Shown piece after piece: positions 1 through 64,000 of a DNA stretch of 64,000 nucleotides (its first letter is position 1; each line of letters begins with the position of its first letter). Source of the stretch: Nitrospirota bacterium. Its GTDB lineage: Bacteria > Nitrospirota > UBA9217. The position numbers and the translations under genes were made by a program. The notes beneath the pieces were generated by a model that saw only the letters and a list, made by a program, of their open reading frames with translations, was not told where the DNA came from and did no database searches. The stretch lies in NCBI GenBank assembly GCA_963840455.1, contig CAWIYV010000014.1, positions 448,001-512,000 of the forward strand, written 5' to 3'.

Positions 1-47
1 TACACCGGTGTCAGCTGGGCCTTGACCTTGCATCCTTCCCGTTGACG

Positions 48-1205
48 TCAGCGCCGCCGGCTCTTGCCGGACCTCCTGTCCTTCCCTGTTCTTCGCTCGT
101 GCGAGGGGAGCGTTGCGGTCGGATATTTTCTTCGGTCTCCGCGTGATCGACGGTCAGCCCGTGTCCTGCGTTCCCGTTCAAACTGCGCGAAGATGCCGTC
201 GAGCAGGTCATGCCGTTTTTTCCGCAGAACGTCCTCATGTGCTGGCTCGCTGCTCACAACACCCACCTTCAGCTCGAAACAATAGTCCCTGATGAGCGTG
301 ACGAGGGCCTGCTCGATCTGCATGAATACCGCCAGGTCCTGATCACCTCTGTCGTCCCGCCCGCCCCCGGTTTTCGCCAGCAGACCGTCGATCGCGCCGG
401 CGGTACGCCGAACGTGCTCGTGGATGGCCTCGTACAACCCCGTCATCGCGTAAATATCCTGCCGGACAATGGCCGTGATCTCCCGGGAGAGAACGTCGAC
501 GTCTTTTTTGGCATCCTCAAGCAGCTGCCGGGGGACCGGACCGAGCTGCAGAGAATCCTTGATGCTGGCCTTGATCTGCTCCTTGATGTCCCCGATCAGC
601 TGCTGCTCAGCTTGCTGCGAGACGAGGAGATCGACGAGGATGCCGATCGATTTTTCGCAGAGGCGTTCGATCCTGACCAGGTTGTCCCTGATGTACTGCG
701 CAATGTCGCGCAGCTCCTGGGACAGGTCCGAGCGCCGCCTCCTCAGGGAGGCGAGCGCCTGCTTCCGCTCCTCGACCATACCGCGCAAACGCTCCAACTT
801 TGCCGCATCGCTCTTCCTCTTCGGGTCAAGGCCCGCTATCTCTTCTTTGGCGGTCTTGATGAACGCCTCCGGCTTCCGGAAGTCCAGCGCCATGAGAATA
901 TGGAGGTGATATTTGAACTGCCCCACGGCGAGTTTTAGGACGGGATGGACGAATTGCGAAAAACCGAGCACGCCGTAGAACATTCTGTCCCCGATGTTCT
1001 GAGGCTCCTCGTCAACGCGCTGCTGGCGCGTGAACTCCCGGATGCTTTCGATCAGACCGTGGTACCGGGCCAAGTCGCTGCTGTGCGGCTCTCGACTGCC
1101 TGCTTTTTGGGTGCTCGCGAGAAAATGCCCGAGTTCGTCCTGCGTCGGATTGAGGTCGGCATTCGATTCGAAACGAAGACCAAATATGCGTGTGTCTTTC
1201 GGCAT
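48..1205 (-). CDS. Hypothetical helical/coiled-coil protein with an Arg-rich ERR/DRR repeat tail
   Basis: ORF 48..1442. Likely start MPKDTRIF at 1205, preceded by a purine-rich stretch. Tail reads ERRTRADRRSRGDRRK...ERRTGKDRRSGKSRRR. Confidence 0.7.
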   Translation of the reverse strand: MPKDTRIFGLRFESNADLNPTQDELGHFLASTQKAGSREPHSSDLARYHGLIESIREFTRQQRVDEEPQNIGDRMFYGVLGFSQFVHPVLKLAVGQFKYHLHILMALDFRKPEAFIKTAKEEIAGLDPKRKSDAAKLERLRGMVEERKQALASLRRRRSDLSQELRDIAQYIRDNLVRIERLCEKSIGILVDLLVSQQAEQQLIGDIKEQIKASIKDSLQLGPVPRQLLEDAKKDVDVLSREITAIVRQDIYAMTGLYEAIHEHVRRTAGAIDGLLAKTGGGRDDRGDQDLAVFMQIEQALVTLIRDYCFELKVGVVSSEPAHEDVLRKKRHDLLDGIFAQFERERRTRADRRSRGDRRKYPTATLPSHERRTGKDRRSGKSRRR

Positions 1206-1446
1206 GCCCCTGCCCGTGCTCCTGATGGAACTCCTGGGTGCCGGATTCCGCTGCTCACCAGGAATGTTCGCCCGGAACGCATCCATGGCGCAACAACGCA
1301 GTTCCGCTCCTCTTGCGTGCTGCTGTGCAATCAATACAATAATAGAATAGTATTGCCGTATTTGCAAGCCCACAAGTGCTGCATACAAGGTGGGCATGCA
1401 GTTCTCCAATTGCACCCGTTCATCAAGGGCTACAAGGGACACCTCT

Positions 1447-1953
1447 TCACTCAGTTTCGCAGGGCGGGACCTTTGTTTTCAAGGTTTTGAGCCGCGCCGG
1501 CGTCAACGAACTCTTGACCTCGTAGCCGACCTTCGCGTGAGCATCCTTCTTCTTCATCAGCAGCCACTCTTTGCCGGTCGATCTCGGCAGATGCTTCATC
1601 TGCGCAAGGGCGAAGGCGCCTTTCAGCTTCTTTCCCTTCAGCTCAAAGCCGAGCTTGCCGTTCTTCAGTGAGCTCTCAGGGTCATCGGTATCGAGCGGGA
1701 CGAACGCACCGGTGTCCCACACGACCACCGGTCCGGCGCCGTAATGTCCTTCGGGGATGACGGCCTCGAAGTCGATATACTCAAGCGGATGGTCCGGCAC
1801 CATGACCGCAAGACGCTTGTCTGCGGGGTCCAGTGACGGCCCCTTGGGGATGGCCCAGGACTTGAGCACGCCGTTGATCTCCAGCCGAAAATCATAATGG
1901 AGCCGCTTCGACCGGTGCTCGTGAACGACGAACCGGAGTGTCTTTTCCGCCAT
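1447..1953 (-). CDS. Stand-alone LigD 3'-phosphoesterase domain protein
   Basis: Motifs FVVHEH, LHYDFRLE, LKSWAIPKGPS, KRLAVMVPDHPLEY and YGAGPVVVWD. AGGAGG RBS before MAEKT. Confidence 0.9.
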   Translation of the reverse strand: MAEKTLRFVVHEHRSKRLHYDFRLEINGVLKSWAIPKGPSLDPADKRLAVMVPDHPLEYIDFEAVIPEGHYGAGPVVVWDTGAFVPLDTDDPESSLKNGKLGFELKGKKLKGAFALAQMKHLPRSTGKEWLLMKKKDAHAKVGYEVKSSLTPARLKTLKTKVPPCETE

Positions 1954-2048
1954 GACCGCCACCTCCTGGAAGAGTATGTGAACTGCGATGCTTCTATGAT
2001 ACAATAGTACTGTTTGTACCACAAGCGTTGACAAAGAGACCGGACCAC

Positions 2049-3884
2049 ATGACCAGAGAAGCATATATAAGGAAGAAGCTGGATGATAATTTTCAGCTCT
2101 GGTGCGGAAGGGCGTCCCTCTGGGGGTGCTTCCTCTTCCTGTCCCTGGGCGTGCTGGACTACCTGGCGACGCCAGAGAACTTTTTCCTATTTCTCCGGTA
2201 TCGGGCCGTCGTAGCTCTGGTCCTCCTTGCGGGATATTTTTTCACTTGGCGGCTCCCGAAAGCATATCTCTCGACGCTCGCTTTTGTTATGGTCGCCAGC
2301 GCCGCAATCGCCATCGAGCTCATGATCCTTAACTTCGGCGGACATGAGTCGCCTTACTACGTGGGCATGATCCTGCTTGGCATATCGGTCGTCGGCTTTA
2401 TCCCAGCACGATTCTCATTCCATATAATTATCGCAATAATGATTTACACGATCTATCTCTTTCCGATCCTGATTATAGAAACTATCACAGGCCACCGGGA
2501 TTTTGTTATCGCGAACGCGTTTATGGTATTGATCTTCTCCACCCTGCTTCTCATGCGGTACATGAGCGGGAATGCATTGGCGGCCGAACTGGGCCTCCAG
2601 TACGACCTCGAGCAGTACCGCGAGCGTCTCGAGATGGTCGTCGAAGAGCGGACCGCCGAGCTCAGGCATGCCGTGCAGGACCTGAAAAAGGAGATCGTCG
2701 AGCGCCAGAGGGCGGAAGCGGAGCGGAAGCTGCTGCAGGCCCAGCTGCTGCAGGCCCAGAAGATGGAATCCATCGGCCGCCTCGCCGGGGGCGTGGCCCA
2801 CGACTTCAACAACATCCTTACGGCGATCCTGAGCTATGCCGAGCTTTCCCTCATGAAGCTTCCCGAACATGACCCGCTCAGGGGCCATCTGATCTCCATC
2901 CAGGAAGCGAGCGAAAAGGCCGCTACGCTGACGCACCAGCTCCTGGCGTTCAGCCGCAGGCAGGTCCTGGAAATGAAGGTGGTGGACCTGAACGACGTCA
3001 TCAGGGGTCTGGCGAAGATGCTGACGAGGATGATCGGCGAGGACATGCCCCTTGAGCTTAGGACCGGCGCGACGGCAAGCTTCGTGCGCGCGGACGAGGG
3101 GCAGATCGAGCAGGTCCTGATGAACCTTGCGGTGAACGCGCGGGACGCGATGCCGTCGGGAGGCCGCCTCGTGATCGAGACGGCGGATGCGAACCCGGAC
3201 GATGCGGTCCTGAAGGCGCAAGGGGTGGCCGATCCGGGACAGTACGTCATGCTGTCCGTGACCGATTCAGGCGCCGGGATGTCGGCGGAAGTGCGGGAGC
3301 GGATCTTTGAGCCCTTCTTTACGACCAAGGAGCTTGGCCGGGGGACCGGCCTGGGCCTTGCCACGGTCTATGGGATCGTGAAGCAGCACGGCGGCCACAT
3401 CATCGTGGACAGCGAACCGGGAAAAGGGACCATCTTTCGGATTTTACTTCCCCTGACCGCGGGTCCCGGGCCGCAGCAGGCAGCGGAGCCGAGCGGCCCC
3501 CTGCCGGAGGGGACGGAGACCCTCCTGGTCGTCGAGGACGACGAACTGGTCCGGGGCCTTATCGACGAGGTGCTGGCGCCGCTGGGCTACCGGGTCCTTA
3601 CCACAGCATCGGGCGATGAAGCCCTCAAGACCAGCGATTCCTTCCCGGGCCACGTGGACCTGCTGCTGACGGACGTGGTGATGCCGGGCATGAACGGCAG
3701 GCAGCTCGCCGAGATCATGCGCACCAGGCGGCCGGGGATCAAGGTGCTGTTCATGTCAGGATATACTCAGGACGCCCTTTCCACGCAGGGGATCCTGGAG
3801 CCGGGGGTCGCTTTGATCCACAAGCCGCTCCGGGCCGGAACGCTGGCACGGCAGATCCGGCAGGTGTTGGACAGCGTCCGGTAG
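2049..3884 (+). CDS. Membrane hybrid histidine kinase (multi-TM, HisKA, HATPase, receiver; CckA-like)
   Basis: About 5 hydrophobic segments, then [35 protein letters not shown] and a receiver ([13 protein letters not shown]). Confidence 0.92.
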
Positions 3885-3930
3885 GGCAGGAACACTTGCC
3901 CCGGGGCCGATCGCTATCCCCCGAAATTTC

Positions 3931-3960
3931 TTGACAAACCTTGCTTCCGCCGTATACAAT
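3931..3960 (+). promoter_or_regulatory. Putative sigma-70 promoter of cysS
   Basis: TTGACA-18 bp-TACAAT. Confidence 0.6.
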
Positions 3961-4015
3961 CTCACGCTTATTCGGACCGCAGTGAACACGGTCCTGGATG
4001 GAGAACAGTTCAGCC

Positions 4016-5491
4016 ATGATCAAGCTCTATAACACCTTGACCGGGAAAAAAGAAGAGTTCGTGCCGGTAACGCCGGGAACGGTGAACATGTATGCCTGCG
4101 GTGTGACGGTGTACGATTTTTCGCACCTGGGTCACGCCCGAGGCGCAGTCGCCTTCGACGTGATCCAGCGGTACTTCCGACGCCGGGGATACCAGGTCAA
4201 GTACGTGCGAAACTTCACCGACGTGGATGACAAGATCATCAACCGGGCGAGGGAAGAGGGCATTTCCGCGGCCGAGGTCGCGCGCAAGTACATCGACGCC
4301 TACCAGGAGGACATGAAGCGCCTGGGCGTGGGCAGGCCCGACGAAGAACCGCTTGCCACCGAGCATATCAAGGAGATGATCGACGTCATCCGGCGGCTCG
4401 TCGAGAAAGGGCACGCCTACGCGGTGGACGGCGATATCTATTTCCGCGTTGCGAGCTTCAAGGACTACGGCAAGCTCTCGAAGCGGAACCTCGAGGACAT
4501 GAAGGCCGGAGCGCGGGTGGAGGTGGACGAGCGGAAGGAAGATCCGCTGGATTTCGCCCTGTGGAAGGCCTCGAAGCCCGGCGAACCCGCTTGGGACAGC
4601 CCCTGGGGCCCGGGCAGGCCCGGCTGGCACATCGAGTGCACGGCCATGGGCTTCAAGCACCTGGGCGAGACCTTCGACATCCATGCCGGCGGCAAGGACC
4701 TTATCTTCCCCCACCATGAGAACGAGATCGCCCAGAGCGAGGCCTCATCGGGCAGGAAGTTCGTGAACTACTGGCTGCACAACGGCTTCGTCAACATCAA
4801 TGAGGAGAAGATGTCCAAGTCCCTGGGCAACTTCTTCACCATCCGCGACATCCTGGACAAGTACGACGCGGAGATCGTCAGGCTCTTCCTGCTCTCGACC
4901 CACTACCGGAGCCCCATCGATTTCTCCGACGCAAACCTCAAGGACGCGCGGGCGGGCCTCGACCGCTTCTATACCATGAAAGAAGGGATCAGGAACTTCC
5001 TTGCCGGAAAGAAGCCGCCGGCGGTCAAACCCGAAGAGGTGGTCGAGTCAGCGGACCGTCCGCTGTACGAGAAGACCCTGAACCTGCCGGGGGCCTTCGA
5101 GGAGGCCATGGATGACGACTTCAATACGGCGTTGGCCATCGGGCTCATCTATGACCTGGTCCGGGACGTGAACAAGTTCATCGCCGAACTGCATACGAAG
5201 AACGAGCAGGGTGCATACATCATCCTGTCGGCGGCGCATGAATCGTTCGATAATGTCAGCCGGACCCTTGGCATCTTCCTGCGCGAGCCTGAAGAGTGGT
5301 TCCAGGAAGCGCGGCTCGGCGAACACAAGATAACGCTGTCGGTGGAGCAGATCGAGGAGCATATCCATCTCAGGAACAATGCGCGGGCTGGAAAGGACTG
5401 GGCCGAGGCGGACCGCATCCGGAAGGTCCTGGACGATGCCGGCGTCACGCTCTTCGACCGGCCTGGCGGCACGGTCTGGAAGCCGAAGTAA
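4016..5491 (+). CDS. cysS: Cysteine--tRNA ligase
   Basis: YACGVTVYD, HLGH, GRPGWHIEC, FPHHENE and KMSKS motifs. Confidence 0.98.
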   Translation: MIKLYNTLTGKKEEFVPVTPGTVNMYACGVTVYDFSHLGHARGAVAFDVIQRYFRRRGYQVKYVRNFTDVDDKIINRAREEGISAAEVARKYIDAYQEDMKRLGVGRPDEEPLATEHIKEMIDVIRRLVEKGHAYAVDGDIYFRVASFKDYGKLSKRNLEDMKAGARVEVDERKEDPLDFALWKASKPGEPAWDSPWGPGRPGWHIECTAMGFKHLGETFDIHAGGKDLIFPHHENEIAQSEASSGRKFVNYWLHNGFVNINEEKMSKSLGNFFTIRDILDKYDAEIVRLFLLSTHYRSPIDFSDANLKDARAGLDRFYTMKEGIRNFLAGKKPPAVKPEEVVESADRPLYEKTLNLPGAFEEAMDDDFNTALAIGLIYDLVRDVNKFIAELHTKNEQGAYIILSAAHESFDNVSRTLGIFLREPEEWFQEARLGEHKITLSVEQIEEHIHLRNNARAGKDWAEADRIRKVLDDAGVTLFDRPGGTVWKPK

Positions 5492-5502
5492 TGAAAAGGG
5501 CA

Positions 5503-5691
5503 TTTACCGCAGAGGACGCAGAAAAATCAGAGCAGCCGTGAGATGGTTTACCTCGGATGAACACGGATCGATTCCTTGTTGACGACTGTTCATTGAGAAT
5601 AGAAAGACGTGCTGGTTCCTTGGTCTCATGAGCAAGAAAAATAATATTGTCTTGTCGTCGATTTACCTTCCTCTGCATCCTCTGCGGTAAA
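5503..5691. repeat. Inverted-repeat element, 9-nt-periodic family (no ORF inside)
   Basis: TTTACCGCAGAGGACGCAGA (5503-5522) and TCTGCATCCTCTGCGGTAAA (5672-5691) are 19/20 complementary around an AT-rich core. Confidence 0.85.
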
Positions 5692-5709
5692 ACTTTTTCA
5701 ACCCGCGCT

Positions 5710-6450
5710 ATGTCCAGAGACAAGATCATCGGCATCAATCCCGTCCTCGAGGCCCTGAAGGCAGGCAGGCCGGTCCAGCGTCTCCTGGTCGCCGACCAGC
5801 GGAGGCAGGACCGCGATATCCAGGCGATTCTCCACCTTGCCCGGGAATGCGGTGCCGAGATCCGGTTCGCGAGCCGTGAGGCACTGAACCGGGAGGCGCC
5901 GGGCACGAAGCATCAGGGGGTCATCGCGATCGCTGCGGCAAAGCAATACGCGACCCTTGACGAGATTCTCGCGGCCCCCGCAAAGCGGGGAAAAGCGCCG
6001 CTCTTCCTGGTCCTCGACGGAGTCGAAGACCCCCGCAATCTCGGCGCCATCATCCGAACCGCTGACGCCGCCGGCGTCCATGGTGTCATCATCCCGGAGC
6101 GGCGGGCCACTGGCCTGACCGAGACCGTAGCCAAGGCGGCGGCTGGCGCCATGGAGCACGTTCCCGTGGTCAAAGTGGTGAACATCGTCAATACCCTGGA
6201 AGATCTCAAGAAGGCAGGGGTGTGGGTCGCGGGAGCCGAAGCAGGCGGGGAAACCGTTTACTGGGACGCAGACTTTGTCCGGCCGACGGCCCTGGTCCTG
6301 GGCGGCGAGGACCGGGGTGTCCGCAGGCTCGTGCGGGAACGATGCGATTACCTGGTATCCCTGCCCCTCCTGGGCAGGATCAGCTCCCTGAATGTGTCCG
6401 TGGCAGCGGGGATCCTGCTGTACGAAGCCCTCAGACAGCGGTCCCGGTAA
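5710..6450 (+). CDS. rlmB: 23S rRNA Gm2251 2'-O-methyltransferase
   Basis: HQGVIA, LDGVEDPRNLGAIIRTA and SSLNVSVAAG SPOUT motifs; lies after cysS. Confidence 0.95.
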   Translation: MSRDKIIGINPVLEALKAGRPVQRLLVADQRRQDRDIQAILHLARECGAEIRFASREALNREAPGTKHQGVIAIAAAKQYATLDEILAAPAKRGKAPLFLVLDGVEDPRNLGAIIRTADAAGVHGVIIPERRATGLTETVAKAAAGAMEHVPVVKVVNIVNTLEDLKKAGVWVAGAEAGGETVYWDADFVRPTALVLGGEDRGVRRLVRERCDYLVSLPLLGRISSLNVSVAAGILLYEALRQRSR

Positions 6451-6506
6451 TCTTTCGGGCTTTCCGGCGGTCCTGGTTCCCTCCGCGTTTTTATTCAAAT
6501 TTTTTG

Positions 6507-6535
6507 TTGACATCGGGGATGCTCTCGGCTAGAAT
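6507..6535 (+). promoter_or_regulatory. Sigma-70 promoter of the tRNA-tuf operon
   Basis: TTGACA-17 bp-TAGAAT. Confidence 0.75.
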
Positions 6536-6593
6536 ACCAACTTCCGTGAAAAGCGGTCACAGCCGTGGTGTGCCCAGGGGATTTCGACGTATC

Positions 6594-6669
6594 GCCACCG
6601 TAACTCAGTTGGTAGAGTAGCTGATTTGTAATCAGCCTGTCGTGGGTTCGATTCCCTCCGGTGGCTCCA
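6594..6669 (+). tRNA. tRNA-Thr(TGT)
   Basis: Cloverleaf, anticodon arm GCTGA-TTTGTAA-TCAGC, TTCGA loop, CCA end. Confidence 0.95.
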
Positions 6670-6723
6670 GCTATCTGCCGGTCACAGCAATCAAATCATC
6701 CATCACGTAAGGTAGTTGTAATC

Positions 6724-6809
6724 GGGGAGGTGCCCGAGTGGCCAAAGGGAACAGACTGTAAATCTGTCGGCGTCAGCCTACGGAGGTTCGAAACCTCCCC
6801 TCCCCACCA
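6724..6809 (+). tRNA. tRNA-Tyr(GTA)
   Basis: ACAGA-CTGTAAA-TCTGT anticodon arm, long variable arm, CCA end. Confidence 0.95.
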
Positions 6810-6819
6810 CTTCATACTG

Positions 6820-6880
6820 TGCGGATTGACCATCGCGGAGTGCGGTCCCTTATCAGGGACCCGCGGTCCGAAATCCGAAA
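6820..6880. repeat. Degenerate 7-nt-periodic inverted array
   Basis: TGCGGAT/CGCGGAG/TGCGGTC units facing CCCGCGG/TCCGAAA/TCCGAAA units. Confidence 0.5.
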
Positions 6881-6886
6881 GAGAAT

Positions 6887-6963
6887 GCGGGAATAGCTCA
6901 GCTGGCTAGAGCGCCAGCCTTCCAAGCTGGGGGTCGCGGGTTCGAATCCCGTTTCCCGCTCCA
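6887..6963 (+). tRNA. tRNA-Gly(TCC)
   Basis: CCAGC-CTTCCAA-GCTGG anticodon arm, CCA end. Confidence 0.95.
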
Positions 6964-6967
6964 TACA

Positions 6968-7004
6968 TCAAATTTTAAATTTATAATTTTGAATTTAAAA
7001 TTGA
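6968..7004. repeat. AT-rich imperfect palindrome
   Basis: TCAAATTTTAAATT...AATTTAAAATTGA between two tRNAs. Confidence 0.55.
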
Positions 7005-7010
7005 GGCAAC

Positions 7011-7086
7011 GCCCATGTAGCTCAGTTGGTAGAGCACATCCTTGGTAAGGATGAGGTCAGCGGTTCAATCCCGCTCATGGGCTCCA
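7011..7086 (+). tRNA. tRNA-Thr(GGT)
   Basis: CATCC-TTGGTAA-GGATG anticodon arm, CCA end. Confidence 0.95.
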
Positions 7087-7129
7087 TAGCATTTATTCCT
7101 TTTCTGAATTCCTTGATCCGGAGGGCTCT

Positions 7130-8329
7130 ATGGCAAAAGCGAAATTTGAGAGAACGAAGCCGCATGTGAACGTGGGGACCATCGGCCACGTTGACCACGG
7201 CAAGACGACGCTGACGGCTGCGATCACGAAGGTGCTGGCGTTCAAGAACATGGCCAGCTTCGTGTCGTACGACAACATCGACAAGGCGCCCGAGGAACGG
7301 GAGCGCGGCATCACGATCGCGACGGCGCACGTGGAGTACCAGACCGAGAAGCGCCACTACGCCCATGTGGACTGCCCGGGCCATGCCGATTACATCAAGA
7401 ACATGATCACCGGCGCGGCGCAGATGGACGGAGCGATCCTGGTGGTCTCGGCCGCTGACGGCCCCATGCCCCAGACGCGCGAGCACATCCTTTTGGCCCG
7501 CCAGGTTGGCGTGCCCTATATCGTCGTGTACATGAACAAGGTCGACATGGTCGACGATCCCGAGCTCCTGGAGCTGGTCGAACTTGAGGTCCGCGAGCTC
7601 CTGTCCAAGTACCAGTTCCCCGGCGACAAGACCCCGATCATCAAAGGCAGCGCCCTGAAGGCGCTCCAGAGCGAGAGCAAGGACATCAATGCGCCCGAGT
7701 ACAAGAGCATCCTTGAACTCATGGACGCCCTGGACAGCTACATTCCCCAGCCCAAGCGCGATATCGACAAGCCCTACCTGATGCCGATCGAGGACGTGTT
7801 CTCCATCGCCGGCCGCGGCACCGTGGTGACGGGCCGCATCGAGCGGGGCATCGTGAAAGTGGGCGACGAGATCGAGATCGTGGGCATCAAGCCCACGCAG
7901 AAGACCGTGGTCACCGGTGTTGAGATGTTCCGGAAGCTCCTGGATTCGGGCGAGGCCGGCGACAATGTCGGCGTCCTGCTCCGGGGCGTGAAGAAGGAAG
8001 AAGTGGAGCGCGGCATGGTCCTGGCCAAGCCCGGGAGCATCACCCCGCACACGAAGTTCAAGGCCGAGGCCTACGTTCTGACGAAGGAAGAGGGCGGCCG
8101 CCACACCCCGTTCTTCAAGGGATACCGTCCGCAGTTCTACTTCCGGACGACGGACGTGACGGGCGTGGTGACGCTGGCCGAAGGCGTCGAGATGGTGATG
8201 CCGGGCGACAACATGAGCTGCAGCGTTGAGCTCATCACCCCCATCGCCATGGACAAGGAGCTCCGGTTCGCCATCCGCGAGGGCGGCCGCACCGTGGGCG
8301 CCGGCGTGATCACCGAAGTGATCGAGTAA
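7130..8329 (+). CDS. tuf: Elongation factor Tu (copy 1)
   Basis: [14 protein letters not shown] and NKVD motifs; 399 aa. Confidence 0.99.
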
Positions 8330-8344
8330 GCAGGCACGAAGCAG

Positions 8345-8410
8345 TGCGGAATTCGGAATGGCGAATGCGGAATGAGGAACAGATCCGCACCCCGCGCTCC
8401 GCACTCCGAA
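8345..8410. repeat. 7-nt-periodic inverted array
   Basis: TGCGGAA TTCGGAA TGGCGAA TGCGGAA TGAGGAA facing ATCCGCA CCCCGCG CTCCGCA CTCCGAA. Confidence 0.8.
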
Positions 8411-8435
8411 TTTGATATAGAGAGAGGCTACAGAA

Positions 8436-8588
8436 ATGCGTGAGATCATTCTCCTCGCCTGCAGTGAGTGCAAGCGGAAAAACTATTCGACGACCAAGAA
8501 CAAGCGGAACACGCCTGACAAGCTGAACCTGGACAAGTATTGCCGGTTCTGCCGCAAGCATACGACGCACAAGGAAACCAAGGCGTAA
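8436..8588 (+). CDS. rpmG: 50S ribosomal protein L33 (zinc-binding C+ form)
   Basis: Manually translated: [50 protein letters not shown]. Confidence 0.96.
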
Positions 8589-8592
8589 TACC

Positions 8593-8673
8593 AAATTCAA
8601 AGATAAAAAAGTAAAATGTAAAATAAAGGTTCCTTTCTACCATTTTTCATTTTGCATTTTATATTTTGAATTT
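8593..8673. repeat. AT-rich 7-nt-periodic inverted array
   Basis: AAATTCA AAGATAA AAAGTAA AATGTAA facing ATTTTTC ATTTTGC ATTTTAT ATTTTGA. Confidence 0.75.
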
Positions 8674-8679
8674 TTTCAC

Positions 8680-8755
8680 AGGCCAGTAGCTCTAATGGTA
8701 GAGCTCCGGACTCCAAATCCGGCTGCTGGGGGTTCGAGTCCCTCCTGGCCTGCCA
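8680..8755 (+). tRNA. tRNA-Trp(CCA)
   Basis: CCGGA-CTCCAAA-TCCGG anticodon arm, CCA end; usual position between rpmG and secE. Confidence 0.95.
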
Positions 8756-8785
8756 AATCTTCTATTGCGGGAGAGGCTTAATCCC

Positions 8786-8971
8786 ATGTTCAACAGGATC
8801 GCGGAGTTCTTCCACGACGTAAAGCTGGAGCTCAAGAAGGTAGTGTTTCCCTCGAAGAAAGAGGTCATCGGGTCCACCTGGGTGGTGATCGTGTCGGTGC
8901 TCATCGCTTCGGTGTTCCTGGGGATCGTGGACATGGCGCTGGGGAAGTTCATGACCACGGTCTTTAAATAG
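8786..8971 (+). CDS. secE: Preprotein translocase subunit SecE
   Basis: ELKKVVFPS followed by a single TM helix; lies before nusG. Confidence 0.93.
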   Translation: MFNRIAEFFHDVKLELKKVVFPSKKEVIGSTWVVIVSVLIASVFLGIVDMALGKFMTTVFK

Positions 8972-8979
8972 AGAGAACT

Positions 8980-9525
8980 ATGTCAACCAAGAACTGGTAC
9001 GTCGTACACACCTACGCGGGCTTCGAGAACAAGGTGAAGGCCAGCATCCTGGAAACGGTCTCGAAACTGGGCCTGCAGGAGAGGATATCCCAGGTCCTGG
9101 TCCCCACCGAAGAAGTGCTGTCGCTCAAGGCGGGCAAGAAGAGGAAGTCGCAGAGGAAGTTCTTCCCCGGCTATATCCTCGTCGAGATGGAGATGGACGA
9201 CAACACCTGGCATGTGGTGAAGGACACGCCGAAGGTGACCGGTTTCGTCGGGGGGAGTCTCAACCCCACGCCGCTCTCCGAAGAGGAGGTCAGCCATATC
9301 CTGAAGCAGGCGGAGGAGGGTGCGGTGGCTCCGACCCAGCCGAAGATCGCGTACCAGAAGGGCGATCGGGTACGGGTCATCGACGGCCCCTTCAGCAGCT
9401 TCATCGGCACCGTGGAGGACGTCAACCCGGCGCACGGCAGGCTCCGGGTGATGGTCAGCATCTTTGGCCGATCGACGCCCGTGGAGCTTGAATTCCTCCA
9501 AGTGGAGCGAGAGAAGGAAAAATAA
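8980..9525 (+). CDS. nusG: Transcription factor NusG
   Basis: [20 protein letters not shown] and KOW motif [11 protein letters not shown]. Confidence 0.97.
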
Positions 9526-9582
9526 TATTCGGAATCACCGAATTATTCATGTAGCACGAAATTGAGAAGGTAGGAGTTACCC

Positions 9583-10008
9583 ATGGCAAAAGAGATATCG
9601 GCAAAGATCAAACTGCAGGTCCCGGCAGGCAAGGCCAATCCGGCGCCCCCGGTCGGTCCGGCCCTGGGCCAGCACGGCGTCAATATCATGGAGTTTTGCA
9701 AAGCGTTCAACGCAAAGACCCAGAAGATGGGGGAAACGATCGTTCCCGTCATCATCACCGTGTACACGGACCGGTCCTTCACGTTCATTACGAAGACCCC
9801 GCCGGCAGCAGAGCTCCTGAAGAAGGCCGCCGGCATCATCAAGGGCTCAGGCGTGCCGAACAAGGACAAGGTCGGCAAAGTGACCCGCGCGCAGATCAAG
9901 GAGATCGCGCAGACGAAGATGCCCGACCTCAACGCGGCAAGCGTCGAGTCGGCCATGCGCATGATCGAAGGGTCGGCAAAGAGCATGGGGCTGGAAATCG
10001 TCGACTAA
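9583..10008 (+). CDS. rplK: 50S ribosomal protein L11
   Basis: [15 protein letters not shown] motif. Confidence 0.98.
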
Positions 10009-10074
10009 ATTCAAATGCGAAGCTCGAAGCACGAAATCCTAATTTAGACATTCGAAATTAGAATTTCGAATTCG
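10007..10074. repeat. 7-nt-periodic inverted array
   Basis: AAATTCA AATGCGA AGCTCGA AGCACGA AATCCTA facing TTAGACA TTCGAAA TTAGAAT TTCGAAT. Confidence 0.7.
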
Positions 10075-10082
10075 TTGTATGT

Positions 10083-10113
10083 GCGGGAGGCCGACAACGG
10101 CCGTTATGACCGC
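10083..10113 (+). promoter_or_regulatory. Putative L1-binding autoregulatory mRNA element
   Basis: GCGG-GAG-GCCG..CGGC-CGTTATGA-CCGC stem with asymmetric internal loop, directly before the rplA RBS. Confidence 0.6.
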
Positions 10114-10124
10114 AAGGAGGAACC

Positions 10125-10826
10125 ATGGCAGGGAAGAAGTTCAAGGCAGCAGCAGCATTGGTTGAGCGGAACAAGCTGTACAGCGTCGAAGAGGCGATCG
10201 GTCTCGCGAAGAAGACGGCGCGGACGAAGTTCGACGAGACCGTCGATCTGGCGGTGAACCTCGGTGTTGACCCCAAGCAGGCGGACCAGATGGTGCGCGG
10301 CACGGTTGTACTTCCTCACGGCACCGGCAAGAAGGTCAAGGTCCTGGTCTTCGCCAAGGGCGAGAAGGAAAAAGAGGCGAGGGATGCCGGCGCCGACTAT
10401 GTGGGCGCCGAGGACCTTGCCGACAAGATCCAGAAGGAAGGGTGGACGGACTTTGACACAGTCGTCGCCACGCCGGACATCATGGGGCTCGTCGGGAAGC
10501 TCGGCAAGGTGCTGGGCCCCCGCGGATTGATGCCGAACCCCAAGACGGGCACGGTAACGTTCGATGTCACCAAGGCCATCAAGGAGATCCGGGCCGGCAA
10601 GGTGGAGTACCGGGTGGAGAAGGCCGGCATCGTTCACGTGCCGGTGGGAAAGGCCTCGTTCGACGAACAGAAACTTATTGAGAACGCCAGGGCGGTGCTG
10701 GAGTCCATCCTGAAGGCCAAGCCGTCATCGAGCAAGGGTAAGTATCTGAAGGCGGTCACGGTTTCCACCACCATGGGGCCCGGCGTCAAGATGGATACCA
10801 TGCTGGTCGAGAAGATCGCGGGATAA
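10125..10826 (+). CDS. rplA: 50S ribosomal protein L1
   Basis: [14 protein letters not shown] and [10 protein letters not shown] motifs. Confidence 0.98.
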
Positions 10827-10846
10827 TTAAGATAATAATTGTAAAC

Positions 10847-10897
10847 AAATCCAATATACGAGACCCTAAACGTTAGGATTTCGGATTTAGGATTGAG
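10847..10897. repeat. 7-nt-periodic inverted array
   Basis: AAATCCA ATATACG AGACCCT facing TTAGGAT TTCGGAT TTAGGAT. Confidence 0.6.
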
Positions 10898-10944
10898 AGG
10901 TTGCAGGAACAAAAGGTCGGCCCTCGTTTCACGAAGAGGGATGC

Positions 10945-11098
10945 GGTCCGAGACAGCAGGCACGGAAGAGAGGAACGGCGACTCTTTCGTTTAATCCCCC
11001 CAGCGGGGCCTGCCGAGACCCGGGTAAAAAAGAACGTACGCGACCAAGCGCTGCTTTCTTTTGAGGTTCCCGGGAGGGTCATCGGGAATTCTTGAAAG
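10945..11098 (+). ncRNA. Ribosomal protein L10 leader (cis-regulatory RNA)
   Basis: GTCCGAGACAGCAGG...TTAAT...CCTGCCGAGAC core upstream of rplJ, plus a downstream hairpin. Confidence 0.7.
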
Positions 11099-11111
11099 AA
11101 AGGAGGACAGA

Positions 11112-11624
11112 GTGAACAAGGAAGAGAAAAAAGCAGCAATCGACGAGCTCCACGAGAAATTTTCCCGCGCGAAGACCGCGGTGATCACCGGCTACAGCGG
11201 GATCAATGTTGAGCAGATCACGGCGCTTCGGTCCAAGCTCCGGCAGTCGAATGTCGAGTACCGTGTTGTGAAGAACACCCTGGCGCGGAAGGCCGCGGAA
11301 GGAACAAGCCTCGAGCCGCTGAAGGATTACTTCGTAGGCCCGGTGGGCATCGCGCTGGGATTCGACGACGTGGTCGCTCCGGCCAAGGTGCTGTTCGAAT
11401 TCAGCAAGACGCAGGCGAAGCTCGAGCTCAAGTTCGGCGTGCTGGACGGCAAACTGCTCAAGCAGGCCGACATCAAGGCGCTCGCGAACCTGCCGTCGCT
11501 CAATGCACTTCGCGGCAAGATCGTGGGGCTTCTGCAGGCGCCGGCATCGCGGATCGTTGGTGTGCTTGCGGCACCGGGCGGTCAGATCGCACGGGTCATC
11601 AGGGCAAAGGCAGACAAAGGGTAG
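11112..11624 (+). CDS. rplJ: 50S ribosomal protein L10
   Basis: GTG start after AGGAGG; VVKNTLA and LANLPS motifs. Confidence 0.96.
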   Translation: MNKEEKKAAIDELHEKFSRAKTAVITGYSGINVEQITALRSKLRQSNVEYRVVKNTLARKAAEGTSLEPLKDYFVGPVGIALGFDDVVAPAKVLFEFSKTQAKLELKFGVLDGKLLKQADIKALANLPSLNALRGKIVGLLQAPASRIVGVLAAPGGQIARVIRAKADKG

Positions 11625-11706
11625 GCAGGGTGTCCCGGTAACGGGCAACCTGCTTAACACAAATTTCAACAAACATCAGGCATTTAATTGAGGAGGATAT
11701 ACTGAA

Positions 11707-12081
11707 ATGGCAGATCTGGCGAAAATCGTTGACGAACTGAGCAGCCTTTCCGTTCTGGAGGCCGCTGAGCTGAGCAAGATGCTCGAAGAGAAGTGGGGCG
11801 TTTCGGCAGCAGCGCCCGTGGCTGTTGCGGCCGTCGGCGCGGCCGGCGGTGCAGCAGCGGTCGAAGAGAAGACTGCGTTCGACGTTATCCTGGCGAGTGC
11901 CGGGGCGCAGAAGATCAACGTGATCAAGGTTGTCCGCGAGCTTACCGGCCTTGGCCTCAAGGAGGCGAAGGACCTGGTGGAGGGTGCTCCCAAGCCCGTG
12001 AAGACCGGCGTTGCGAAGGAAGAGGCCGAGACCATGAAGAAGAAGCTGACCGAAGCGGGCGCGACCGTCGAGGTCAAGTAA
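11707..12081 (+). CDS. rplL: 50S ribosomal protein L7/L12
   Basis: [24 protein letters not shown] motif. Confidence 0.98.
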
Positions 12082-12107
12082 GCAGGCTCATTGAGGCAGT
12101 ACTGACC

Positions 12108-12151
12108 AAGTCCTTGCCCTCCGGGACTCCCGGAGGGCAGAGGACTTTTTT
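12108..12151 (+). terminator. Intrinsic terminator/attenuator between rplL and rpoB
   Basis: TGCCCTCCGGG/CCCGGAGGGCA stem followed by a T-run. Confidence 0.8.
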
Positions 12152-12268
12152 GCGTTTTTAGTGGATGGCGCGAAATGGCGCCGGGGCACTGACGGCAATT
12201 CATCATTATTCACGGTCTTATCGGTAGTTATCGGCGGGAAATGGAAATTCCCGCAGAGGGGTGCGGAC

Positions 12269-15200
12269 ATGTCTAAGGAAAAACGGGAAATGATTCGGGT
12301 ACGGAAGGATTTTTCGAGGATCCCCACGATCCTGGAGATCCCTGATCTCATCGAGATCCAGAAGCGTTCGTATGACACGTTCCTGCAGAAGGATCTCGCC
12401 TCGGACAAGCGGAAGGACATGGGGCTCCAGGCGGCGTTCAAGAGCGTCTACCCCATTTACGACTTCAATGAGACGGCGATGGTGGACTATCTTGGCTATT
12501 CTCTGGGCGAGCCCAAGTACACGCTCTGGGAGTGCCTGCAGCGCGGAGCGACCTTTGCCGCTCCGCTGAAGATCAAGATCCGCCTCGTCTTCTTCGACAA
12601 GGACGAGCAGGCCGGGACGAAGCGTGTCAAGGACATCAAGGAGCAGGAGGTGTATGTCGGCGACCTCCCGCTCATGACCGAGAACGGCACGTTCATTGTG
12701 AACGGCACCGAGCGCGTGGTCGTGAGCCAGCTCCACCGCTCGCCGGGGGCGTTCTTTACCCATGACAAAGGCCGCACCCATGCCAGCGGCAAGATCCTCT
12801 ACTCGGCGCGGATCATCCCCTATCGTGGCTCGTGGCTTGACTTCGAGTTCGACGTGAAAGACATCGTGTACGTCCGGATCGACCGGCGCCGGAAAATCCC
12901 CGCCACCATCCTGCTCAAGGCCTTCGGCTATTCCAACGAGGACCTGCTGCGGATGTACTATCCCATCGAGGACATCAAGATCAAGAAGGACGGCTTCACC
13001 CGGAACGTGTCCGACGTGCTTGCAGGCCACAAGGCACCCGCCACGATCACCGAGAAGGGGAGCCGCGAGCAGATTGTGAAGGAAGGCGCCAAGATCACCA
13101 AAATGGCGATCAAGAAGATGGAAGCCGCGGGCATCAACGAGATTCCGATCTCCCGCGAAGAGCTCGTCGACCGCGTCGTCCTGCGGGACGTCATCGATCC
13201 GGAGACAGGTGAGGTCCTCCTTCCGGCCAATGAGAAGATCTCCGACCAGTTCCTGACCCGCGTCGCCGCCACCAAGGTGGAGAAGATGGAAGTGATCTAC
13301 ATGGACGGCATCCACGTGATCCCGGCCATGCGCGACACACTCCTGGCGGACAAGGTCCAGACCTCCGACGAGGCGCTCCTCGAAATCTACCGCAAGATGC
13401 GTCCCGGCGAACCGCCGACGGTCGACATGGCCCGCAACCTGTTCGCCGGTATGTTCTTCAACCCCAAGCGCTATGACCTCTCCCCGGTCGGGAGGCTGAA
13501 GCTCAACAAGAAACTGAACCTTGACATTCCGCTGGAGAAGACCACCCTTACGGCGCAGGACGTCGTGGAGGTGATCCGCTATCTCGTCAATCTCCGGACA
13601 GGCAAGGGAGAGGTGGACGATATCGACCATCTCGGCAACCGCCGCGTCCGCTCCGTGGGCGAGCTTCTCGAGAACCAGATCCGCGTTGGCCTTGCCCGCA
13701 TGGAGCGGGCCATCAAGGAGCGCATGAGCCTTCAGGACGTGGATGCCCTCATGCCGCACGACATCATCAACCCCAAGCCGGTGATCGCTGCCATCAAGGA
13801 GTTCTTCGGGTCCAGCCAGCTGTCGCAGTTCATGGACCAGACGAACCCCCTGGCGGAGATCACGCACAAGCGCAGGCTATCGGCGCTGGGGCCTGGCGGC
13901 CTCACGCGTGAGCGCGCAGGCTTCGAAGTTCGCGATGTGCACACGACCCACTACGGCAGGATCTGCCCCATTGAGACGCCGGAAGGTCCGAACATCGGTC
14001 TCATTGTCTCCCTGGCGACCTATGCGCGGGTGAACGATTACGGCTTCATTGAAGCGCCTTATCGCCAGGTCAAGCTGGGGAGGGTGACCGAGGAGATCGA
14101 ATACCTTTCCGCCGTGGACGGGGAGAACTACGTCATTGCCCAGGCCAACACGCCCCTCGACAGCCGCGGCAAGATCGCCGTTGACAGCGTCTCCGCCCGC
14201 GTGGGCGGCGAGTTCATGCTGGTGACGGCCGAGGAAGTGCAGTACATGGACGTGTCCCCGAAACAGATCGTCTCGGTCTCGGCGGCGCTCATCCCGTTCC
14301 TCGAGAACGATGACGCCAACCGCGCTCTCATGGGCTCGAACATGCAGCGCCAGGCAGTGCCGCTGCTCCGGCCCCAGGCCCCGGTCGTGGGTACGGGCAT
14401 GGAGCGTGTGGCTGCACGCGATTCCGGCGCCATCATCGGAGCGAAGCGCGACGGCATCGTTGAAGCGGTCGATTCGACGGCCATCGTGGTCAAGGGCGAG
14501 GACGCCCGGGGCAGGACCGTGGTTGACAACTATCCCCTGACCAAGTTCCACCGTTCCAACCAGAACACCTGCATGAACCAGAAGTCCATCGTGCGGGTCG
14601 GCGACAAGATCAAGAAAGGCCAGGTCATCGCCGACGGACCGGCGACCGACCTTGGCGAGCTGGCCCTGGGCCAGAATGTGCTCGTGGCCTTCATGCCCTG
14701 GAGCGGATTCAACTTCGAGGACGCCATCATCATCAGCGAGAAGCTCGTGAAGGAGGACCGGTATACCTCCATCCACATCGAAGAGTTCGAGATCGAGGCC
14801 CGTGACACCAAGCTCGGCAAGGAAGAGATCACCCGCGACATCCCGAACCTCGGCGAGGAGACCCTGCGCAACCTGGACGAGAACGGCATCATCCGCATCG
14901 GTGCCGAGGTGATGCCTGGTGACATCCTGGTGGGCAAGGTGACGCCCAAGGGCGAGACCCAGCTTACGCCGGAGGAGAAGCTCCTGCGGGCCATCTTCGG
15001 CGAGAAGGCCGGCGACGTACGCGACGCTTCCCTCTATGCCCCCCCGGGGATCGAGGGCACGGTCATTGACGTGAAGGTCTTCTCCCGCAAGGGCGAGGAC
15101 AAGAACGAGCGTCTCAAGACGCAGGAAAGCGAGGAGATCACCCGCCTCCAGAAGGAATACAGCGAAGAGAAGAAGGCCATCCAGGAGGACAAGTACAAGC

Positions 15201-16258
15201 GTATCCGCCGGATTCTCATCGGCAAGACCACAGCCGACAAGGTAGCGAACTCCAAGACCGGAAAAACGGAGATTGCGAAGGGGAAGAAGATCTCCGCCGA
15301 CATGCTGGACAAGATCCCGGAGAAGGAGCTTGCCAAGATCAAGGTTGAGTCCGAAGATTACCCGGCGAAGCTGCAGGAGATCCTGGACAGCGCCGAGAAC
15401 CAGCTCGGCATCCTGGAGTCCATCTACGACGAGAAGATCGGCCGCCTCAAACGGGGCGATGACCTTCCCCCGGGCGTGGTGAAGCTCGTGAAGGTCTATG
15501 TCGCGATGAAGCGCAAACTCTCCGTTGGCGACAAGATGGCTGGCCGTCACGGGAACAAGGGCGTCGTATCCCGGATCGTTCCCGAGGAGGACATGCCTTA
15601 CCTACCCGACGGGACGCCTGTCGAGATCGTCCTGAATCCCCTGGGCGTGCCGTCCCGTATGAACGTGGGCCAAATCCTTGAGACCCATCTTGGCTGGGCT
15701 GCCAAGGCCCTGGGCCTGCATGTGGCCACGCCCGTGTTCGATGGCGCGACCGAGGAGCAGATCAAGAGCCTGCTCAAGGATGCGAAACTGCCGAAGACGG
15801 GCCAGTCCGTCCTCTATGACGGCCGCACCGGCGACCCGTACGACAAGCCGGTCACTGTCGGCTATATGTACATGCTGAAGCTGCACCATCTTGTGGACGA
15901 CAAGCTGCATGCGCGGTCCATTGGCCCCTATTCCCTGGTCACGCAGCAGCCCCTGGGCGGCAAGGCCCAGTTCGGCGGCCAGCGGCTCGGTGAGATGGAG
16001 GTCTGGGCGCTCCAGGCCTACGGCGCCGCCTACTGCCTCCAGGAGTTCCTCACGGTGAAGTCCGACGACGTGTCGGGCAGGGCAAAGATCTACGAGGCCA
16101 TCGTGAAGGGCGAGCATACCCTGGAGCCGGGGCTTCCCGAGTCGTTCTACGTCCTCATCAAGGAGCTCCAGAGCCTCTGTCTTGATGTGGAGCTGATCGA
16201 GCGGAAGAACGGCAAGGAGCGGCTGATCGGGCTTGAAAAGATCTCATCGGCCCGGTAG
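12269..16258 (+). CDS. rpoB: RNA polymerase beta subunit
   Basis: [25 protein letters not shown] and [13 protein letters not shown] motifs. Confidence 0.99.
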
Positions 16259-16346
16259 CTTGGCGCGGATGGCTGCAGGAAATTGGACAGGAACTAATCA
16301 ATAGCTAGGTGAGCGGGGCCGAGTGGCCCCTTTCAGGAGGTTGACC

Positions 16347-20477
<4,131 letters not shown>

Positions 20478-20491
20478 GGAATCCAAGTCAG

Positions 20492-20524
20492 GCGGGAGCC
20501 GTTGTCACGCGGTTCCCGCTTTTT
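20492..20524 (+). terminator. Intrinsic terminator after rpoC
   Basis: GCGGGAGCCG/CGGTTCCCGC stem followed by TTTTT. Confidence 0.8.
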
Positions 20525-20573
20525 GTTCCCCAGAACGATCGATAACTTTTTCACAAAAAGGCCGAAAAAAGCC

Positions 20574-20602
20574 TTGACAAGGTATTAATAGATAAGTATA
20601 AT
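20574..20602 (+). promoter_or_regulatory. Consensus sigma-70 promoter of the str operon
   Basis: Perfect TTGACA-17 bp-TATAAT with A-tracts upstream. Confidence 0.88.
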
Positions 20603-20675
20603 CATCGGGTTTTGACTCAACTAAAGTAAGTTTTTTTGCGTTAGTCATCTACTTGTTTTTTAAGGAGTTATTGTC

Positions 20676-21047
20676 ATGCCTACGATCAGCCAGCTGGTAA
20701 GAAAGGGCCGGACGCTCGCGTCGAGCAAGACCAAGAGTCCCGCACTCAAGGCATGCCCCCAGAAACGGGGTGTCTGCATCAGGGTGTACACCACGACGCC
20801 GAAGAAGCCGAACTCAGCTCTTCGCAAGGTCGCCAGGGTGCGGCTTACGAACCAGATGGAGGTCACGACGTACATCCCGGGCGTAGGACACAATCTTCAG
20901 GAGCATTCCATCGTCATGATCCGCGGCGGCAGGGTGAAGGACCTTCCCGGCGTACGCTATCACATCGTCCGCGGCACGCTGGATACCGTGGGCGTGGCCA
21001 ATCGCAAGCAGGGTCGTTCCAAATACGGAGCAAAGAGGCCGAAGTAA
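20676..21047 (+). CDS. rpsL: 30S ribosomal protein S12
   Basis: [11 protein letters not shown] and [11 protein letters not shown] motifs. Confidence 0.99.
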
Positions 21048-21104
21048 GCACTATTCAGCGCTATCAAGAAGCATATCAGCCACTCATAAACAGGAAAGCA
21101 AACT

Positions 21105-21575
21105 ATGCCGAGAAAACAGGTTGTCGTAAAAAGAGAGATCCTTCCCGATCCGAAGTTCAACAGCAAGATGCTCGCCAAGTTCGTGAACGTGCTCATGCGC
21201 AAGGGCAAGAAGAGCACGGCAGAGGCCATCTGCTACAAGGCGCTCGACCGCATCCAGCAGAAGACGAACGGCGATCCCATCGCTATCTTCAAGAAGGCTG
21301 TTGAGAACGTGAAGCCGACCCTCGAGGTTAAGTCGCGCCGGGTGGGCGGCGCATCCTATCAGGTGCCCATCGAGGTCAAGCAGCCGCGCAGGCTCTCCCT
21401 GGCATTCCGCTGGCTCAGACTTTATGCTGAGCAGCGCCCGGAGAAGTCCATGGTTGACAAACTGGCGGGAGAGATCCTCGATGCGTCGAACAACACCGGC
21501 GCAGCAGTCAAGAAAAGAGAAGACGTGCACCGCATGGCGGATGCGAACAAGGCATTTGCCCATTATCGCTGGTAA
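21105..21575 (+). CDS. rpsG: 30S ribosomal protein S7
   Basis: [12 protein letters not shown] and [10 protein letters not shown] motifs. Confidence 0.98.
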
Positions 21576-21601
21576 GGTGTTCAAGGAGAGCGGAGGAAGT
21601 T

Positions 21602-23692
21602 TTGGCTAGGCAGTATTCACTGGAAAACACGAGAAACATCGGGATCATGGCCCACATCGACGCCGGCAAGACGACGACGACCGAGCGGATCCTGTATTAT
21701 ACCGGTGTGTCCTATAAGATCGGCGAAGTGCACGACGGTACTGCGGTCATGGACTGGATGGTGCAGGAGCAGGAGCGCGGCATAACCATCACCTCTGCTG
21801 CGACGACCTGCTTCTGGCGGGACAAGCGCATCAACATCATCGATACGCCCGGCCACGTGGACTTTACGATCGAAGTGGAGCGTTCGCTCCGCGTGCTTGA
21901 TGGCGCAGTTGCTGCCTTCGACTCGGTGAGCGGTGTGGAGCCCCAGTCCGAGACGGTCTGGCGCCAGGCGGACAAATATCAGGTCCCGCGCATCGCGTTC
22001 ATGAACAAGATGGACCGCATCGGAGCGGACTTTTACATGAGCGTCCAGTCAATGATCGACCGGCTTGGCGCGAATCCGCTGCCGATCCAGCTCCCCATCG
22101 GTGCCGAGGACAAGTTCCGCGGCTGTATTGACCTGGTCAAGATGAAGGCTGTGCTGTTCGATGACGAGACCCTCGGCGCAAAGTATGTCGTTGGGGATAT
22201 CCCTGCGGACCTGCTGCCCAAGGCGAAGGAATACCGCACCTCGATGATCGAGAAGCTCGCCGATGTCGACGACGTCATTGCGGACAAGTTCCTGAACGAC
22301 CAGCAGCCGACCGAGGCCGAGATCATGGCGGCAATCCGCAAGGGAACGATTGCCATGAGCATCTTCCCGGTCATCTGCGGATCGGCGTTCAAGAACAAGG
22401 GCGTACAGCTGCTGCTGGATGCGGTCGTGGACTATCTTCCGTCTCCGCTCGATATCCCGCCGGTCACCGGCATTGGACCAAAGGGCGAGGAGGTCGTCCG
22501 CAAGACCTCTGACAGCGAGCCATTTGCCGCCGTGGCGTTCAAGATCATGACCGATCCCTTCGTGGGCCAGCTCACGTTCATCCGGGTCTATTCCGGGACG
22601 CTGACCTCCGGATCGTATGTGTACAACTCGACCAAGGGTACGAGGGAGCGCGTCGGCAGACTGCTCAAGATGCATGCGAACAAACGAGAAGAGATCGAGC
22701 AGATCTATTCCGGCGATATTTGTGCGGCCGTGGGCCTTAAGAGCACGCTTACGGGGCATACGCTCTGCGATGAAAAATCCTCTGTTATCCTGGAGGCGAT
22801 GACCTTTCCGGAGCCCGTGATCTCGGTGGCCATTGAGCCCAAGACCAAGGCTGACCAGGAAAAACTCGGCCTCTCGCTTCAGAAGCTCATGCAGGAAGAC
22901 CCCTCGTTCCGCGTGTTCACCGATCAGGAAACGGGGCAGACGATCATCTCGGGCATGGGTGAGCTTCACCTCGAGATCATCGTGGACCGGCTCATGCGTG
23001 AGTTCAAGGTTGACGCGAACGTGGGTAAGCCCCAGGTCGCCTATCGTGAAACGATCAAGAAGAAGGTCACTGCCGAGGGCAAGTACATCCGCCAGACCGG
23101 AGGCCGCGGCCAGTATGGCCATGCGGTGCTGGAGCTTGAGCCTCAGGAGCCCGGGAAGGGCTTTGAGTTCGTGAACAAGACGGTTGGCGGTTCGGTCCCC
23201 AAGGAATACGTCGCTCCGATCGAGAAGGGCATTGTAGAGGCCATGGAGAACGGCGTGCTCGCCGGCTATCCCGTGGTCGATATCAAGATCACCCTCATCG
23301 ACGGGTCCTATCATGACGTGGACTCATCGGAAATGGCCTTTAAGATCGCCGGCTCCATGGCTTTTAAAGAAGGAGCAAATAAGGCTGCACCGACATTGCT
23401 CGAACCGATCATGGCAGTCGAGGTCGTCTGCGCCGAGGAGTACATGGGTGACATCATCGGTGACCTCAACTCCCGTCGCGGCCGGGTGCAGGGCATGAAC
23501 ATGCGGGGTGCGGGGCGGGTCATCACGGCACAGGTGCCGCTTTCCGAGATGTTCGGTTATGCCACGGACATCCGGTCCAAGACCCAGGGCCGCGCGACCT
23601 ATACGATGCAGTTCGCGCATTATGAGGAAGTGCCGAAGAACATATCCGAGCAAATCATCGCCAAGGTGAAGGGCGAGACCGTCAAGAAGTAG
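21602..23692 (+). CDS. fusA: Elongation factor G
   Basis: AHIDAGKTT and DTPGHVDF motifs; TTG start. Confidence 0.99.
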
Positions 23693-23735
23693 TTCGGCAA
23701 AATAGGATTTCATCTTCCCAAGAGGAGGCGGGAAC

Positions 23736-24935
23736 ATGGCAAAAGCGAAATTTGAGAGAACGAAGCCGCATGTGAACGTGGGGACCATCGGCCACGTTGA
23801 CCACGGCAAGACGACGCTGACGGCTGCGATCACGAAGGTGCTGGCGTTCAAGAACATGGCCAGCTTCGTGTCGTACGACAACATCGACAAGGCGCCCGAG
23901 GAACGGGAGCGCGGCATCACGATCGCGACGGCGCACGTGGAGTACCAGACCGAGAAGCGCCACTACGCCCATGTGGACTGCCCGGGCCATGCCGATTACA
24001 TCAAGAACATGATCACCGGCGCGGCGCAGATGGACGGAGCGATCCTGGTGGTCTCGGCCGCTGACGGCCCCATGCCCCAGACGCGCGAGCACATCCTTTT
24101 GGCCCGCCAGGTTGGCGTGCCCTATATCGTCGTGTACATGAACAAGGTCGACATGGTCGACGATCCCGAGCTCCTGGAGCTGGTCGAACTTGAGGTCCGC
24201 GAGCTCCTGTCCAAGTACCAGTTCCCCGGCGACAAGACCCCGATCATCAAAGGCAGCGCCCTGAAGGCGCTCCAGAGCGAGAGCAAGGACATCAATGCGC
24301 CCGAGTACAAGAGCATCCTTGAACTCATGGACGCCCTGGACAGCTACATTCCCCAGCCCAAGCGCGACATCGACAAGCCCTACCTGATGCCCATCGAGGA
24401 CGTGTTCTCCATCGCCGGCCGCGGCACCGTGGTGACGGGCCGCATCGAGCGGGGCATCGTGAAAGTGGGCGACGAGATCGAGATCGTGGGCATTAAGCCC
24501 ACGCAGAAGACCGTGGTCACCGGTGTTGAGATGTTCCGGAAGCTCCTGGATTCGGGCGAGGCCGGCGACAATGTCGGCGTCCTGCTCCGGGGCGTGAAGA
24601 AGGAAGAAGTGGAGCGCGGCATGGTCCTGGCCAAGCCCGGGAGCATCACCCCGCACACGAAGTTCAAGGCCGAGGCCTACGTTCTGACGAAGGAAGAGGG
24701 CGGCCGCCACACCCCGTTCTTCAAGGGATACCGTCCGCAGTTCTACTTCCGGACGACGGACGTGACGGGCGTGGTGACGCTGGCCGAAGGCGTCGAGATG
24801 GTGATGCCGGGCGACAACATGAGCTGCAGCGTTGAGCTCATCACCCCCATCGCCATGGACAAGGAGCTCCGGTTCGCCATCCGCGAGGGCGGCCGCACCG
24901 TGGGCGCCGGCGTGATCACCGAAGTGATCGAGTAA
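23736..24935 (+). CDS. tuf: Elongation factor Tu (copy 2)
   Basis: Protein identical to 7130..8329. Confidence 0.99.
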
Positions 24936-24962
24936 GCAAGAAACGAGAGGAAGGGCGACTCA

Positions 24963-25268
24963 GTGACGCAGAAGATCAGGATACGGCTTAAAGGATATGA
25001 CCATCGTCTGCTGGACCAGTCGGTGGTGGAGATCATGGACACGGCAAAGCGGACCGGCGCCAAAGTATCGGGCCCCATTCCGTTGCCGACCCGGATCAAC
25101 CGCTGGACGGTGCTCCGTTCGCCCCATGTGGACAAGAAATCACGGGAACAGTTCGAGATCAGGACGCACAAGCGGCTCCTCGATATCCTGGACCCGACAC
25201 CGCAGACCGTGGATGCGCTGATGAAGCTCGACCTCGCTGCAGGTGTTGACGTGGAGATCAAGCTCTAA
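24963..25268 (+). CDS. rpsJ: 30S ribosomal protein S10
   Basis: GPIPLPT and [13 protein letters not shown] motifs. Confidence 0.98.
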
Positions 25269-25325
25269 CCAGAGAGACCGGCGTGAACGGATTGATGTTC
25301 ACGGTCGTGGTAAAGGGACCATACA

Positions 25326-25937
25326 ATGAGCGTAGGCATTATTGGAAAAAAGCTCGGCATGAGCCAGGTGTTCGACGGCAGGGAACTGGTCCCGGTCACG
25401 GTGATCCAGGCCGGGCCGTGCAAGGTCGTGCAGAAGAAGACCGTGGCGAAGGACGGCTACGAGGCCGTGCAGCTCGCCTTCCAGGAAGAGAAGAAGCAGG
25501 GGCGGGTCACCAAGGCGGCCGCGGGCCACTTCAAAAAGTCCGAAACGGTGCCGCACCGGTTCCTCCGCGAATTTCGCATGGCGGGGTACGAGCAGGGGCA
25601 GGACGTGAAGGTGGACATCTTCAAAAAAGGCGAGCTGATCGCCGTCAGCGGCGTGAGCAAGGGCAAGGGCTTTGCCGGTGTTATGAAGCGGCATAACTTC
25701 GCGGGCGGTCCCGGTGGCCACGGTTCCATGTTCAACCGCGCGCCGGGCTCCATCGGCGCCAGTGCCTATCCCTCGCGCGTGTGGCCTGGCAAGAAACTTC
25801 CGGGACACATGGGCTCTGCCACGGTCACGGTGAAAAACTTGAAGATCATCGAAGTGCGGCCCGATCAGAACCTGCTGTTCGTGCGCGGTGCGGTACCCGG
25901 CGGCGACAACGCGCTGGTCCTGATCACCAAGGGATAA
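25326..25937 (+). CDS. rplC: 50S ribosomal protein L3
   Basis: GKKLGMSQVF and SKGKGFAGVMKRHNF motifs. Confidence 0.98.
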   Translation: MSVGIIGKKLGMSQVFDGRELVPVTVIQAGPCKVVQKKTVAKDGYEAVQLAFQEEKKQGRVTKAAAGHFKKSETVPHRFLREFRMAGYEQGQDVKVDIFKKGELIAVSGVSKGKGFAGVMKRHNFAGGPGGHGSMFNRAPGSIGASAYPSRVWPGKKLPGHMGSATVTVKNLKIIEVRPDQNLLFVRGAVPGGDNALVLITKG

Positions 25938-25961
25938 TAAGACAGATAGAGGGTCTCTACA

Positions 25962-26585
25962 ATGGCATCAGTAGCGATGGTTGATATGAGCAACAAGAAG
26001 GTGAAGGACGTGGAGCTTCCCGCCGTGTTCGGCGTGGAGGTGAAGTCCCATCTGCTCCATTCGGCGGTAGTGAACCAGCTTGCCAACCGGCGGGCCGGAA
26101 CCGCGGCCACGAAGACGAAGGGACTGGTGAGCGGCGGCGGCAAAAAGCCGTTCAAGCAGAAGGGCACGGGCCGCGCACGTGCGGGCAGCACCCGTTCTCC
26201 GCTCTGGCGGCACGGCGGAACGGTCTTTGGACCGACCCCGCGTGACTACTCCTACAGCATGCCCAAGAAGGAGAAGCGTGCTGCACTGGCGGCAGCCCTT
26301 TCCTCGAAGGTGAACGACAACCGGATGGTCCTTTTGGACAAACTGGAGCTTGCCGGGCCCCGGACGAAGCAGATGGCGGAGCTCCTGAAGGCCCTCGGCG
26401 TGGCCGAGAGCGCACTGGTGCTGATCACTGCTGAGAACAAGAACGTGGCCCTCGCGTCGCGAAACATGCCGAACGTCAAGGTCCTCCGGATGGAGAACAT
26501 CAACGTGTACGATCTCCTCAAGTACCGGTACCTGATCACGACGCAGGACGCGCTCACCACCATGCAGGAGGTATACGGGAAATGA
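25962..26585 (+). CDS. rplD: 50S ribosomal protein L4
   Basis: QKGTGRARAG motif. Confidence 0.98.
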   Translation: MASVAMVDMSNKKVKDVELPAVFGVEVKSHLLHSAVVNQLANRRAGTAATKTKGLVSGGGKKPFKQKGTGRARAGSTRSPLWRHGGTVFGPTPRDYSYSMPKKEKRAALAAALSSKVNDNRMVLLDKLELAGPRTKQMAELLKALGVAESALVLITAENKNVALASRNMPNVKVLRMENINVYDLLKYRYLITTQDALTTMQEVYGK

Positions 26586-26875
26586 CGATGGACCATTATG
26601 ACATTATCCGGGTACCCCGCATCACGGAGAAAGGCTCGCGTCTGAAGGAACAGAGCAATGTACTGACGTTCGAAGTGCGGAACGATGCCAACAAGGTCCA
26701 GGTCCGTAAGGCGATCGAGGGCATTTTCAAGGTGAAGGTGCTTGACGTGACCACGGTGAACGTCGCGGGCAAGAAGAAGCGCATGGGTGCGCGGGTGGGC
26801 CGCAGGTCCGATTGGAAAAAAGCGTTTGTGACGCTGAAGCCAGGCGAAAAGATCGATATTTTTGAGGGTGCATAA
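26582..26875 (+). CDS. rplW: 50S ribosomal protein L23
   Basis: PRITEK and WKKAFVTL motifs. Confidence 0.97.
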
Positions 26876-26877
26876 TC

Positions 26878-27705
26878 ATGCCGGTAAAGAGCTATAATCC
26901 AACCTCCCCCGGGAGACGGTGGCAGACCGTATCGACGTTCGAGGAAGTGACGAGGAGCAGGCCCGAGAAGTCGCTCGTTGTCCGGGTCCCTGAGCAGGGC
27001 GGCAGGAACAACCGCGGCAAGATCACGGTCCGGTATCGGAGCGGTTGGCACAAGAAGAAGTACCGGATCATCGATTTTCAGAGGGAGAAGTTCGGCGTTC
27101 CCGCGAAGGTCGCCCACATCGAGTACGACCCGAACCGCACGGCACGCATTGCCCTGTTGCACTATGCTGACGGTGAGAAGCGCTACATCATCTCGCCGCT
27201 TGGCCTGAACGTCGGCGACACGGTCATGTCCGGGCCTGAAGCGGACATCAAAACGGGCAATGCGCTTCCCATGGCCTCGATCCCGGTGGGTACGGTGATC
27301 CACAATGTTGAGCTTAAGAAGGGTGCCGGCGGACAGCTCGCACGCAGTGCCGGGGCTTCGGTCCAGTTGCTGGCCCGGGAAGGCGACTATGCGACGCTCC
27401 GCCTCAACTCCGGCGAGGTCCGCAAGGTCCGCTCCGAGTGTATGGCAACGATCGGCCAGGTGGGTAACCTCGACCACGAGAACGTCAGCATCGGCAAGGC
27501 GGGCAGGGCGCGCTGGATGGGCAGGCGGCCGCGGGTCCGCGGCGTTGTCATGAACCCGGTAGACCATCCGCTGGGTGGCGGCGAAGGAAAATCCTCAGGC
27601 GGCCGACCGGGTTGTTCGCCATGGGGGCTTCCTGATGGGGTGAGAACAAGGAAAAACAAAAAAACGACCAAGCTTATTATTTCCAGAAGGACTAAGAGCA
27701 GGTAA
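26878..27705 (+). CDS. rplB: 50S ribosomal protein L2
   Basis: IEYDPNRTA and [13 protein letters not shown] motifs. Confidence 0.98.
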
Positions 27706-27717
27706 ACGGAGGGCGCA

Positions 27718-28008
27718 GTGCCGAGATCAGTTAAAAAAGGACCTTTTGTGGATGCGAGCCTCAGCAGGAAGATCGAGGCCATGAACACGTCGGGGGACAA
27801 GAAGATCCTGAAGACGTGGTCGCGGCGGTCGACCATCCTGCCGGAGTTCGTAGGCCATACCCTGGCCGTACATAACGGAAAGAAGTTCATCCCGGTCTAT
27901 TTGACCGAGAACATGGTGGGACACAAGCTCGGCGAGTTCTCGCCGACCAGGACCTTCAAGGGCCACGGCGGTTCCAAAGCCGCCGAAAAGGCCACCGCGC
28001 CCAAGTAA
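27718..28008 (+). CDS. rpsS: 30S ribosomal protein S19
   Basis: [13 protein letters not shown] motif. Confidence 0.98.
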
Positions 28009-28047
28009 CCATCGCCGGGTATCGGGCACTCAAGAGAGGACTGTAAC

Positions 28048-28377
28048 ATGGAAGCAAGCGCAACAGCCAAACATATACGGATCACACCGCGGAAGGCCCG
28101 CCTGGTGATCGATCTCATTCGCGGGAAGATGGTGGGCGACGCCAGGAGCATTCTTACGTTCACGCCGCTCCACGCTGCTCGCATCGTGAAGAAGGTCCTG
28201 GACTCGGCCGTTGCGAACGCCGAGCAGAAGAAACTTGGTGACGTTGATTCCCTCAAGATCGCGAAGGCCTATGTTAGCCAAGGTGTCGCAATGAAGCGGA
28301 TGCGCGCAGCCGCCATGGGCCGCGGGAACATGATCAAGAAGAGGACCAGCCACATAACGCTGGTACTGTCGGCATAG
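28048..28377 (+). CDS. rplV: 50S ribosomal protein L22
   Basis: PRKARLVID and KRTSHIT motifs. Confidence 0.97.
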
Positions 28378-28396
28378 ACGTTACTCTGGAGGCATA

Positions 28397-29038
28397 ATGG
28401 GTCAGAAAGTTCATCCGATCGGATTTCGGCTTGGGGTCATCAAAACATGGGACTCGCGCTGGTACGCAAAGAAGAACTATGCTTCGCTGCTGCACGAGGA
28501 CATCAAGATCCGGAACATTGTGAAAGAGCGGCTGACGCATGCCGGGGTCTCCAAGATCGAGATCGAGCGAGCCGGCCAGAAGGCGAAGATCAATATCCAT
28601 ACTGCCCGTCCCGGTATCATCATCGGAAAGAAGGGCGCCGAGGTCGACAAGCTCAAGAAGGACCTCGAGGCCATGACGGGCAAGCAGATGTTCATCAATA
28701 TCCAGGAGATCCGGAGGCCCGAGCTCGAAGCGCAGCTTGTGGCCGAGAACATCGCGCTGCAGCTCGAGCGTCGCATCGCCTTCCGCCGTGCTATGAAGAA
28801 GTCGGTCACTTCGGCCCTTCGCCTGGGCGCACAGGGGATCAAGATCACCTGCGCCGGCAGGTTGGCCGGATCGGAGATCGCCCGCACCGAGTGGTACCGT
28901 GAGGGACGAGTGCCGCTCCATACGCTGCGCGCCGATATCCAGTATGGTTTCGCCGAAGCCAAGACCACCATGGGTCAGATCGGCGTCAAGGTCTGGATCT
29001 ACAAGGGTGACGTGCTGCAGCCGGCCAAGGCGGTTTAA
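28397..29038 (+). CDS. rpsC: 30S ribosomal protein S3
   Basis: [13 protein letters not shown] and [11 protein letters not shown] motifs. Confidence 0.98.
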
Positions 29039-29089
29039 GGAAGGCGCAGAAAACAAGATTACCACGATCACAGATAAAGGATAAAGATC

Positions 29090-29506
29090 ATGTTAGCACC
29101 GAAACGGGTCAAGTTCAGAAAAATGCACAAAGGTCGGATGACCGGGACCGGCTACCGCGGTTCCGAGGTGAGCTACGGCGAGTATGGTCTTAAGGCCATG
29201 GAGCCAGCCTGGGTCTCGAGCCGTCAGATCGAGGCTGCCCGTATCGCGATGACGCGGTATGTGAAGCGGGGCGGCAAGATATGGATCCGCATATTCCCTG
29301 ACAAACCGATCACCAAGAAGCCCGCCGAGACCCGTATGGGGAAAGGCAAGGGCGCGCCTGAGTACTGGGTAGCGGTCGTGAAACCGGGCCGGGTGCTGTA
29401 CGAGATGGGCGGCGTTGATGAGTCCGTGGCCCGTGAGGCCTTCCGTCTCGCGGCGTACAAACTGCCCATGGCGACGAAGTTTATCTCTCGGGAGGCTGAA
29501 CTATGA
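29090..29506 (+). CDS. rplP: 50S ribosomal protein L16
   Basis: ETRMGKGKG motif. Confidence 0.98.
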
Positions 29507-29703
29507 AGTCGAACGCGCGGGAGATGCGGGACCTGTCCCAAGAGGAACTGACGGCCAAGGCCGCGGAACTGAAAAAGGAGCTGTTCAACCTCCGGTTCCA
29601 GCAGGCCATGGGCCAGATCGAGAACCCCATGCGGCTCAGGACGCTCCGCAAGGACATCGCAAAAACCAAAACGATCTTAAGGGAAAAACATGGGCGAGTC
29701 TAA
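29503..29703 (+). CDS. rpmC: 50S ribosomal protein L29
   Basis: ELFNLRFQ motif and synteny. Confidence 0.96.
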
Positions 29704-29947
29704 TAAAAGAAAATCATTTATCGGTCGCGTGGTAAGTGACAAGATGGACAAGACGGTCGTGCTGGCAGTGACCCGGCGGATCGCGCACTCCCGCTACAAC
29801 AAAGTGGTGAAGCGTACGACCAAGTACAAGGCCCATGATGAGAAGAACGAGTGCAAGGTGGGCGACATGGTGCGGGTCATCGAGACCCGGCCCATCTCCA
29901 AGGACAAGCGCTGGAAGGTCCTTGAGATCGTTGAAAAGGCGATCTGA
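29690..29947 (+). CDS. rpsQ: 30S ribosomal protein S17
   Basis: VVSDKMDKT and [11 protein letters not shown] motifs. Confidence 0.97.
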
Positions 29948-29992
29948 TCTCCAGAGCTCGAAATCAGAACAGCGAAGAGAAGGTACTAGACC

Positions 29993-30361
29993 ATGATCCA
30001 GCAGCAGACGGTTTTGGACGTAGCAGACAATTCGGGAGCAAAACGGGTGATGTGCATCAAGGTGCTCGGCGGTACCCGCAAACGGTATGCTTCCCTCGGG
30101 GACGTCATCGTGGTGGCCATCAAGACGGCGATACCCGACGGGCAGGCGAAGAAGGGCACCGTTGCCAAGGCGGTCGTTGTACGCACCGCCAAGGAAGTGC
30201 GCCGCCCCGACGGCTCCTATATCAAGTTCGACCGGAACGCGGCGGTGCTGATCAACAACGCGAACGAGCCGATCGGGACACGCATCTTCGGCCCCGTGGC
30301 GCGTGAGCTCCGCAGGAAGAACTTTATGAAGATCATTTCGTTGGCCCCGGAAGTGCTCTAG
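29993..30361 (+). CDS. rplN: 50S ribosomal protein L14
   Basis: VADNSGAK and ISLAPEVL motifs. Confidence 0.98.
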
Positions 30362-30408
30362 GGCACCGGCGGCAGGACGATCTCTGAACAAGAACAGGAA
30401 GAACGACA

Positions 30409-30720
30409 ATGCAGATCAAGAAGAATGACACCGTACTGGTCACATCCGGCAAAGAGAAGGGAAAACGCGGCAGGGTGATCGCCGTGTATCCGCGGGAGAA
30501 CCGGGTCCTGATCGAGAAGCTGAACATGATCAAGCGGCACACGAGGCCGAACCAGCAGCTCCGCCAGGGCGGGATCGTGGAGAAGGAAAGCCCCATCTCG
30601 GCTGCGAACGTTAAGCTCATTTGCGCAAAGTGCGACAAGCCCACCAGCATTGCCCGGAAGGCCCAGGGGGATGGGACCCGGGTCCGCGTGTGCAAGGCCT
30701 GTGACGCAACCTTGGAATAA
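30409..30720 (+). CDS. rplX: 50S ribosomal protein L24
   Basis: KOW motif and GGIVEKESPI; synteny. Confidence 0.96.
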   Translation: MQIKKNDTVLVTSGKEKGKRGRVIAVYPRENRVLIEKLNMIKRHTRPNQQLRQGGIVEKESPISAANVKLICAKCDKPTSIARKAQGDGTRVRVCKACDATLE

Positions 30721-30741
30721 GTAGGTTAGGAAAAACGACCA

Positions 30742-31434
30742 ATGGCTGACAAGAAAGACAAGACAAAAGAAGCAAAGGGCGAGGAGAAGAAAAAGGCCCC
30801 GGCGAAAGCTGCGCCGGGAAAGGCCAAGGCTCCCGCCGCAGCAGCAAAGAAGGAGGCGAAGGCTGCTGCGCCTGCAGTGCGCGAAAAGGCGCCGACGCCC
30901 CGGCTCAAGGAGCGGTACCAGAAGGACGTGGTCCCCTCTCTGATGAAGCAGTTCAATTACAGGAATCCCATGCAGGTCCCCCGGCTGGTCAAGGTGGTCC
31001 TGAACATGGGGATGGGCGAGGCGATCTCGAATGCGAAGGCCCTCGACCATGCCGTCAGCGAGCTGGAGCTCATATCAGGACAACACCCGGTGATCACCCG
31101 TGCGAAGAAGTCCATTGCGACGTTCAAGCTCCGGGAGGGGATGCCGATCGGCTGCATGGTCACCCTCCGGAAGCAGCGCATGTTCGAGTTCCTGGACCGC
31201 TTCATCAGCGCGGCGCTGCCCCGCATCAGGGACTTTAAGGGCATCCCGAGCAAATCCTTCGATGGCAGGGGAAACTACTCGATCGGGATCAAGGAACAGA
31301 TCATTTTCCCGGAGATCGAGATCGACAAAGTAGACTCGATCCACGGTATGGATATTGTAATCGTCACGACGGCAAAGACAGATGAAGAGGGTCGGGCGCT
31401 GCTCGGCTATCTCGGCATGCCGTTCAGAAAGTAG
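30742..31434 (+). CDS. rplE: 50S ribosomal protein L5 with Lys/Ala/Pro-rich N-terminal extension
   Basis: [10 protein letters not shown] and FDGRGNY motifs; about 50 extra N-terminal residues. Confidence 0.96.
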
Positions 31435-31450
31435 CAAAGGCGGAGGCACC

Positions 31451-31636
31451 ATGGCAAAGAAGTCGTTGATCGCGAAGGCAAAGGCGGCACCCAAGTTCAA
31501 GGTGCGGGCATATCACCGTTGTCCGCTGTGCGGCAGGTCCCGGGGATATCTGAGAAAGTTCGACATGTGCCGCATTTGTTTCCGGAACAGGTCGCTCCGG
31601 GGCGAGATCCCGGGCGTAGTCAAGGCCAGTTGGTAA
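31451..31636 (+). CDS. rpsN: 30S ribosomal protein S14 type Z
   Basis: 61 aa with CPLC and CRIC zinc ligands; GGAGG RBS. Confidence 0.97.
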
Positions 31637-31655
31637 GCGAGAGGGGTTTGAACCG

Positions 31656-32051
31656 ATGATGACCGATCCGATCGCGGATATGCTGACGCGCATCCGCAAT
31701 GGCAGCAAGGCAAAACTCGAGAAGGTTGATATTCCGTCCTCGAAGATGAAGCTCGAGATCGCGAAGATCCTGAAGGACGAGGGATATATCAAGAACCTCA
31801 AGATGGTCAAGGACCGGCGGCAGGGCGTTATCCGCGTCTATCTGAAATATACTGATGACGAGGCCCCGGTGATCCAGGGGATCAAGCGCATCAGCAAGCC
31901 CGGGTGCCGGGTGTATGCCGGGAACGATGCGATCCCCAAGGTCCTGGCAGGGCTGGGCGTTGCCATCCTGTCCACACCGAAGGGTATCCAGACGGGAAAA
32001 CAGGCAAAGAAGGACAATGTGGGCGGAGAAGTGCTCTGCCACGTTTGGTAG
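31656..32051 (+). CDS. rpsH: 30S ribosomal protein S8
   Basis: [12 protein letters not shown] motif. Confidence 0.98.
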
Positions 32052-32101
32052 GCTTCCTAACAATAAGAATCCGTGTCCTGATACCGAAATGAGGAGCTGT
32101 T

Positions 32102-32653
32102 ATGTCGAGGGTTGGCAAGAAACCGATTGAATTACCGTCCGGTGTTGACGCGAAGATCGCGCCCGGCATGATCACCGTCAAGGGGCCGCTGGGCGAGATC
32201 AGCCAGGCGGTGAATCCCAAGCTGGAGATCAAAAAGGACAGCAACAAGCTTGTGGTCGCCCGCCAGTCGAACCAGAAGATGTACCGCGAGCTCCACGGCC
32301 TGACCCGAAACCTCATCGCGAACATGGTGACCGGTGTCAGCAAGGGATTTGAAAGGACACTGGACATTTCCGGCGTCGGTTTCAAGGCTTCCCTGGCAAA
32401 TAAGACGAACCTCATGTTCACGCTGGGCTTCTCCCACCCCGTGCTCTTCCCGCTTCCCAAGGGGATTACGGCGACGGTGGACGCTAAGCAGACCCAGGTG
32501 GTGATCAAGGGCATCGACAAGCAGCTGGTCGGCCAGATGGCCGCGAACATCCGGAACCTCAAACAGCCGGAACCGTACAAGGGCAAGGGCATCAAGTACA
32601 ATACCGAGGTCATCCAGCGCAAGGAAGGCAAGGCCGGCAAGGGCGGCAAGTAG
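32102..32653 (+). CDS. rplF: 50S ribosomal protein L6
   Basis: PEPYKGKGIKY motif. Confidence 0.98.
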   Translation: MSRVGKKPIELPSGVDAKIAPGMITVKGPLGEISQAVNPKLEIKKDSNKLVVARQSNQKMYRELHGLTRNLIANMVTGVSKGFERTLDISGVGFKASLANKTNLMFTLGFSHPVLFPLPKGITATVDAKQTQVVIKGIDKQLVGQMAANIRNLKQPEPYKGKGIKYNTEVIQRKEGKAGKGGK

Positions 32654-32712
32654 GTCAAATCCGGTTCGCGGGCGGTCAGCATGGCCCGCGGTCATAACAG
32701 TGGAGAGGCAAC

Positions 32713-33075
32713 GTGGCACTGAGCAAAGAAGAAGCGAGACTGAAACGGCATCAGCGGATCCGGAAACGGCTCCAGGGCACGGGCACAAAGCCAAGACTGA
32801 CCGTGTATAAGAGTCTGAACCATATCTACGCCCAGCTCGTCGATGACGCGGCAGGGAAGACGATCCTTTCGGCGTCGACCCTGGAGAAGGACATCCGCAC
32901 GACCGTCAAGCACGGCGGCAACCTCGAGGCGGCCAAGAAGGTCGGAGCGAGCCTGGCGCAGAAGGCGTTGGGCAAGAAGATCACGGCCGTTGTGTTCGAC
33001 CGCGCCGGGTACCGGTATCACGGCTGCATCAAGGCGCTTGCCGATGCGGCCCGGGAGCAGGGTCTGAAGTTCTAA
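32713..33075 (+). CDS. rplR: 50S ribosomal protein L18
   Basis: VVFDRAGYRYHG motif. Confidence 0.97.
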   Translation: MALSKEEARLKRHQRIRKRLQGTGTKPRLTVYKSLNHIYAQLVDDAAGKTILSASTLEKDIRTTVKHGGNLEAAKKVGASLAQKALGKKITAVVFDRAGYRYHGCIKALADAAREQGLKF

Positions 33076-33100
33076 CGCGAAACACTGAGTGGAGGCGGCT

Positions 33101-33610
33101 TTGGCAGAGAGATATCAGAGAGATGCAGAAGAAGGCGACGGTCTGAAGGACAAACTGGTCTCGCTGAACCGTGTTGCCAAGGTGGTGAAGGGCGGCAAGC
33201 GGTTCAATTTCAGTGCCCTCGTGGTCGTGGGCGACGGGAAGGGCAAGGTGGGCGTCGGCAAGGGGAAGGCAGCCGAAGCACCGGTAGCCATCAAGAAGGC
33301 GGTTGAACGCGCGAAGAAGAACATGATGACCGTTGCCTTGAAGGGTGATACGATCCCCCACCAGGTGTTCGGCCACTACGGCGCAGGCAAGGTCCTCCTC
33401 AAGCCCGCCTCGGAAGGTACGGGTTTGATCGCCGGCGGCGCGAGCCGCGCGGTGCTCGAGGTCGTCGGCGTACGCAATGTGCTCTGCAAGTCATTGGGTT
33501 CCAGCAATCCCCATAACGTGGTGAGCGCGACGATCAAGGGTTTGAGCCAGCTCCGGAGCGCGGAAAGCGTCGCTGCCCTTCGGGGAAAAACGGTAGAGGA
33601 GCTTGGATAA
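33101..33610 (+). CDS. rpsE: 30S ribosomal protein S5
   Basis: [12 protein letters not shown] motif; TTG start after GGAGG. Confidence 0.97.
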
Positions 33611-33611
33611 T

Positions 33612-33806
33612 ATGTCGTCAGCTGATGCGAAAAAGATAAAGATCACCCTGGTGAAGAGCGCGATCGCGCGCCCGGGAAAACATAAGGCGATCGTTGCCGG
33701 GCTCGGGCTCAGGAAGTTGAATGGGTCGGTCATCCGGCCGGACACCCCGGAGATCCGCGGCATGATCAACAAGATCAGCCACCTCGTGCAGGTAGACAAC
33801 GCGTAA
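33612..33806 (+). CDS. rpmD: 50S ribosomal protein L30
   Basis: ITLVKSAI and [12 protein letters not shown] motifs. Confidence 0.95.
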
Positions 33807-33845
33807 CGTCGTTCCCATCCCTATTGGACAGGTCGGATCACTACT

Positions 33846-34280
33846 ATGAGATTAGAAGAGCTCAAACCCTCTCAAGGGTCACGAAAAAAATCGAAGCGGG
33901 TCGGCAGGGGTCCCGGCTCGGGCAGCGGAAAGACCGCATCCAAGGGCCATAAGGGCCAGAAGGCCCGTTCCGGCGGCGTGAAGGGCCCGGGTTTCGAGGG
34001 CGGCCAGATGCCGCTCCAGCGCCGGCTTCCAAAACGCGGCTTTACCAATATCTTTCGCAAGGAATATGCTGTTGTGAACCTTCGCGACCTGGCGGCCCTG
34101 AGCGGCACGATCACTCCGGAAACGATGATGGAGCAGGGGCTGGTGAGGAATCCGAAGGACGGTATCAAGGTCCTTGGTGTCGGTGAGCTCAAGTCGGGGA
34201 TTATCGTACGCGCCCACAAGTTCAGCAAGAGCGCCATGGACAAGATCCAGGCAGCCGGCGGCAAGGCTGAGGTGATCTAG
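33846..34280 (+). CDS. rplO: 50S ribosomal protein L15
   Basis: [18 protein letters not shown] motif. Confidence 0.98.
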
Positions 34281-34283
34281 AAC

Positions 34284-35582
34284 GTGTTCACCGGCCTGCA
34301 GAACATATTCAGGATCCCCGAACTCAGGAAGAGGATCATATTTTCCCTGCTCATGCTCGCTGTATACCGGGTGGGTGCGCATATCCCGACCCCCGGAGTG
34401 CGCGGTGACGCGCTCAGCCAGTATCTCCACCAGGCCGCGTCGGGCCTGATGGGCTTTTTCGACATGTTCTCCGGCGGCGCGCTCTCCAAGGTAACGATCT
34501 TTGCCCTGGGGATCATGCCGTATATCACGGCGTCCATCGTTCTCCAGCTGCTGACGGTCGTTATTCCACGCCTCCAGGCGCTTGCCAAGGAAGGCGAAGC
34601 GGGGCGGAAGAAGATCACCGAGTACACACGCTACGGGACGGTGCTGATCGCGGCGTTCCAGTCATTCTGGATGGCGGTGGGCATCGAGAAGATGGGTGAA
34701 GGCGCTTTCGTGGATTCCGCCGGATGGTCCTTCCGTATCCTGACCATGATCACGCTCACGGCCGGCACGACGTTCATCATGTGGCTCGGCGAGCAGATCA
34801 CCGAGCGCGGCATCGGGAACGGCATCTCGCTCATCATCTTTGCAGGGATCGTTGCAGGTCTCCCGCGTGCCGTAGGGAATACGGTCGGGCTGATGCGCTC
34901 CGGCGAGATCCCCTACTACCTGGTGGCGGTCATCATCGGCCTCGTTGTTGCGGTCATTGCGGCCATCATCATCATGGAGCGCGGACAGCGGAAGATCCCG
35001 GTCCAGTACGCCCAGCGTATGGTCGGCCGCAAGGTCTACAAGGGCCAGAGCACGCACCTGCCGCTCAAGATCAATTCGGCCGGCGTGATCCCGCCGATCT
35101 TCGCGTCCTCCATCCTGCTGTTCCCCGCGACGATCGCAGGGTTCACCCAGGTCGGATGGATCCAGACGATCGCCAAGCAGCTCGCACCGGGACAGATACT
35201 GTACACGGCCGTCTATGTGACGATGATCATTTTCTTCGCCTATTTCTATACGGCGATCGTATTCAACCCGGTGGACATTGCGGACAACCTGAAGAAGTAC
35301 GGCGGGTTCATCCCCGGCATCCGTCCGGGTAAAAAGACCTCGGATTATCTCTACCGCGTGTTGACCCGGATCACGCTGGGCGGAGCGCTCTACCTGGCGG
35401 CCGTGTGCGTGCTGCCGGATATCTTCTACAAGGCATTCAACGTGCCGTTCTATTTTGGAGGGACCTCGCTCCTGATCGTGATCGGTGTTGCACTTGATAC
35501 CGTGTCCCAGGTCGAGTCGCATCTCATCCAGCGGCACTATGGCGGGTTCTTGAAGGGCGTTTCCATCAAGGGGAGACGGTAA
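34284..35582 (+). CDS. secY: Preprotein translocase subunit SecY
   Basis: ALGIMPYITASI, GIGNGISL and GGTSLLI motifs. Confidence 0.98.
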   Translation: MFTGLQNIFRIPELRKRIIFSLLMLAVYRVGAHIPTPGVRGDALSQYLHQAASGLMGFFDMFSGGALSKVTIFALGIMPYITASIVLQLLTVVIPRLQALAKEGEAGRKKITEYTRYGTVLIAAFQSFWMAVGIEKMGEGAFVDSAGWSFRILTMITLTAGTTFIMWLGEQITERGIGNGISLIIFAGIVAGLPRAVGNTVGLMRSGEIPYYLVAVIIGLVVAVIAAIIIMERGQRKIPVQYAQRMVGRKVYKGQSTHLPLKINSAGVIPPIFASSILLFPATIAGFTQVGWIQTIAKQLAPGQILYTAVYVTMIIFFAYFYTAIVFNPVDIADNLKKYGGFIPGIRPGKKTSDYLYRVLTRITLGGALYLAAVCVLPDIFYKAFNVPFYFGGTSLLIVIGVALDTVSQVESHLIQRHYGGFLKGVSIKGRR

Positions 35583-35596
35583 GGACCGATAGCGGC

Positions 35597-36346
35597 ATGG
35601 TCATTCTCAAATCCCTTCAGGAGATCGAGAAGATCCGGAAGGCCGGATTGGTCGTAGCCGATGTCCTCAGGGAAATACGGCAGCTGGTCAGACCGGGCAT
35701 CAGCACGCTGTCGCTGGATGAGTTCGCAGAACAGTTCATCCGCGCTGCAGGGGCAAAGCCGGCGTTCAAAGGATACCGGGGGTATCCGCGGACCGTATGC
35801 ACGTCGGTCAACGAACAGGTGATCCACGGGATACCGTCGAAGGATGTTGTTCTCAAGGCGGGTGACCTCTTAAGCATTGACGTGGGAGCGCTCGTTGACG
35901 GCTTCTACGGTGATGCGGCGGTAACGGTTCCGGTCGGCGCTGTAAGGCCGGAAGCCGAACGCCTGATGCGGGTGACGGAAGAAGCGCTGGCCCTCGGGAT
36001 CGCGGAAGCAAAGCCGGGCAACCGCCTGTTCGATATTTCCTCGGCGATCCAGCGCCATGTTGAGAAGAATGGTTTCTCGGTGGTCCGCGAGTTTGTCGGC
36101 CACGGCATCGGAAGAAGCCTTCATGAGGACCCGCAGGTCCCCAATTTCGGGGAACGCGGGCGTGGCCCGCGGATCCAAAGCGGCATGGTGCTTGCCATTG
36201 AACCGATGGTGAACGCCGGGGGAAGCAAGACGGTCGTACAGGAAGACCAATGGACTGCGGTAACGGCGGATGGAAGTCTTTCCGCGCATTTTGAACATAC
36301 GATCGCCGTGTTGGACGACGGTCCGAAGGTTTTGACGATACGGTAG
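35597..36346 (+). CDS. map: Methionine aminopeptidase type I
   Basis: GHGIG..LHEDP, IEPMVN and SAHFEHT motifs. Confidence 0.97.
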
Positions 36347-36374
36347 GACGAAGTATTATAGTAATTGGAGGATG

Positions 36375-36593
36375 ATGGCAAAGGAAGATTCCATAGAAGT
36401 GCAGGGCACGGTGCTCGAGACGCTTCCCAATGCCATGTTTCGCGTGGAGATGGAGAACGGCCATAAGATACTTGCCCACATCTCCGGCAAGATGCGGATG
36501 CATTTCATCAAGATACTCCCGGGGGACAAAGTGACGGTGGAATTATCGCCCTATGACCTGACCCGGGGAAGAATAACCTATCGATTCAAATAG
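36375..36593 (+). CDS. infA: Translation initiation factor IF-1
   Basis: LPNAMFRV and [13 protein letters not shown] motifs. Confidence 0.98.
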
Positions 36594-36651
36594 TGACGGT
36601 GGCGTTCACGGCGGACCGTGAACATGATCCGGAAGGGAACAGGATAGATCA

Positions 36652-36765
36652 ATGAAAGTACGCTCTTCAGTAAAAAAGATCTGCACGAAATGCAGGGTCA
36701 TTCGCCGCAAGGGCATTGTGCGCGTCATCTGTGAGAATTCGCGCCACAAGCAGCGGCAGGGATAG
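36652..36765 (+). CDS. rpmJ: 50S ribosomal protein L36
   Basis: Manually translated: [37 protein letters not shown]. Confidence 0.97.
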
Positions 36766-36861
36766 GGAAAGCACTGCCGGGATTCGGATAGCGAAATTCG
36801 AACAGGCAGGGAATGGTGTACTTCGGAATGTTAGTTTCGGATCTGCATTACAGGAGGAACT

Positions 36862-37254
36862 GTGGCACGTATCGCCGGTGTGGACTTACCCAAGGATAAG
36901 AGAATCGAGATCTCGCTGAGATACATTTTCGGCATCGGGCCGACGACCGCCCGCAGGATCCTCACGGAGGCGGGAATCGATCCGGCCACCAAGACCAAGG
37001 ATATCACGGAAGACGCGATCGTCAAGATCCGCGCCATCCTGGACCGGGACTACGTCGTGGAGGGCGACCTCCGGCGCGACATTACCATGAACATCAAGCG
37101 CCTGATGGATACCGGAAGCTATCGCGGCCTCAGGCACCGCAAGGGTTTGCCGACGCGAGGACAGCGGACCAAGACGAACGCCCGTACGCGAAAAGGACCG
37201 AAGAGGTCCGCAATGTCGGGCAGGGGCAAGAAGAAGAGCCTGGCGAAGAAGTAA
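36862..37254 (+). CDS. rpsM: 30S ribosomal protein S13
   Basis: [14 protein letters not shown] motif. Confidence 0.98.
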
Positions 37255-37321
37255 CGGGCAGGCGTGCCCCGGCAGGGCGATCCCCTGAGCCGGCGGCATT
37301 ATTACATACACGGGAGATCCG

Positions 37322-37696
37322 ATGGCAAAGAAGGGTAAAGAGAGAAAGAACGTGGCGAACGGTATCGCCCACATCCACGCATCGTTCAATAATACGATCG
37401 TAACCATCACGGATACCGCGGGCAACGTCCTGACGTGGTCAAGCTCCGGCAACAAGGGATTCAAGGGGTCCCGGAAGAGCACACCCTTCGCCTCACAGCT
37501 GGCGGCGGAAACGGCAGCGAAAAAGGCGATGGAGCACGGTATGCGGCAGGTCGAGGTCTATGTGAAGGGGCCGGGCACCGGCAGGGAATCGGCCATACGG
37601 GCGATCCAGGCGGCGGGTCTTGAGATCGTTGCGATCAAGGACGTGACACCTATCCCGCACAACGGATGCAGGCCGCCGAAGCGGCGCAGGGTCTAG
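37322..37696 (+). CDS. rpsK: 30S ribosomal protein S11
   Basis: [18 protein letters not shown] motif. Confidence 0.98.
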
Positions 37697-37728
37697 TCAG
37701 GAACAGGCTTTAACAGGAGGAGAAACAC

Positions 37729-38358
37729 GTGGCACGGTATATTGGATCGGTCTGTAAACTCTGTAGAAGGGAAAGCACCAAACTGTTCTTGAAGGCGGAG
37801 CGGTGCTATACTGATAAGTGCGCGATCGTCAGGAGAAGTTATCCGCCTGGACAGCACGGTCAGGGAAGGATCAAGCTCTCGGAATATGCCGTCCAGCTGC
37901 GGGAAAAGCAAAAGATCCGTCGCCTCTACGGTGTCCTGGAAGGGCAGTTCCGGGGCTACTTCGAGAAGGCCGAGCGGATGAAGGGGATCACCGGCGACAA
38001 CCTGCTGCAGCTCCTTGAGCGTCGGCTTGACAACGTGGTGCAGAGGATGGGCTTTGCCGGCTCCAAGAAAGAGGCGAGACAGCTTGTCCGGCACGGCCAC
38101 ATGCTGGTGAACGGCAAGAAGGTGAATATCCCGTCCTTTATCCTGAAGGCAGGGGACGTGGTGGAACTCCGCGAGAAGAGCAGGGGCATTGCGCAGGTCC
38201 AGCAAACACTTGCCGCTGTTGAGAAACGCGGCTTCCCCACCTGGCTGGAGATCGACAAGGTCCAGTTCCGGGGCAAGGTGCTGTCCCTCCCGCCGCGGGA
38301 AGAGGTCACCCTGCCGACGGTGAAGGAACAGCTCGTTGTCGAGCTCTACTCGAAGTAA
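37729..38358 (+). CDS. rpsD: 30S ribosomal protein S4
   Basis: QLREKQK and LERRLDNVV motifs; N-terminal Cys ligands. Confidence 0.98.
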
Positions 38359-38455
38359 TCTCGATATATAATTCCGTGGCTTCGCTGGATGTGGGGGCAG
38401 TTTCCCGCATCTGCAGCCACGGCGTTCAGTTTTTTCACTCCTATTCGGAGGAACC

Positions 38456-39478
38456 ATGCTGAAAAAAGCCAAAGACTTCCAGATGCCGAAAAAGCTTCAG
38501 TACGACCCGAAGAAGATCACTGACACGTACGGGAAGTTCACGGCGGAGCCTCTGGAACGGGGATTCGGAACCACGCTGGGAAACTCCTTGCGCCGCGTCC
38601 TGTTGTCGTCCCTGGAGGGCTCGGCCATCACGGCCGTGAAGATCGCCGGGGTGCATCACGAGTTTTCCAGCATTCCGGGCGTTGTGGAGGACACGACGGA
38701 TCTGATCCTGAACCTGAAGGAGATCCGTCTCAAGCTGCATACCGACAAGACGAAGACCCTGACCCTCAAGGCCAAAGGCCCGGGCCAGGTCACGGCAAAG
38801 GACATCGAAACGGACGCCGAAGTGGAGATCCTGAACCCGGACCTCCACCTTGCTACGATCGACAAGAACGGCAAGCTGGAGTTCGAAGTGCGCGCCCGCC
38901 GCGGCAGGGGCTATGTTCCTTCGGACAAGAACAAGGAGCCCGGTCAGCCCATCGGTGTCATCCCGATCGACGCGATATTCTCTCCTATCCGCAAGGTGAA
39001 CTTCAAGGTGGAGAACGCCCGTGTCGGGCAGGATACGGACTATGATAAGCTGGTCCTCGATGTGACGACCGACGGGAGCCTCCGCCCCGATGATGCGGTG
39101 GCCCATGCGGCGAAACTTCTGAAGGACCACCTGTCCATATTCATCCATCTGCCTGAGGAAGAGGAAGAGGCCCCCCTCGCGGAAGAGGAGTTGAAAAAGT
39201 CCCCGACGTATAACGAGAACCTCCTCCGGAGCGTCAATGAGCTCGAGCTCTCCGTGCGGGCTGCGAACTGCCTTAAGAACGCCGGGATCGAGACCATCGC
39301 CGAGATGGTCCAGAAGACCGAGAGCGAGATGCTCAAGACCAAGAACTTCGGCCGGAAGTCGCTGAACGAGATCAAGGAGATCCTGAGCGGCATGGGGCTG
39401 GGCCTGGGGATGAAAGTGGATGATAAGATCGTGACCGAAGCCAGGAGGCTCCTGGCAGAGCGGCCCACCGAGGTGTAA
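38456..39478 (+). CDS. rpoA: RNA polymerase alpha subunit
   Basis: [17 protein letters not shown] and [11 protein letters not shown] motifs. Confidence 0.98.
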
Positions 39479-39503
39479 ACCTAATTTTGAGAAGGATCGT
39501 ACT

Positions 39504-39908
39504 ATGAGACACGCATGTGCAGGAAGACAATTCGGGAGGAACAGCGGACACCGCAAGGCATTGCTCAAGATGCTGGTGACCGCATTGCTTCGGAATGAAA
39601 AGATCGAGACGACCGTCGCGAAGGCGAAGGAGATCCGGCCGCTGGCGGAGCAGATGATCACGCTCGGCAAACGGGGGGACCTGCATGCACGGCGGCAGGC
39701 CATGAGCTTCATCCAGGACGAGGCAGTGGTCAGGGGATTGTTCGCCGATATTGCCCCCCGGTTTGCGTCCCGGAACGGCGGTTATACCAGGATTGTTCCT
39801 ACACGCCAGCGGATGGGCGATGCCGCTCCCATGGCGGTGATCGAGCTGGTGGAGCGCCAGAAGAAAGAGGCGTCTTCGCCCAAGGCGGAGTCAAAACAGA
39901 AGTCATAG
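39504..39908 (+). CDS. rplQ: 50S ribosomal protein L17
   Basis: RNGGYTRI and GDAAPMA motifs. Confidence 0.98.
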
Positions 39909-39988
39909 ACAGCACGGCGGACCCGCGGTCGTTCGATCACGGCACCGGTGGAAAGCGTCGGACAGTCTAGCAGCGCACGTTCCTGACC

Positions 39989-40020
39989 AAAGGCAAGGGG
40001 AAACTCCCCTTGCCTTTTTT
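39989..40020 (+). terminator. Intrinsic terminator at the end of the alpha operon
   Basis: AAAGGCAAGGGGA/TCCCCTTGCCTTT stem followed by a T-run. Confidence 0.88.
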
Positions 40021-40077
40021 CTTGCGTTTACAGAGAGTTGCCGTTATTATACTACTTCTAGGTCATTCTCTCTCTTT

Positions 40078-42129
40078 ATGCTGACGGTCATACAGAACAC
40101 TGCCAAGAATATCGCGTCCAGGGTGCGGTCGTTCTCATCGCTTTGGTGGGGCGGCATTGGATGTCGGGTGGCAATCATCATGTCTCTGGCGATTCTGTTC
40201 GTGTCCGTGTTCATCAGCGCCTTTCTCCTGTGGGAGGGTTCCCGGTTCCGGGAGTCTGAGATCCGCGGCAGGTCCCTCTTCATCGGCGGATATTTCTCCG
40301 CTCTTGCCGCCGAAGATATCATCACCGGCGACCGGCGGGAACTGTACCGCAAGCTGACACCGGCCTTTCTTTCGCAGGGCGATGTTTCCCGCGACCTGCT
40401 CTACCTCCGTGTCTACGACCGCCTGGGCCAGTTCCTGACCGGGAGCATGCTGCGCGGCCATAACGAAGACGGCTCCTCCGCCGAGAAGGACCTTGATAGC
40501 GACGTGGTGTCGAGCGTCGAGCCGAGGTTTCAACTCGTGGGGAAGGGCGTGTATGACCTGGTCATGCCGGTCGTCATCGATGACACACGAGTCGGCTTCG
40601 TCAAGGTCGGCATTTCCGGCCAGGGTTTCCAGCAGCAGTTTGGCAATGTGACGAAGAAGGCGATCATCGCCGGCGCGGCGCTTCTGCTCCTCGGGCTGGT
40701 GTTCAGCCAGGTCATCGCGGCCGGCATCACCAGGCCGATCGCGGGTTTGAGCGCCGCGGTCGATGGGCTCGGCAGACAGAACTGGAAAGCGCCAGTCCCT
40801 GTCCGGGGAAGGGACGAACTGAGCCGCCTTGCCAATGCCTTCAACCAGATGGCGCAGACCCTGAAGGAACGGGAGACGAGCCTTTCCCGGGGCAATCGCG
40901 ACCTGTTCATCCTGCACACTGCCGGGCTGGACCTCATGGAGAGCCTGGACCTTGAGGCGCTCCTGGGGAAGATTGCGGCGCGGGCCGAGGACCTGGTAAA
41001 GGCGGACACGACCGCCGTGGCTGCGATGGACCATACCACCCGTGCGCTGCAGTACCTCGGGGTGACCGGCAGCAAGGCGCATCTCCTGAAGGGCCTGGAC
41101 TTGCCTTTCGAGGCAGGGGGAATCTATAACTGGACCGCCAGCTATGGTAGTCCGCTCCTGATACAGGACGCTCAGACGGATTTCCGGCTCGATCCCGGCC
41201 AGATGCGGGCCCTGGGGATCGACTCGCTCATCACCGTTCCGCTCTGGTCATCGAGCACCCTGATGGCCATGATCACGGTGATGAACAAAAGAGGCGGCGA
41301 TGTCTTCGATAACCAGGACCTCCGGCTGTTCACGGTGTTCGCGAACCTGGCGGGGGCTGCCCTGCAGAACGCTTTTCTCTATGCCGATCTGAAGCATAAG
41401 ATCAGCGAACTGAAAAGCACCCAGCAGCAGCTTGTCCATTCAACCAAGATGGCCGCCATCGGCGAGCTTGCAGCGAACGTGGCGCATGAGATCAACAATC
41501 CCCTTACCAGTGTCCTGGGGTACACGAGCCATCTGCTCAAGACGCTCGAGATCCCCGAGGAGTCGCGCCAGAAGCTCCGCATGATGGAGCAGGAGACCTT
41601 GCGGGTCAGAAAGATCATCCGGAACCTTCTGGACTTCTCGCGACAGCGGGCTTCCTTGATGCAGCCCGGCGACGTGGTGCAGCCGCTTCGGGAAACAGTA
41701 TTGCTCCTGCACGGCGCCGCTGAGAGCGCTTCGGTACGCATCATCGAGGAATATCCTGCGTCCCCGGTGACCGTGAACATGGACCACAACGAGATCAAGC
41801 AGGTGTTCATCAATATCATGAGCAATGCCCTCCATGCCATGCGCGAGGGCGGCGAGCTCAGGGTCTGGGTCGATGCGGGTCGTGACGGCGAAACGGCAAT
41901 TATATTCTCCGATACCGGCAACGGCATTCCCCAGGAGCACTTGAAAAAGATCTTCGACCCGTTCTTTTCCACCAAAGGGAACGGTGACGGGACGGGATTG
42001 GGGCTTTCGATCAGCTATCGCATTGTTCAAAACCACGGCGGAAGGATCGAAGTGGAGAGCGAGGTCGGTCGCGGGTCCCGTTTTCGCGTCATCCTGCCGT
42101 CCCATGAGCACAGGGCGGTCAGGGGGTAA
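40078..42129 (+). CDS. Membrane sensor histidine kinase (TM, HAMP, GAF, HisKA, HATPase)
   Basis: Two TM segments, HAMP (DELSRLANAFNQM), GAF (ITVPL..FDNQDLRL), AHEINNPL and GTGLGL. Confidence 0.92.
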   Translation: MLTVIQNTAKNIASRVRSFSSLWWGGIGCRVAIIMSLAILFVSVFISAFLLWEGSRFRESEIRGRSLFIGGYFSALAAEDIITGDRRELYRKLTPAFLSQGDVSRDLLYLRVYDRLGQFLTGSMLRGHNEDGSSAEKDLDSDVVSSVEPRFQLVGKGVYDLVMPVVIDDTRVGFVKVGISGQGFQQQFGNVTKKAIIAGAALLLLGLVFSQVIAAGITRPIAGLSAAVDGLGRQNWKAPVPVRGRDELSRLANAFNQMAQTLKERETSLSRGNRDLFILHTAGLDLMESLDLEALLGKIAARAEDLVKADTTAVAAMDHTTRALQYLGVTGSKAHLLKGLDLPFEAGGIYNWTASYGSPLLIQDAQTDFRLDPGQMRALGIDSLITVPLWSSSTLMAMITVMNKRGGDVFDNQDLRLFTVFANLAGAALQNAFLYADLKHKISELKSTQQQLVHSTKMAAIGELAANVAHEINNPLTSVLGYTSHLLKTLEIPEESRQKLRMMEQETLRVRKIIRNLLDFSRQRASLMQPGDVVQPLRETVLLLHGAAESASVRIIEEYPASPVTVNMDHNEIKQVFINIMSNALHAMREGGELRVWVDAGRDGETAIIFSDTGNGIPQEHLKKIFDPFFSTKGNGDGTGLGLSISYRIVQNHGGRIEVESEVGRGSRFRVILPSHEHRAVRG

Positions 42130-42236
42130 CACGGCTATGCATCAGCGCAACAAGGGAACGAGTGCGAACTGCGGGGCAACCCTGCTCGCCGCGGTCCTGC
42201 TTACCGGCGGCTGTACAAGGAAAAGGAAGGCATTTC

Positions 42237-43739
42237 ATGGCAGGTGAGCGGATACTGGTCGTTGATGACGAGAAAATGATCCGGGACCTGTGCGCCCATA
42301 TCCTCGCAGACGAAGGATACGGCGTCACGGTGATGCCCAACGGCGAAGCTGCGCTCGCCGAGCTCGGCCGGACCCCGACGGACCTCCTCATCACGGACAT
42401 CAAGATGCCGGGCATGGACGGACTGGAGCTCTTTGAGCGCGTTAAAAAAATGAATCCGGACATGGTCACGATCTTCATTACCGGCCACGGTACTCTCGAT
42501 ACCGCTATCGAGTCCCTCATGCGGGGCGTGGAAGGGTTCGTCCTGAAGCCGTTCACCCAGGAAGAGCTCGTCAATGCCGTGGACCGTGCGGTGACCCGGT
42601 CACGGCTTCAGAAGGAGAACATCCGGCTCAAGGCGCTCATCCCCCTGTTCGAGATCAGCAAGCTGCTGGTCACCGAGATCGATCTGGCCCACCTGTTCAG
42701 GATCATCTCCGAGGTCCTGGTGAAAGAGTTCTCGGTAGAGCGGGTGTCCCTGATGCTTGTGGATGAAGCTACCGGAAGCCTTCTGATCCGCGCTTCCCAC
42801 GGTCTGCCCACGGACCTCGCGGTGAAGGCCAGGCGCGGGCCGGGCGAAGGTGTTTCGGGGATCGTCATGAAGCACCGGAGGCCGGTCATCATCACCAAGG
42901 GCAAGAGCGACGATCCGGAGGTCATGGCAACCCTGAACAGGGACAACGAGCCCCTTTCGTCCATGTCGGTGCCCCTCATCGGCAAGGACAAGGTGCTGGG
43001 GGTGCTCAACATCAGCAAGTTCACGGATCCCACGTTCACGACCAGCGACCTGCAGATCGTGTCGGTTCTCGCCAGCCAGGTCGTGGCGACGATGGAGAAC
43101 GCCTCGCTCTATGAAGGGCTCCGGGAGAGCTATTTCCGGACCGTCCAGGCACTGGTCGCGGCGGTGGAGGCGAAGGACTCCTACACGCGATGGCATTCGA
43201 CCAATGTTGCGAAATACGCCGTCGCCATCGCACGTGACCTGGGTTTCTCGCCGTCGCAGCTCGAGGAGATCCATATCGCGGCGATCCTGCACGATGTGGG
43301 CAAGATCGGCATCAGCGAGCGGATCATCAGCAAGCCCGACCGGCTCAGCCGCGAGGAGTTCGACATCATGAAGGACCACCCGGCGCACGGGATGAGGATC
43401 CTGGAACCCATTGGTTTTTCGCAGCCCATCATCAGTGCCATCTACCAGCACCACGAGCGCTACGATGGAAAAGGGTATCCCCAGGGCATCGCGGGCGAGA
43501 ACATCGCGCTCGCAGCCCGGATCCTGAACGTTGCGGACACCATCGACGCCATGGTCTCTGAGCGCCCTTATCGGGGGACGATCTCGAGCGAAACCGTGCT
43601 CCGGGAACTGGAGCGGGAGTCGGGCCTTCAGTTCGATCCGGCGGTCAGCGGGGCGGCACGGAAGCTCATCGAAAAGGGGCTCTTAAAGCTCGGCATGCAT
43701 ACCTACGCGCAGCATACCCCTGCGGCGGACAGGAAATGA
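42237..43739 (+). CDS. Response regulator with REC, GAF and HD-GYP domains (putative c-di-GMP phosphodiesterase)
   Basis: ILVVDDE, DIKMPGMDG, LHDVGKIG and HHERYDGKGYP motifs. Confidence 0.93.
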   Translation: MAGERILVVDDEKMIRDLCAHILADEGYGVTVMPNGEAALAELGRTPTDLLITDIKMPGMDGLELFERVKKMNPDMVTIFITGHGTLDTAIESLMRGVEGFVLKPFTQEELVNAVDRAVTRSRLQKENIRLKALIPLFEISKLLVTEIDLAHLFRIISEVLVKEFSVERVSLMLVDEATGSLLIRASHGLPTDLAVKARRGPGEGVSGIVMKHRRPVIITKGKSDDPEVMATLNRDNEPLSSMSVPLIGKDKVLGVLNISKFTDPTFTTSDLQIVSVLASQVVATMENASLYEGLRESYFRTVQALVAAVEAKDSYTRWHSTNVAKYAVAIARDLGFSPSQLEEIHIAAILHDVGKIGISERIISKPDRLSREEFDIMKDHPAHGMRILEPIGFSQPIISAIYQHHERYDGKGYPQGIAGENIALAARILNVADTIDAMVSERPYRGTISSETVLRELERESGLQFDPAVSGAARKLIEKGLLKLGMHTYAQHTPAADRK

Positions 43740-45418
43740 AGCGACGATCGACCAGCAATAAGATATCGGACCAAACCGCGGCCCCCCGCGTCGGCGGCCC
43801 CGCCCCGGATATCCAGCCGCCCCTGCGCAAGGACGGCGGGGCGCTCCTGCGTCCGGACCCGATGGCCGGAAACCCCGATGACGAGGTCCTTCACCATCTG
43901 AGCAGTCTGCTCGACAGCGTCAAGACCGGCATCATCTCCCTCGACGGCGAGGGCAGGATACGCGTGTTCAACGCAGTCGCGGAGATGCTCTTTGCTGTCC
44001 ACCGCCAGGCGGTGCTCGGCCGTCCCTTCAGTGCCATGGGGAGAATGATCAGCTTCAAGGACCAATCGCTCCATGCCCTATGGGAGCGGCTTGCAGATGC
44101 CGTGTGGGCCGCCGGAGCGGCCCTTGACCTGGAGGCCGACCTCGTGCATCCCACGGGGCAAAGGCGCATCATATCCTACAGCGTCTATCCGCTGGGGCGT
44201 CTGGCATGGTCCGTGGGGCACGGCGTTGTGATCATGCTCGAGGACGTAACACGAAAGAAGGAGATGGAGGACCAGATCACGGACGGACGGAAGCGCCTGC
44301 AGGCGGTGTTCGACGGCATCACCGACGGGATCCAGGTGGTGGACCCGGGATTCAGGATCACCGCGGTGAACAAGTCCATGACCTACCTTGTGGGCGGTAC
44401 CGTCACCCTGGGGCATCTTTGCTACAAGTCCTGCTCTCTCGGCGACGTCCCCTGCGAGGACTGCCCGGCCGAGAAGACCTTCCGCTCCGGCCAGCCGGCC
44501 TCCCTCATCAGGCGGGCCTCCCGCAGGTCTGCCGTGCCGGGAAGCGACGATGAGCGGGTCCTCGAGATCAGCACGTTCCCGCTCCTGGACCGCAGCGGCC
44601 GTGTAGTGCAGGTCGTTGAGTACATCAAGGACGTCACGGACCGGCTCCGCCTCGCGGAGCGTATGGAACATACGCGCCGCCTTGCCGAGCTGGGTGAGAT
44701 GGCGGCCCGGGTGGCCCACGAGGTGCGGAACCCCTTGAACGCAATCAACGGCGCCGCACATTTCCTTGCGACGGAGTACGCGGACAATGAGATCATCCAG
44801 AAGTTCACCAGCCTGATCAAGCGCCAGTCCGGCCGCGTGGACCAGGTGGCCTCCGACATCCTGTATGCAGCGAAACCCTTGCGCTTGACGCGGACCAGCG
44901 TGGACGTTGACGCCGTCGTGGACCAGGTGCTTGCCTCGCTCCAGGAGGAGATCCGGGGACAGGGCATTTCAGTGGAGCGGCATGACGATCCCGACCTGCC
45001 TCGGCTCCAGGCCGACGAGCTCCAGATCGAACAGGCGCTTACCAACATCATCCAGAACGCTGTGGAGTCCATGCCCCATGGCGGCACGCTTGCCATCAGC
45101 ACAACGGAGGACACCGGAGGAGGATGGCTGCGGATCAGCGTGCAGGACACCGGGAGCGGCATCCTGCCCCGGGACAGCGACCACATCTTCGAGGCATTCT
45201 ACACCACCAAGCCCAAGGGGACGGGCCTCGGCCTTTCCATCGTTGAGGGGGTCCTCAAGAACCACGGGGGCAAGATCTTCATCGAGCAGCCCGAGGGCAT
45301 TGGTACCCGTGTCGTGCTCTGCCTCCCTGCGCTCGGCGACGCAGACGCCAGCGGGCGGGAGATGCCGGAGAGCGCACCATCCCCCCGTCCCGAAGAGTCC
45401 CCGAAGAAAACACCATGA
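43736..45418 (+). CDS. Cytoplasmic PAS-PAS histidine kinase
   Basis: Two PAS repeats, AHEVRNPL and TTKPKGTGLGL; start codon uncertain. Confidence 0.9.
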   Translation: MKRRSTSNKISDQTAAPRVGGPAPDIQPPLRKDGGALLRPDPMAGNPDDEVLHHLSSLLDSVKTGIISLDGEGRIRVFNAVAEMLFAVHRQAVLGRPFSAMGRMISFKDQSLHALWERLADAVWAAGAALDLEADLVHPTGQRRIISYSVYPLGRLAWSVGHGVVIMLEDVTRKKEMEDQITDGRKRLQAVFDGITDGIQVVDPGFRITAVNKSMTYLVGGTVTLGHLCYKSCSLGDVPCEDCPAEKTFRSGQPASLIRRASRRSAVPGSDDERVLEISTFPLLDRSGRVVQVVEYIKDVTDRLRLAERMEHTRRLAELGEMAARVAHEVRNPLNAINGAAHFLATEYADNEIIQKFTSLIKRQSGRVDQVASDILYAAKPLRLTRTSVDVDAVVDQVLASLQEEIRGQGISVERHDDPDLPRLQADELQIEQALTNIIQNAVESMPHGGTLAISTTEDTGGGWLRISVQDTGSGILPRDSDHIFEAFYTTKPKGTGLGLSIVEGVLKNHGGKIFIEQPEGIGTRVVLCLPALGDADASGREMPESAPSPRPEESPKKTP

Positions 45419-46824
45419 CCAGGAAAGCCGCAGTTCTCATCGTCGACGACGAACCGGACATCCAGCTCGTCATGTCGGTCAACCTGAGGAAGGAAGGCTA
45501 TGACGTCGACACGGCCGGCGACGGCATGGAAGCCCTGAGCAGGATCGAATCGCGGGACTACGACGTCATTATCCTGGACCATCAGATGCCCCGCCTGACA
45601 GGGATGCAGTTCCTTGAACGGCTCCGGGACAGGACCGCCGGCAGCACGGTCGACAATGATGTCCCGGTGATCGTCATGACCGCGTACGGGACCATCGAGA
45701 TGGCCGTTCAGGCGATGAAGGAAGGGGCGTACAGCTACCTCACGAAGCCCATCCAGTACGAGGACCTGAGCCTCCAGGTGAAGAACGCCGTGGAGCGCCA
45801 CCGGCTGGCCCTCGAGGTGCGGAGCCTGCGCCACGAGGTGGAGGAGCGCTACCAGTTCGGGAACATCATCGGCAGGAACCCCCGGATGCAGGAGATCTTC
45901 CAGGTCATCAGGACCGTGGCCGAGACCGACGCCACCGTGCTCGTCCACGGCGAGAGCGGCACGGGCAAGGAGCTCATCGCCCGGGCCATCCATTACAACA
46001 GCAGGCGGCAGGACAGACCCTTTGTCGTCGTGAGCTGTTCGGCCCTCCCGGAGGCGCTCCTCGAGAGCGAGCTCTTCGGCCACGAGAAAGGGGCGTTCAC
46101 CGGCGCCATCCGGCAGCGCATCGGCAGGTTCGAGATGGCCGAGGGCGGCACGATCTTCCTTGACGAGATCGGCGAGATGACCATGCCGGTGCAGCTCAAG
46201 CTCCTCCGCGTGCTCCAGGAACGGGAGTTCGAGCGGGTCGGCGGGAACCAGACCCACAAGGTCGACGTCCGCGTCATTGCCGCCACGCACCGCGATCTCC
46301 AGGAGGCCATGCGGGAACGCCATTTCCGGCAGGACCTCTTCTACCGGCTGAACGTCGTCCCCCTCAAGCTGCCGCCGCTCCGCGAACGGCTCGACGATGT
46401 TCCCCTCCTGGCCGCACACTTCCTCCGGAAATACGCCGACAAGAACCAGAAACCGGTCCGGTCCATCTCCCGCGAGGCGATGGAGGCCCTCGGCGCCTAT
46501 ACCTACCCGGGGAACGTCCGGGAGCTGGAGAACATCATCGAGCGCGCCGTGATCATGGAGAAAGGGGAGTCGATCCAGCGGGCCGAGCTGGGCGTGGCGG
46601 CCTCTGTCCGGAAGGCCCCGGTCTATCAGATCAACGGTGAGCTTGACCTCTTCAAGACGATGAAAGCGGAGGCCGTTGAGCGGTTCGAACGGGAGTACCT
46701 GTCCCAGCTGCTCCGCATGTACAAGGGGAACATGAGCAGGTCGGCACGTCACGCGGGCATGGACATCAAGAACCTGCATGAGAAGATGGCGCGGTACGGG
46801 TTGAAGCGGGAAGATTTCAAGTAA
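45415..46824 (+). CDS. Sigma-54-dependent NtrC/AtoC-family response regulator
   Basis: REC domain, [23 protein letters not shown] and a C-terminal HTH. Confidence 0.96.
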
Positions 46825-46832
46825 TTCGGGGA

Positions 46833-47498
46833 TCAGCGTCGCGACTTGCGGTCTGTGCCGCCCAGGTCCCTGAGCATGGCGGCAGCTTCTGCATTTGAAG
46901 GCTGGGCTTGCAACACCAGTTCACATTCCCTGCGGGCGTCAAGGCTGCGCCCCATCTGCCTATAGGTCTTTGCGAGGTTCATCCGGGCATCGATGTTCCC
47001 GGGCTGTGCCAGTAGCGCGTCCTGGTAAGCCTGTAGTGCTTCCGGCAGTTTGTGCTGCAGATAGTACACGCTGCCGAGATTCAGCAACACATCGACGGAC
47101 CGAGGGCGCAGATTGAGGGCCGTCCGGAAGGACCGCTCCGCATCCTCCAGCCGCTCTCTGCGGACGTACGCCATCCCGAGATTGAAGTGTGAACGGAAAT
47201 GATCGGGTCGGAGCTCGGTCGCGCGCTGCAGGGCCGCGATCGCGTCATCCATACGGCCTTCATGGTAGAGGAAGGTCCCCCTATTATAGTGCACCCGGCC
47301 CTTCCGCGGGCTCTTTCTCACGGTATCGTCCCACAGCGCGAGCGGATCTGCATACACGTCGTTCCGCGCATGCGTGAGCCAGCCGAGGCCTGAGATGATC
47401 ACCAGAGGGAGCATTGCTGCAATAAGCGGAGAAAGGGACCACGGCCCCCTGGTGTCTCCGGTGCTTTTCCGATGTGGAGGCTGCTTCTTAAGTGACAT
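46833..47498 (-). CDS. Tetratricopeptide-repeat protein with N-terminal membrane anchor
   Basis: About 4 TPR units (HYNRG, HFNLG, LLNLG, RMNLA). Confidence 0.85.
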   Translation of the reverse strand: MSLKKQPPHRKSTGDTRGPWSLSPLIAAMLPLVIISGLGWLTHARNDVYADPLALWDDTVRKSPRKGRVHYNRGTFLYHEGRMDDAIAALQRATELRPDHFRSHFNLGMAYVRRERLEDAERSFRTALNLRPRSVDVLLNLGSVYYLQHKLPEALQAYQDALLAQPGNIDARMNLAKTYRQMGRSLDARRECELVLQAQPSNAEAAAMLRDLGGTDRKSRR

Positions 47499-47567
47499 GG
47501 GTCTGGGAGTGGTCCCCGGGAAGCAAACCCGGAAGCCGGACCGGTCATGAGCGTCCCGGTGCGTCGG

Positions 47568-48158
47568 TCATTGTTTCGGCGGTTCGCATATGCCTGTTGA
47601 GCATTTCGACAGGAGCGGCTGCTTGAGCTTCTTTCCCGTGAGCGAGAGGAGCAGCAGGAAGGCGGTGGAGAACCCCAGAGCATTGAAGACAGGGTGGGAC
47701 ATTCCCATCAGGTTCACGAGGACCAGGAGGGGGTAGAGCCACAGGAGCATCCAGCCTTCCCGGTAGGCGAAACAGTAGGCTTCTTTGCCCACCATGCCGC
47801 CGGCACCCACACAGACCAGCCCGATGCCGATCAGGATCACGCTCACCGCGTACTGCTCCGGGGCATACAACCACCCCAGAACCTGCAGGGGGATGCCGAT
47901 GAGGATCGAGCCGAGGATGATCTTCTTGACCCAGGACATCCATACCAGGAGATAGATCCCCGACAGGAGCGCGCCTGCATTGAACAGCATGATGCCGAGG
48001 GTATAGAAGGGGCTCCCCAGCGGGTAGAGCACAGCGAGCACGGCAGCGCCCAGCACCTGCGCGACAAGGCCTGCTCGGTAGGATATGTCGTGCCGCCTTC
48101 TGTACGCGAGGCCGGCCATTGCGATCTGTTCTTCGAGGGTGGGGTCCGCCATGGCCAT
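47568..48158 (-). CDS. Integral membrane protein, DUF2301-like
   Basis: About 6 TM segments; YRAGL and GKEAYCF motifs recalled for DUF2301. Confidence 0.72.
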   Translation of the reverse strand: MAMADPTLEEQIAMAGLAYRRRHDISYRAGLVAQVLGAAVLAVLYPLGSPFYTLGIMLFNAGALLSGIYLLVWMSWVKKIILGSILIGIPLQVLGWLYAPEQYAVSVILIGIGLVCVGAGGMVGKEAYCFAYREGWMLLWLYPLLVLVNLMGMSHPVFNALGFSTAFLLLLSLTGKKLKQPLLSKCSTGICEPPKQ

Positions 48159-48453
48159 CGTTATAGCACGCCGGGAGAGGTGTTGCAAGGGGAAACGTGG
48201 CCTGCGGGAACGCGGGACGGAACGGTCCCTTGCAGGAAGCTCCATCTGCTCTTAGGCGAATGGCAGCCTCCCTGACCGGGCGTTCGGCCGGCCAAGCAAA
48301 GTGCTGACGGTGAGCCATAAGATCATCGCTTGAGAGAACGTCCTCGCGTGGAGACGCTCTGTTGGTATGCGGGAGAGGAAGGCGGGACAGTCAATAAGCA
48401 GCGATGAATAAGACCTAAAGTTGTAGTTTTGCAAAGGCAGGGGTAGAAATTTC

Positions 48454-48482
48454 TTGACTTGCCCCCCCTGTTTTGCTATATT
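48454..48482 (+). promoter_or_regulatory. Putative sigma-70 promoter of the porin gene
   Basis: TTGACT-17 bp-TATATT with a TG extension. Confidence 0.6.
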
Positions 48483-48821
48483 TTTTACGACTTTCTTACA
48501 AAAATTCTTTTCACCCGTAGCGATTTTTTGTGCAGTAGTCATAGTGGCTTGCTAGACCCGTTCATCTTATGACATCCACTATCCAAGCTCACAGGTCGCC
48601 TTACCCCAGTTCCGATGCGCAACCCGCGGTCTTTGCGGCCGTGTTGGTCTCGCGGCATTCACTCGTCCTACGAACGTTCCACAGTCTTCTTGCTACGAGC
48701 TTACTGAAGAAAGGGGGGATGAGCCCGGTTCTCTAACGTTGGCAATGTATCTCATCGCTTCATAAGTGAAGGGTTCTCACAAGCTCCGATGTAGGAGCAA
48801 AACTACTAGGGAGGTTAAACG

Positions 48822-50132
48822 ATGAAGAAGTTTATCGCAGTATTGGCAGTTCTCGCCCTGACCCTCACGATGGCTTCTGTGGCAATGGCAGAGGTGACCG
48901 TGAGCGGCAGCGTCGACATCCGGAGCCTGGAGCTGAACAATAACACGGATTTCTCGGACAAGGTGAACGATCGATACAGAAATACGCAGGAGCGCATCCG
49001 CGTCAACGTCGACGCGAAGAATGACAATGTCAAGGGTCGGGTGACCTTTGAGAACGACTGGGAAGCCTGGGGCTCGCAGACCAACATCACGACCGGCGGC
49101 ATGCTCTCCGGCGCGAAGACGGGCGTGGAAGCCCGTCAAGGCCAGGCTAATAATGGCAACAAGTTCGGTATCCGCGAGGGCTGGATCGACTTCACCATCC
49201 CCGGCGCACAGCCGGCGCATGTGAAGGTCGGCCATCAGTTCCTGCAGCTCGGCAACGGCTGGTTCTTCCGCTCCATGAAGTACGGCTCTGATGCCTGGCT
49301 GGTCGGTCTGCCCGGCAAGAACACGATCGCTTTCGTGGATGTGAAGGCTGCTGAGAACACCAACACACAATCGGACGATGTCGACGCCTATGTGCTGCTC
49401 GATAACTTCAAGATCGATGACACCAAGACCGTCGGTATCTATTTTGCGCGTGTAAAGGACTCCCGGAATCTGCTCTTTAGCGGGCTCGGTCTTGGTGCCG
49501 CGGGAACGGAAGCCAACCTGGACAACATCGGCCTCTGGTTCAATGGCAAGCTCGGCCCGGTGAACCTCCAGGCAGAGCTTGATTACCAGATGGGCGAGGC
49601 AAAGGGCGCAGGCGCGGTCTCTACCTCCAAGTTCAAAGGCAACCAGATCGTTGTCCAGGGCAATGTGCAGCTCGCGCCTGCCGCGGTCAACTTCCTGGTC
49701 GCCAGGGGCACCGGCGACAAGGGGGACTCCACGTCGCCAGACTTAAAGTCCTATGTCCCGATCCTCGATTCTGACCCGCATTACACGGTCGTGTACGAGT
49801 ATTTCGCGCCGACTGCTTGCGGTTTCAAGAACACGGGCTTCTGCAACACCACGGCGCTGGCCGTCGGCGGGTCTATGGAGTTCACAAAGTGGTTTACCGC
49901 CGACCTCAACCTCTTTTATCTGAAGGCGACCGAGAAGGTGCTCAATGGCGCCGGCGAACTGACCGATGAGATCGGCAACGAGATCGACCTGGTCCTGAAG
50001 TTCAAGCTCTATGACCAGCTGACCTGGAACTGGCAGCTCGCTCGCCTGATGGCGGGCAAGATGTATGATGGGGCTGTGAACAAGGCAGACGACATCGATG
50101 CCATCCAGGGCATCCTGAGCTACAAGTTCTAA
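48822..50132 (+). CDS. Outer-membrane porin (OmpJ/alginate-export-like beta-barrel)
   Basis: Signal peptide ending AMA, amphipathic beta-strands, EIGNEIDL motif, terminal YKF. Confidence 0.85.
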   Translation: MKKFIAVLAVLALTLTMASVAMAEVTVSGSVDIRSLELNNNTDFSDKVNDRYRNTQERIRVNVDAKNDNVKGRVTFENDWEAWGSQTNITTGGMLSGAKTGVEARQGQANNGNKFGIREGWIDFTIPGAQPAHVKVGHQFLQLGNGWFFRSMKYGSDAWLVGLPGKNTIAFVDVKAAENTNTQSDDVDAYVLLDNFKIDDTKTVGIYFARVKDSRNLLFSGLGLGAAGTEANLDNIGLWFNGKLGPVNLQAELDYQMGEAKGAGAVSTSKFKGNQIVVQGNVQLAPAAVNFLVARGTGDKGDSTSPDLKSYVPILDSDPHYTVVYEYFAPTACGFKNTGFCNTTALAVGGSMEFTKWFTADLNLFYLKATEKVLNGAGELTDEIGNEIDLVLKFKLYDQLTWNWQLARLMAGKMYDGAVNKADDIDAIQGILSYKF

Positions 50133-50186
50133 CCGCAGTACGATGCCGTGCCGGCGAACCCGGCAGGGCTGTCAAGCATAAGAAGG

Positions 50187-50219
50187 ACCCCCGGGCAGAG
50201 ATGCCCGGGGGTTTTTTTT
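50187..50219 (+). terminator. Intrinsic terminator
   Basis: ACCCCCGGGCA/TGCCCGGGGGT stem followed by a T-run. Confidence 0.9.
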
Positions 50220-50282
50220 GAGCGACGATTATAAATCACAGCTTGAGATTATTTGTTGTTCAATACATCACAGGAGGGAAAC

Positions 50283-50849
50283 ATGAAGAAGATCGCAATT
50301 GTTGCAGTGGTAGTGGTCATGATGGCGGGCCTTGCGGGCAGCGCTTTTGCCGCGAACAGCCTGGCCCAGGGGTCCAAGGCTATCAGCGTTGGGATGGGCG
50401 ACAGTTATTTCTCGCATACATTCTCACCGCAAACTCCAGGGGCTGTTAATAACGTCGTGGATATCAGCGGTCGGTACTTCGTTGCCAAGGATATGGCGCT
50501 CTACGGAGGGTTCGGTTTGCAGCTCAACAGCGGCGATTATGACGGCACCTATTTCAGCTTCACCGTAGGGGCCCGCAAATATCTGAGCACGAACGATTTC
50601 GCGCCTTTCATAGGCGGCCAGCTTGCATATGCCACGGTAGACGCGAAGCTCAACGGAACGAAGTTTGTCGACCAGTCGGTCTTTGACATTGCAGGAATGT
50701 TCGGCGCCGAGTATTTCTTCAGCAAGAACTTCAGCGTGGAGGGCTCCATTGGTCTCGGAGTTGGTCAGTTCAACGATGATCTCAATAATGCAGACAGCAC
50801 CTATCTCGGCACGAGGACAGTGGGCGTGCAGGCAAACTTCTACTTCTAA
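50283..50849 (+). CDS. Small outer-membrane beta-barrel protein
   Basis: Signal peptide ending AFA, GAEYFFSKNFSVEG motif, terminal FYF. Confidence 0.85.
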   Translation: MKKIAIVAVVVVMMAGLAGSAFAANSLAQGSKAISVGMGDSYFSHTFSPQTPGAVNNVVDISGRYFVAKDMALYGGFGLQLNSGDYDGTYFSFTVGARKYLSTNDFAPFIGGQLAYATVDAKLNGTKFVDQSVFDIAGMFGAEYFFSKNFSVEGSIGLGVGQFNDDLNNADSTYLGTRTVGVQANFYF

Positions 50850-50902
50850 GCACGGTTCAGAGATCATGCCACTGTCATGATCCGACAGCAGAGCTGAAAC
50901 AC

Positions 50903-50937
50903 AAATCCCCGGAGAGTCCATCTTTCCGGGGATTTTT
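50903..50937 (+). terminator. Intrinsic terminator
   Basis: AAATCCCCGGA/TCCGGGGATTT stem followed by T residues. Confidence 0.85.
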
Positions 50938-50982
50938 ATTGTGACAAGGTTGGAGCTCTTCAGGAATAGAAAGGCAAAAAGA

Positions 50983-51200
50983 TTTTACCGCGAAGGCGCG
51001 AAGAACGCGAAGAAGGTCAAAGACCTCGATTATTTAGACCAAGGACCGAAAGTTCCTTACGCAACAGAGCCACTGAGTAACAAATGGATATCTCAGTTAA
51101 GGCTTTCTCTGAGAGCGCTGAACTCTCTGTGACAAAAGATGATGAGAAGAATGCTTTCTTTTTAGTATCCCCTCGCGACCTTCGCGCCTTCGCGGTTCAA
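50983..51200. mobile_element. Putative non-autonomous element bounded by 26-bp 9-nt-periodic inverted repeats
   Basis: ACCGCGAAGGCGCGAAGAACGCGAAG (50987-51012) and CCTCGCGACCTTCGCGCCTTCGCGGT (51171-51196); same ends as the GxxExxY element. Confidence 0.75.
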
Positions 51201-51225
51201 GGGGCTTGGGTTTTTGTCGGCTAGA

Positions 51226-52077
51226 TCACGGATTCTGCAGTTTCGCGGCCTTGACCACGTGCTTCAGGAGTACCCGCGTAGTGACGGTGCCTACGCCGCC
51301 CGGCACCGGGGTGATGGCGCCGGCGACCTCTTTGGCCGGCTCCGTGTCCACGTCGCCGAACAGCTTGTCGCCTTCCACGTTGATGCCCACGTCCATGACC
51401 GTTGCCCCCGGCTTGATATAGTTCGGCGTGATCATCTTTGCCTTGCCGATGGCCGCAACGAGGATGTCGGCGCGGCGGCAGACCCCTGGCAGGTCCTGGG
51501 TCCGCGAGTGGCAGACGGTGACTGTTGCGTTCTCGCCCAAGAGCAGCATGGCCTGGGGCTTGCCCACCACCATGGAGCGGCCGATGACCACGGCCTCCTT
51601 GCCGCTCATCGGAATGGTGTAGAAGCGGAGCATCTCCATGACGGCCTGGGGCGTGGCGGGCGGGAATCCGGTCATATCGCCGGCCATGACCTTGCCGGCG
51701 TTCACGGGATTGAAGCAGTCGATGTCCTTTTCCGGCGCAAGAATATGCTTGACCACGTCCTCGCTGATCTGCTTCGGGAAGGGCCGCATGACGATGATGC
51801 CGTGGATGGCCTTGTTGCTGTTCCGCTCCTTCAGTATCTTGACGAACTCATCCTGGCCCGTGGTCCCCGGCAGCTGCTCGATGTCGCAGGCGATGCCGTT
51901 CTTTTCGGCCATCTTCTTCGCACTGTTCGCGTAGGCCAGCGAGTCCGGAGCATCGCCTACGATCATGATCTTGAGGGCGGGATTGATGCCTTTTCCCTTG
52001 AGGGCCTGAACCTCTGCCTGGATGTCCTGGTCCATCTTCTGCGCCACTTCTTTTCCCGTCAACAGTTTTGCCGCCAT
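51226..52077 (-). CDS. folD: Methylenetetrahydrofolate dehydrogenase FolD (probably monofunctional)
   Basis: GRSMVVGKP, DVGIN and TPVPGGVG motifs; E. coli K54 and Q98 equivalents are Ala and Met. Confidence 0.93.
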   Translation of the reverse strand: MAAKLLTGKEVAQKMDQDIQAEVQALKGKGINPALKIMIVGDAPDSLAYANSAKKMAEKNGIACDIEQLPGTTGQDEFVKILKERNSNKAIHGIIVMRPFPKQISEDVVKHILAPEKDIDCFNPVNAGKVMAGDMTGFPPATPQAVMEMLRFYTIPMSGKEAVVIGRSMVVGKPQAMLLLGENATVTVCHSRTQDLPGVCRRADILVAAIGKAKMITPNYIKPGATVMDVGINVEGDKLFGDVDTEPAKEVAGAITPVPGGVGTVTTRVLLKHVVKAAKLQNP

Positions 52078-52160
52078 GGTCGCTCCTTTATAAACATGAT
52101 TTGCCGCATGCAGCTGAGATCATAAAGCAAAGATTGAAATCAACATCACAATCGTAAAGC

Positions 52161-52659
52161 TTTTACCGCGAAGGCGCGAAGAACGCCAAGGAAATCAGAA
52201 GGGAATTCTGCGTGCAATGAAATAGAATATCTACAGATTGTTGACCATTCTCTTGATGCCGTCTTTCATGCGGGGTACATTCCAGTTGAGTAAAAAACCC
52301 AATTTGCATTTTTTCATCTTCAAATAGGTCAGCAGCTGTGCTTCGTGTACCGGCAGGAGTTTCTCAACGGTCTTGTGTTCGACGATTACTGATCCTTGCA
52401 CGATCATATCTATTCGATAACCTGCATCAATGATAATTTTCTCATAGATAATCGCAAAACCACTTCGCACTCTACGGTTAATTCATCTTTATTCAGTTCA
52501 TACTTCATGCATTTCTGATATGCCGATTCCATCAAGCCGGGGCCTAAAATAGTATGTACTTTAATGGCAACATCAACGATCCTTTTAGCGATCTCTTCTA
52601 TATCCATAAACGGATTTCCGAGATTTACTCTTCGCGTCCTTCGCGCCTTGGCGGTTCAA
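52161..52659. mobile_element. Putative mobile cassette: GxxExxY gene between 26-bp inverted repeats
   Basis: Inverted repeats at 52165-52190 and 52630-52655 match 23/26. Low-GC interior, located between fchA and folD. Confidence 0.72.
52231..52607 (-). pseudogene. GxxExxY protein (PD-(D/E)xK-like), split by a 1-bp frameshift
   Basis: 5' part VHTILGPGLMESAYQKC; 3' part YRIDMIV..IVEHK..HEAQLLTYLK..GFLLNW. One base appears missing near 52454 (TTG CG ATT instead of TTG CCG ATT). Confidence 0.88.
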
Positions 52660-52689
52660 GGTTTTACCGCAGCCCGGACACTGATTTTC

Positions 52690-53316
52690 TTACCCCATCT
52701 TCCTATACGTCGTCTCCATCACGCTCTTCTCGAGCGCAGCCACCTGCTTCAGAACATCCTGCATCTTCGACCATGTCGGCTTATTGTAGGCCTCGTCCTT
52801 GATGCTGTTGACATTGATCTTGACGTTCAGCGCGGCGCTCTGGGCGCAGGCCTGGGCGAGGAGCACTGCCACGCCGGCGTCGCTCACCGCGGCCACGTTG
52901 CCGATATCGGCAGCGCGCTGGGCGAGTCTCGCAACCTCCAGGGATTTCAGACCGATCTCGAAGGGGACCTGGCAGGCCAGCTTCAGCGCCTCCTGCATCT
53001 TTGCAGTGCGCGCGGCCTTCTCGGCGTCGGTGTTCTTCGGCATCTTGTAGACCTCGGAGAGTCCGCCGTAGACCTCGGTGTCCTTCTGGATCAGGTCCTG
53101 CATTTCGGTCCGGAGCTTCTCCGACTCCTTGATCAGGGCCTCGACCTGGGGCTGGACATCCTTGTATTTTTCCTTGCCCAGGGTTAGGCTGCAGACCATG
53201 CTGACGAGCCCGGCGCCGAGGGATCCGGTGAGCGCGGCAACGCTCCCGCCGCCCGGTTCGGGGGACTTGCTGGCAAGCTTATCCAGGAAATGACGAATCG
53301 GCTGGTCGATATACAT
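52690..53316 (-). CDS. fchA: Methenyltetrahydrofolate cyclohydrolase (FTCD-C/cyclodeaminase family)
   Basis: LASKSPEPGGGSVAAL, GNVAAVSDAGVA and LNVKIN motifs; co-oriented with folD. Confidence 0.85.
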   Translation of the reverse strand: MYIDQPIRHFLDKLASKSPEPGGGSVAALTGSLGAGLVSMVCSLTLGKEKYKDVQPQVEALIKESEKLRTEMQDLIQKDTEVYGGLSEVYKMPKNTDAEKAARTAKMQEALKLACQVPFEIGLKSLEVARLAQRAADIGNVAAVSDAGVAVLLAQACAQSAALNVKINVNSIKDEAYNKPTWSKMQDVLKQVAALEKSVMETTYRKMG

Positions 53317-53366
53317 GGGAAGGCACCTCGCAAAGGGGAGTTGTGGAACGGGGTCAATGGTTTATA

Positions 53367-53395
53367 AGATTAGTAAAAAGAGGCTTCTTTGTCAA
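53367..53395 (-). promoter_or_regulatory. Putative proximal promoter of fchA
   Basis: Minus strand TTGACA-17 bp-TAATCT. Confidence 0.5.
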
Positions 53396-53477
53396 TAAAA
53401 AATGCCCCCCTCTCCGACATTGCTGTCTTCAAGGGAGGCATTTCAGGGGAGGCGTATATAATCGCTATTTGAGATTA

Positions 53478-53559
53478 ACTATATCCATAGTTTTAGAATA
53501 AGTCAAGAATAAAATAGTACAAGTTTTTCTTGACTCAAATTGTTGGGCTTTGGTATTAT
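53478..53559. promoter_or_regulatory. Back-to-back divergent sigma-70 promoters (fchA / ccdA)
   Basis: Minus strand TTGACT-17-TATAGT (53506-53478); plus strand TTGACT-18-TATTAT (53530-53559). Confidence 0.55.
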
Positions 53560-53587
53560 ACAAAACCTGTCATGGACAGGCTTTATC

Positions 53588-54316
53588 ATGGACATATCGC
53601 ACGGCCTTTCCATAACCTCATTGTTCTTTTCCCTGCTGATGGGTGTGGTGTCCTTTGCCTCTCCCTGCATCCTTCCGCTCATCCCGTCCTACGTTTCCTA
53701 CATCACGGGGATCAGCTTTGACGAGCTGGTAGGGCCGGAATCCCGCAGGAAGAACATCAATACGACGCTGCTGCATTCGCTGGCATTCGTGGCCGGGTTC
53801 ACGGTCATCTTCGTCCTCCTGGGCGCCACGGCGAGCATCGTCGGCCAGCTGATGATCCAGTACCTGAAGCCCATCCGCATCGCGGGCGGCGTCCTCCTGA
53901 TCGTCCTGGGGTTGTTCGTGTCCGATGTCATTCCCATCCCTTTCCTGCAGCAGGACGCAAAGATACATCTGAAGCACCGTCCGGCGGGATTCTTCGGAAC
54001 TTTCTTCGTCGGCGTGATCTTCGCCGCTGGCTGGACGCCCTGCACCGGGCCCTTCCTTGCCGCGGCGCTCATGCAGGCGGCGCAGGCGGAGACCATGGCG
54101 ACCGGCATGGTGCTGCTGGTGTTCTACTCCCTCGGGATCGGGATACCGTTCATCCTTTCGGCCATCGCCATCAGCGTCTTCCTGTCGTCGTTCAAGAAGC
54201 TGAAGGACCATTTTCATGCGATCAAGATCGCGAGCGGTGCCATCCTCGTCATCATGGGCCTGCTGCTCATCACCGATAAGTGGACATTGATCACGTCCTA
54301 TCTCATGAACCCGTAA
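53588..54316 (+). CDS. ccdA: CcdA/DsbD-type transmembrane thiol-disulfide electron transporter
   Basis: SFASPCILPLIPSY and GWTPCTGPFL motifs; 6 TM segments. Confidence 0.92.
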   Translation: MDISHGLSITSLFFSLLMGVVSFASPCILPLIPSYVSYITGISFDELVGPESRRKNINTTLLHSLAFVAGFTVIFVLLGATASIVGQLMIQYLKPIRIAGGVLLIVLGLFVSDVIPIPFLQQDAKIHLKHRPAGFFGTFFVGVIFAAGWTPCTGPFLAAALMQAAQAETMATGMVLLVFYSLGIGIPFILSAIAISVFLSSFKKLKDHFHAIKIASGAILVIMGLLLITDKWTLITSYLMNP

Positions 54317-54334
54317 GGGGGCGAACGAACGAAT

Positions 54335-54754
54335 ATGGGAGCTGAAACCCTGGATATCTTGAAGGACAAGGACGCACCGCTGTATACCATGGGGGTCGCC
54401 GCCCGGCTAGTGGGCACGACGGCGCAGACGCTGCGGCTCTATGAAAAGCACGGACTGATCCTGCCGACGCGGGAGCGCCGGAACCGGCTTTATACCGAGA
54501 ACGACATCAAGTGGCTGCGCTGCATCCGGGAGCTGATCCACAACAAGAAGATCAGCATAGAGGGGATCAAGAAACTGCTCGACTATGCGCCCTGCTGGGA
54601 GGTCAAGGACTGCCCTGATGACCGGCGCGTCGTGTGCACGGCATTCACGAACAAGAGCAAACCCTGCTGGGAGACCACCCGCTGCCGGAAGGACGAGGAC
54701 TGTTCGACCTGCGTGGTCTATCTGAAAGGCGTAAAGAAGGCGGCGAAGAAGTGA
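54335..54754 (+). CDS. MerR/HspR-like regulator with Cys-rich C-terminal domain
   Basis: TLRLYEKHGLILP..RLYTENDI HTH; tail PCWEVKDC..C..PCWETTRC..CSTC. Confidence 0.9.
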   Translation: MGAETLDILKDKDAPLYTMGVAARLVGTTAQTLRLYEKHGLILPTRERRNRLYTENDIKWLRCIRELIHNKKISIEGIKKLLDYAPCWEVKDCPDDRRVVCTAFTNKSKPCWETTRCRKDEDCSTCVVYLKGVKKAAKK

Positions 54755-54760
54755 GAACTT

Positions 54761-54873
54761 CAGGAGACAGCAGTCAGTAGACAGTAGACAGAAGAAGTTC
54801 ACGGAAGACAGGTGCAGTTGAAGACCCTGCGTATTCAGCCTCCTGTCTACGGTATGCTGTATTCCGTCTACTC
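54761..54873. repeat. 7-nt-periodic inverted array between convergent genes
   Basis: CAGGAGA CAGCAGT CAGTAGA CAGTAGA CAGAAGA facing TCTACGG TATGCTG TATTCCG TCTACTC. Confidence 0.75.
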
Positions 54874-54878
54874 GCTGT

Positions 54879-55553
54879 TCAAGGATGTTCCTCAACCCAC
54901 ACCACGCCGTCCGGCGTGGTCTCTTTTTTCCAGATAGGCGTGATCCGCTTCAATTCATCGATGCAGAACCGGCAGGCCTGGAACGCCTCGTCCCGGTGGA
55001 CCGCTGCGACGACGATCAGCACGATGTTCTCGCCGATCGGCAGCGTCCCGACGCGGTGGATGATGGTCGCGTCGATGATGCCAAACGTGCGGATGGCGCT
55101 CTCCCGGATCTCTTCCAGCTTCTTCTCGGCCATGCCCGGATAGTGTTCGAACTCGAGCTTGGCCACCGACTCGCCCCGCGAGATGTCCCGGGTCGTGCCC
55201 AGGAACGTGACGATGCCGCCGATGGAACTCGAGGTCTTCTTGATCCTCGCGACCTCCACGTCGAGCGAAAAGGGCTCTGTCTGGACGCGGACGAAGCCCT
55301 GCTGTTCCTGGCCCCCGGAGAAGGGCGGCATGAGCCCCACCTCGTCGCCGTCCCTGAGCGGCGCATCCTGCTTCACGAACTCCTGGTTCACCGAGACCAT
55401 GATCCGGCCGCAGGACAGGCTGTCCTTCAGCGCGGGGAAACGGCCAGCGATCACGTCCAGAAGGTCCTTCACCGTCGCCGGCCTTTCGGTAAGGACAACC
55501 TCCGTAGTCCCCGCCTTATCCTTGAGCATCGCGAACATCTTTACTGTGATCAT
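54879..55553 (-). CDS. Fused molybdopterin synthase MoaD-MoaE (MoaX-like)
   Basis: MoaD domain ending PPFSGG, then MoaE (GGIVTFLGTTR, HRVGTL, PIWKKE). Confidence 0.92.
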   Translation of the reverse strand: MITVKMFAMLKDKAGTTEVVLTERPATVKDLLDVIAGRFPALKDSLSCGRIMVSVNQEFVKQDAPLRDGDEVGLMPPFSGGQEQQGFVRVQTEPFSLDVEVARIKKTSSSIGGIVTFLGTTRDISRGESVAKLEFEHYPGMAEKKLEEIRESAIRTFGIIDATIIHRVGTLPIGENIVLIVVAAVHRDEAFQACRFCIDELKRITPIWKKETTPDGVVWVEEHP

Positions 55554-57181
55554 GTAGTCAACTCCCTTCGAGCGCCGCTCATTGCGGCATCAGCAATGTC
55601 CGGGACCAGGTGGTTCTCGATCATGCACTGGAGCATTTCGAGCTCGTCCTTGTCGAACCAGGTGAGGCCGCAGTAGCTGCACCGGTCCACCTCGATCAGG
55701 TGCGCCTGGCTGTAGAATCCGCGGGACATGGGATTCTTGCATTTCGGGCAGGAGAGGCGGGGAAACTGGCCGGCGCTGGTGTCGCTGACCTTCTGATAGA
55801 TCCTCCGGGACTGATTCTCCTTGAGGACCGCCCGGGCAAGGACAGTGACCCGCTCCGAGCATGGCCGGTCCCTGCCGGTCCGCGCGATGATCCGGGGTAT
55901 CTTGTCCGTCTCAACGAGCGTCCCTGCGCAGAAACAGCACGGATAGATGCGGGTCCCTTCGTAGGTCGCGGTGACAAGGGGTTGTTTGCAGGCCGGACAG
56001 GTAAACCCGTTCGGGGCCGGTTCTGTCCCGTTCAGGCGCTGCAGGAAGATCGTGTTGACGATGGGGTCCTTCCAGGCGCGGTCCGGGGTCCGGCCCCCTC
56101 CCGGGACGATCCAGGAAAGGGGGGACAGCCACGGCAGTGCCGCCAGCTCCTGGAGCGTGAACGGCCCCTGCCAGTCCTGTTTCGGGCTCATGACGAAATA
56201 TTTCTGACCGGCGGCCTGTTCGCCCGGGTTCCGCTGCGCTTCTTTCCGGTCAAGCTCGTCGATGCTCACCCGCGCCATCCCGAGCAGGATGTCCATCCTC
56301 TTTCTGAGTGGCGGATGCGTCGAGAGCAGGTCTGCCCAGAAACCTTCTGCCTCATCCAGCGCCGTGGCCTGCGGGTTCACGATGCAGAGCATCTCGAAGC
56401 CGCTGCCGATGAATCCTGAACCACGCCAGCTCCGGGAGAGTCTACGGAGCGCTTCGGCCAACGCAAGAGGGTCCCGGGTCATGCGAACCGCTGCGGCGTC
56501 TGCGCGATACTCCCGCTCGCGGGAGATGAACATGTTGAGAAGATACCCCAGCTGCAGCAGGATCCAGGCGAGGAAAAAGGCCGGCAGCGAGAATACCCGG
56601 TTCTCGGACGAATAACGGAGCTTTTCCATGGCTGATGAGAGCGTGCCGAAGAGGCTGGCTGCGACCGTGGTCTCGAGGCAGTCACCGGATAGGATGTGGT
56701 GCGCCTCATGGCAGACCACCGCCTCGATCTGGGGACGCCTGAGGCGGGAGAGCAGGCCCTCGGTGATGGCGATCAGCGCGTTCCCCTTCAGGTCCTCGGC
56801 GGCCAGGGCGTTCAGGGAGAGGGAGGGGATGACCGCGCACTGGATGGTCCGCTTGTTGCCCATGACGACATGGACCTCCTCCATGATGTTCGAGAACATC
56901 CTGTGGATCTCGTCATCCGGATCAGGAGGCCGTGCGTCGAGGCTGTGGATCACGCTGTTCACGGTATTGTAGGCAGCGAACCAGAAGTGTATTCCCGCGC
57001 CGAGGAGCGCCAGCAGGCCAGCGACCACCCAGAAGCGAGGCGTCGTCGTGCCGAGCGTCACGGGAAGGATCGCCAGGCCGAAGGCCGCGAGCACGCCCAG
57101 ATAGACGAGCAGGAGGACGACGAAGAACAGCGCGATGCGCCAGTTCTTTTGCCGCTCTATGTCGATGAAGGTCAGGGGCAT
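55550..57181 (-). CDS. HtpX-like M48 zinc metalloprotease with GYF-like and two zinc-ribbon domains
   Basis: AITEGLL, HEAHH, SREREYRAD and STHPPL motifs; QGPF motif; CPAC/CCFC and CPKC/CSYC pairs. Confidence 0.88.
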   Translation of the reverse strand: MPLTFIDIERQKNWRIALFFVVLLLVYLGVLAAFGLAILPVTLGTTTPRFWVVAGLLALLGAGIHFWFAAYNTVNSVIHSLDARPPDPDDEIHRMFSNIMEEVHVVMGNKRTIQCAVIPSLSLNALAAEDLKGNALIAITEGLLSRLRRPQIEAVVCHEAHHILSGDCLETTVAASLFGTLSSAMEKLRYSSENRVFSLPAFFLAWILLQLGYLLNMFISREREYRADAAAVRMTRDPLALAEALRRLSRSWRGSGFIGSGFEMLCIVNPQATALDEAEGFWADLLSTHPPLRKRMDILLGMARVSIDELDRKEAQRNPGEQAAGQKYFVMSPKQDWQGPFTLQELAALPWLSPLSWIVPGGGRTPDRAWKDPIVNTIFLQRLNGTEPAPNGFTCPACKQPLVTATYEGTRIYPCCFCAGTLVETDKIPRIIARTGRDRPCSERVTVLARAVLKENQSRRIYQKVSDTSAGQFPRLSCPKCKNPMSRGFYSQAHLIEVDRCSYCGLTWFDKDELEMLQCMIENHLVPDIADAAMSGARRELTT

Positions 57182-57210
57182 GGTGAAGAAGCAGGATAGA
57201 GGAGCCAGAA

Positions 57211-57327
57211 TTGAAGCTCCCTGCAGCAAGCTGCAGGGAGCTTCGATCCTCAGGGTAATTATATTTATCCTGATCGCTCGCTAACTCCGCAGCAAGCTGC
57301 GGGTGGATGCGCTCGCTCCTGGATTCA
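57211..57327. mobile_element. ~117-bp double-hairpin element (IS200/IS605-like MITE), copy 1
   Basis: TTGAAGCTCCCTGCAGCAAGCTGCAGGGAGCTTC...CCGCAGCAAGCTGCGG...CGCTCGCTCCTGGATTCA; homologous to 58899-59037. Confidence 0.75.
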
Positions 57328-57384
57328 GGAGTCAGGAGAAAGGTAGTCTCCTGGCAGGGGTCCCCTCTGGCTCCGGGCTCCTGG

Positions 57385-57948
57385 CTACTTTCCTCTCAGG
57401 CTCAGGTCCACGGCCGGTGTTGCACGGGTCGCTTCCGGGGCCTCAAAGTACTCTTCCGCGCGGAAGTTGAACAGCGAGGAGACGACGTTGTTGGGGAAGA
57501 CCTGGAGCGCCGTGCGGTAGTTCGCCACCAGGTCGTTGTAGAGCTGACGGGCGAAGGCGATGCGGTTCTCGGTGGAGGTGAGCTCCTCCTGGAGCTGCAA
57601 GACGTTCTGGTTGCTCTTGAGGGCCGGGTAGTTCTCCATGACCGCAAAGAGCTTGCCGAGGGCCTGGGTGAGCATGTTCTCGGCCTCGGCCTTGGACTGC
57701 GGCCCTGTTGCCCCCACGGCCTTTGCCCGCGCCGAGATCACCTTTTCGAGCGTGTCCTGCTCGAACTCCAAGGCCCCTTTGACCGTGGAGACAAGGTTGG
57801 GGATGAGGTCGTGCCGCCGGTTCAGCTGCACGTCGATCTGTTTCCAGGAACCCTGGACATCGTTCCGTTTTGCCACAAGACCGTTGTAGATCACGATCAG
57901 CCACAGGATGCCGAGAACCAGTACACCAAGTAAGAACCAGCCTACCAT
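57385..57948 (-). CDS. lemA: LemA family protein
   Basis: QIDVQLNRRHDLIPNLV, ENYPALKS and TENRIAFARQLYND motifs. Confidence 0.96.
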   Translation of the reverse strand: MVGWFLLGVLVLGILWLIVIYNGLVAKRNDVQGSWKQIDVQLNRRHDLIPNLVSTVKGALEFEQDTLEKVISARAKAVGATGPQSKAEAENMLTQALGKLFAVMENYPALKSNQNVLQLQEELTSTENRIAFARQLYNDLVANYRTALQVFPNNVVSSLFNFRAEEYFEAPEATRATPAVDLSLRGK

Positions 57949-58008
57949 AGGGCCTCCTTGCGAACAGGCAGTGCCAAGAATGGCTGTATTATAACATACT
58001 ATCCCGCG

Positions 58009-58848
58009 TCACTCGCCGGCAAGCAGCGGCATGCCGGAGGTCGGGAAGATGCCGCGCTTCTCGGCCTCGGCGAAGAGCCGCCGGACCGCCGCAGTCCCCT
58101 CGTTGCCGAGGTCCAGGGAAAGGTCGTTCACGTACAGGTCGATGTGCTTCTGCATCACCGTCTCGTCCATTTCCTGACTGTGCCGACGGCAATAGGACAG
58201 GACCTCCGCCTCGTTCGCCCGAGCGTAGCGGATACTTTCCCGGATCCCCTCCTCTACCATCAGCAGTATATCCGACCCGAGCGAACGCAGTCCTAAGATC
58301 CCACCGAGGGGGATGGGGAGGCCGGAATATCGCTCCCACCATTCACCGAGATCAAGGAGCTTCTCCAGTTTATAGAGCGGATAGGTGAACCGGCTCTCAT
58401 GGATGATCAGGCCGGCGGTCACCGCGCCGTCCGCCACGGCCCGCATGATGCGGTCGAAGGTCATTAGCATCACGTTCGTCAGCGCCGGGTCATAGAGACG
58501 AAGGAGGAGCCAGGCGGTCGTGAGCTTCCCCGGGATGGCCACGGTCCCGCTCCGGACATTCTCAAGTTCTGTGCCGGGCCGCGCCACGAGGAGCGGCCCG
58601 CATCCCCGTCCCAGCGCTCCGCCGGACCGGAGCAGGGCATAACGTTCCCGGAGATGCCCCAGGGCATGATAGGATATCTTGGTAAGGTCCAGTTCGCCCG
58701 TGAGCGCCAGCTGGTTCAGGGTCTCCACGTCCTCGAGCCGCTCGCGGAACGTGATGCCCGGGACACGGACCTTGCCGTGCACGAGGGCGTAGAAGATATA
58801 GGTGTCGTTGGGGCAGGGAGAGTAGCCGATGGTGAGCTGTTGTTCCAT
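58009..58848 (-). CDS. mqnD: 1,4-dihydroxy-6-naphthoate synthase
   Basis: GYSPCPNDTYIF, GALGRGCGP, IIHESRFTY and HIDLYVN motifs. Confidence 0.94.
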   Translation of the reverse strand: MEQQLTIGYSPCPNDTYIFYALVHGKVRVPGITFRERLEDVETLNQLALTGELDLTKISYHALGHLRERYALLRSGGALGRGCGPLLVARPGTELENVRSGTVAIPGKLTTAWLLLRLYDPALTNVMLMTFDRIMRAVADGAVTAGLIIHESRFTYPLYKLEKLLDLGEWWERYSGLPIPLGGILGLRSLGSDILLMVEEGIRESIRYARANEAEVLSYCRRHSQEMDETVMQKHIDLYVNDLSLDLGNEGTAAVRRLFAEAEKRGIFPTSGMPLLAGE

Positions 58849-58898
58849 TAGAGGTCCCGGAAAGGAGTGCCGCATTCCGCGAAACGGTATTTCGGACG

Positions 58899-59037
58899 TT
58901 GAAGCTCCCTGCAGCAAGACTTCGGCGAGCTCAGTCGAGTCGCTGCAGGGAATCTTCGATCCTCAAGGTAGTGGTTTTATTCTAATCGCTCGCTAACCCC
59001 GCGCAGGCTACGGGGTTAGCGCTCGCTCCTGGATTCA
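58899..59037. mobile_element. Double-hairpin element, copy 2, with a 24-bp insertion
   Basis: Same termini as copy 1; GACTTCGGCGAGCTCAGTCGAGTC inserted in the first hairpin loop. Confidence 0.75.
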
Positions 59038-59090
59038 TTCCGCAATCGTTCGGCCGAGCTCACGACGAAGTCCGCAATCCGCCATTCGAT

Positions 59091-59822
59091 TCATCCATCC
59101 CATCCCTTCAGGATGCTGACAACGGCCTTTTGGACGGACTTGGCCGCCCGCGGGATATCCCACTTCTTCAGGTTGCGGTCCTCGACGATGTTCGAAATGC
59201 CGCGCACCTCGAGCCAGGGGACATTGTGGAGCGCCGCCACCTGGGCGACCGCCGCCCCCTCCATGTTCTCGCACAGGCCGTGGTAGCGCTCCTCCAGTTC
59301 CATCGCCCGCGCGGAGGTCCCCGTGCAGGTCGAGAGAGTGACGAAGGGGCCGAAATGCACTTTGCCGCTGCCTGGCTCCGCGGTGGTAATGAGCGTATGG
59401 AGCGACTGTTTCAGCAGTCGTTCCGATGCAGGGTAGGTCGTGAAGATCACCGAGGATGCGGTCTTGAGAAGCGGTATGCCAATATATTCCGTGTCCATGA
59501 ACCCGTCATGGGTCAGCACGCCTTCATCGCCGGCGATCTCCTGATGAGCGAGGGCCACGTCGCCTACGGCCGCGCCAGATGAGGGATAGGCGCCGCCGAC
59601 ACCGAACAGGACAAGCGCCTCGGGGGCGAACTCAGCGATCATGAGGGTGGCGGCGTGCGCGGCATTGACCTTGCCCATCCCGCCCACGCAGAGCAGGACA
59701 TCGCGGCCCGCGAGGGTCCCCGCGATTATGGATTTTGATCCGAGCTGCGTGGTCGCCTTCACCGTGGTCCATGCCAGGATATGTTCGGCTTCGGCCTGTA
59801 CTGAGCAGAGCAGCGCGATCAT
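59091..59822 (-). CDS. mqnB: Futalosine hydrolase
   Basis: PNP/MTAN fold (GMGKVNAA, GVGGAY, ENMEGAAVA, RGISN); adjacent to mqnD. Confidence 0.9.
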   Translation of the reverse strand: MIALLCSVQAEAEHILAWTTVKATTQLGSKSIIAGTLAGRDVLLCVGGMGKVNAAHAATLMIAEFAPEALVLFGVGGAYPSSGAAVGDVALAHQEIAGDEGVLTHDGFMDTEYIGIPLLKTASSVIFTTYPASERLLKQSLHTLITTAEPGSGKVHFGPFVTLSTCTGTSARAMELEERYHGLCENMEGAAVAQVAALHNVPWLEVRGISNIVEDRNLKKWDIPRAAKSVQKAVVSILKGWDG

Positions 59823-59976
59823 GAAGGCCCCTTTGCATCTCCCGAAAGCGACCGGCATCAAGATTACAGCATTTCCCGATGTGACAGGCGGTCTGCTGCG
59901 GAGAAAAGTGTCGTCGCTTTAATCCGGCATCCCGGAACACCGTTCATATCGTACCAATTATATACCATACTTTTGA

Positions 59977-60005
59977 TTGCACTTCTATTCCAAATTTGCT
60001 ATGAT
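59977..60005 (+). promoter_or_regulatory. Putative sigma-70 promoter of aroC
   Basis: TTGCAC-17 bp-TATGAT with a TG extension. Confidence 0.55.
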
Positions 60006-60137
60006 GAGCCCGATTTTACAGGGTTTTTTCGAGATTCTGGCAGCGCGGGACGATGGCTCCGAAGGAGCAATGGCTCACAAGTTGTTGTATTGTAAGTAAA
60101 TTATCGTGTTCCTGGCCGGTGATACGAAGGAGGGTCA

Positions 60138-61331
60138 ATGTTACGCTATTTAACTGCAGGAGAGTCTCACGGGGAACTTCTGATGGGCATCATCGAAGGT
60201 GTGCCTGCCGGCCTGCTCATCCGGGTCACGGACATCGACAACGACCTCGGACGCCGTCAAGCGGGATACGGCCGGGGCGGCAGGATGAAGATCGAGAAGG
60301 ACACGGTCAAGATCCTCACGGGCGTGCGCTGGGGCAGGACCCTGGGCAGCCCCATCGGCCTGATGGTCAGGAACAAGGATTGGGACAACTGGCGAGCCAA
60401 GATGTCCCCGGACCCATCGTTCCTGAACACAGCCGAACCCGTGACGCGTCCGCGGCCGGGACACGCGGACCTTGCCGGCGCGCTCAAGTACGGCATGGCG
60501 GACATCCGCAACATCCTGGAGCGTTCCAGCGCCAGGGAGACGGCCATGCGCGTGGCCGTCGGCGCCGTGGCAAAGCGGCTCCTGGACGAGTTCGGCATCG
60601 GCATCACGAGTCACGTGATCGCCATCGGCGGGGTATACGCCAAGGGTGACCGGATGTCCCTCAAGGAGGTCCGGAAGCGGGCCGAGGCGTCGGAGCTTCG
60701 CTGCGCCGACCAGCAGGCAGAGAAGCGGATGATGCACAGGATCGACGAGGCCGCGCGCGCCGGGGACTCCCTGGGCGGCATCTATGAGATCATTGTTTCC
60801 GGTGTGCCGGTGGGGCTCGGCAGCCACGCCCATTGGGACCGCAAGCTCGACGCGCGCCTCGCCGCGGCCATCATGAGCATCCAGGCCATGAAGGGCGTCG
60901 AGGTCGGCTCGGGATTCGGCGTCGCCAACAAGCCGGGATCGCAGGTGCACGACGAGATCTTCTGGGGGCCCAAAGGCGGCTTCTTCCGCAAAACGAACCA
61001 CGCCGGCGGTATTGAGGGCGGCATGAGCAACGGGGAGGACATCACGCTCCGGGCCGCCATGAAACCGATCCCCACGCTGATGAGGCCGCTCCGCTCGGTG
61101 GATATCGTGACCCGGAAACCCTTCAAGGCCGCGGTGGAACGCTCCGATGTGTGCGCCGTACCCGCTGCCACCGTGGTGGGCGAGGCCGTCACGGCCTTCG
61201 AGATCGCTGTGGCCCTGATAGAGAAGTTCGGCGGCGACAGCATCGATGAGATGAAGCGGAACCACGAGCAGTACCGAAAGTACCTCAAGGATAGGATGGG
61301 AATCGTCGAGGAAGAGGCAACGAAACAGTAA
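60138..61331 (+). CDS. aroC: Chorismate synthase
   Basis: [23 protein letters not shown] and MKPIPTL motifs. Confidence 0.98.
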
Positions 61332-61344
61332 TAAATATAGGTTG

Positions 61345-61462
61345 TTTACCGCAGAGATCGCTGAGAGCGCAGAGAAAATGCAACGGAGCAGGCGTGGCTT
61401 TCCTGCTGCAGCGTCAAGAACCAAAAGTTTTCTCAGCGTGCTCCGCCCCCTCTGCGGTGAAA
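61345..61462. repeat. Inverted-repeat element, 9-nt-periodic family (no ORF inside)
   Basis: TTTACCGCAGAGATCGCTGAGAGCGCAGAGAAAA facing TTTTCTCAGCGTGCTCCGCCCCCTCTGCGGTGAAA. Confidence 0.8.
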
Positions 61463-61475
61463 AGGTTTTCTGCTT

Positions 61476-61991
61476 ATGTTCAAGAACATCATCCTCACGG
61501 GTTTCATGGGCGTCGGCAAGACGAGCGTGGGAACGCGGCTGGCGAAGGACCTGGGCTACGTTTTTATTGACACCGATGAGCTGATCGAGGCGGACCAGAA
61601 GATCACCATCACGGAGATCTTCTCGAACTTCGGTGAACCGTACTTCCGCGACGTGGAGACGCGCGTCATCAAGCGGCTTCTTGAGAGCGAGGGCCAGGTG
61701 GTATCCACCGGCGGCGGTGCCGTGATCCGCGATGAGAACCGCAGGGCCTTCAAGGAGAACGGGGTAACCATCTGCCTCACCGCCCATCCGGAAAGCATCT
61801 ATGCGCGGATCAGGCACGAGACGCACCGGCCGCTGTTGCAGGGAAAGGACCCGCTGGCGAAGATACGGGAGCTGCTGGATGCCCGGGACCAGTTCTACCG
61901 CCAGGCGGACTTTGTCATCGATACCTCGGAGCGGTCCGTGGATGACGTGATCGTCGAGATCAAAGAGAAGGTACGCTATGCATGTTGTTAA
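61476..61991 (+). CDS. aroK: Shikimate kinase
   Basis: GFMGVGKT, STGGG and RPLL motifs. Confidence 0.97.
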   Translation: MFKNIILTGFMGVGKTSVGTRLAKDLGYVFIDTDELIEADQKITITEIFSNFGEPYFRDVETRVIKRLLESEGQVVSTGGGAVIRDENRRAFKENGVTICLTAHPESIYARIRHETHRPLLQGKDPLAKIRELLDARDQFYRQADFVIDTSERSVDDVIVEIKEKVRYACC

Positions 61992-63060
61992 AGTAGAGCT
62001 CGGCGCGCGGAGCTACGACATCCTCATCGGCGCGAAGCTTGACAAGCTCGGCGAAGAGATGGGCAGGCTCCGCTTCGGCCGGAAGACCGCCGTGGTCACG
62101 AATCCCACGGTGAACGGGCTCTACGGCCAACGCGTGCTCAAGGCCCTGGCGGCTGCCGACTTTCTGGCGATGCCCGTGGAGGTCCCCGACGGCGAACAGT
62201 ACAAGACCCTGGACTGGGCCAATGCTGTCTTCACCGCGCTCCTGATCAACACCTTCGACCGCCGCTCGCCGCTCGTGGCGCTGGGCGGCGGCGTGATCGG
62301 CGACCTGACGGGCTTTGCCGCTTCCTGCTACATGCGGGGCGTGCCCTTCGTCCAGGTGCCGACGACGCTCCTCGCCATGGTGGACAGCAGCGTCGGCGGC
62401 AAGACCGGCGTGAACCACCCCATGGGCAAGAACATGATCGGAGCGTTCTACCAGCCCCGGCTCGTGCTCATGGACCTGGACACGCTCAAGACGCTGCCGA
62501 AGGAGGAGTTCCTCTCGGGCATGGCCGAGGTGATCAAGTACGGCGTGATCTGGGACCGCGAACTGTTCGATTTCCTCGACAAGAACCGGGAGAAGGTCCT
62601 CGCCCAGGAGCAGGGGCCGCTGGGTCACATCATCCGGCGTTCCTGCGAGATCAAGGCGGACGTGACGAGCAAGGACGAACGCGAAGGCGGTCTCCGCGCC
62701 ATTCTGAACCTCGGCCACACGGTGGGGCACGCGGTCGAGACGTTGTCGAACTATACGGTGCGCCATGGCGAGGCAGTGGCCATCGGCATGGTGTATGCCT
62801 CGAAGCTTGCCCATCGCATTGGTCAGTGCGACGCCAGGGTCCCGGAGCGGGTGGGAAAGCTGGTCCGCGACTACGGCCTGCCGTTCAGCCTCGCGGTCCT
62901 GAAGCGCCGGCCTTCCGTCGCCGAGCTCATGGACGCCATCCAGGTGGACAAGAAGGCCGAGGGCGGCAAGGTGCGCCTGGTCCTGCCGAAGAAGGTCGGC
63001 GAGGTCGTCATGACCGGGGAGTGGGACGAGCAGCAGCTCAGGACGCTGCTCGCCGAATAA
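61978..63060 (+). CDS. aroB: 3-dehydroquinate synthase
   Basis: GGGVIGDL, DSSVGGKTG, LNLGHTVGHA and HGEAV motifs. Confidence 0.98.
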   Translation: MHVVKVELGARSYDILIGAKLDKLGEEMGRLRFGRKTAVVTNPTVNGLYGQRVLKALAAADFLAMPVEVPDGEQYKTLDWANAVFTALLINTFDRRSPLVALGGGVIGDLTGFAASCYMRGVPFVQVPTTLLAMVDSSVGGKTGVNHPMGKNMIGAFYQPRLVLMDLDTLKTLPKEEFLSGMAEVIKYGVIWDRELFDFLDKNREKVLAQEQGPLGHIIRRSCEIKADVTSKDEREGGLRAILNLGHTVGHAVETLSNYTVRHGEAVAIGMVYASKLAHRIGQCDARVPERVGKLVRDYGLPFSLAVLKRRPSVAELMDAIQVDKKAEGGKVRLVLPKKVGEVVMTGEWDEQQLRTLLAE

Positions 63061-63086
63061 GGCGAAGCGATCACAAGGAGGGAAGC

Positions 63087-63779
63087 ATGAGCGAATATAT
63101 CTGGCAATGCCCGTTCTGCGGCTCGGATCAGCCCGTGACGGACAATGAGCGGCAGGTGGTCATTGCGGACCTGACGCTGCCGAACGCGGACGGCACGCGC
63201 CGCCTCGTGACCAAGTTCGTGGTCTGCCCCAACGCGAAATGCCGCAAGTTCTCGCTGACCGCGTCCCTGCACGGCCGTGAGGTCGTCGGGACGAGGGTCT
63301 ACACGGGAAAGCACCTCACTTCCTGGAACCTCGTGCCGCCATCGCGCGCCCGGGCATTCCCGGTCTCGCTTCCGCCGGAGGTCCTTGAAGACTATCATGA
63401 GGCCTGTCTCACCCTCGACCTGAGCCCCAAGGTATCGGCGGCCTTGTCCCGGCGCTGCATCTCGGCGATGCTGAGGGACTACTGGCGTGTGCAGCCGGGA
63501 AGCCTGAACGACGAGCTTCGCCAGATCAAGGGCACTGCGGACCCGCTCACCTGGGAGGCCATCGAGTCCATCCGGAGGAGCGGCATGATCGGTGCCCGCA
63601 TGGAGGCAGAAGGTGCCGAGGTACAGGACACCGATCCCGGTGAAGCGGAACTGCTGATCGGCCTGATCGAAACGTTGATCCAGGACTGGTATATCGCCCG
63701 GGAGGAGCGTCGGAAACGGCTTCAGAAGATACGCCGGATCACCGGCGAGGAAACAGCGGAAAAGGAGGCAGACGAATGA
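63087..63779 (+). CDS. DUF4145-like protein with N-terminal zinc ribbon
   Basis: AGGAGG RBS; CPFC...CPNAKC; EDYHEACL..SPKVSAALSRRC pattern typical of DUF4145 proteins. Confidence 0.78.
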   Translation: MSEYIWQCPFCGSDQPVTDNERQVVIADLTLPNADGTRRLVTKFVVCPNAKCRKFSLTASLHGREVVGTRVYTGKHLTSWNLVPPSRARAFPVSLPPEVLEDYHEACLTLDLSPKVSAALSRRCISAMLRDYWRVQPGSLNDELRQIKGTADPLTWEAIESIRRSGMIGARMEAEGAEVQDTDPGEAELLIGLIETLIQDWYIAREERRKRLQKIRRITGEETAEKEADE

Positions 63780-63832
63780 CGCGGCAGGAATGCTTTTATC
63801 CAGGAACGTCCCTCAGGAAAGGCGGTGAAACT

Positions 63833-64000
63833 ATGGTACGACGAATGATGATCTGGTGCTTTGTCCTCAGCGGCATCATAGCAATGATGCCCGGCAGCGT
63901 CCTGTCTGCCGATGCTGTCACGGGCCCGAAACAATACTGGCAAAAAGCGACAGAGTACGCTGGCAACAAGCTGTACCTTGATGCGGTTGAGTATTACACC
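63833..64000 (+). CDS. Partial exported protein, probably TPR-containing (truncated by window end)
   Basis: MVRRMMIWCFVLSGIIAMMPGSVLSA...YLDAVEYYT is open to the window edge. Confidence 0.55.
   Translation, partial: MVRRMMIWCFVLSGIIAMMPGSVLSADAVTGPKQYWQKATEYAGNKLYLDAVEYYT

What the first reader, a model, noticed from the sequence alone, without database searches (positions are those of the whole stretch)
52161..52659. GxxExxY nuclease-like gene packaged between 9-nt-periodic inverted repeats: candidate new mobile/REP-like system
Seen: a low-GC GxxExxY ORF (GLMESAY motif, D...ExK core) is tightly bracketed by 26-bp inverted repeats, ACCGCGAAGGCGCGAAGAACGCCAAG and the reverse-complement arm ACCGCCAAGGCGCGAAGGACGCGAAG (23/26 match). 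The arms are built from roughly 9-nt units (xxCGCGAAG), and the cassette separates fchA from folD. No DDE, HUH or recombinase gene is present and I see no target duplication. Known: GxxExxY proteins are small PD-(D/E)xK-fold proteins of unassigned function. Inference: the protein may recognise and spread these repeats, like the RAYT/REP pairing but with a different enzyme class.
Basis: partly seen in the sequence, partly recalled or inferred. Interest (0 to 1): 0.85.

Follow-up and report, generated by a model that had tools for sequence, protein, structure and literature searches.

The report
Dead nuclease gene in hairpin cassette
A broken small nuclease gene, boxed in by two inverted arrays of a 9-base unit, sits between two folate-pathway genes; it is one copy of a large family of hairpin repeats that fill operon gaps in this bacterium, and each type of this nuclease gene comes with its own repeat unit.

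Summary
A frameshifted GxxExxY (PD-(D/E)xK) gene lies between fchA and folD. It is flanked by 35-nt inverted arms, each made of three CGCGAAG units.

It is not a lone oddity:
- This 4.0-Mb Nitrospirota genome holds about 111 hairpins with periodic arms in several unit families. Of the 91 that are clearly intergenic, 84 lie between co-oriented genes.
- A second, gene-less copy lies just past folD.
- Five of the six GxxExxY loci in the genome are clearly flanked by inverted arrays of short units, each locus with its own unit. The sixth is weak.
- The same holds in relatives (71 of 104 loci) and across phyla (60 of 76). Shifted control positions gave 0 of 391.
- The unit sequence tracks the protein clade and is conserved across phyla, whereas arm pairing shows no RNA-type signature.
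- Four-helix-bundle "23S-IVS" genes have the same design, with 7-nt units.
- Operon spacers differ completely between this genome and its closest relative.

My reading, at about 50%: a selfish cassette whose protein recognises its own arm units on DNA. This resembles REPIN/RAYT in logic and ORF-bearing rRNA intervening sequences in anatomy.

This scan noted the same cassette type earlier in at least 53 other genomes. I found no published description of it.

The parts
52630..52664 (-). 5' arm of the cassette, in the gene's sense. It holds three units: CGCCAAG, CGCGAAG, CGCGAAG. An outer ACC/TTGA extension precedes them.
   Evidence: the repeat finder pair I2; sequence; pattern match
52410..52607 (-). 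N-terminal part of the GxxExxY gene (MDIEEIAK...GPGLMESAY...). The frame runs into a stop after the shift.
   Evidence: ORF list; PF13366 49.4 bits, profile positions 2-58; TIGR04256 49.8 bits
52452..52456 (-). Approximate place of the frameshift that splits the gene. One base is missing relative to the paralogue on C7.
   Evidence: Overlap of the two frames, compared with the C7:125595-126071 copy. This is an inference from the comparison.
52231..52470 (-). C-terminal part of the GxxExxY gene (..YRIDMIV..VIVEHKTV..HEAQLLTYLK..NWNVPRMKDGIKRMVNNL)
   Evidence: ORF list; PF13366 75.3 bits, profile positions 48-117; TIGR04256 81.8 bits
52156..52190 (-). 3' arm of the cassette, in the gene's sense; the inverted copy of the 5' arm
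   Evidence: the repeat finder I2; sequence
52690..53316 (-). Upstream host gene, fchA-type cyclodeaminase/cyclohydrolase. Its stop codon lies 25 nt before the 5' arm.
   Evidence: PF04961 FTCD_C, E 1.8e-67
51226..52077 (-). Downstream host gene folD. Its start codon lies 78 nt after the 3' arm.
   Evidence: PF02882 and PF00763
50978..51202 (.). Second, gene-less hairpin of the same family, downstream of folD. Arms are 50978-51013 and 51170-51202, with a 162-nt AT-rich interior that has no recognisable gene remnant.
   Evidence: the repeat finder I4, D1, D2; no tblastn hit for this interior among the 30 tested

Best explanation
The region is a decayed copy of a selfish 'hairpin cassette'. Such a cassette is a small PD-(D/E)xK (GxxExxY) nuclease gene enclosed by two inverted arrays. 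Each array has three short units, here CGCGAAG plus 1-2 spacer bases. The cassette sits in an operon spacer, oriented so that host read-through transcribes it.

I propose that the units are the recognition sites of the cassette's own protein, and that they act on DNA rather than as an RNA stem. On this view the many gene-less hairpins with the same arms are its non-autonomous or decayed relatives and its landing sites. This is the same logic as REPINs and their RAYT, with a different enzyme.

Spread would follow nuclease action at cognate arms, with copying of a filled cassette into an empty one (homing-like), or excision and insertion.

Shown:
- the anatomy;
- the copy numbers;
- the position in operon spacers and the co-orientation of the cargo;
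- the pairing of protein clade with unit sequence;
- cross-phylum conservation of the units;
- rapid turnover of spacers;
- the lack of an RNA-pairing signature.

Inferred:
- that the protein binds the units;
- that it cuts there;
- how copies spread.

The copy in this window is dead by frameshift.
For: 1. **Gene and arms go together.**
   - 25 of 30 and then 71 of 104 GxxExxY loci in family genomes have flanking inverted repeats scoring 30 or more.
   - 60 of 76 loci from at least 10 phyla do as well.
   - Shifted controls reached that score at 0 of 114 and 0 of 277 positions.
2. **Specificity travels with the cassette.**
   - The unit class changes 34 times on the protein tree, against a mean of 70 (minimum 64) in 300 shuffles.
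   - The window's clade carries CGCGA[AG]G arms in four other genomes: L236, L249, L225 and L229.
   - One genome holds several unit families side by side.
3. **The constraint acts on unit identity.** In 54 cassettes, unit positions 2, 5 and 7 are the same in both arms in 94-100%. They are identical in all three units of an arm in 101-106 of 108 arms. Position 4 agrees in 70-78% and the spacers in 46-54%.
   - Units stay C[AG]CNGAG while the proteins fall to 55-76% identity.
4. **No RNA-stem signature.**
   - Mismatches compatible with G.U on the sense strand versus A.C mismatches number 108 against 109 in 122 cassettes, and 106 against 118 in 84 empty hairpins.
   - An element's own arms pair no better than arms taken from different elements (0.74 against 0.755; 0.70 against 0.775).
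5. **The catalytic set is conserved.** G19, G21, E24, Y27, D64, E74, K76 and Q88 are invariant in 30 sequences. The model is confident (pLDDT 96.5) and has a PD-(D/E)xK fold: Cas4 SSO0001 Z 8.2, BglII 7.7, Hjc 6.6.
6. **Non-autonomous copies exist.** There are 111 periodic hairpins. CGCGAAG-dimer counts are higher in the 7 genomes that have the window-type gene (3-119) than in the 34 others (0-23). One-sided Mann-Whitney p = 0.005; the genomes are related, so this is only suggestive.
7. **Turnover is fast.** Genes of the closest relative are 88-96% identical. Yet in 6 compared spacers the hairpins are absent (2), replaced by another family (2), a 690-nt cassette plus hairpin is reduced to 75 nt (1), or another palindrome is swapped in (1).
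8. **Decay is frequent.** 3 of the 6 loci here are broken, as expected of a selfish nuclease gene.
Against: - No binding, cutting or movement has been observed.
- No target-site duplication or clean insertion boundary could be resolved.
- Four-helix-bundle genes are not nucleases, yet they have the same design with their own units: 19 of 31 loci against 0 of 116 controls. So a nuclease cannot be a general requirement.
- One cassette with CACAGAG arms carries an unrelated ORF.
- This genome has 41 CGCAGAG hairpins and 73 CGCAGAG dimer matches, but no CGCAGAG-armed GxxExxY gene among its six loci.
- Gene and arms are physically linked, so their agreement on a tree is partly plain co-inheritance.
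- The search for protein residues that track unit positions had only 2-6 independent contrasts and showed nothing.
- Hairpins lie almost only between co-oriented genes: 84 of 91. The cargo is co-oriented with both neighbours in 62 of 89 loci and opposed to both in 4. A polarity with respect to transcription also exists, 20 against 5. All three fit an RNA-level role as well.
- The experimentally studied relative, the Coxiella IVS, is cut as RNA by RNase III (PMC4990558).
Confidence: 0.5

Rival explanations
1. IVS-type RNA element. The arms matter only as an RNA stem in the operon transcript. RNase III cuts the stem, which frees the cargo RNA and splits the polycistronic message harmlessly. The protein plays no part in recognising the arms. 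The units are conserved because both arms must keep matching each other.
For: - Same anatomy as the Coxiella 23S rRNA IVS: a 28-bp terminal stem, tandem heptamer repeats (GACAGAT), a small ORF, and RNase III excision shown in vitro (PMC4990558, passages read).
- Four-helix-bundle cassettes in these genomes have 7-nt units, some of them GACAG-like.
- 84 of 91 intergenic hairpins lie between co-oriented genes.
- The cargo is co-oriented with both neighbours in 62 of 89 loci.
- There is polarity with respect to transcription, 20 against 5.
- Spacers and position 4 still agree between arms more often than chance.
Against: - There is no excess of G.U over A.C mismatches on the sense strand: 108 against 109, and 106 against 118.
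- There is no compensatory co-variation in 34, 42, 12 and 13 hairpins of four families.
- Mismatches make up 11-20% of arm positions.
- The three units within an arm are kept alike, which pairing alone does not require.
- RNase III is not known to need a particular sequence (recalled), yet the units are clade-specific and conserved across phyla.
Confidence: 0.2
2. The hairpins are the primary mobile or amplifying entity, moved by an unlinked host or transposon enzyme. GxxExxY, four-helix-bundle and other small genes are passengers or secondary parasites that lodge in hairpin loops.
For: - Gene-less hairpins outnumber filled ones by about 20 to 1 in this genome.
- Three unrelated cargo types occur inside such arms.
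- The CGCAGAG family thrives without a matching gene here.
- Only 1 of 30 long loops holds a weak trace of a GxxExxY gene. So most empty hairpins are not obviously gutted cassettes.
Against: - Cargo clade and unit type agree across genomes and phyla. Random lodging would not give that.
- Arm period differs by cargo type: 8-10 nt for GxxExxY, mostly 7 nt for four-helix-bundle genes.
- The only HUH (Y1_Tnp) loci, 2 of them and both with internal stops, are not flanked by such arrays.
- No candidate trans-acting enzyme was found.
Confidence: 0.15
3. The periodic hairpins are host-beneficial operon elements, for example mRNA stabilisers, attenuators of polarity, or binding arrays for a host protein. 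The small genes are incidental.
For: - Tight placement in operon spacers: a median of 22 nt after the stop codon and 32 nt before the next start codon.
- About 17 of 25 relatives (judged by eye, not scored) carry some periodic array in the same fchA-folD spacer.
Against: - The array at a given spacer is replaced by unrelated unit families, or is absent, even in the closest relative.
- Three relatives have a bare spacer of 27-33 nt and one has 60 nt.
- Many unit families coexist in one genome. This argues against a single host factor.
- The hairpins decay: about 20% of arm positions are mismatched.
Confidence: 0.08

Closest known systems
ORF-bearing intervening sequences (IVS) of 23S rRNA (Coxiella burnetii; also Leptospira, Brucella, Xanthomonas-type S23p / four-helix-bundle ORFs)
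   Same: - A cassette of about 430-500 nt.
- Terminal inverted repeats that can form a stem of about 28 bp.
- Tandem short direct repeats inside the arm: GACAGAT heptamers in Coxiella, varying in number between strains.
- One small ORF that is often decaying.
- Regarded as selfish, with unknown mobility (PMC4990558: abstract and passages read).
- Sibling cassettes with PF05635 cargo occur in this genome and its relatives.
   Different: - Here the site is an mRNA operon spacer, not rRNA helix 45.
- The cargo is a PD-(D/E)xK nuclease, not S23p.
- The units are 8-10 nt of the form C[AG]CN[AG]A[GT].
- More than 100 gene-less copies exist per genome.
- My tests found no RNA-pairing signature.
- Whether the 23S rRNA of this organism carries an IVS could not be checked, because the assembly has no LSU rRNA.
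REPINs and their RAYT transposases (REP doublets forming hairpins; Bertels and Rainey 2011, PMC3116915: abstract read)
   Same: - Hairpins of two inverted repeat copies with a short variable spacer.
- Dozens to hundreds of extragenic copies.
- Several families per genome, each linked to its own specific gene, which lies next to copies of its repeat.
- The repeats are proposed to be non-autonomous mobile DNA.
   Different: - The enzyme is a roughly 125-aa PD-(D/E)xK protein, not an HUH/Y1 transposase.
- Each arm is a tandem array of three 8-10-nt units, not a REP palindrome.
- The gene lies inside the hairpin, has several copies, and is often broken.
- The two Y1_Tnp loci of this genome are unrelated to these arrays.
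MITEs and their autonomous TIR transposons
   Same: Short gene-less elements share terminal inverted repeats with rarer gene-bearing elements. Sites show presence/absence polymorphism.
   Different: - No target-site duplication was seen.
- There is no known transposase.
- Only 1 of 30 long loops shows a weak cargo remnant.
- The arms are arrays of repeated units.
Homing endonuclease genes, including PD-(D/E)xK types such as I-Ssp6803I (recalled, not checked here)
   Same: - A small nuclease gene sits inside the sequence it may target.
- Distribution is patchy.
- Decay to pseudogenes is frequent.
- Filled and empty sites coexist.
   Different: - Targets would be multi-copy hairpins in operon spacers, rather than one conserved host gene site.
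- There is no intron or intein context.
- No cleavage has been shown.

Membership tests
GxxExxY protein / PDDEXK_3 (TIGR04256, PF13366) | Profile match above the curated cut-off | tested here: met
   The two halves score 49.4 and 75.3 bits against PF13366 (cut-off 22). They score 49.8 and 81.8 bits against TIGR04256 (cut-off 35). Together they cover profile positions 2-117.
GxxExxY protein / PDDEXK_3 (TIGR04256, PF13366) | GxGxxExxY motif plus the D and ExK catalytic residues | tested here: met
   GPGLMESAY, YRIDMIV and VIVEHK are present. The corresponding columns G19, G21, E24, Y27, D64, E74 and K76 are invariant in 30 relatives.
GxxExxY protein / PDDEXK_3 (TIGR04256, PF13366) | Intact reading frame (a functional member) | tested here: not met
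   The gene is split over two frames, 52410-52607 and 52231-52470. It is a family member by descent, but a pseudogene.
ORF-bearing rRNA intervening sequence | Inserted in a helix of 23S (or 16S) rRNA | tested here: not met
   It lies between the protein genes fchA and folD. Rfam gave no rRNA or other significant match in 50800-52800.
ORF-bearing rRNA intervening sequence | Terminal inverted repeats of about 25-35 nt that contain tandem short repeats | tested here: met
   The arms are 35 nt and 83% complementary, with three units each. For comparison, Coxiella has a 28-bp stem with heptamer repeats (PMC4990558).
ORF-bearing rRNA intervening sequence | Cargo is an S23p / four-helix-bundle protein (PF05635) | tested here: not met
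   The cargo here is PF13366. PF05635 cassettes of the same design exist elsewhere in the genome, for example C13:87160-87648.
ORF-bearing rRNA intervening sequence | Excision from the transcript by RNase III | not testable with these tools
   Only metagenome contigs were available, which give no usable RNA ends. The indirect pairing tests were negative.
REP/REPIN-RAYT system | Cognate gene is an HUH Y1 (RAYT) transposase flanked by its repeats | tested here: not met
   The genome has 2 PF01797 loci, both with internal stops. Neither is flanked by periodic arrays.
REP/REPIN-RAYT system | High-copy extragenic hairpins made of two inverted repeat copies, in families each tied to a specific gene | tested here: met
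   There are 111 hairpins in several unit families. The unit class follows the GxxExxY clade.
MITE / TIR transposon | Target-site duplication at the element ends | tested here: inconclusive
   None is visible at this site or in six filled-versus-empty comparisons with the closest relative. The spacers there are too diverged to fix the boundaries.
Homing endonuclease gene | The nuclease cleaves the empty form of its own site | not testable with these tools
   This needs a biochemical assay. Only the coexistence of filled and empty sites and the decay of copies are shown.

The most novel reading that the evidence does not exclude
These cassettes are a new class of mobile element. A minimal protein of about 125 aa (a PD-(D/E)xK nuclease, or in sibling cassettes a four-helix-bundle protein) reads a short modular DNA word that is repeated three times in each of two inverted arms. 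The word follows a simple variable scheme, C[AG]C-N-[AG]A[GT]. All eight combinations of positions 2, 5 and 7 occur among 86 typed cassettes. Protein and word therefore co-diversify into many orthogonal pairs. These pairs home into operon spacers and leave behind REPIN-like hairpin populations. The classical rRNA intervening sequences would be one special case of this class.
Probability: 0.3. Interest if true: 0.9.

Novelty: new variant of a known kind. Interest (0 to 1): 0.72.

Why it matters
GxxExxY/PDDEXK_3 proteins are very widespread: 595 of the 600 sampled stretches in one scan encoded a relative. The PD-(D/E)xK survey lists their function as unknown, with multiple transfers between lineages (PMC3424549, table row read).

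Tying them to clade-specific repeat units gives a concrete, testable function. It would also explain three other things:
- why small "hypothetical" genes are wedged into essential operons and cas loci (PMC3936711 reports 23S_rRNA_IVP genes between cmr3 and cmr2; passage read);
- where a large share of intergenic hairpin repeats comes from in environmental bacteria such as this one;
- why contigs break at such sites.

If the proteins do read short words that can be changed, they would be a natural set of orthogonal pairs of a small protein and its DNA word. The origin of rRNA intervening sequences, which PMC4990558 describes as still unclear, would also become approachable.

Tried and rejected
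- **Rfam.** A scan of 50800-52800 at E up to 1 gave only sub-threshold chance matches. The best was His_leader at 27.3 bits against a gathering score of 49.
- **Expression and processing.** The look-up of sequencing runs found only wetland, freshwater and soil metagenome contigs, with a best word share of 0.37, plus one RNA run at 0.06. Laying 4 runs showed many other hairpins with the same arms and different loops. It showed no informative RNA ends and no clean empty-site allele of this organism.
- **23S rRNA IVS.** The assembly has no LSU rRNA match.
- **Solved structures.** A sequence search with the intact paralogue gave 0 hits. Fold searches gave only generic PD-(D/E)xK neighbours: Foldseek best E 3e-3, VIA Z up to 8.2. 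No specific function follows from these.
- **Homodimer prediction.** The job gave no answer.
- **Decayed genes in long loops.** tblastn of 182 proteins against 30 interiors gave one weak hit (C7:471821-471987, E 6e-4) and six hits at E 0.01-0.07, which I regard as noise.
- **RAYT link.** Rejected.
- **Residue-to-unit code.** Raw Fisher p values reached 1e-10 to 1e-12, but there were only 2-6 independent contrasts, so the test had no power (the first script failed on a missing key and was rerun).
- **Target-site duplication.** None could be resolved.
Full report
**What is there**

On the minus strand the window reads: fchA-type gene (52690-53316, PF04961), a 612-nt spacer, then folD (51226-52077). 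The spacer holds a GxxExxY gene split over two frames, 52410-52607 and 52231-52470. Both halves are clear PF13366 / TIGR04256 matches, and the GPGLMESAY, D and ExK motifs are kept. The frames change near 52452-52456, judged against a paralogue.

The gene is enclosed by 35-nt inverted arms, 52156-52190 and 52630-52664. Each arm is ACC followed by three CGC[G/C]AAG units spaced 8-9 nt apart. The interior has 0.40 G+C against 0.56-0.60 for the contigs. The arm core occurs 4 times in the window against 0.43 expected by chance.

The other two occurrences form a second, gene-less hairpin just downstream of folD, with arms at 50978-51013 and 51170-51202 and 162 nt between them.

**It is one member of a genome-wide repeat superfamily**

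The window's genome has 4.03 Mb in 14 contigs. The best-matching relative found in public records is titled a Nitrospirota MAG.

- The CGCGAAG-type arms form 46 plus/minus pairs, a few of them duplicates. Most span 74-132 bp and have unrelated loops.
- A blind count of 7-mers repeated at a period of 8-11 nt showed sibling families.
- Pairing arms by family gave 41 CGCAGAG, 14 CACAGAG, 30 CGCGAAG, 13 CACGAAT, 6 GACACTG, 7 CGCAAAG and 5 CGCTGAG hairpins, plus a few others.
- After removing overlaps and pairs more than 700 nt apart, 111 elements remain.

I located genes with a crude codon-usage gene caller of my own. By its calls, 20 elements touch a called gene, mostly through over-extended starts. 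Of the other 91, 84 lie between co-oriented genes, 5 between convergent genes and 2 between divergent genes. The background of intergenic gaps is 1551, 276 and 301 respectively (chi-square p = 1.4e-4). The median distance is 22 nt after the upstream stop codon and 32 nt before the next start codon.

The architecture is always unit-array followed by reverse-complement array. Because of this symmetry the purine-rich array is 5' on both strands.

**Cargo**

The genome has six GxxExxY loci.

| Locus | State of the gene | Flanking unit |
|---|---|---|
| C9:141015 | intact | CACAGAG |
| C4:158455 | intact | CACGAAT |
| C7:63009 | heavily decayed | CACGAAT |
| C7:125656 | frameshifted; ExK changed to ENI | CGCGAAG |
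| window copy | frameshifted | CGCGAAG |
| C14:178493 | intact | weak, non-array inverted repeat |

So five of the six are clearly flanked by inverted arrays, each locus with its own unit.

Other arm pairs enclose other cargo. A four-helix-bundle "23S rRNA IVS" gene lies at C13:87160-87648 with GACGCGG units. An unrelated ORF with a signal-peptide-like start lies at C9:240237-240721 with CACAGAG units.

**Relatives and other phyla**

PF13366 matched in 32 of 41 genomes of the family. I scored the best local inverted repeat between the 180-nt flanks of each gene and compared it with positions shifted by 900-1250 nt.

| Set | Loci with score 30 or more | Controls with score 30 or more |
|---|---|---|
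| First 30 family loci | 25 of 30 | 0 of 114 |
| Extended family set | 71 of 104 (80 at 26 or more) | - |
| Public genomes, at least 10 phyla | 60 of 76 | 0 of 277 |
| PF05635 (four-helix-bundle) loci | 19 of 31 | 0 of 116 |

- In the extended set (190 loci in all, family and cross-phylum together), 6 were dropped because my motif search found no gene and 5 because they lay at contig ends.
- In the public-genome set, 4 of the 80 loci were skipped at contig ends. Those proteins are only 55-76% identical to the query, yet nearly all of the 60 arms are built of C[AG]CNGAG units.
- PF05635 matched in 30 of 41 family genomes. Its arms are mostly built of 7-nt units such as GGGTCAG, CAGGAGC and GTAGACA.

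**Unit sequence follows the cargo clade**

On a FastTree of 179 GxxExxY proteins, 108 carry a unit class. The class changes 34 times, against a mean of 70 (range 64-76) in 300 label shuffles. Gene and arms are linked, so part of this is co-inheritance.

Two further points go beyond linkage:
- The same pairings recur in different genomes and at different loci. The window's clade (..KVHTALGPGLLESAYQKCME..) has CGCGA[AG]G arms in L236, L249, L225 and L229.
- The constraint sits on unit identity. In 54 cassettes with three parsable units per arm, positions 2, 5 and 7 agree between arms in 94-100%. They are identical in all three units of an arm in 101-106 of 108 arms. Position 4 agrees in 70-78% and the spacers in 46-54%.

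All eight combinations of positions 2, 5 and 7 occur among 86 typed cassettes.

**DNA or RNA?**

If the arms were kept as an RNA stem in the operon transcript, mismatches that still allow G.U on the sense strand should outnumber A.C mismatches. They do not:
- 106 against 118 in 84 empty hairpins oriented by their flanking genes;
- 108 against 109 in 122 cargo cassettes oriented by the cargo.

Within four hairpin families of this genome, an element's own arms are no more complementary than arms taken from different elements: 0.74 against 0.755, 0.70 against 0.775, 0.77 against 0.787, and 0.72 against 0.754. In the broader cargo set, own arms are more alike than cross pairs (0.86-0.89 against 0.68-0.73). 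That set mixes sub-types, so the result is expected from descent.

Against a purely DNA view:
- the elements strongly prefer co-transcribed spacers;
- GxxExxY genes are co-oriented with both neighbours in 62 of 89 loci and opposed to both in 4 (crude ORF calls);
- in the CGCAGAG family the variant unit CGCGGAG occurs only in the transcription-distal arm in 20 elements and only in the proximal arm in 5 (p = 0.004).

**Turnover**

In 25 relatives with both genes on one contig, the fchA-folD spacer is 27-176 nt. None holds a gene. Three spacers are 27-33 nt and one is 60 nt. By eye, not scored by a program, about 17 carry a periodic array or hairpin, and the units differ between genomes: TGCGGAWT, GGGTCATG, CAGGGTAC, AGCACCAAAT, CACGAAG, CGCAGAG.

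In the closest relative, G003 (fchA 92% identical in DNA), the same CGCGAAG-type arm follows fchA and the contig ends inside it. G003 also has an extra CGCGAAG hairpin upstream of fchA that G000 lacks.

I compared six spacers in a 20-kb region whose genes are 88-96% identical between the two genomes:
- two G000 hairpins are absent in G003;
- two are replaced by a hairpin of another family;
- a hairpin plus an intact GxxExxY cassette (about 690 nt) corresponds to about 75 nt that keeps one solo ATTCGTG unit;
- one spacer carries a different palindrome.

No target-site duplication or clean boundary could be read.

**Link between hairpin numbers and the matching gene**

Exact CGCGAAG dimers number 57 in G000, 119 in G026 and 40 in G010. 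The reversed control pattern gives 0-3 in each genome.
- The seven genomes in which I saw a window-type gene have 3, 4, 10, 10, 40, 57 and 119 dimers. The 34 others have 0-23. One-sided Mann-Whitney p = 0.005.
- The genomes are related and my list of matching genes may be incomplete, so this is only suggestive.
- The counter-example is G000's CGCAGAG family: 73 dimers and 41 hairpins, with no CGCAGAG-armed gene among its six loci. Arms that mix CACAGAG and CGCAGAG units do exist elsewhere.

**The protein**

Thirty family sequences keep G19, G21, E24, Y27, D64, E74, K76 and Q88 invariant. The AlphaFold model (pLDDT 96.5) is a minimal PD-(D/E)xK domain. Its nearest solved folds are Cas4 SSO0001 (Z 8.2), BglII (7.7), BpuSI (7.5) and Hjc (6.6), none of them close. 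There is no sequence relative among solved structures.

**Literature**

- "GxxExxY" occurs in 3 papers of the library (listing seen; neither listed title concerns these repeats).
- The six Pfam/TIGRFAM names and accessions I searched (PDDEXK_3, PF13366, 23S_rRNA_IVP, PF05635, TIGR04256, TIGR02436) occur in 6 papers.
  - The PD-(D/E)xK survey lists PDDEXK_3 as of unknown function with multiple transfers (PMC3424549, table row read).
  - One paper found 23S_rRNA_IVP genes wedged inside cas operons and read them as Cas-associated (PMC3936711, passage read).
  - Another found them in rRNA insertions of CPR bacteria (PMC11270868, passages read).
- The Coxiella paper describes the 28-bp stem, the GACAGAT heptamers, RNase III excision and ORF decay (PMC4990558, abstract and passages read).
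- REPINs are described in PMC3116915 (abstract read).
- Searches found no description of GxxExxY genes inside periodic inverted arrays, nor of such hairpin families. Subscription journals and unseen supplements could hold one.

**Earlier notes of this scan**

Fifty-six notes from at least 53 genomes describe the same cassette type and name the rRNA IVS as the closest known. I treated them as leads. This window adds:
- the large gene-less hairpin population;
- the placement and orientation statistics;
- the rule linking unit to clade;
- the negative tests for RNA pairing;
- the spacer-by-spacer comparison with a close relative.

**Verdict**

It is unproven and must be widened: each clade has its own unit, four-helix-bundle genes share the design, and the local copy is dead.

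Noticed in passing
G000:C7:125595-126071 (outside the window): The second CGCGAAG-armed GxxExxY cassette lies inside a reading frame that looks like a tyrosine recombinase (...LYGCGLRLFECAKLRLENFNIE upstream...LLQANYDIRTI... downstream). So this cassette type can also interrupt a gene.
   Followed up: no
G000:C9:240237-240721 (outside the window): CACAGAG-type arms enclose an ORF that is neither GxxExxY nor four-helix-bundle. The ORF is on the minus strand and has a hydrophobic, signal-peptide-like start. This is a third cargo type in the same kind of arms.
   Followed up: no
G000:C7:56296-56535, C10:110173-110388, C11:389133-389319; relatives' spacers L003 and L015: Some hairpin loops and spacers carry other short palindromes that recur between genomes, nested inside or beside the periodic arms. 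Examples are GTCATTGCGAGGAGCGAA...TTCGCTCGCAATGAC and CGTCATTCCTGCG.AGGCAGGAA-like.
   Followed up: no
G000:C4 about 141550; relatives' fchA-folD spacers L005, L007, L013: One-armed arrays exist, meaning tandem units with no inverted partner. Examples are GACACGGAGACGCGGGGACAGGGGGACTCGGAG and TGCGGAWT repeats.
   Followed up: partly
Locus L002 (G003:C22), last 70 nt: The closest relative's contig ends inside the CGCGAAG arm downstream of fchA. These repeats appear to break short-read assemblies, so gene-bearing copies may be under-counted in draft genomes.
   Followed up: partly
Locus L136 (contig titled Methanothrix sp.): An archaeal contig carries a close GxxExxY relative (60% identity) with no detectable flanking inverted repeat, score 17.
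   Followed up: no
window 50898-50940: A 19-nt G+C-rich hairpin followed by a run of T lies right after the outer-membrane beta-barrel gene (50253-50849). It looks like an ordinary intrinsic terminator and sits 40 nt before the gene-less periodic hairpin.
   Followed up: no
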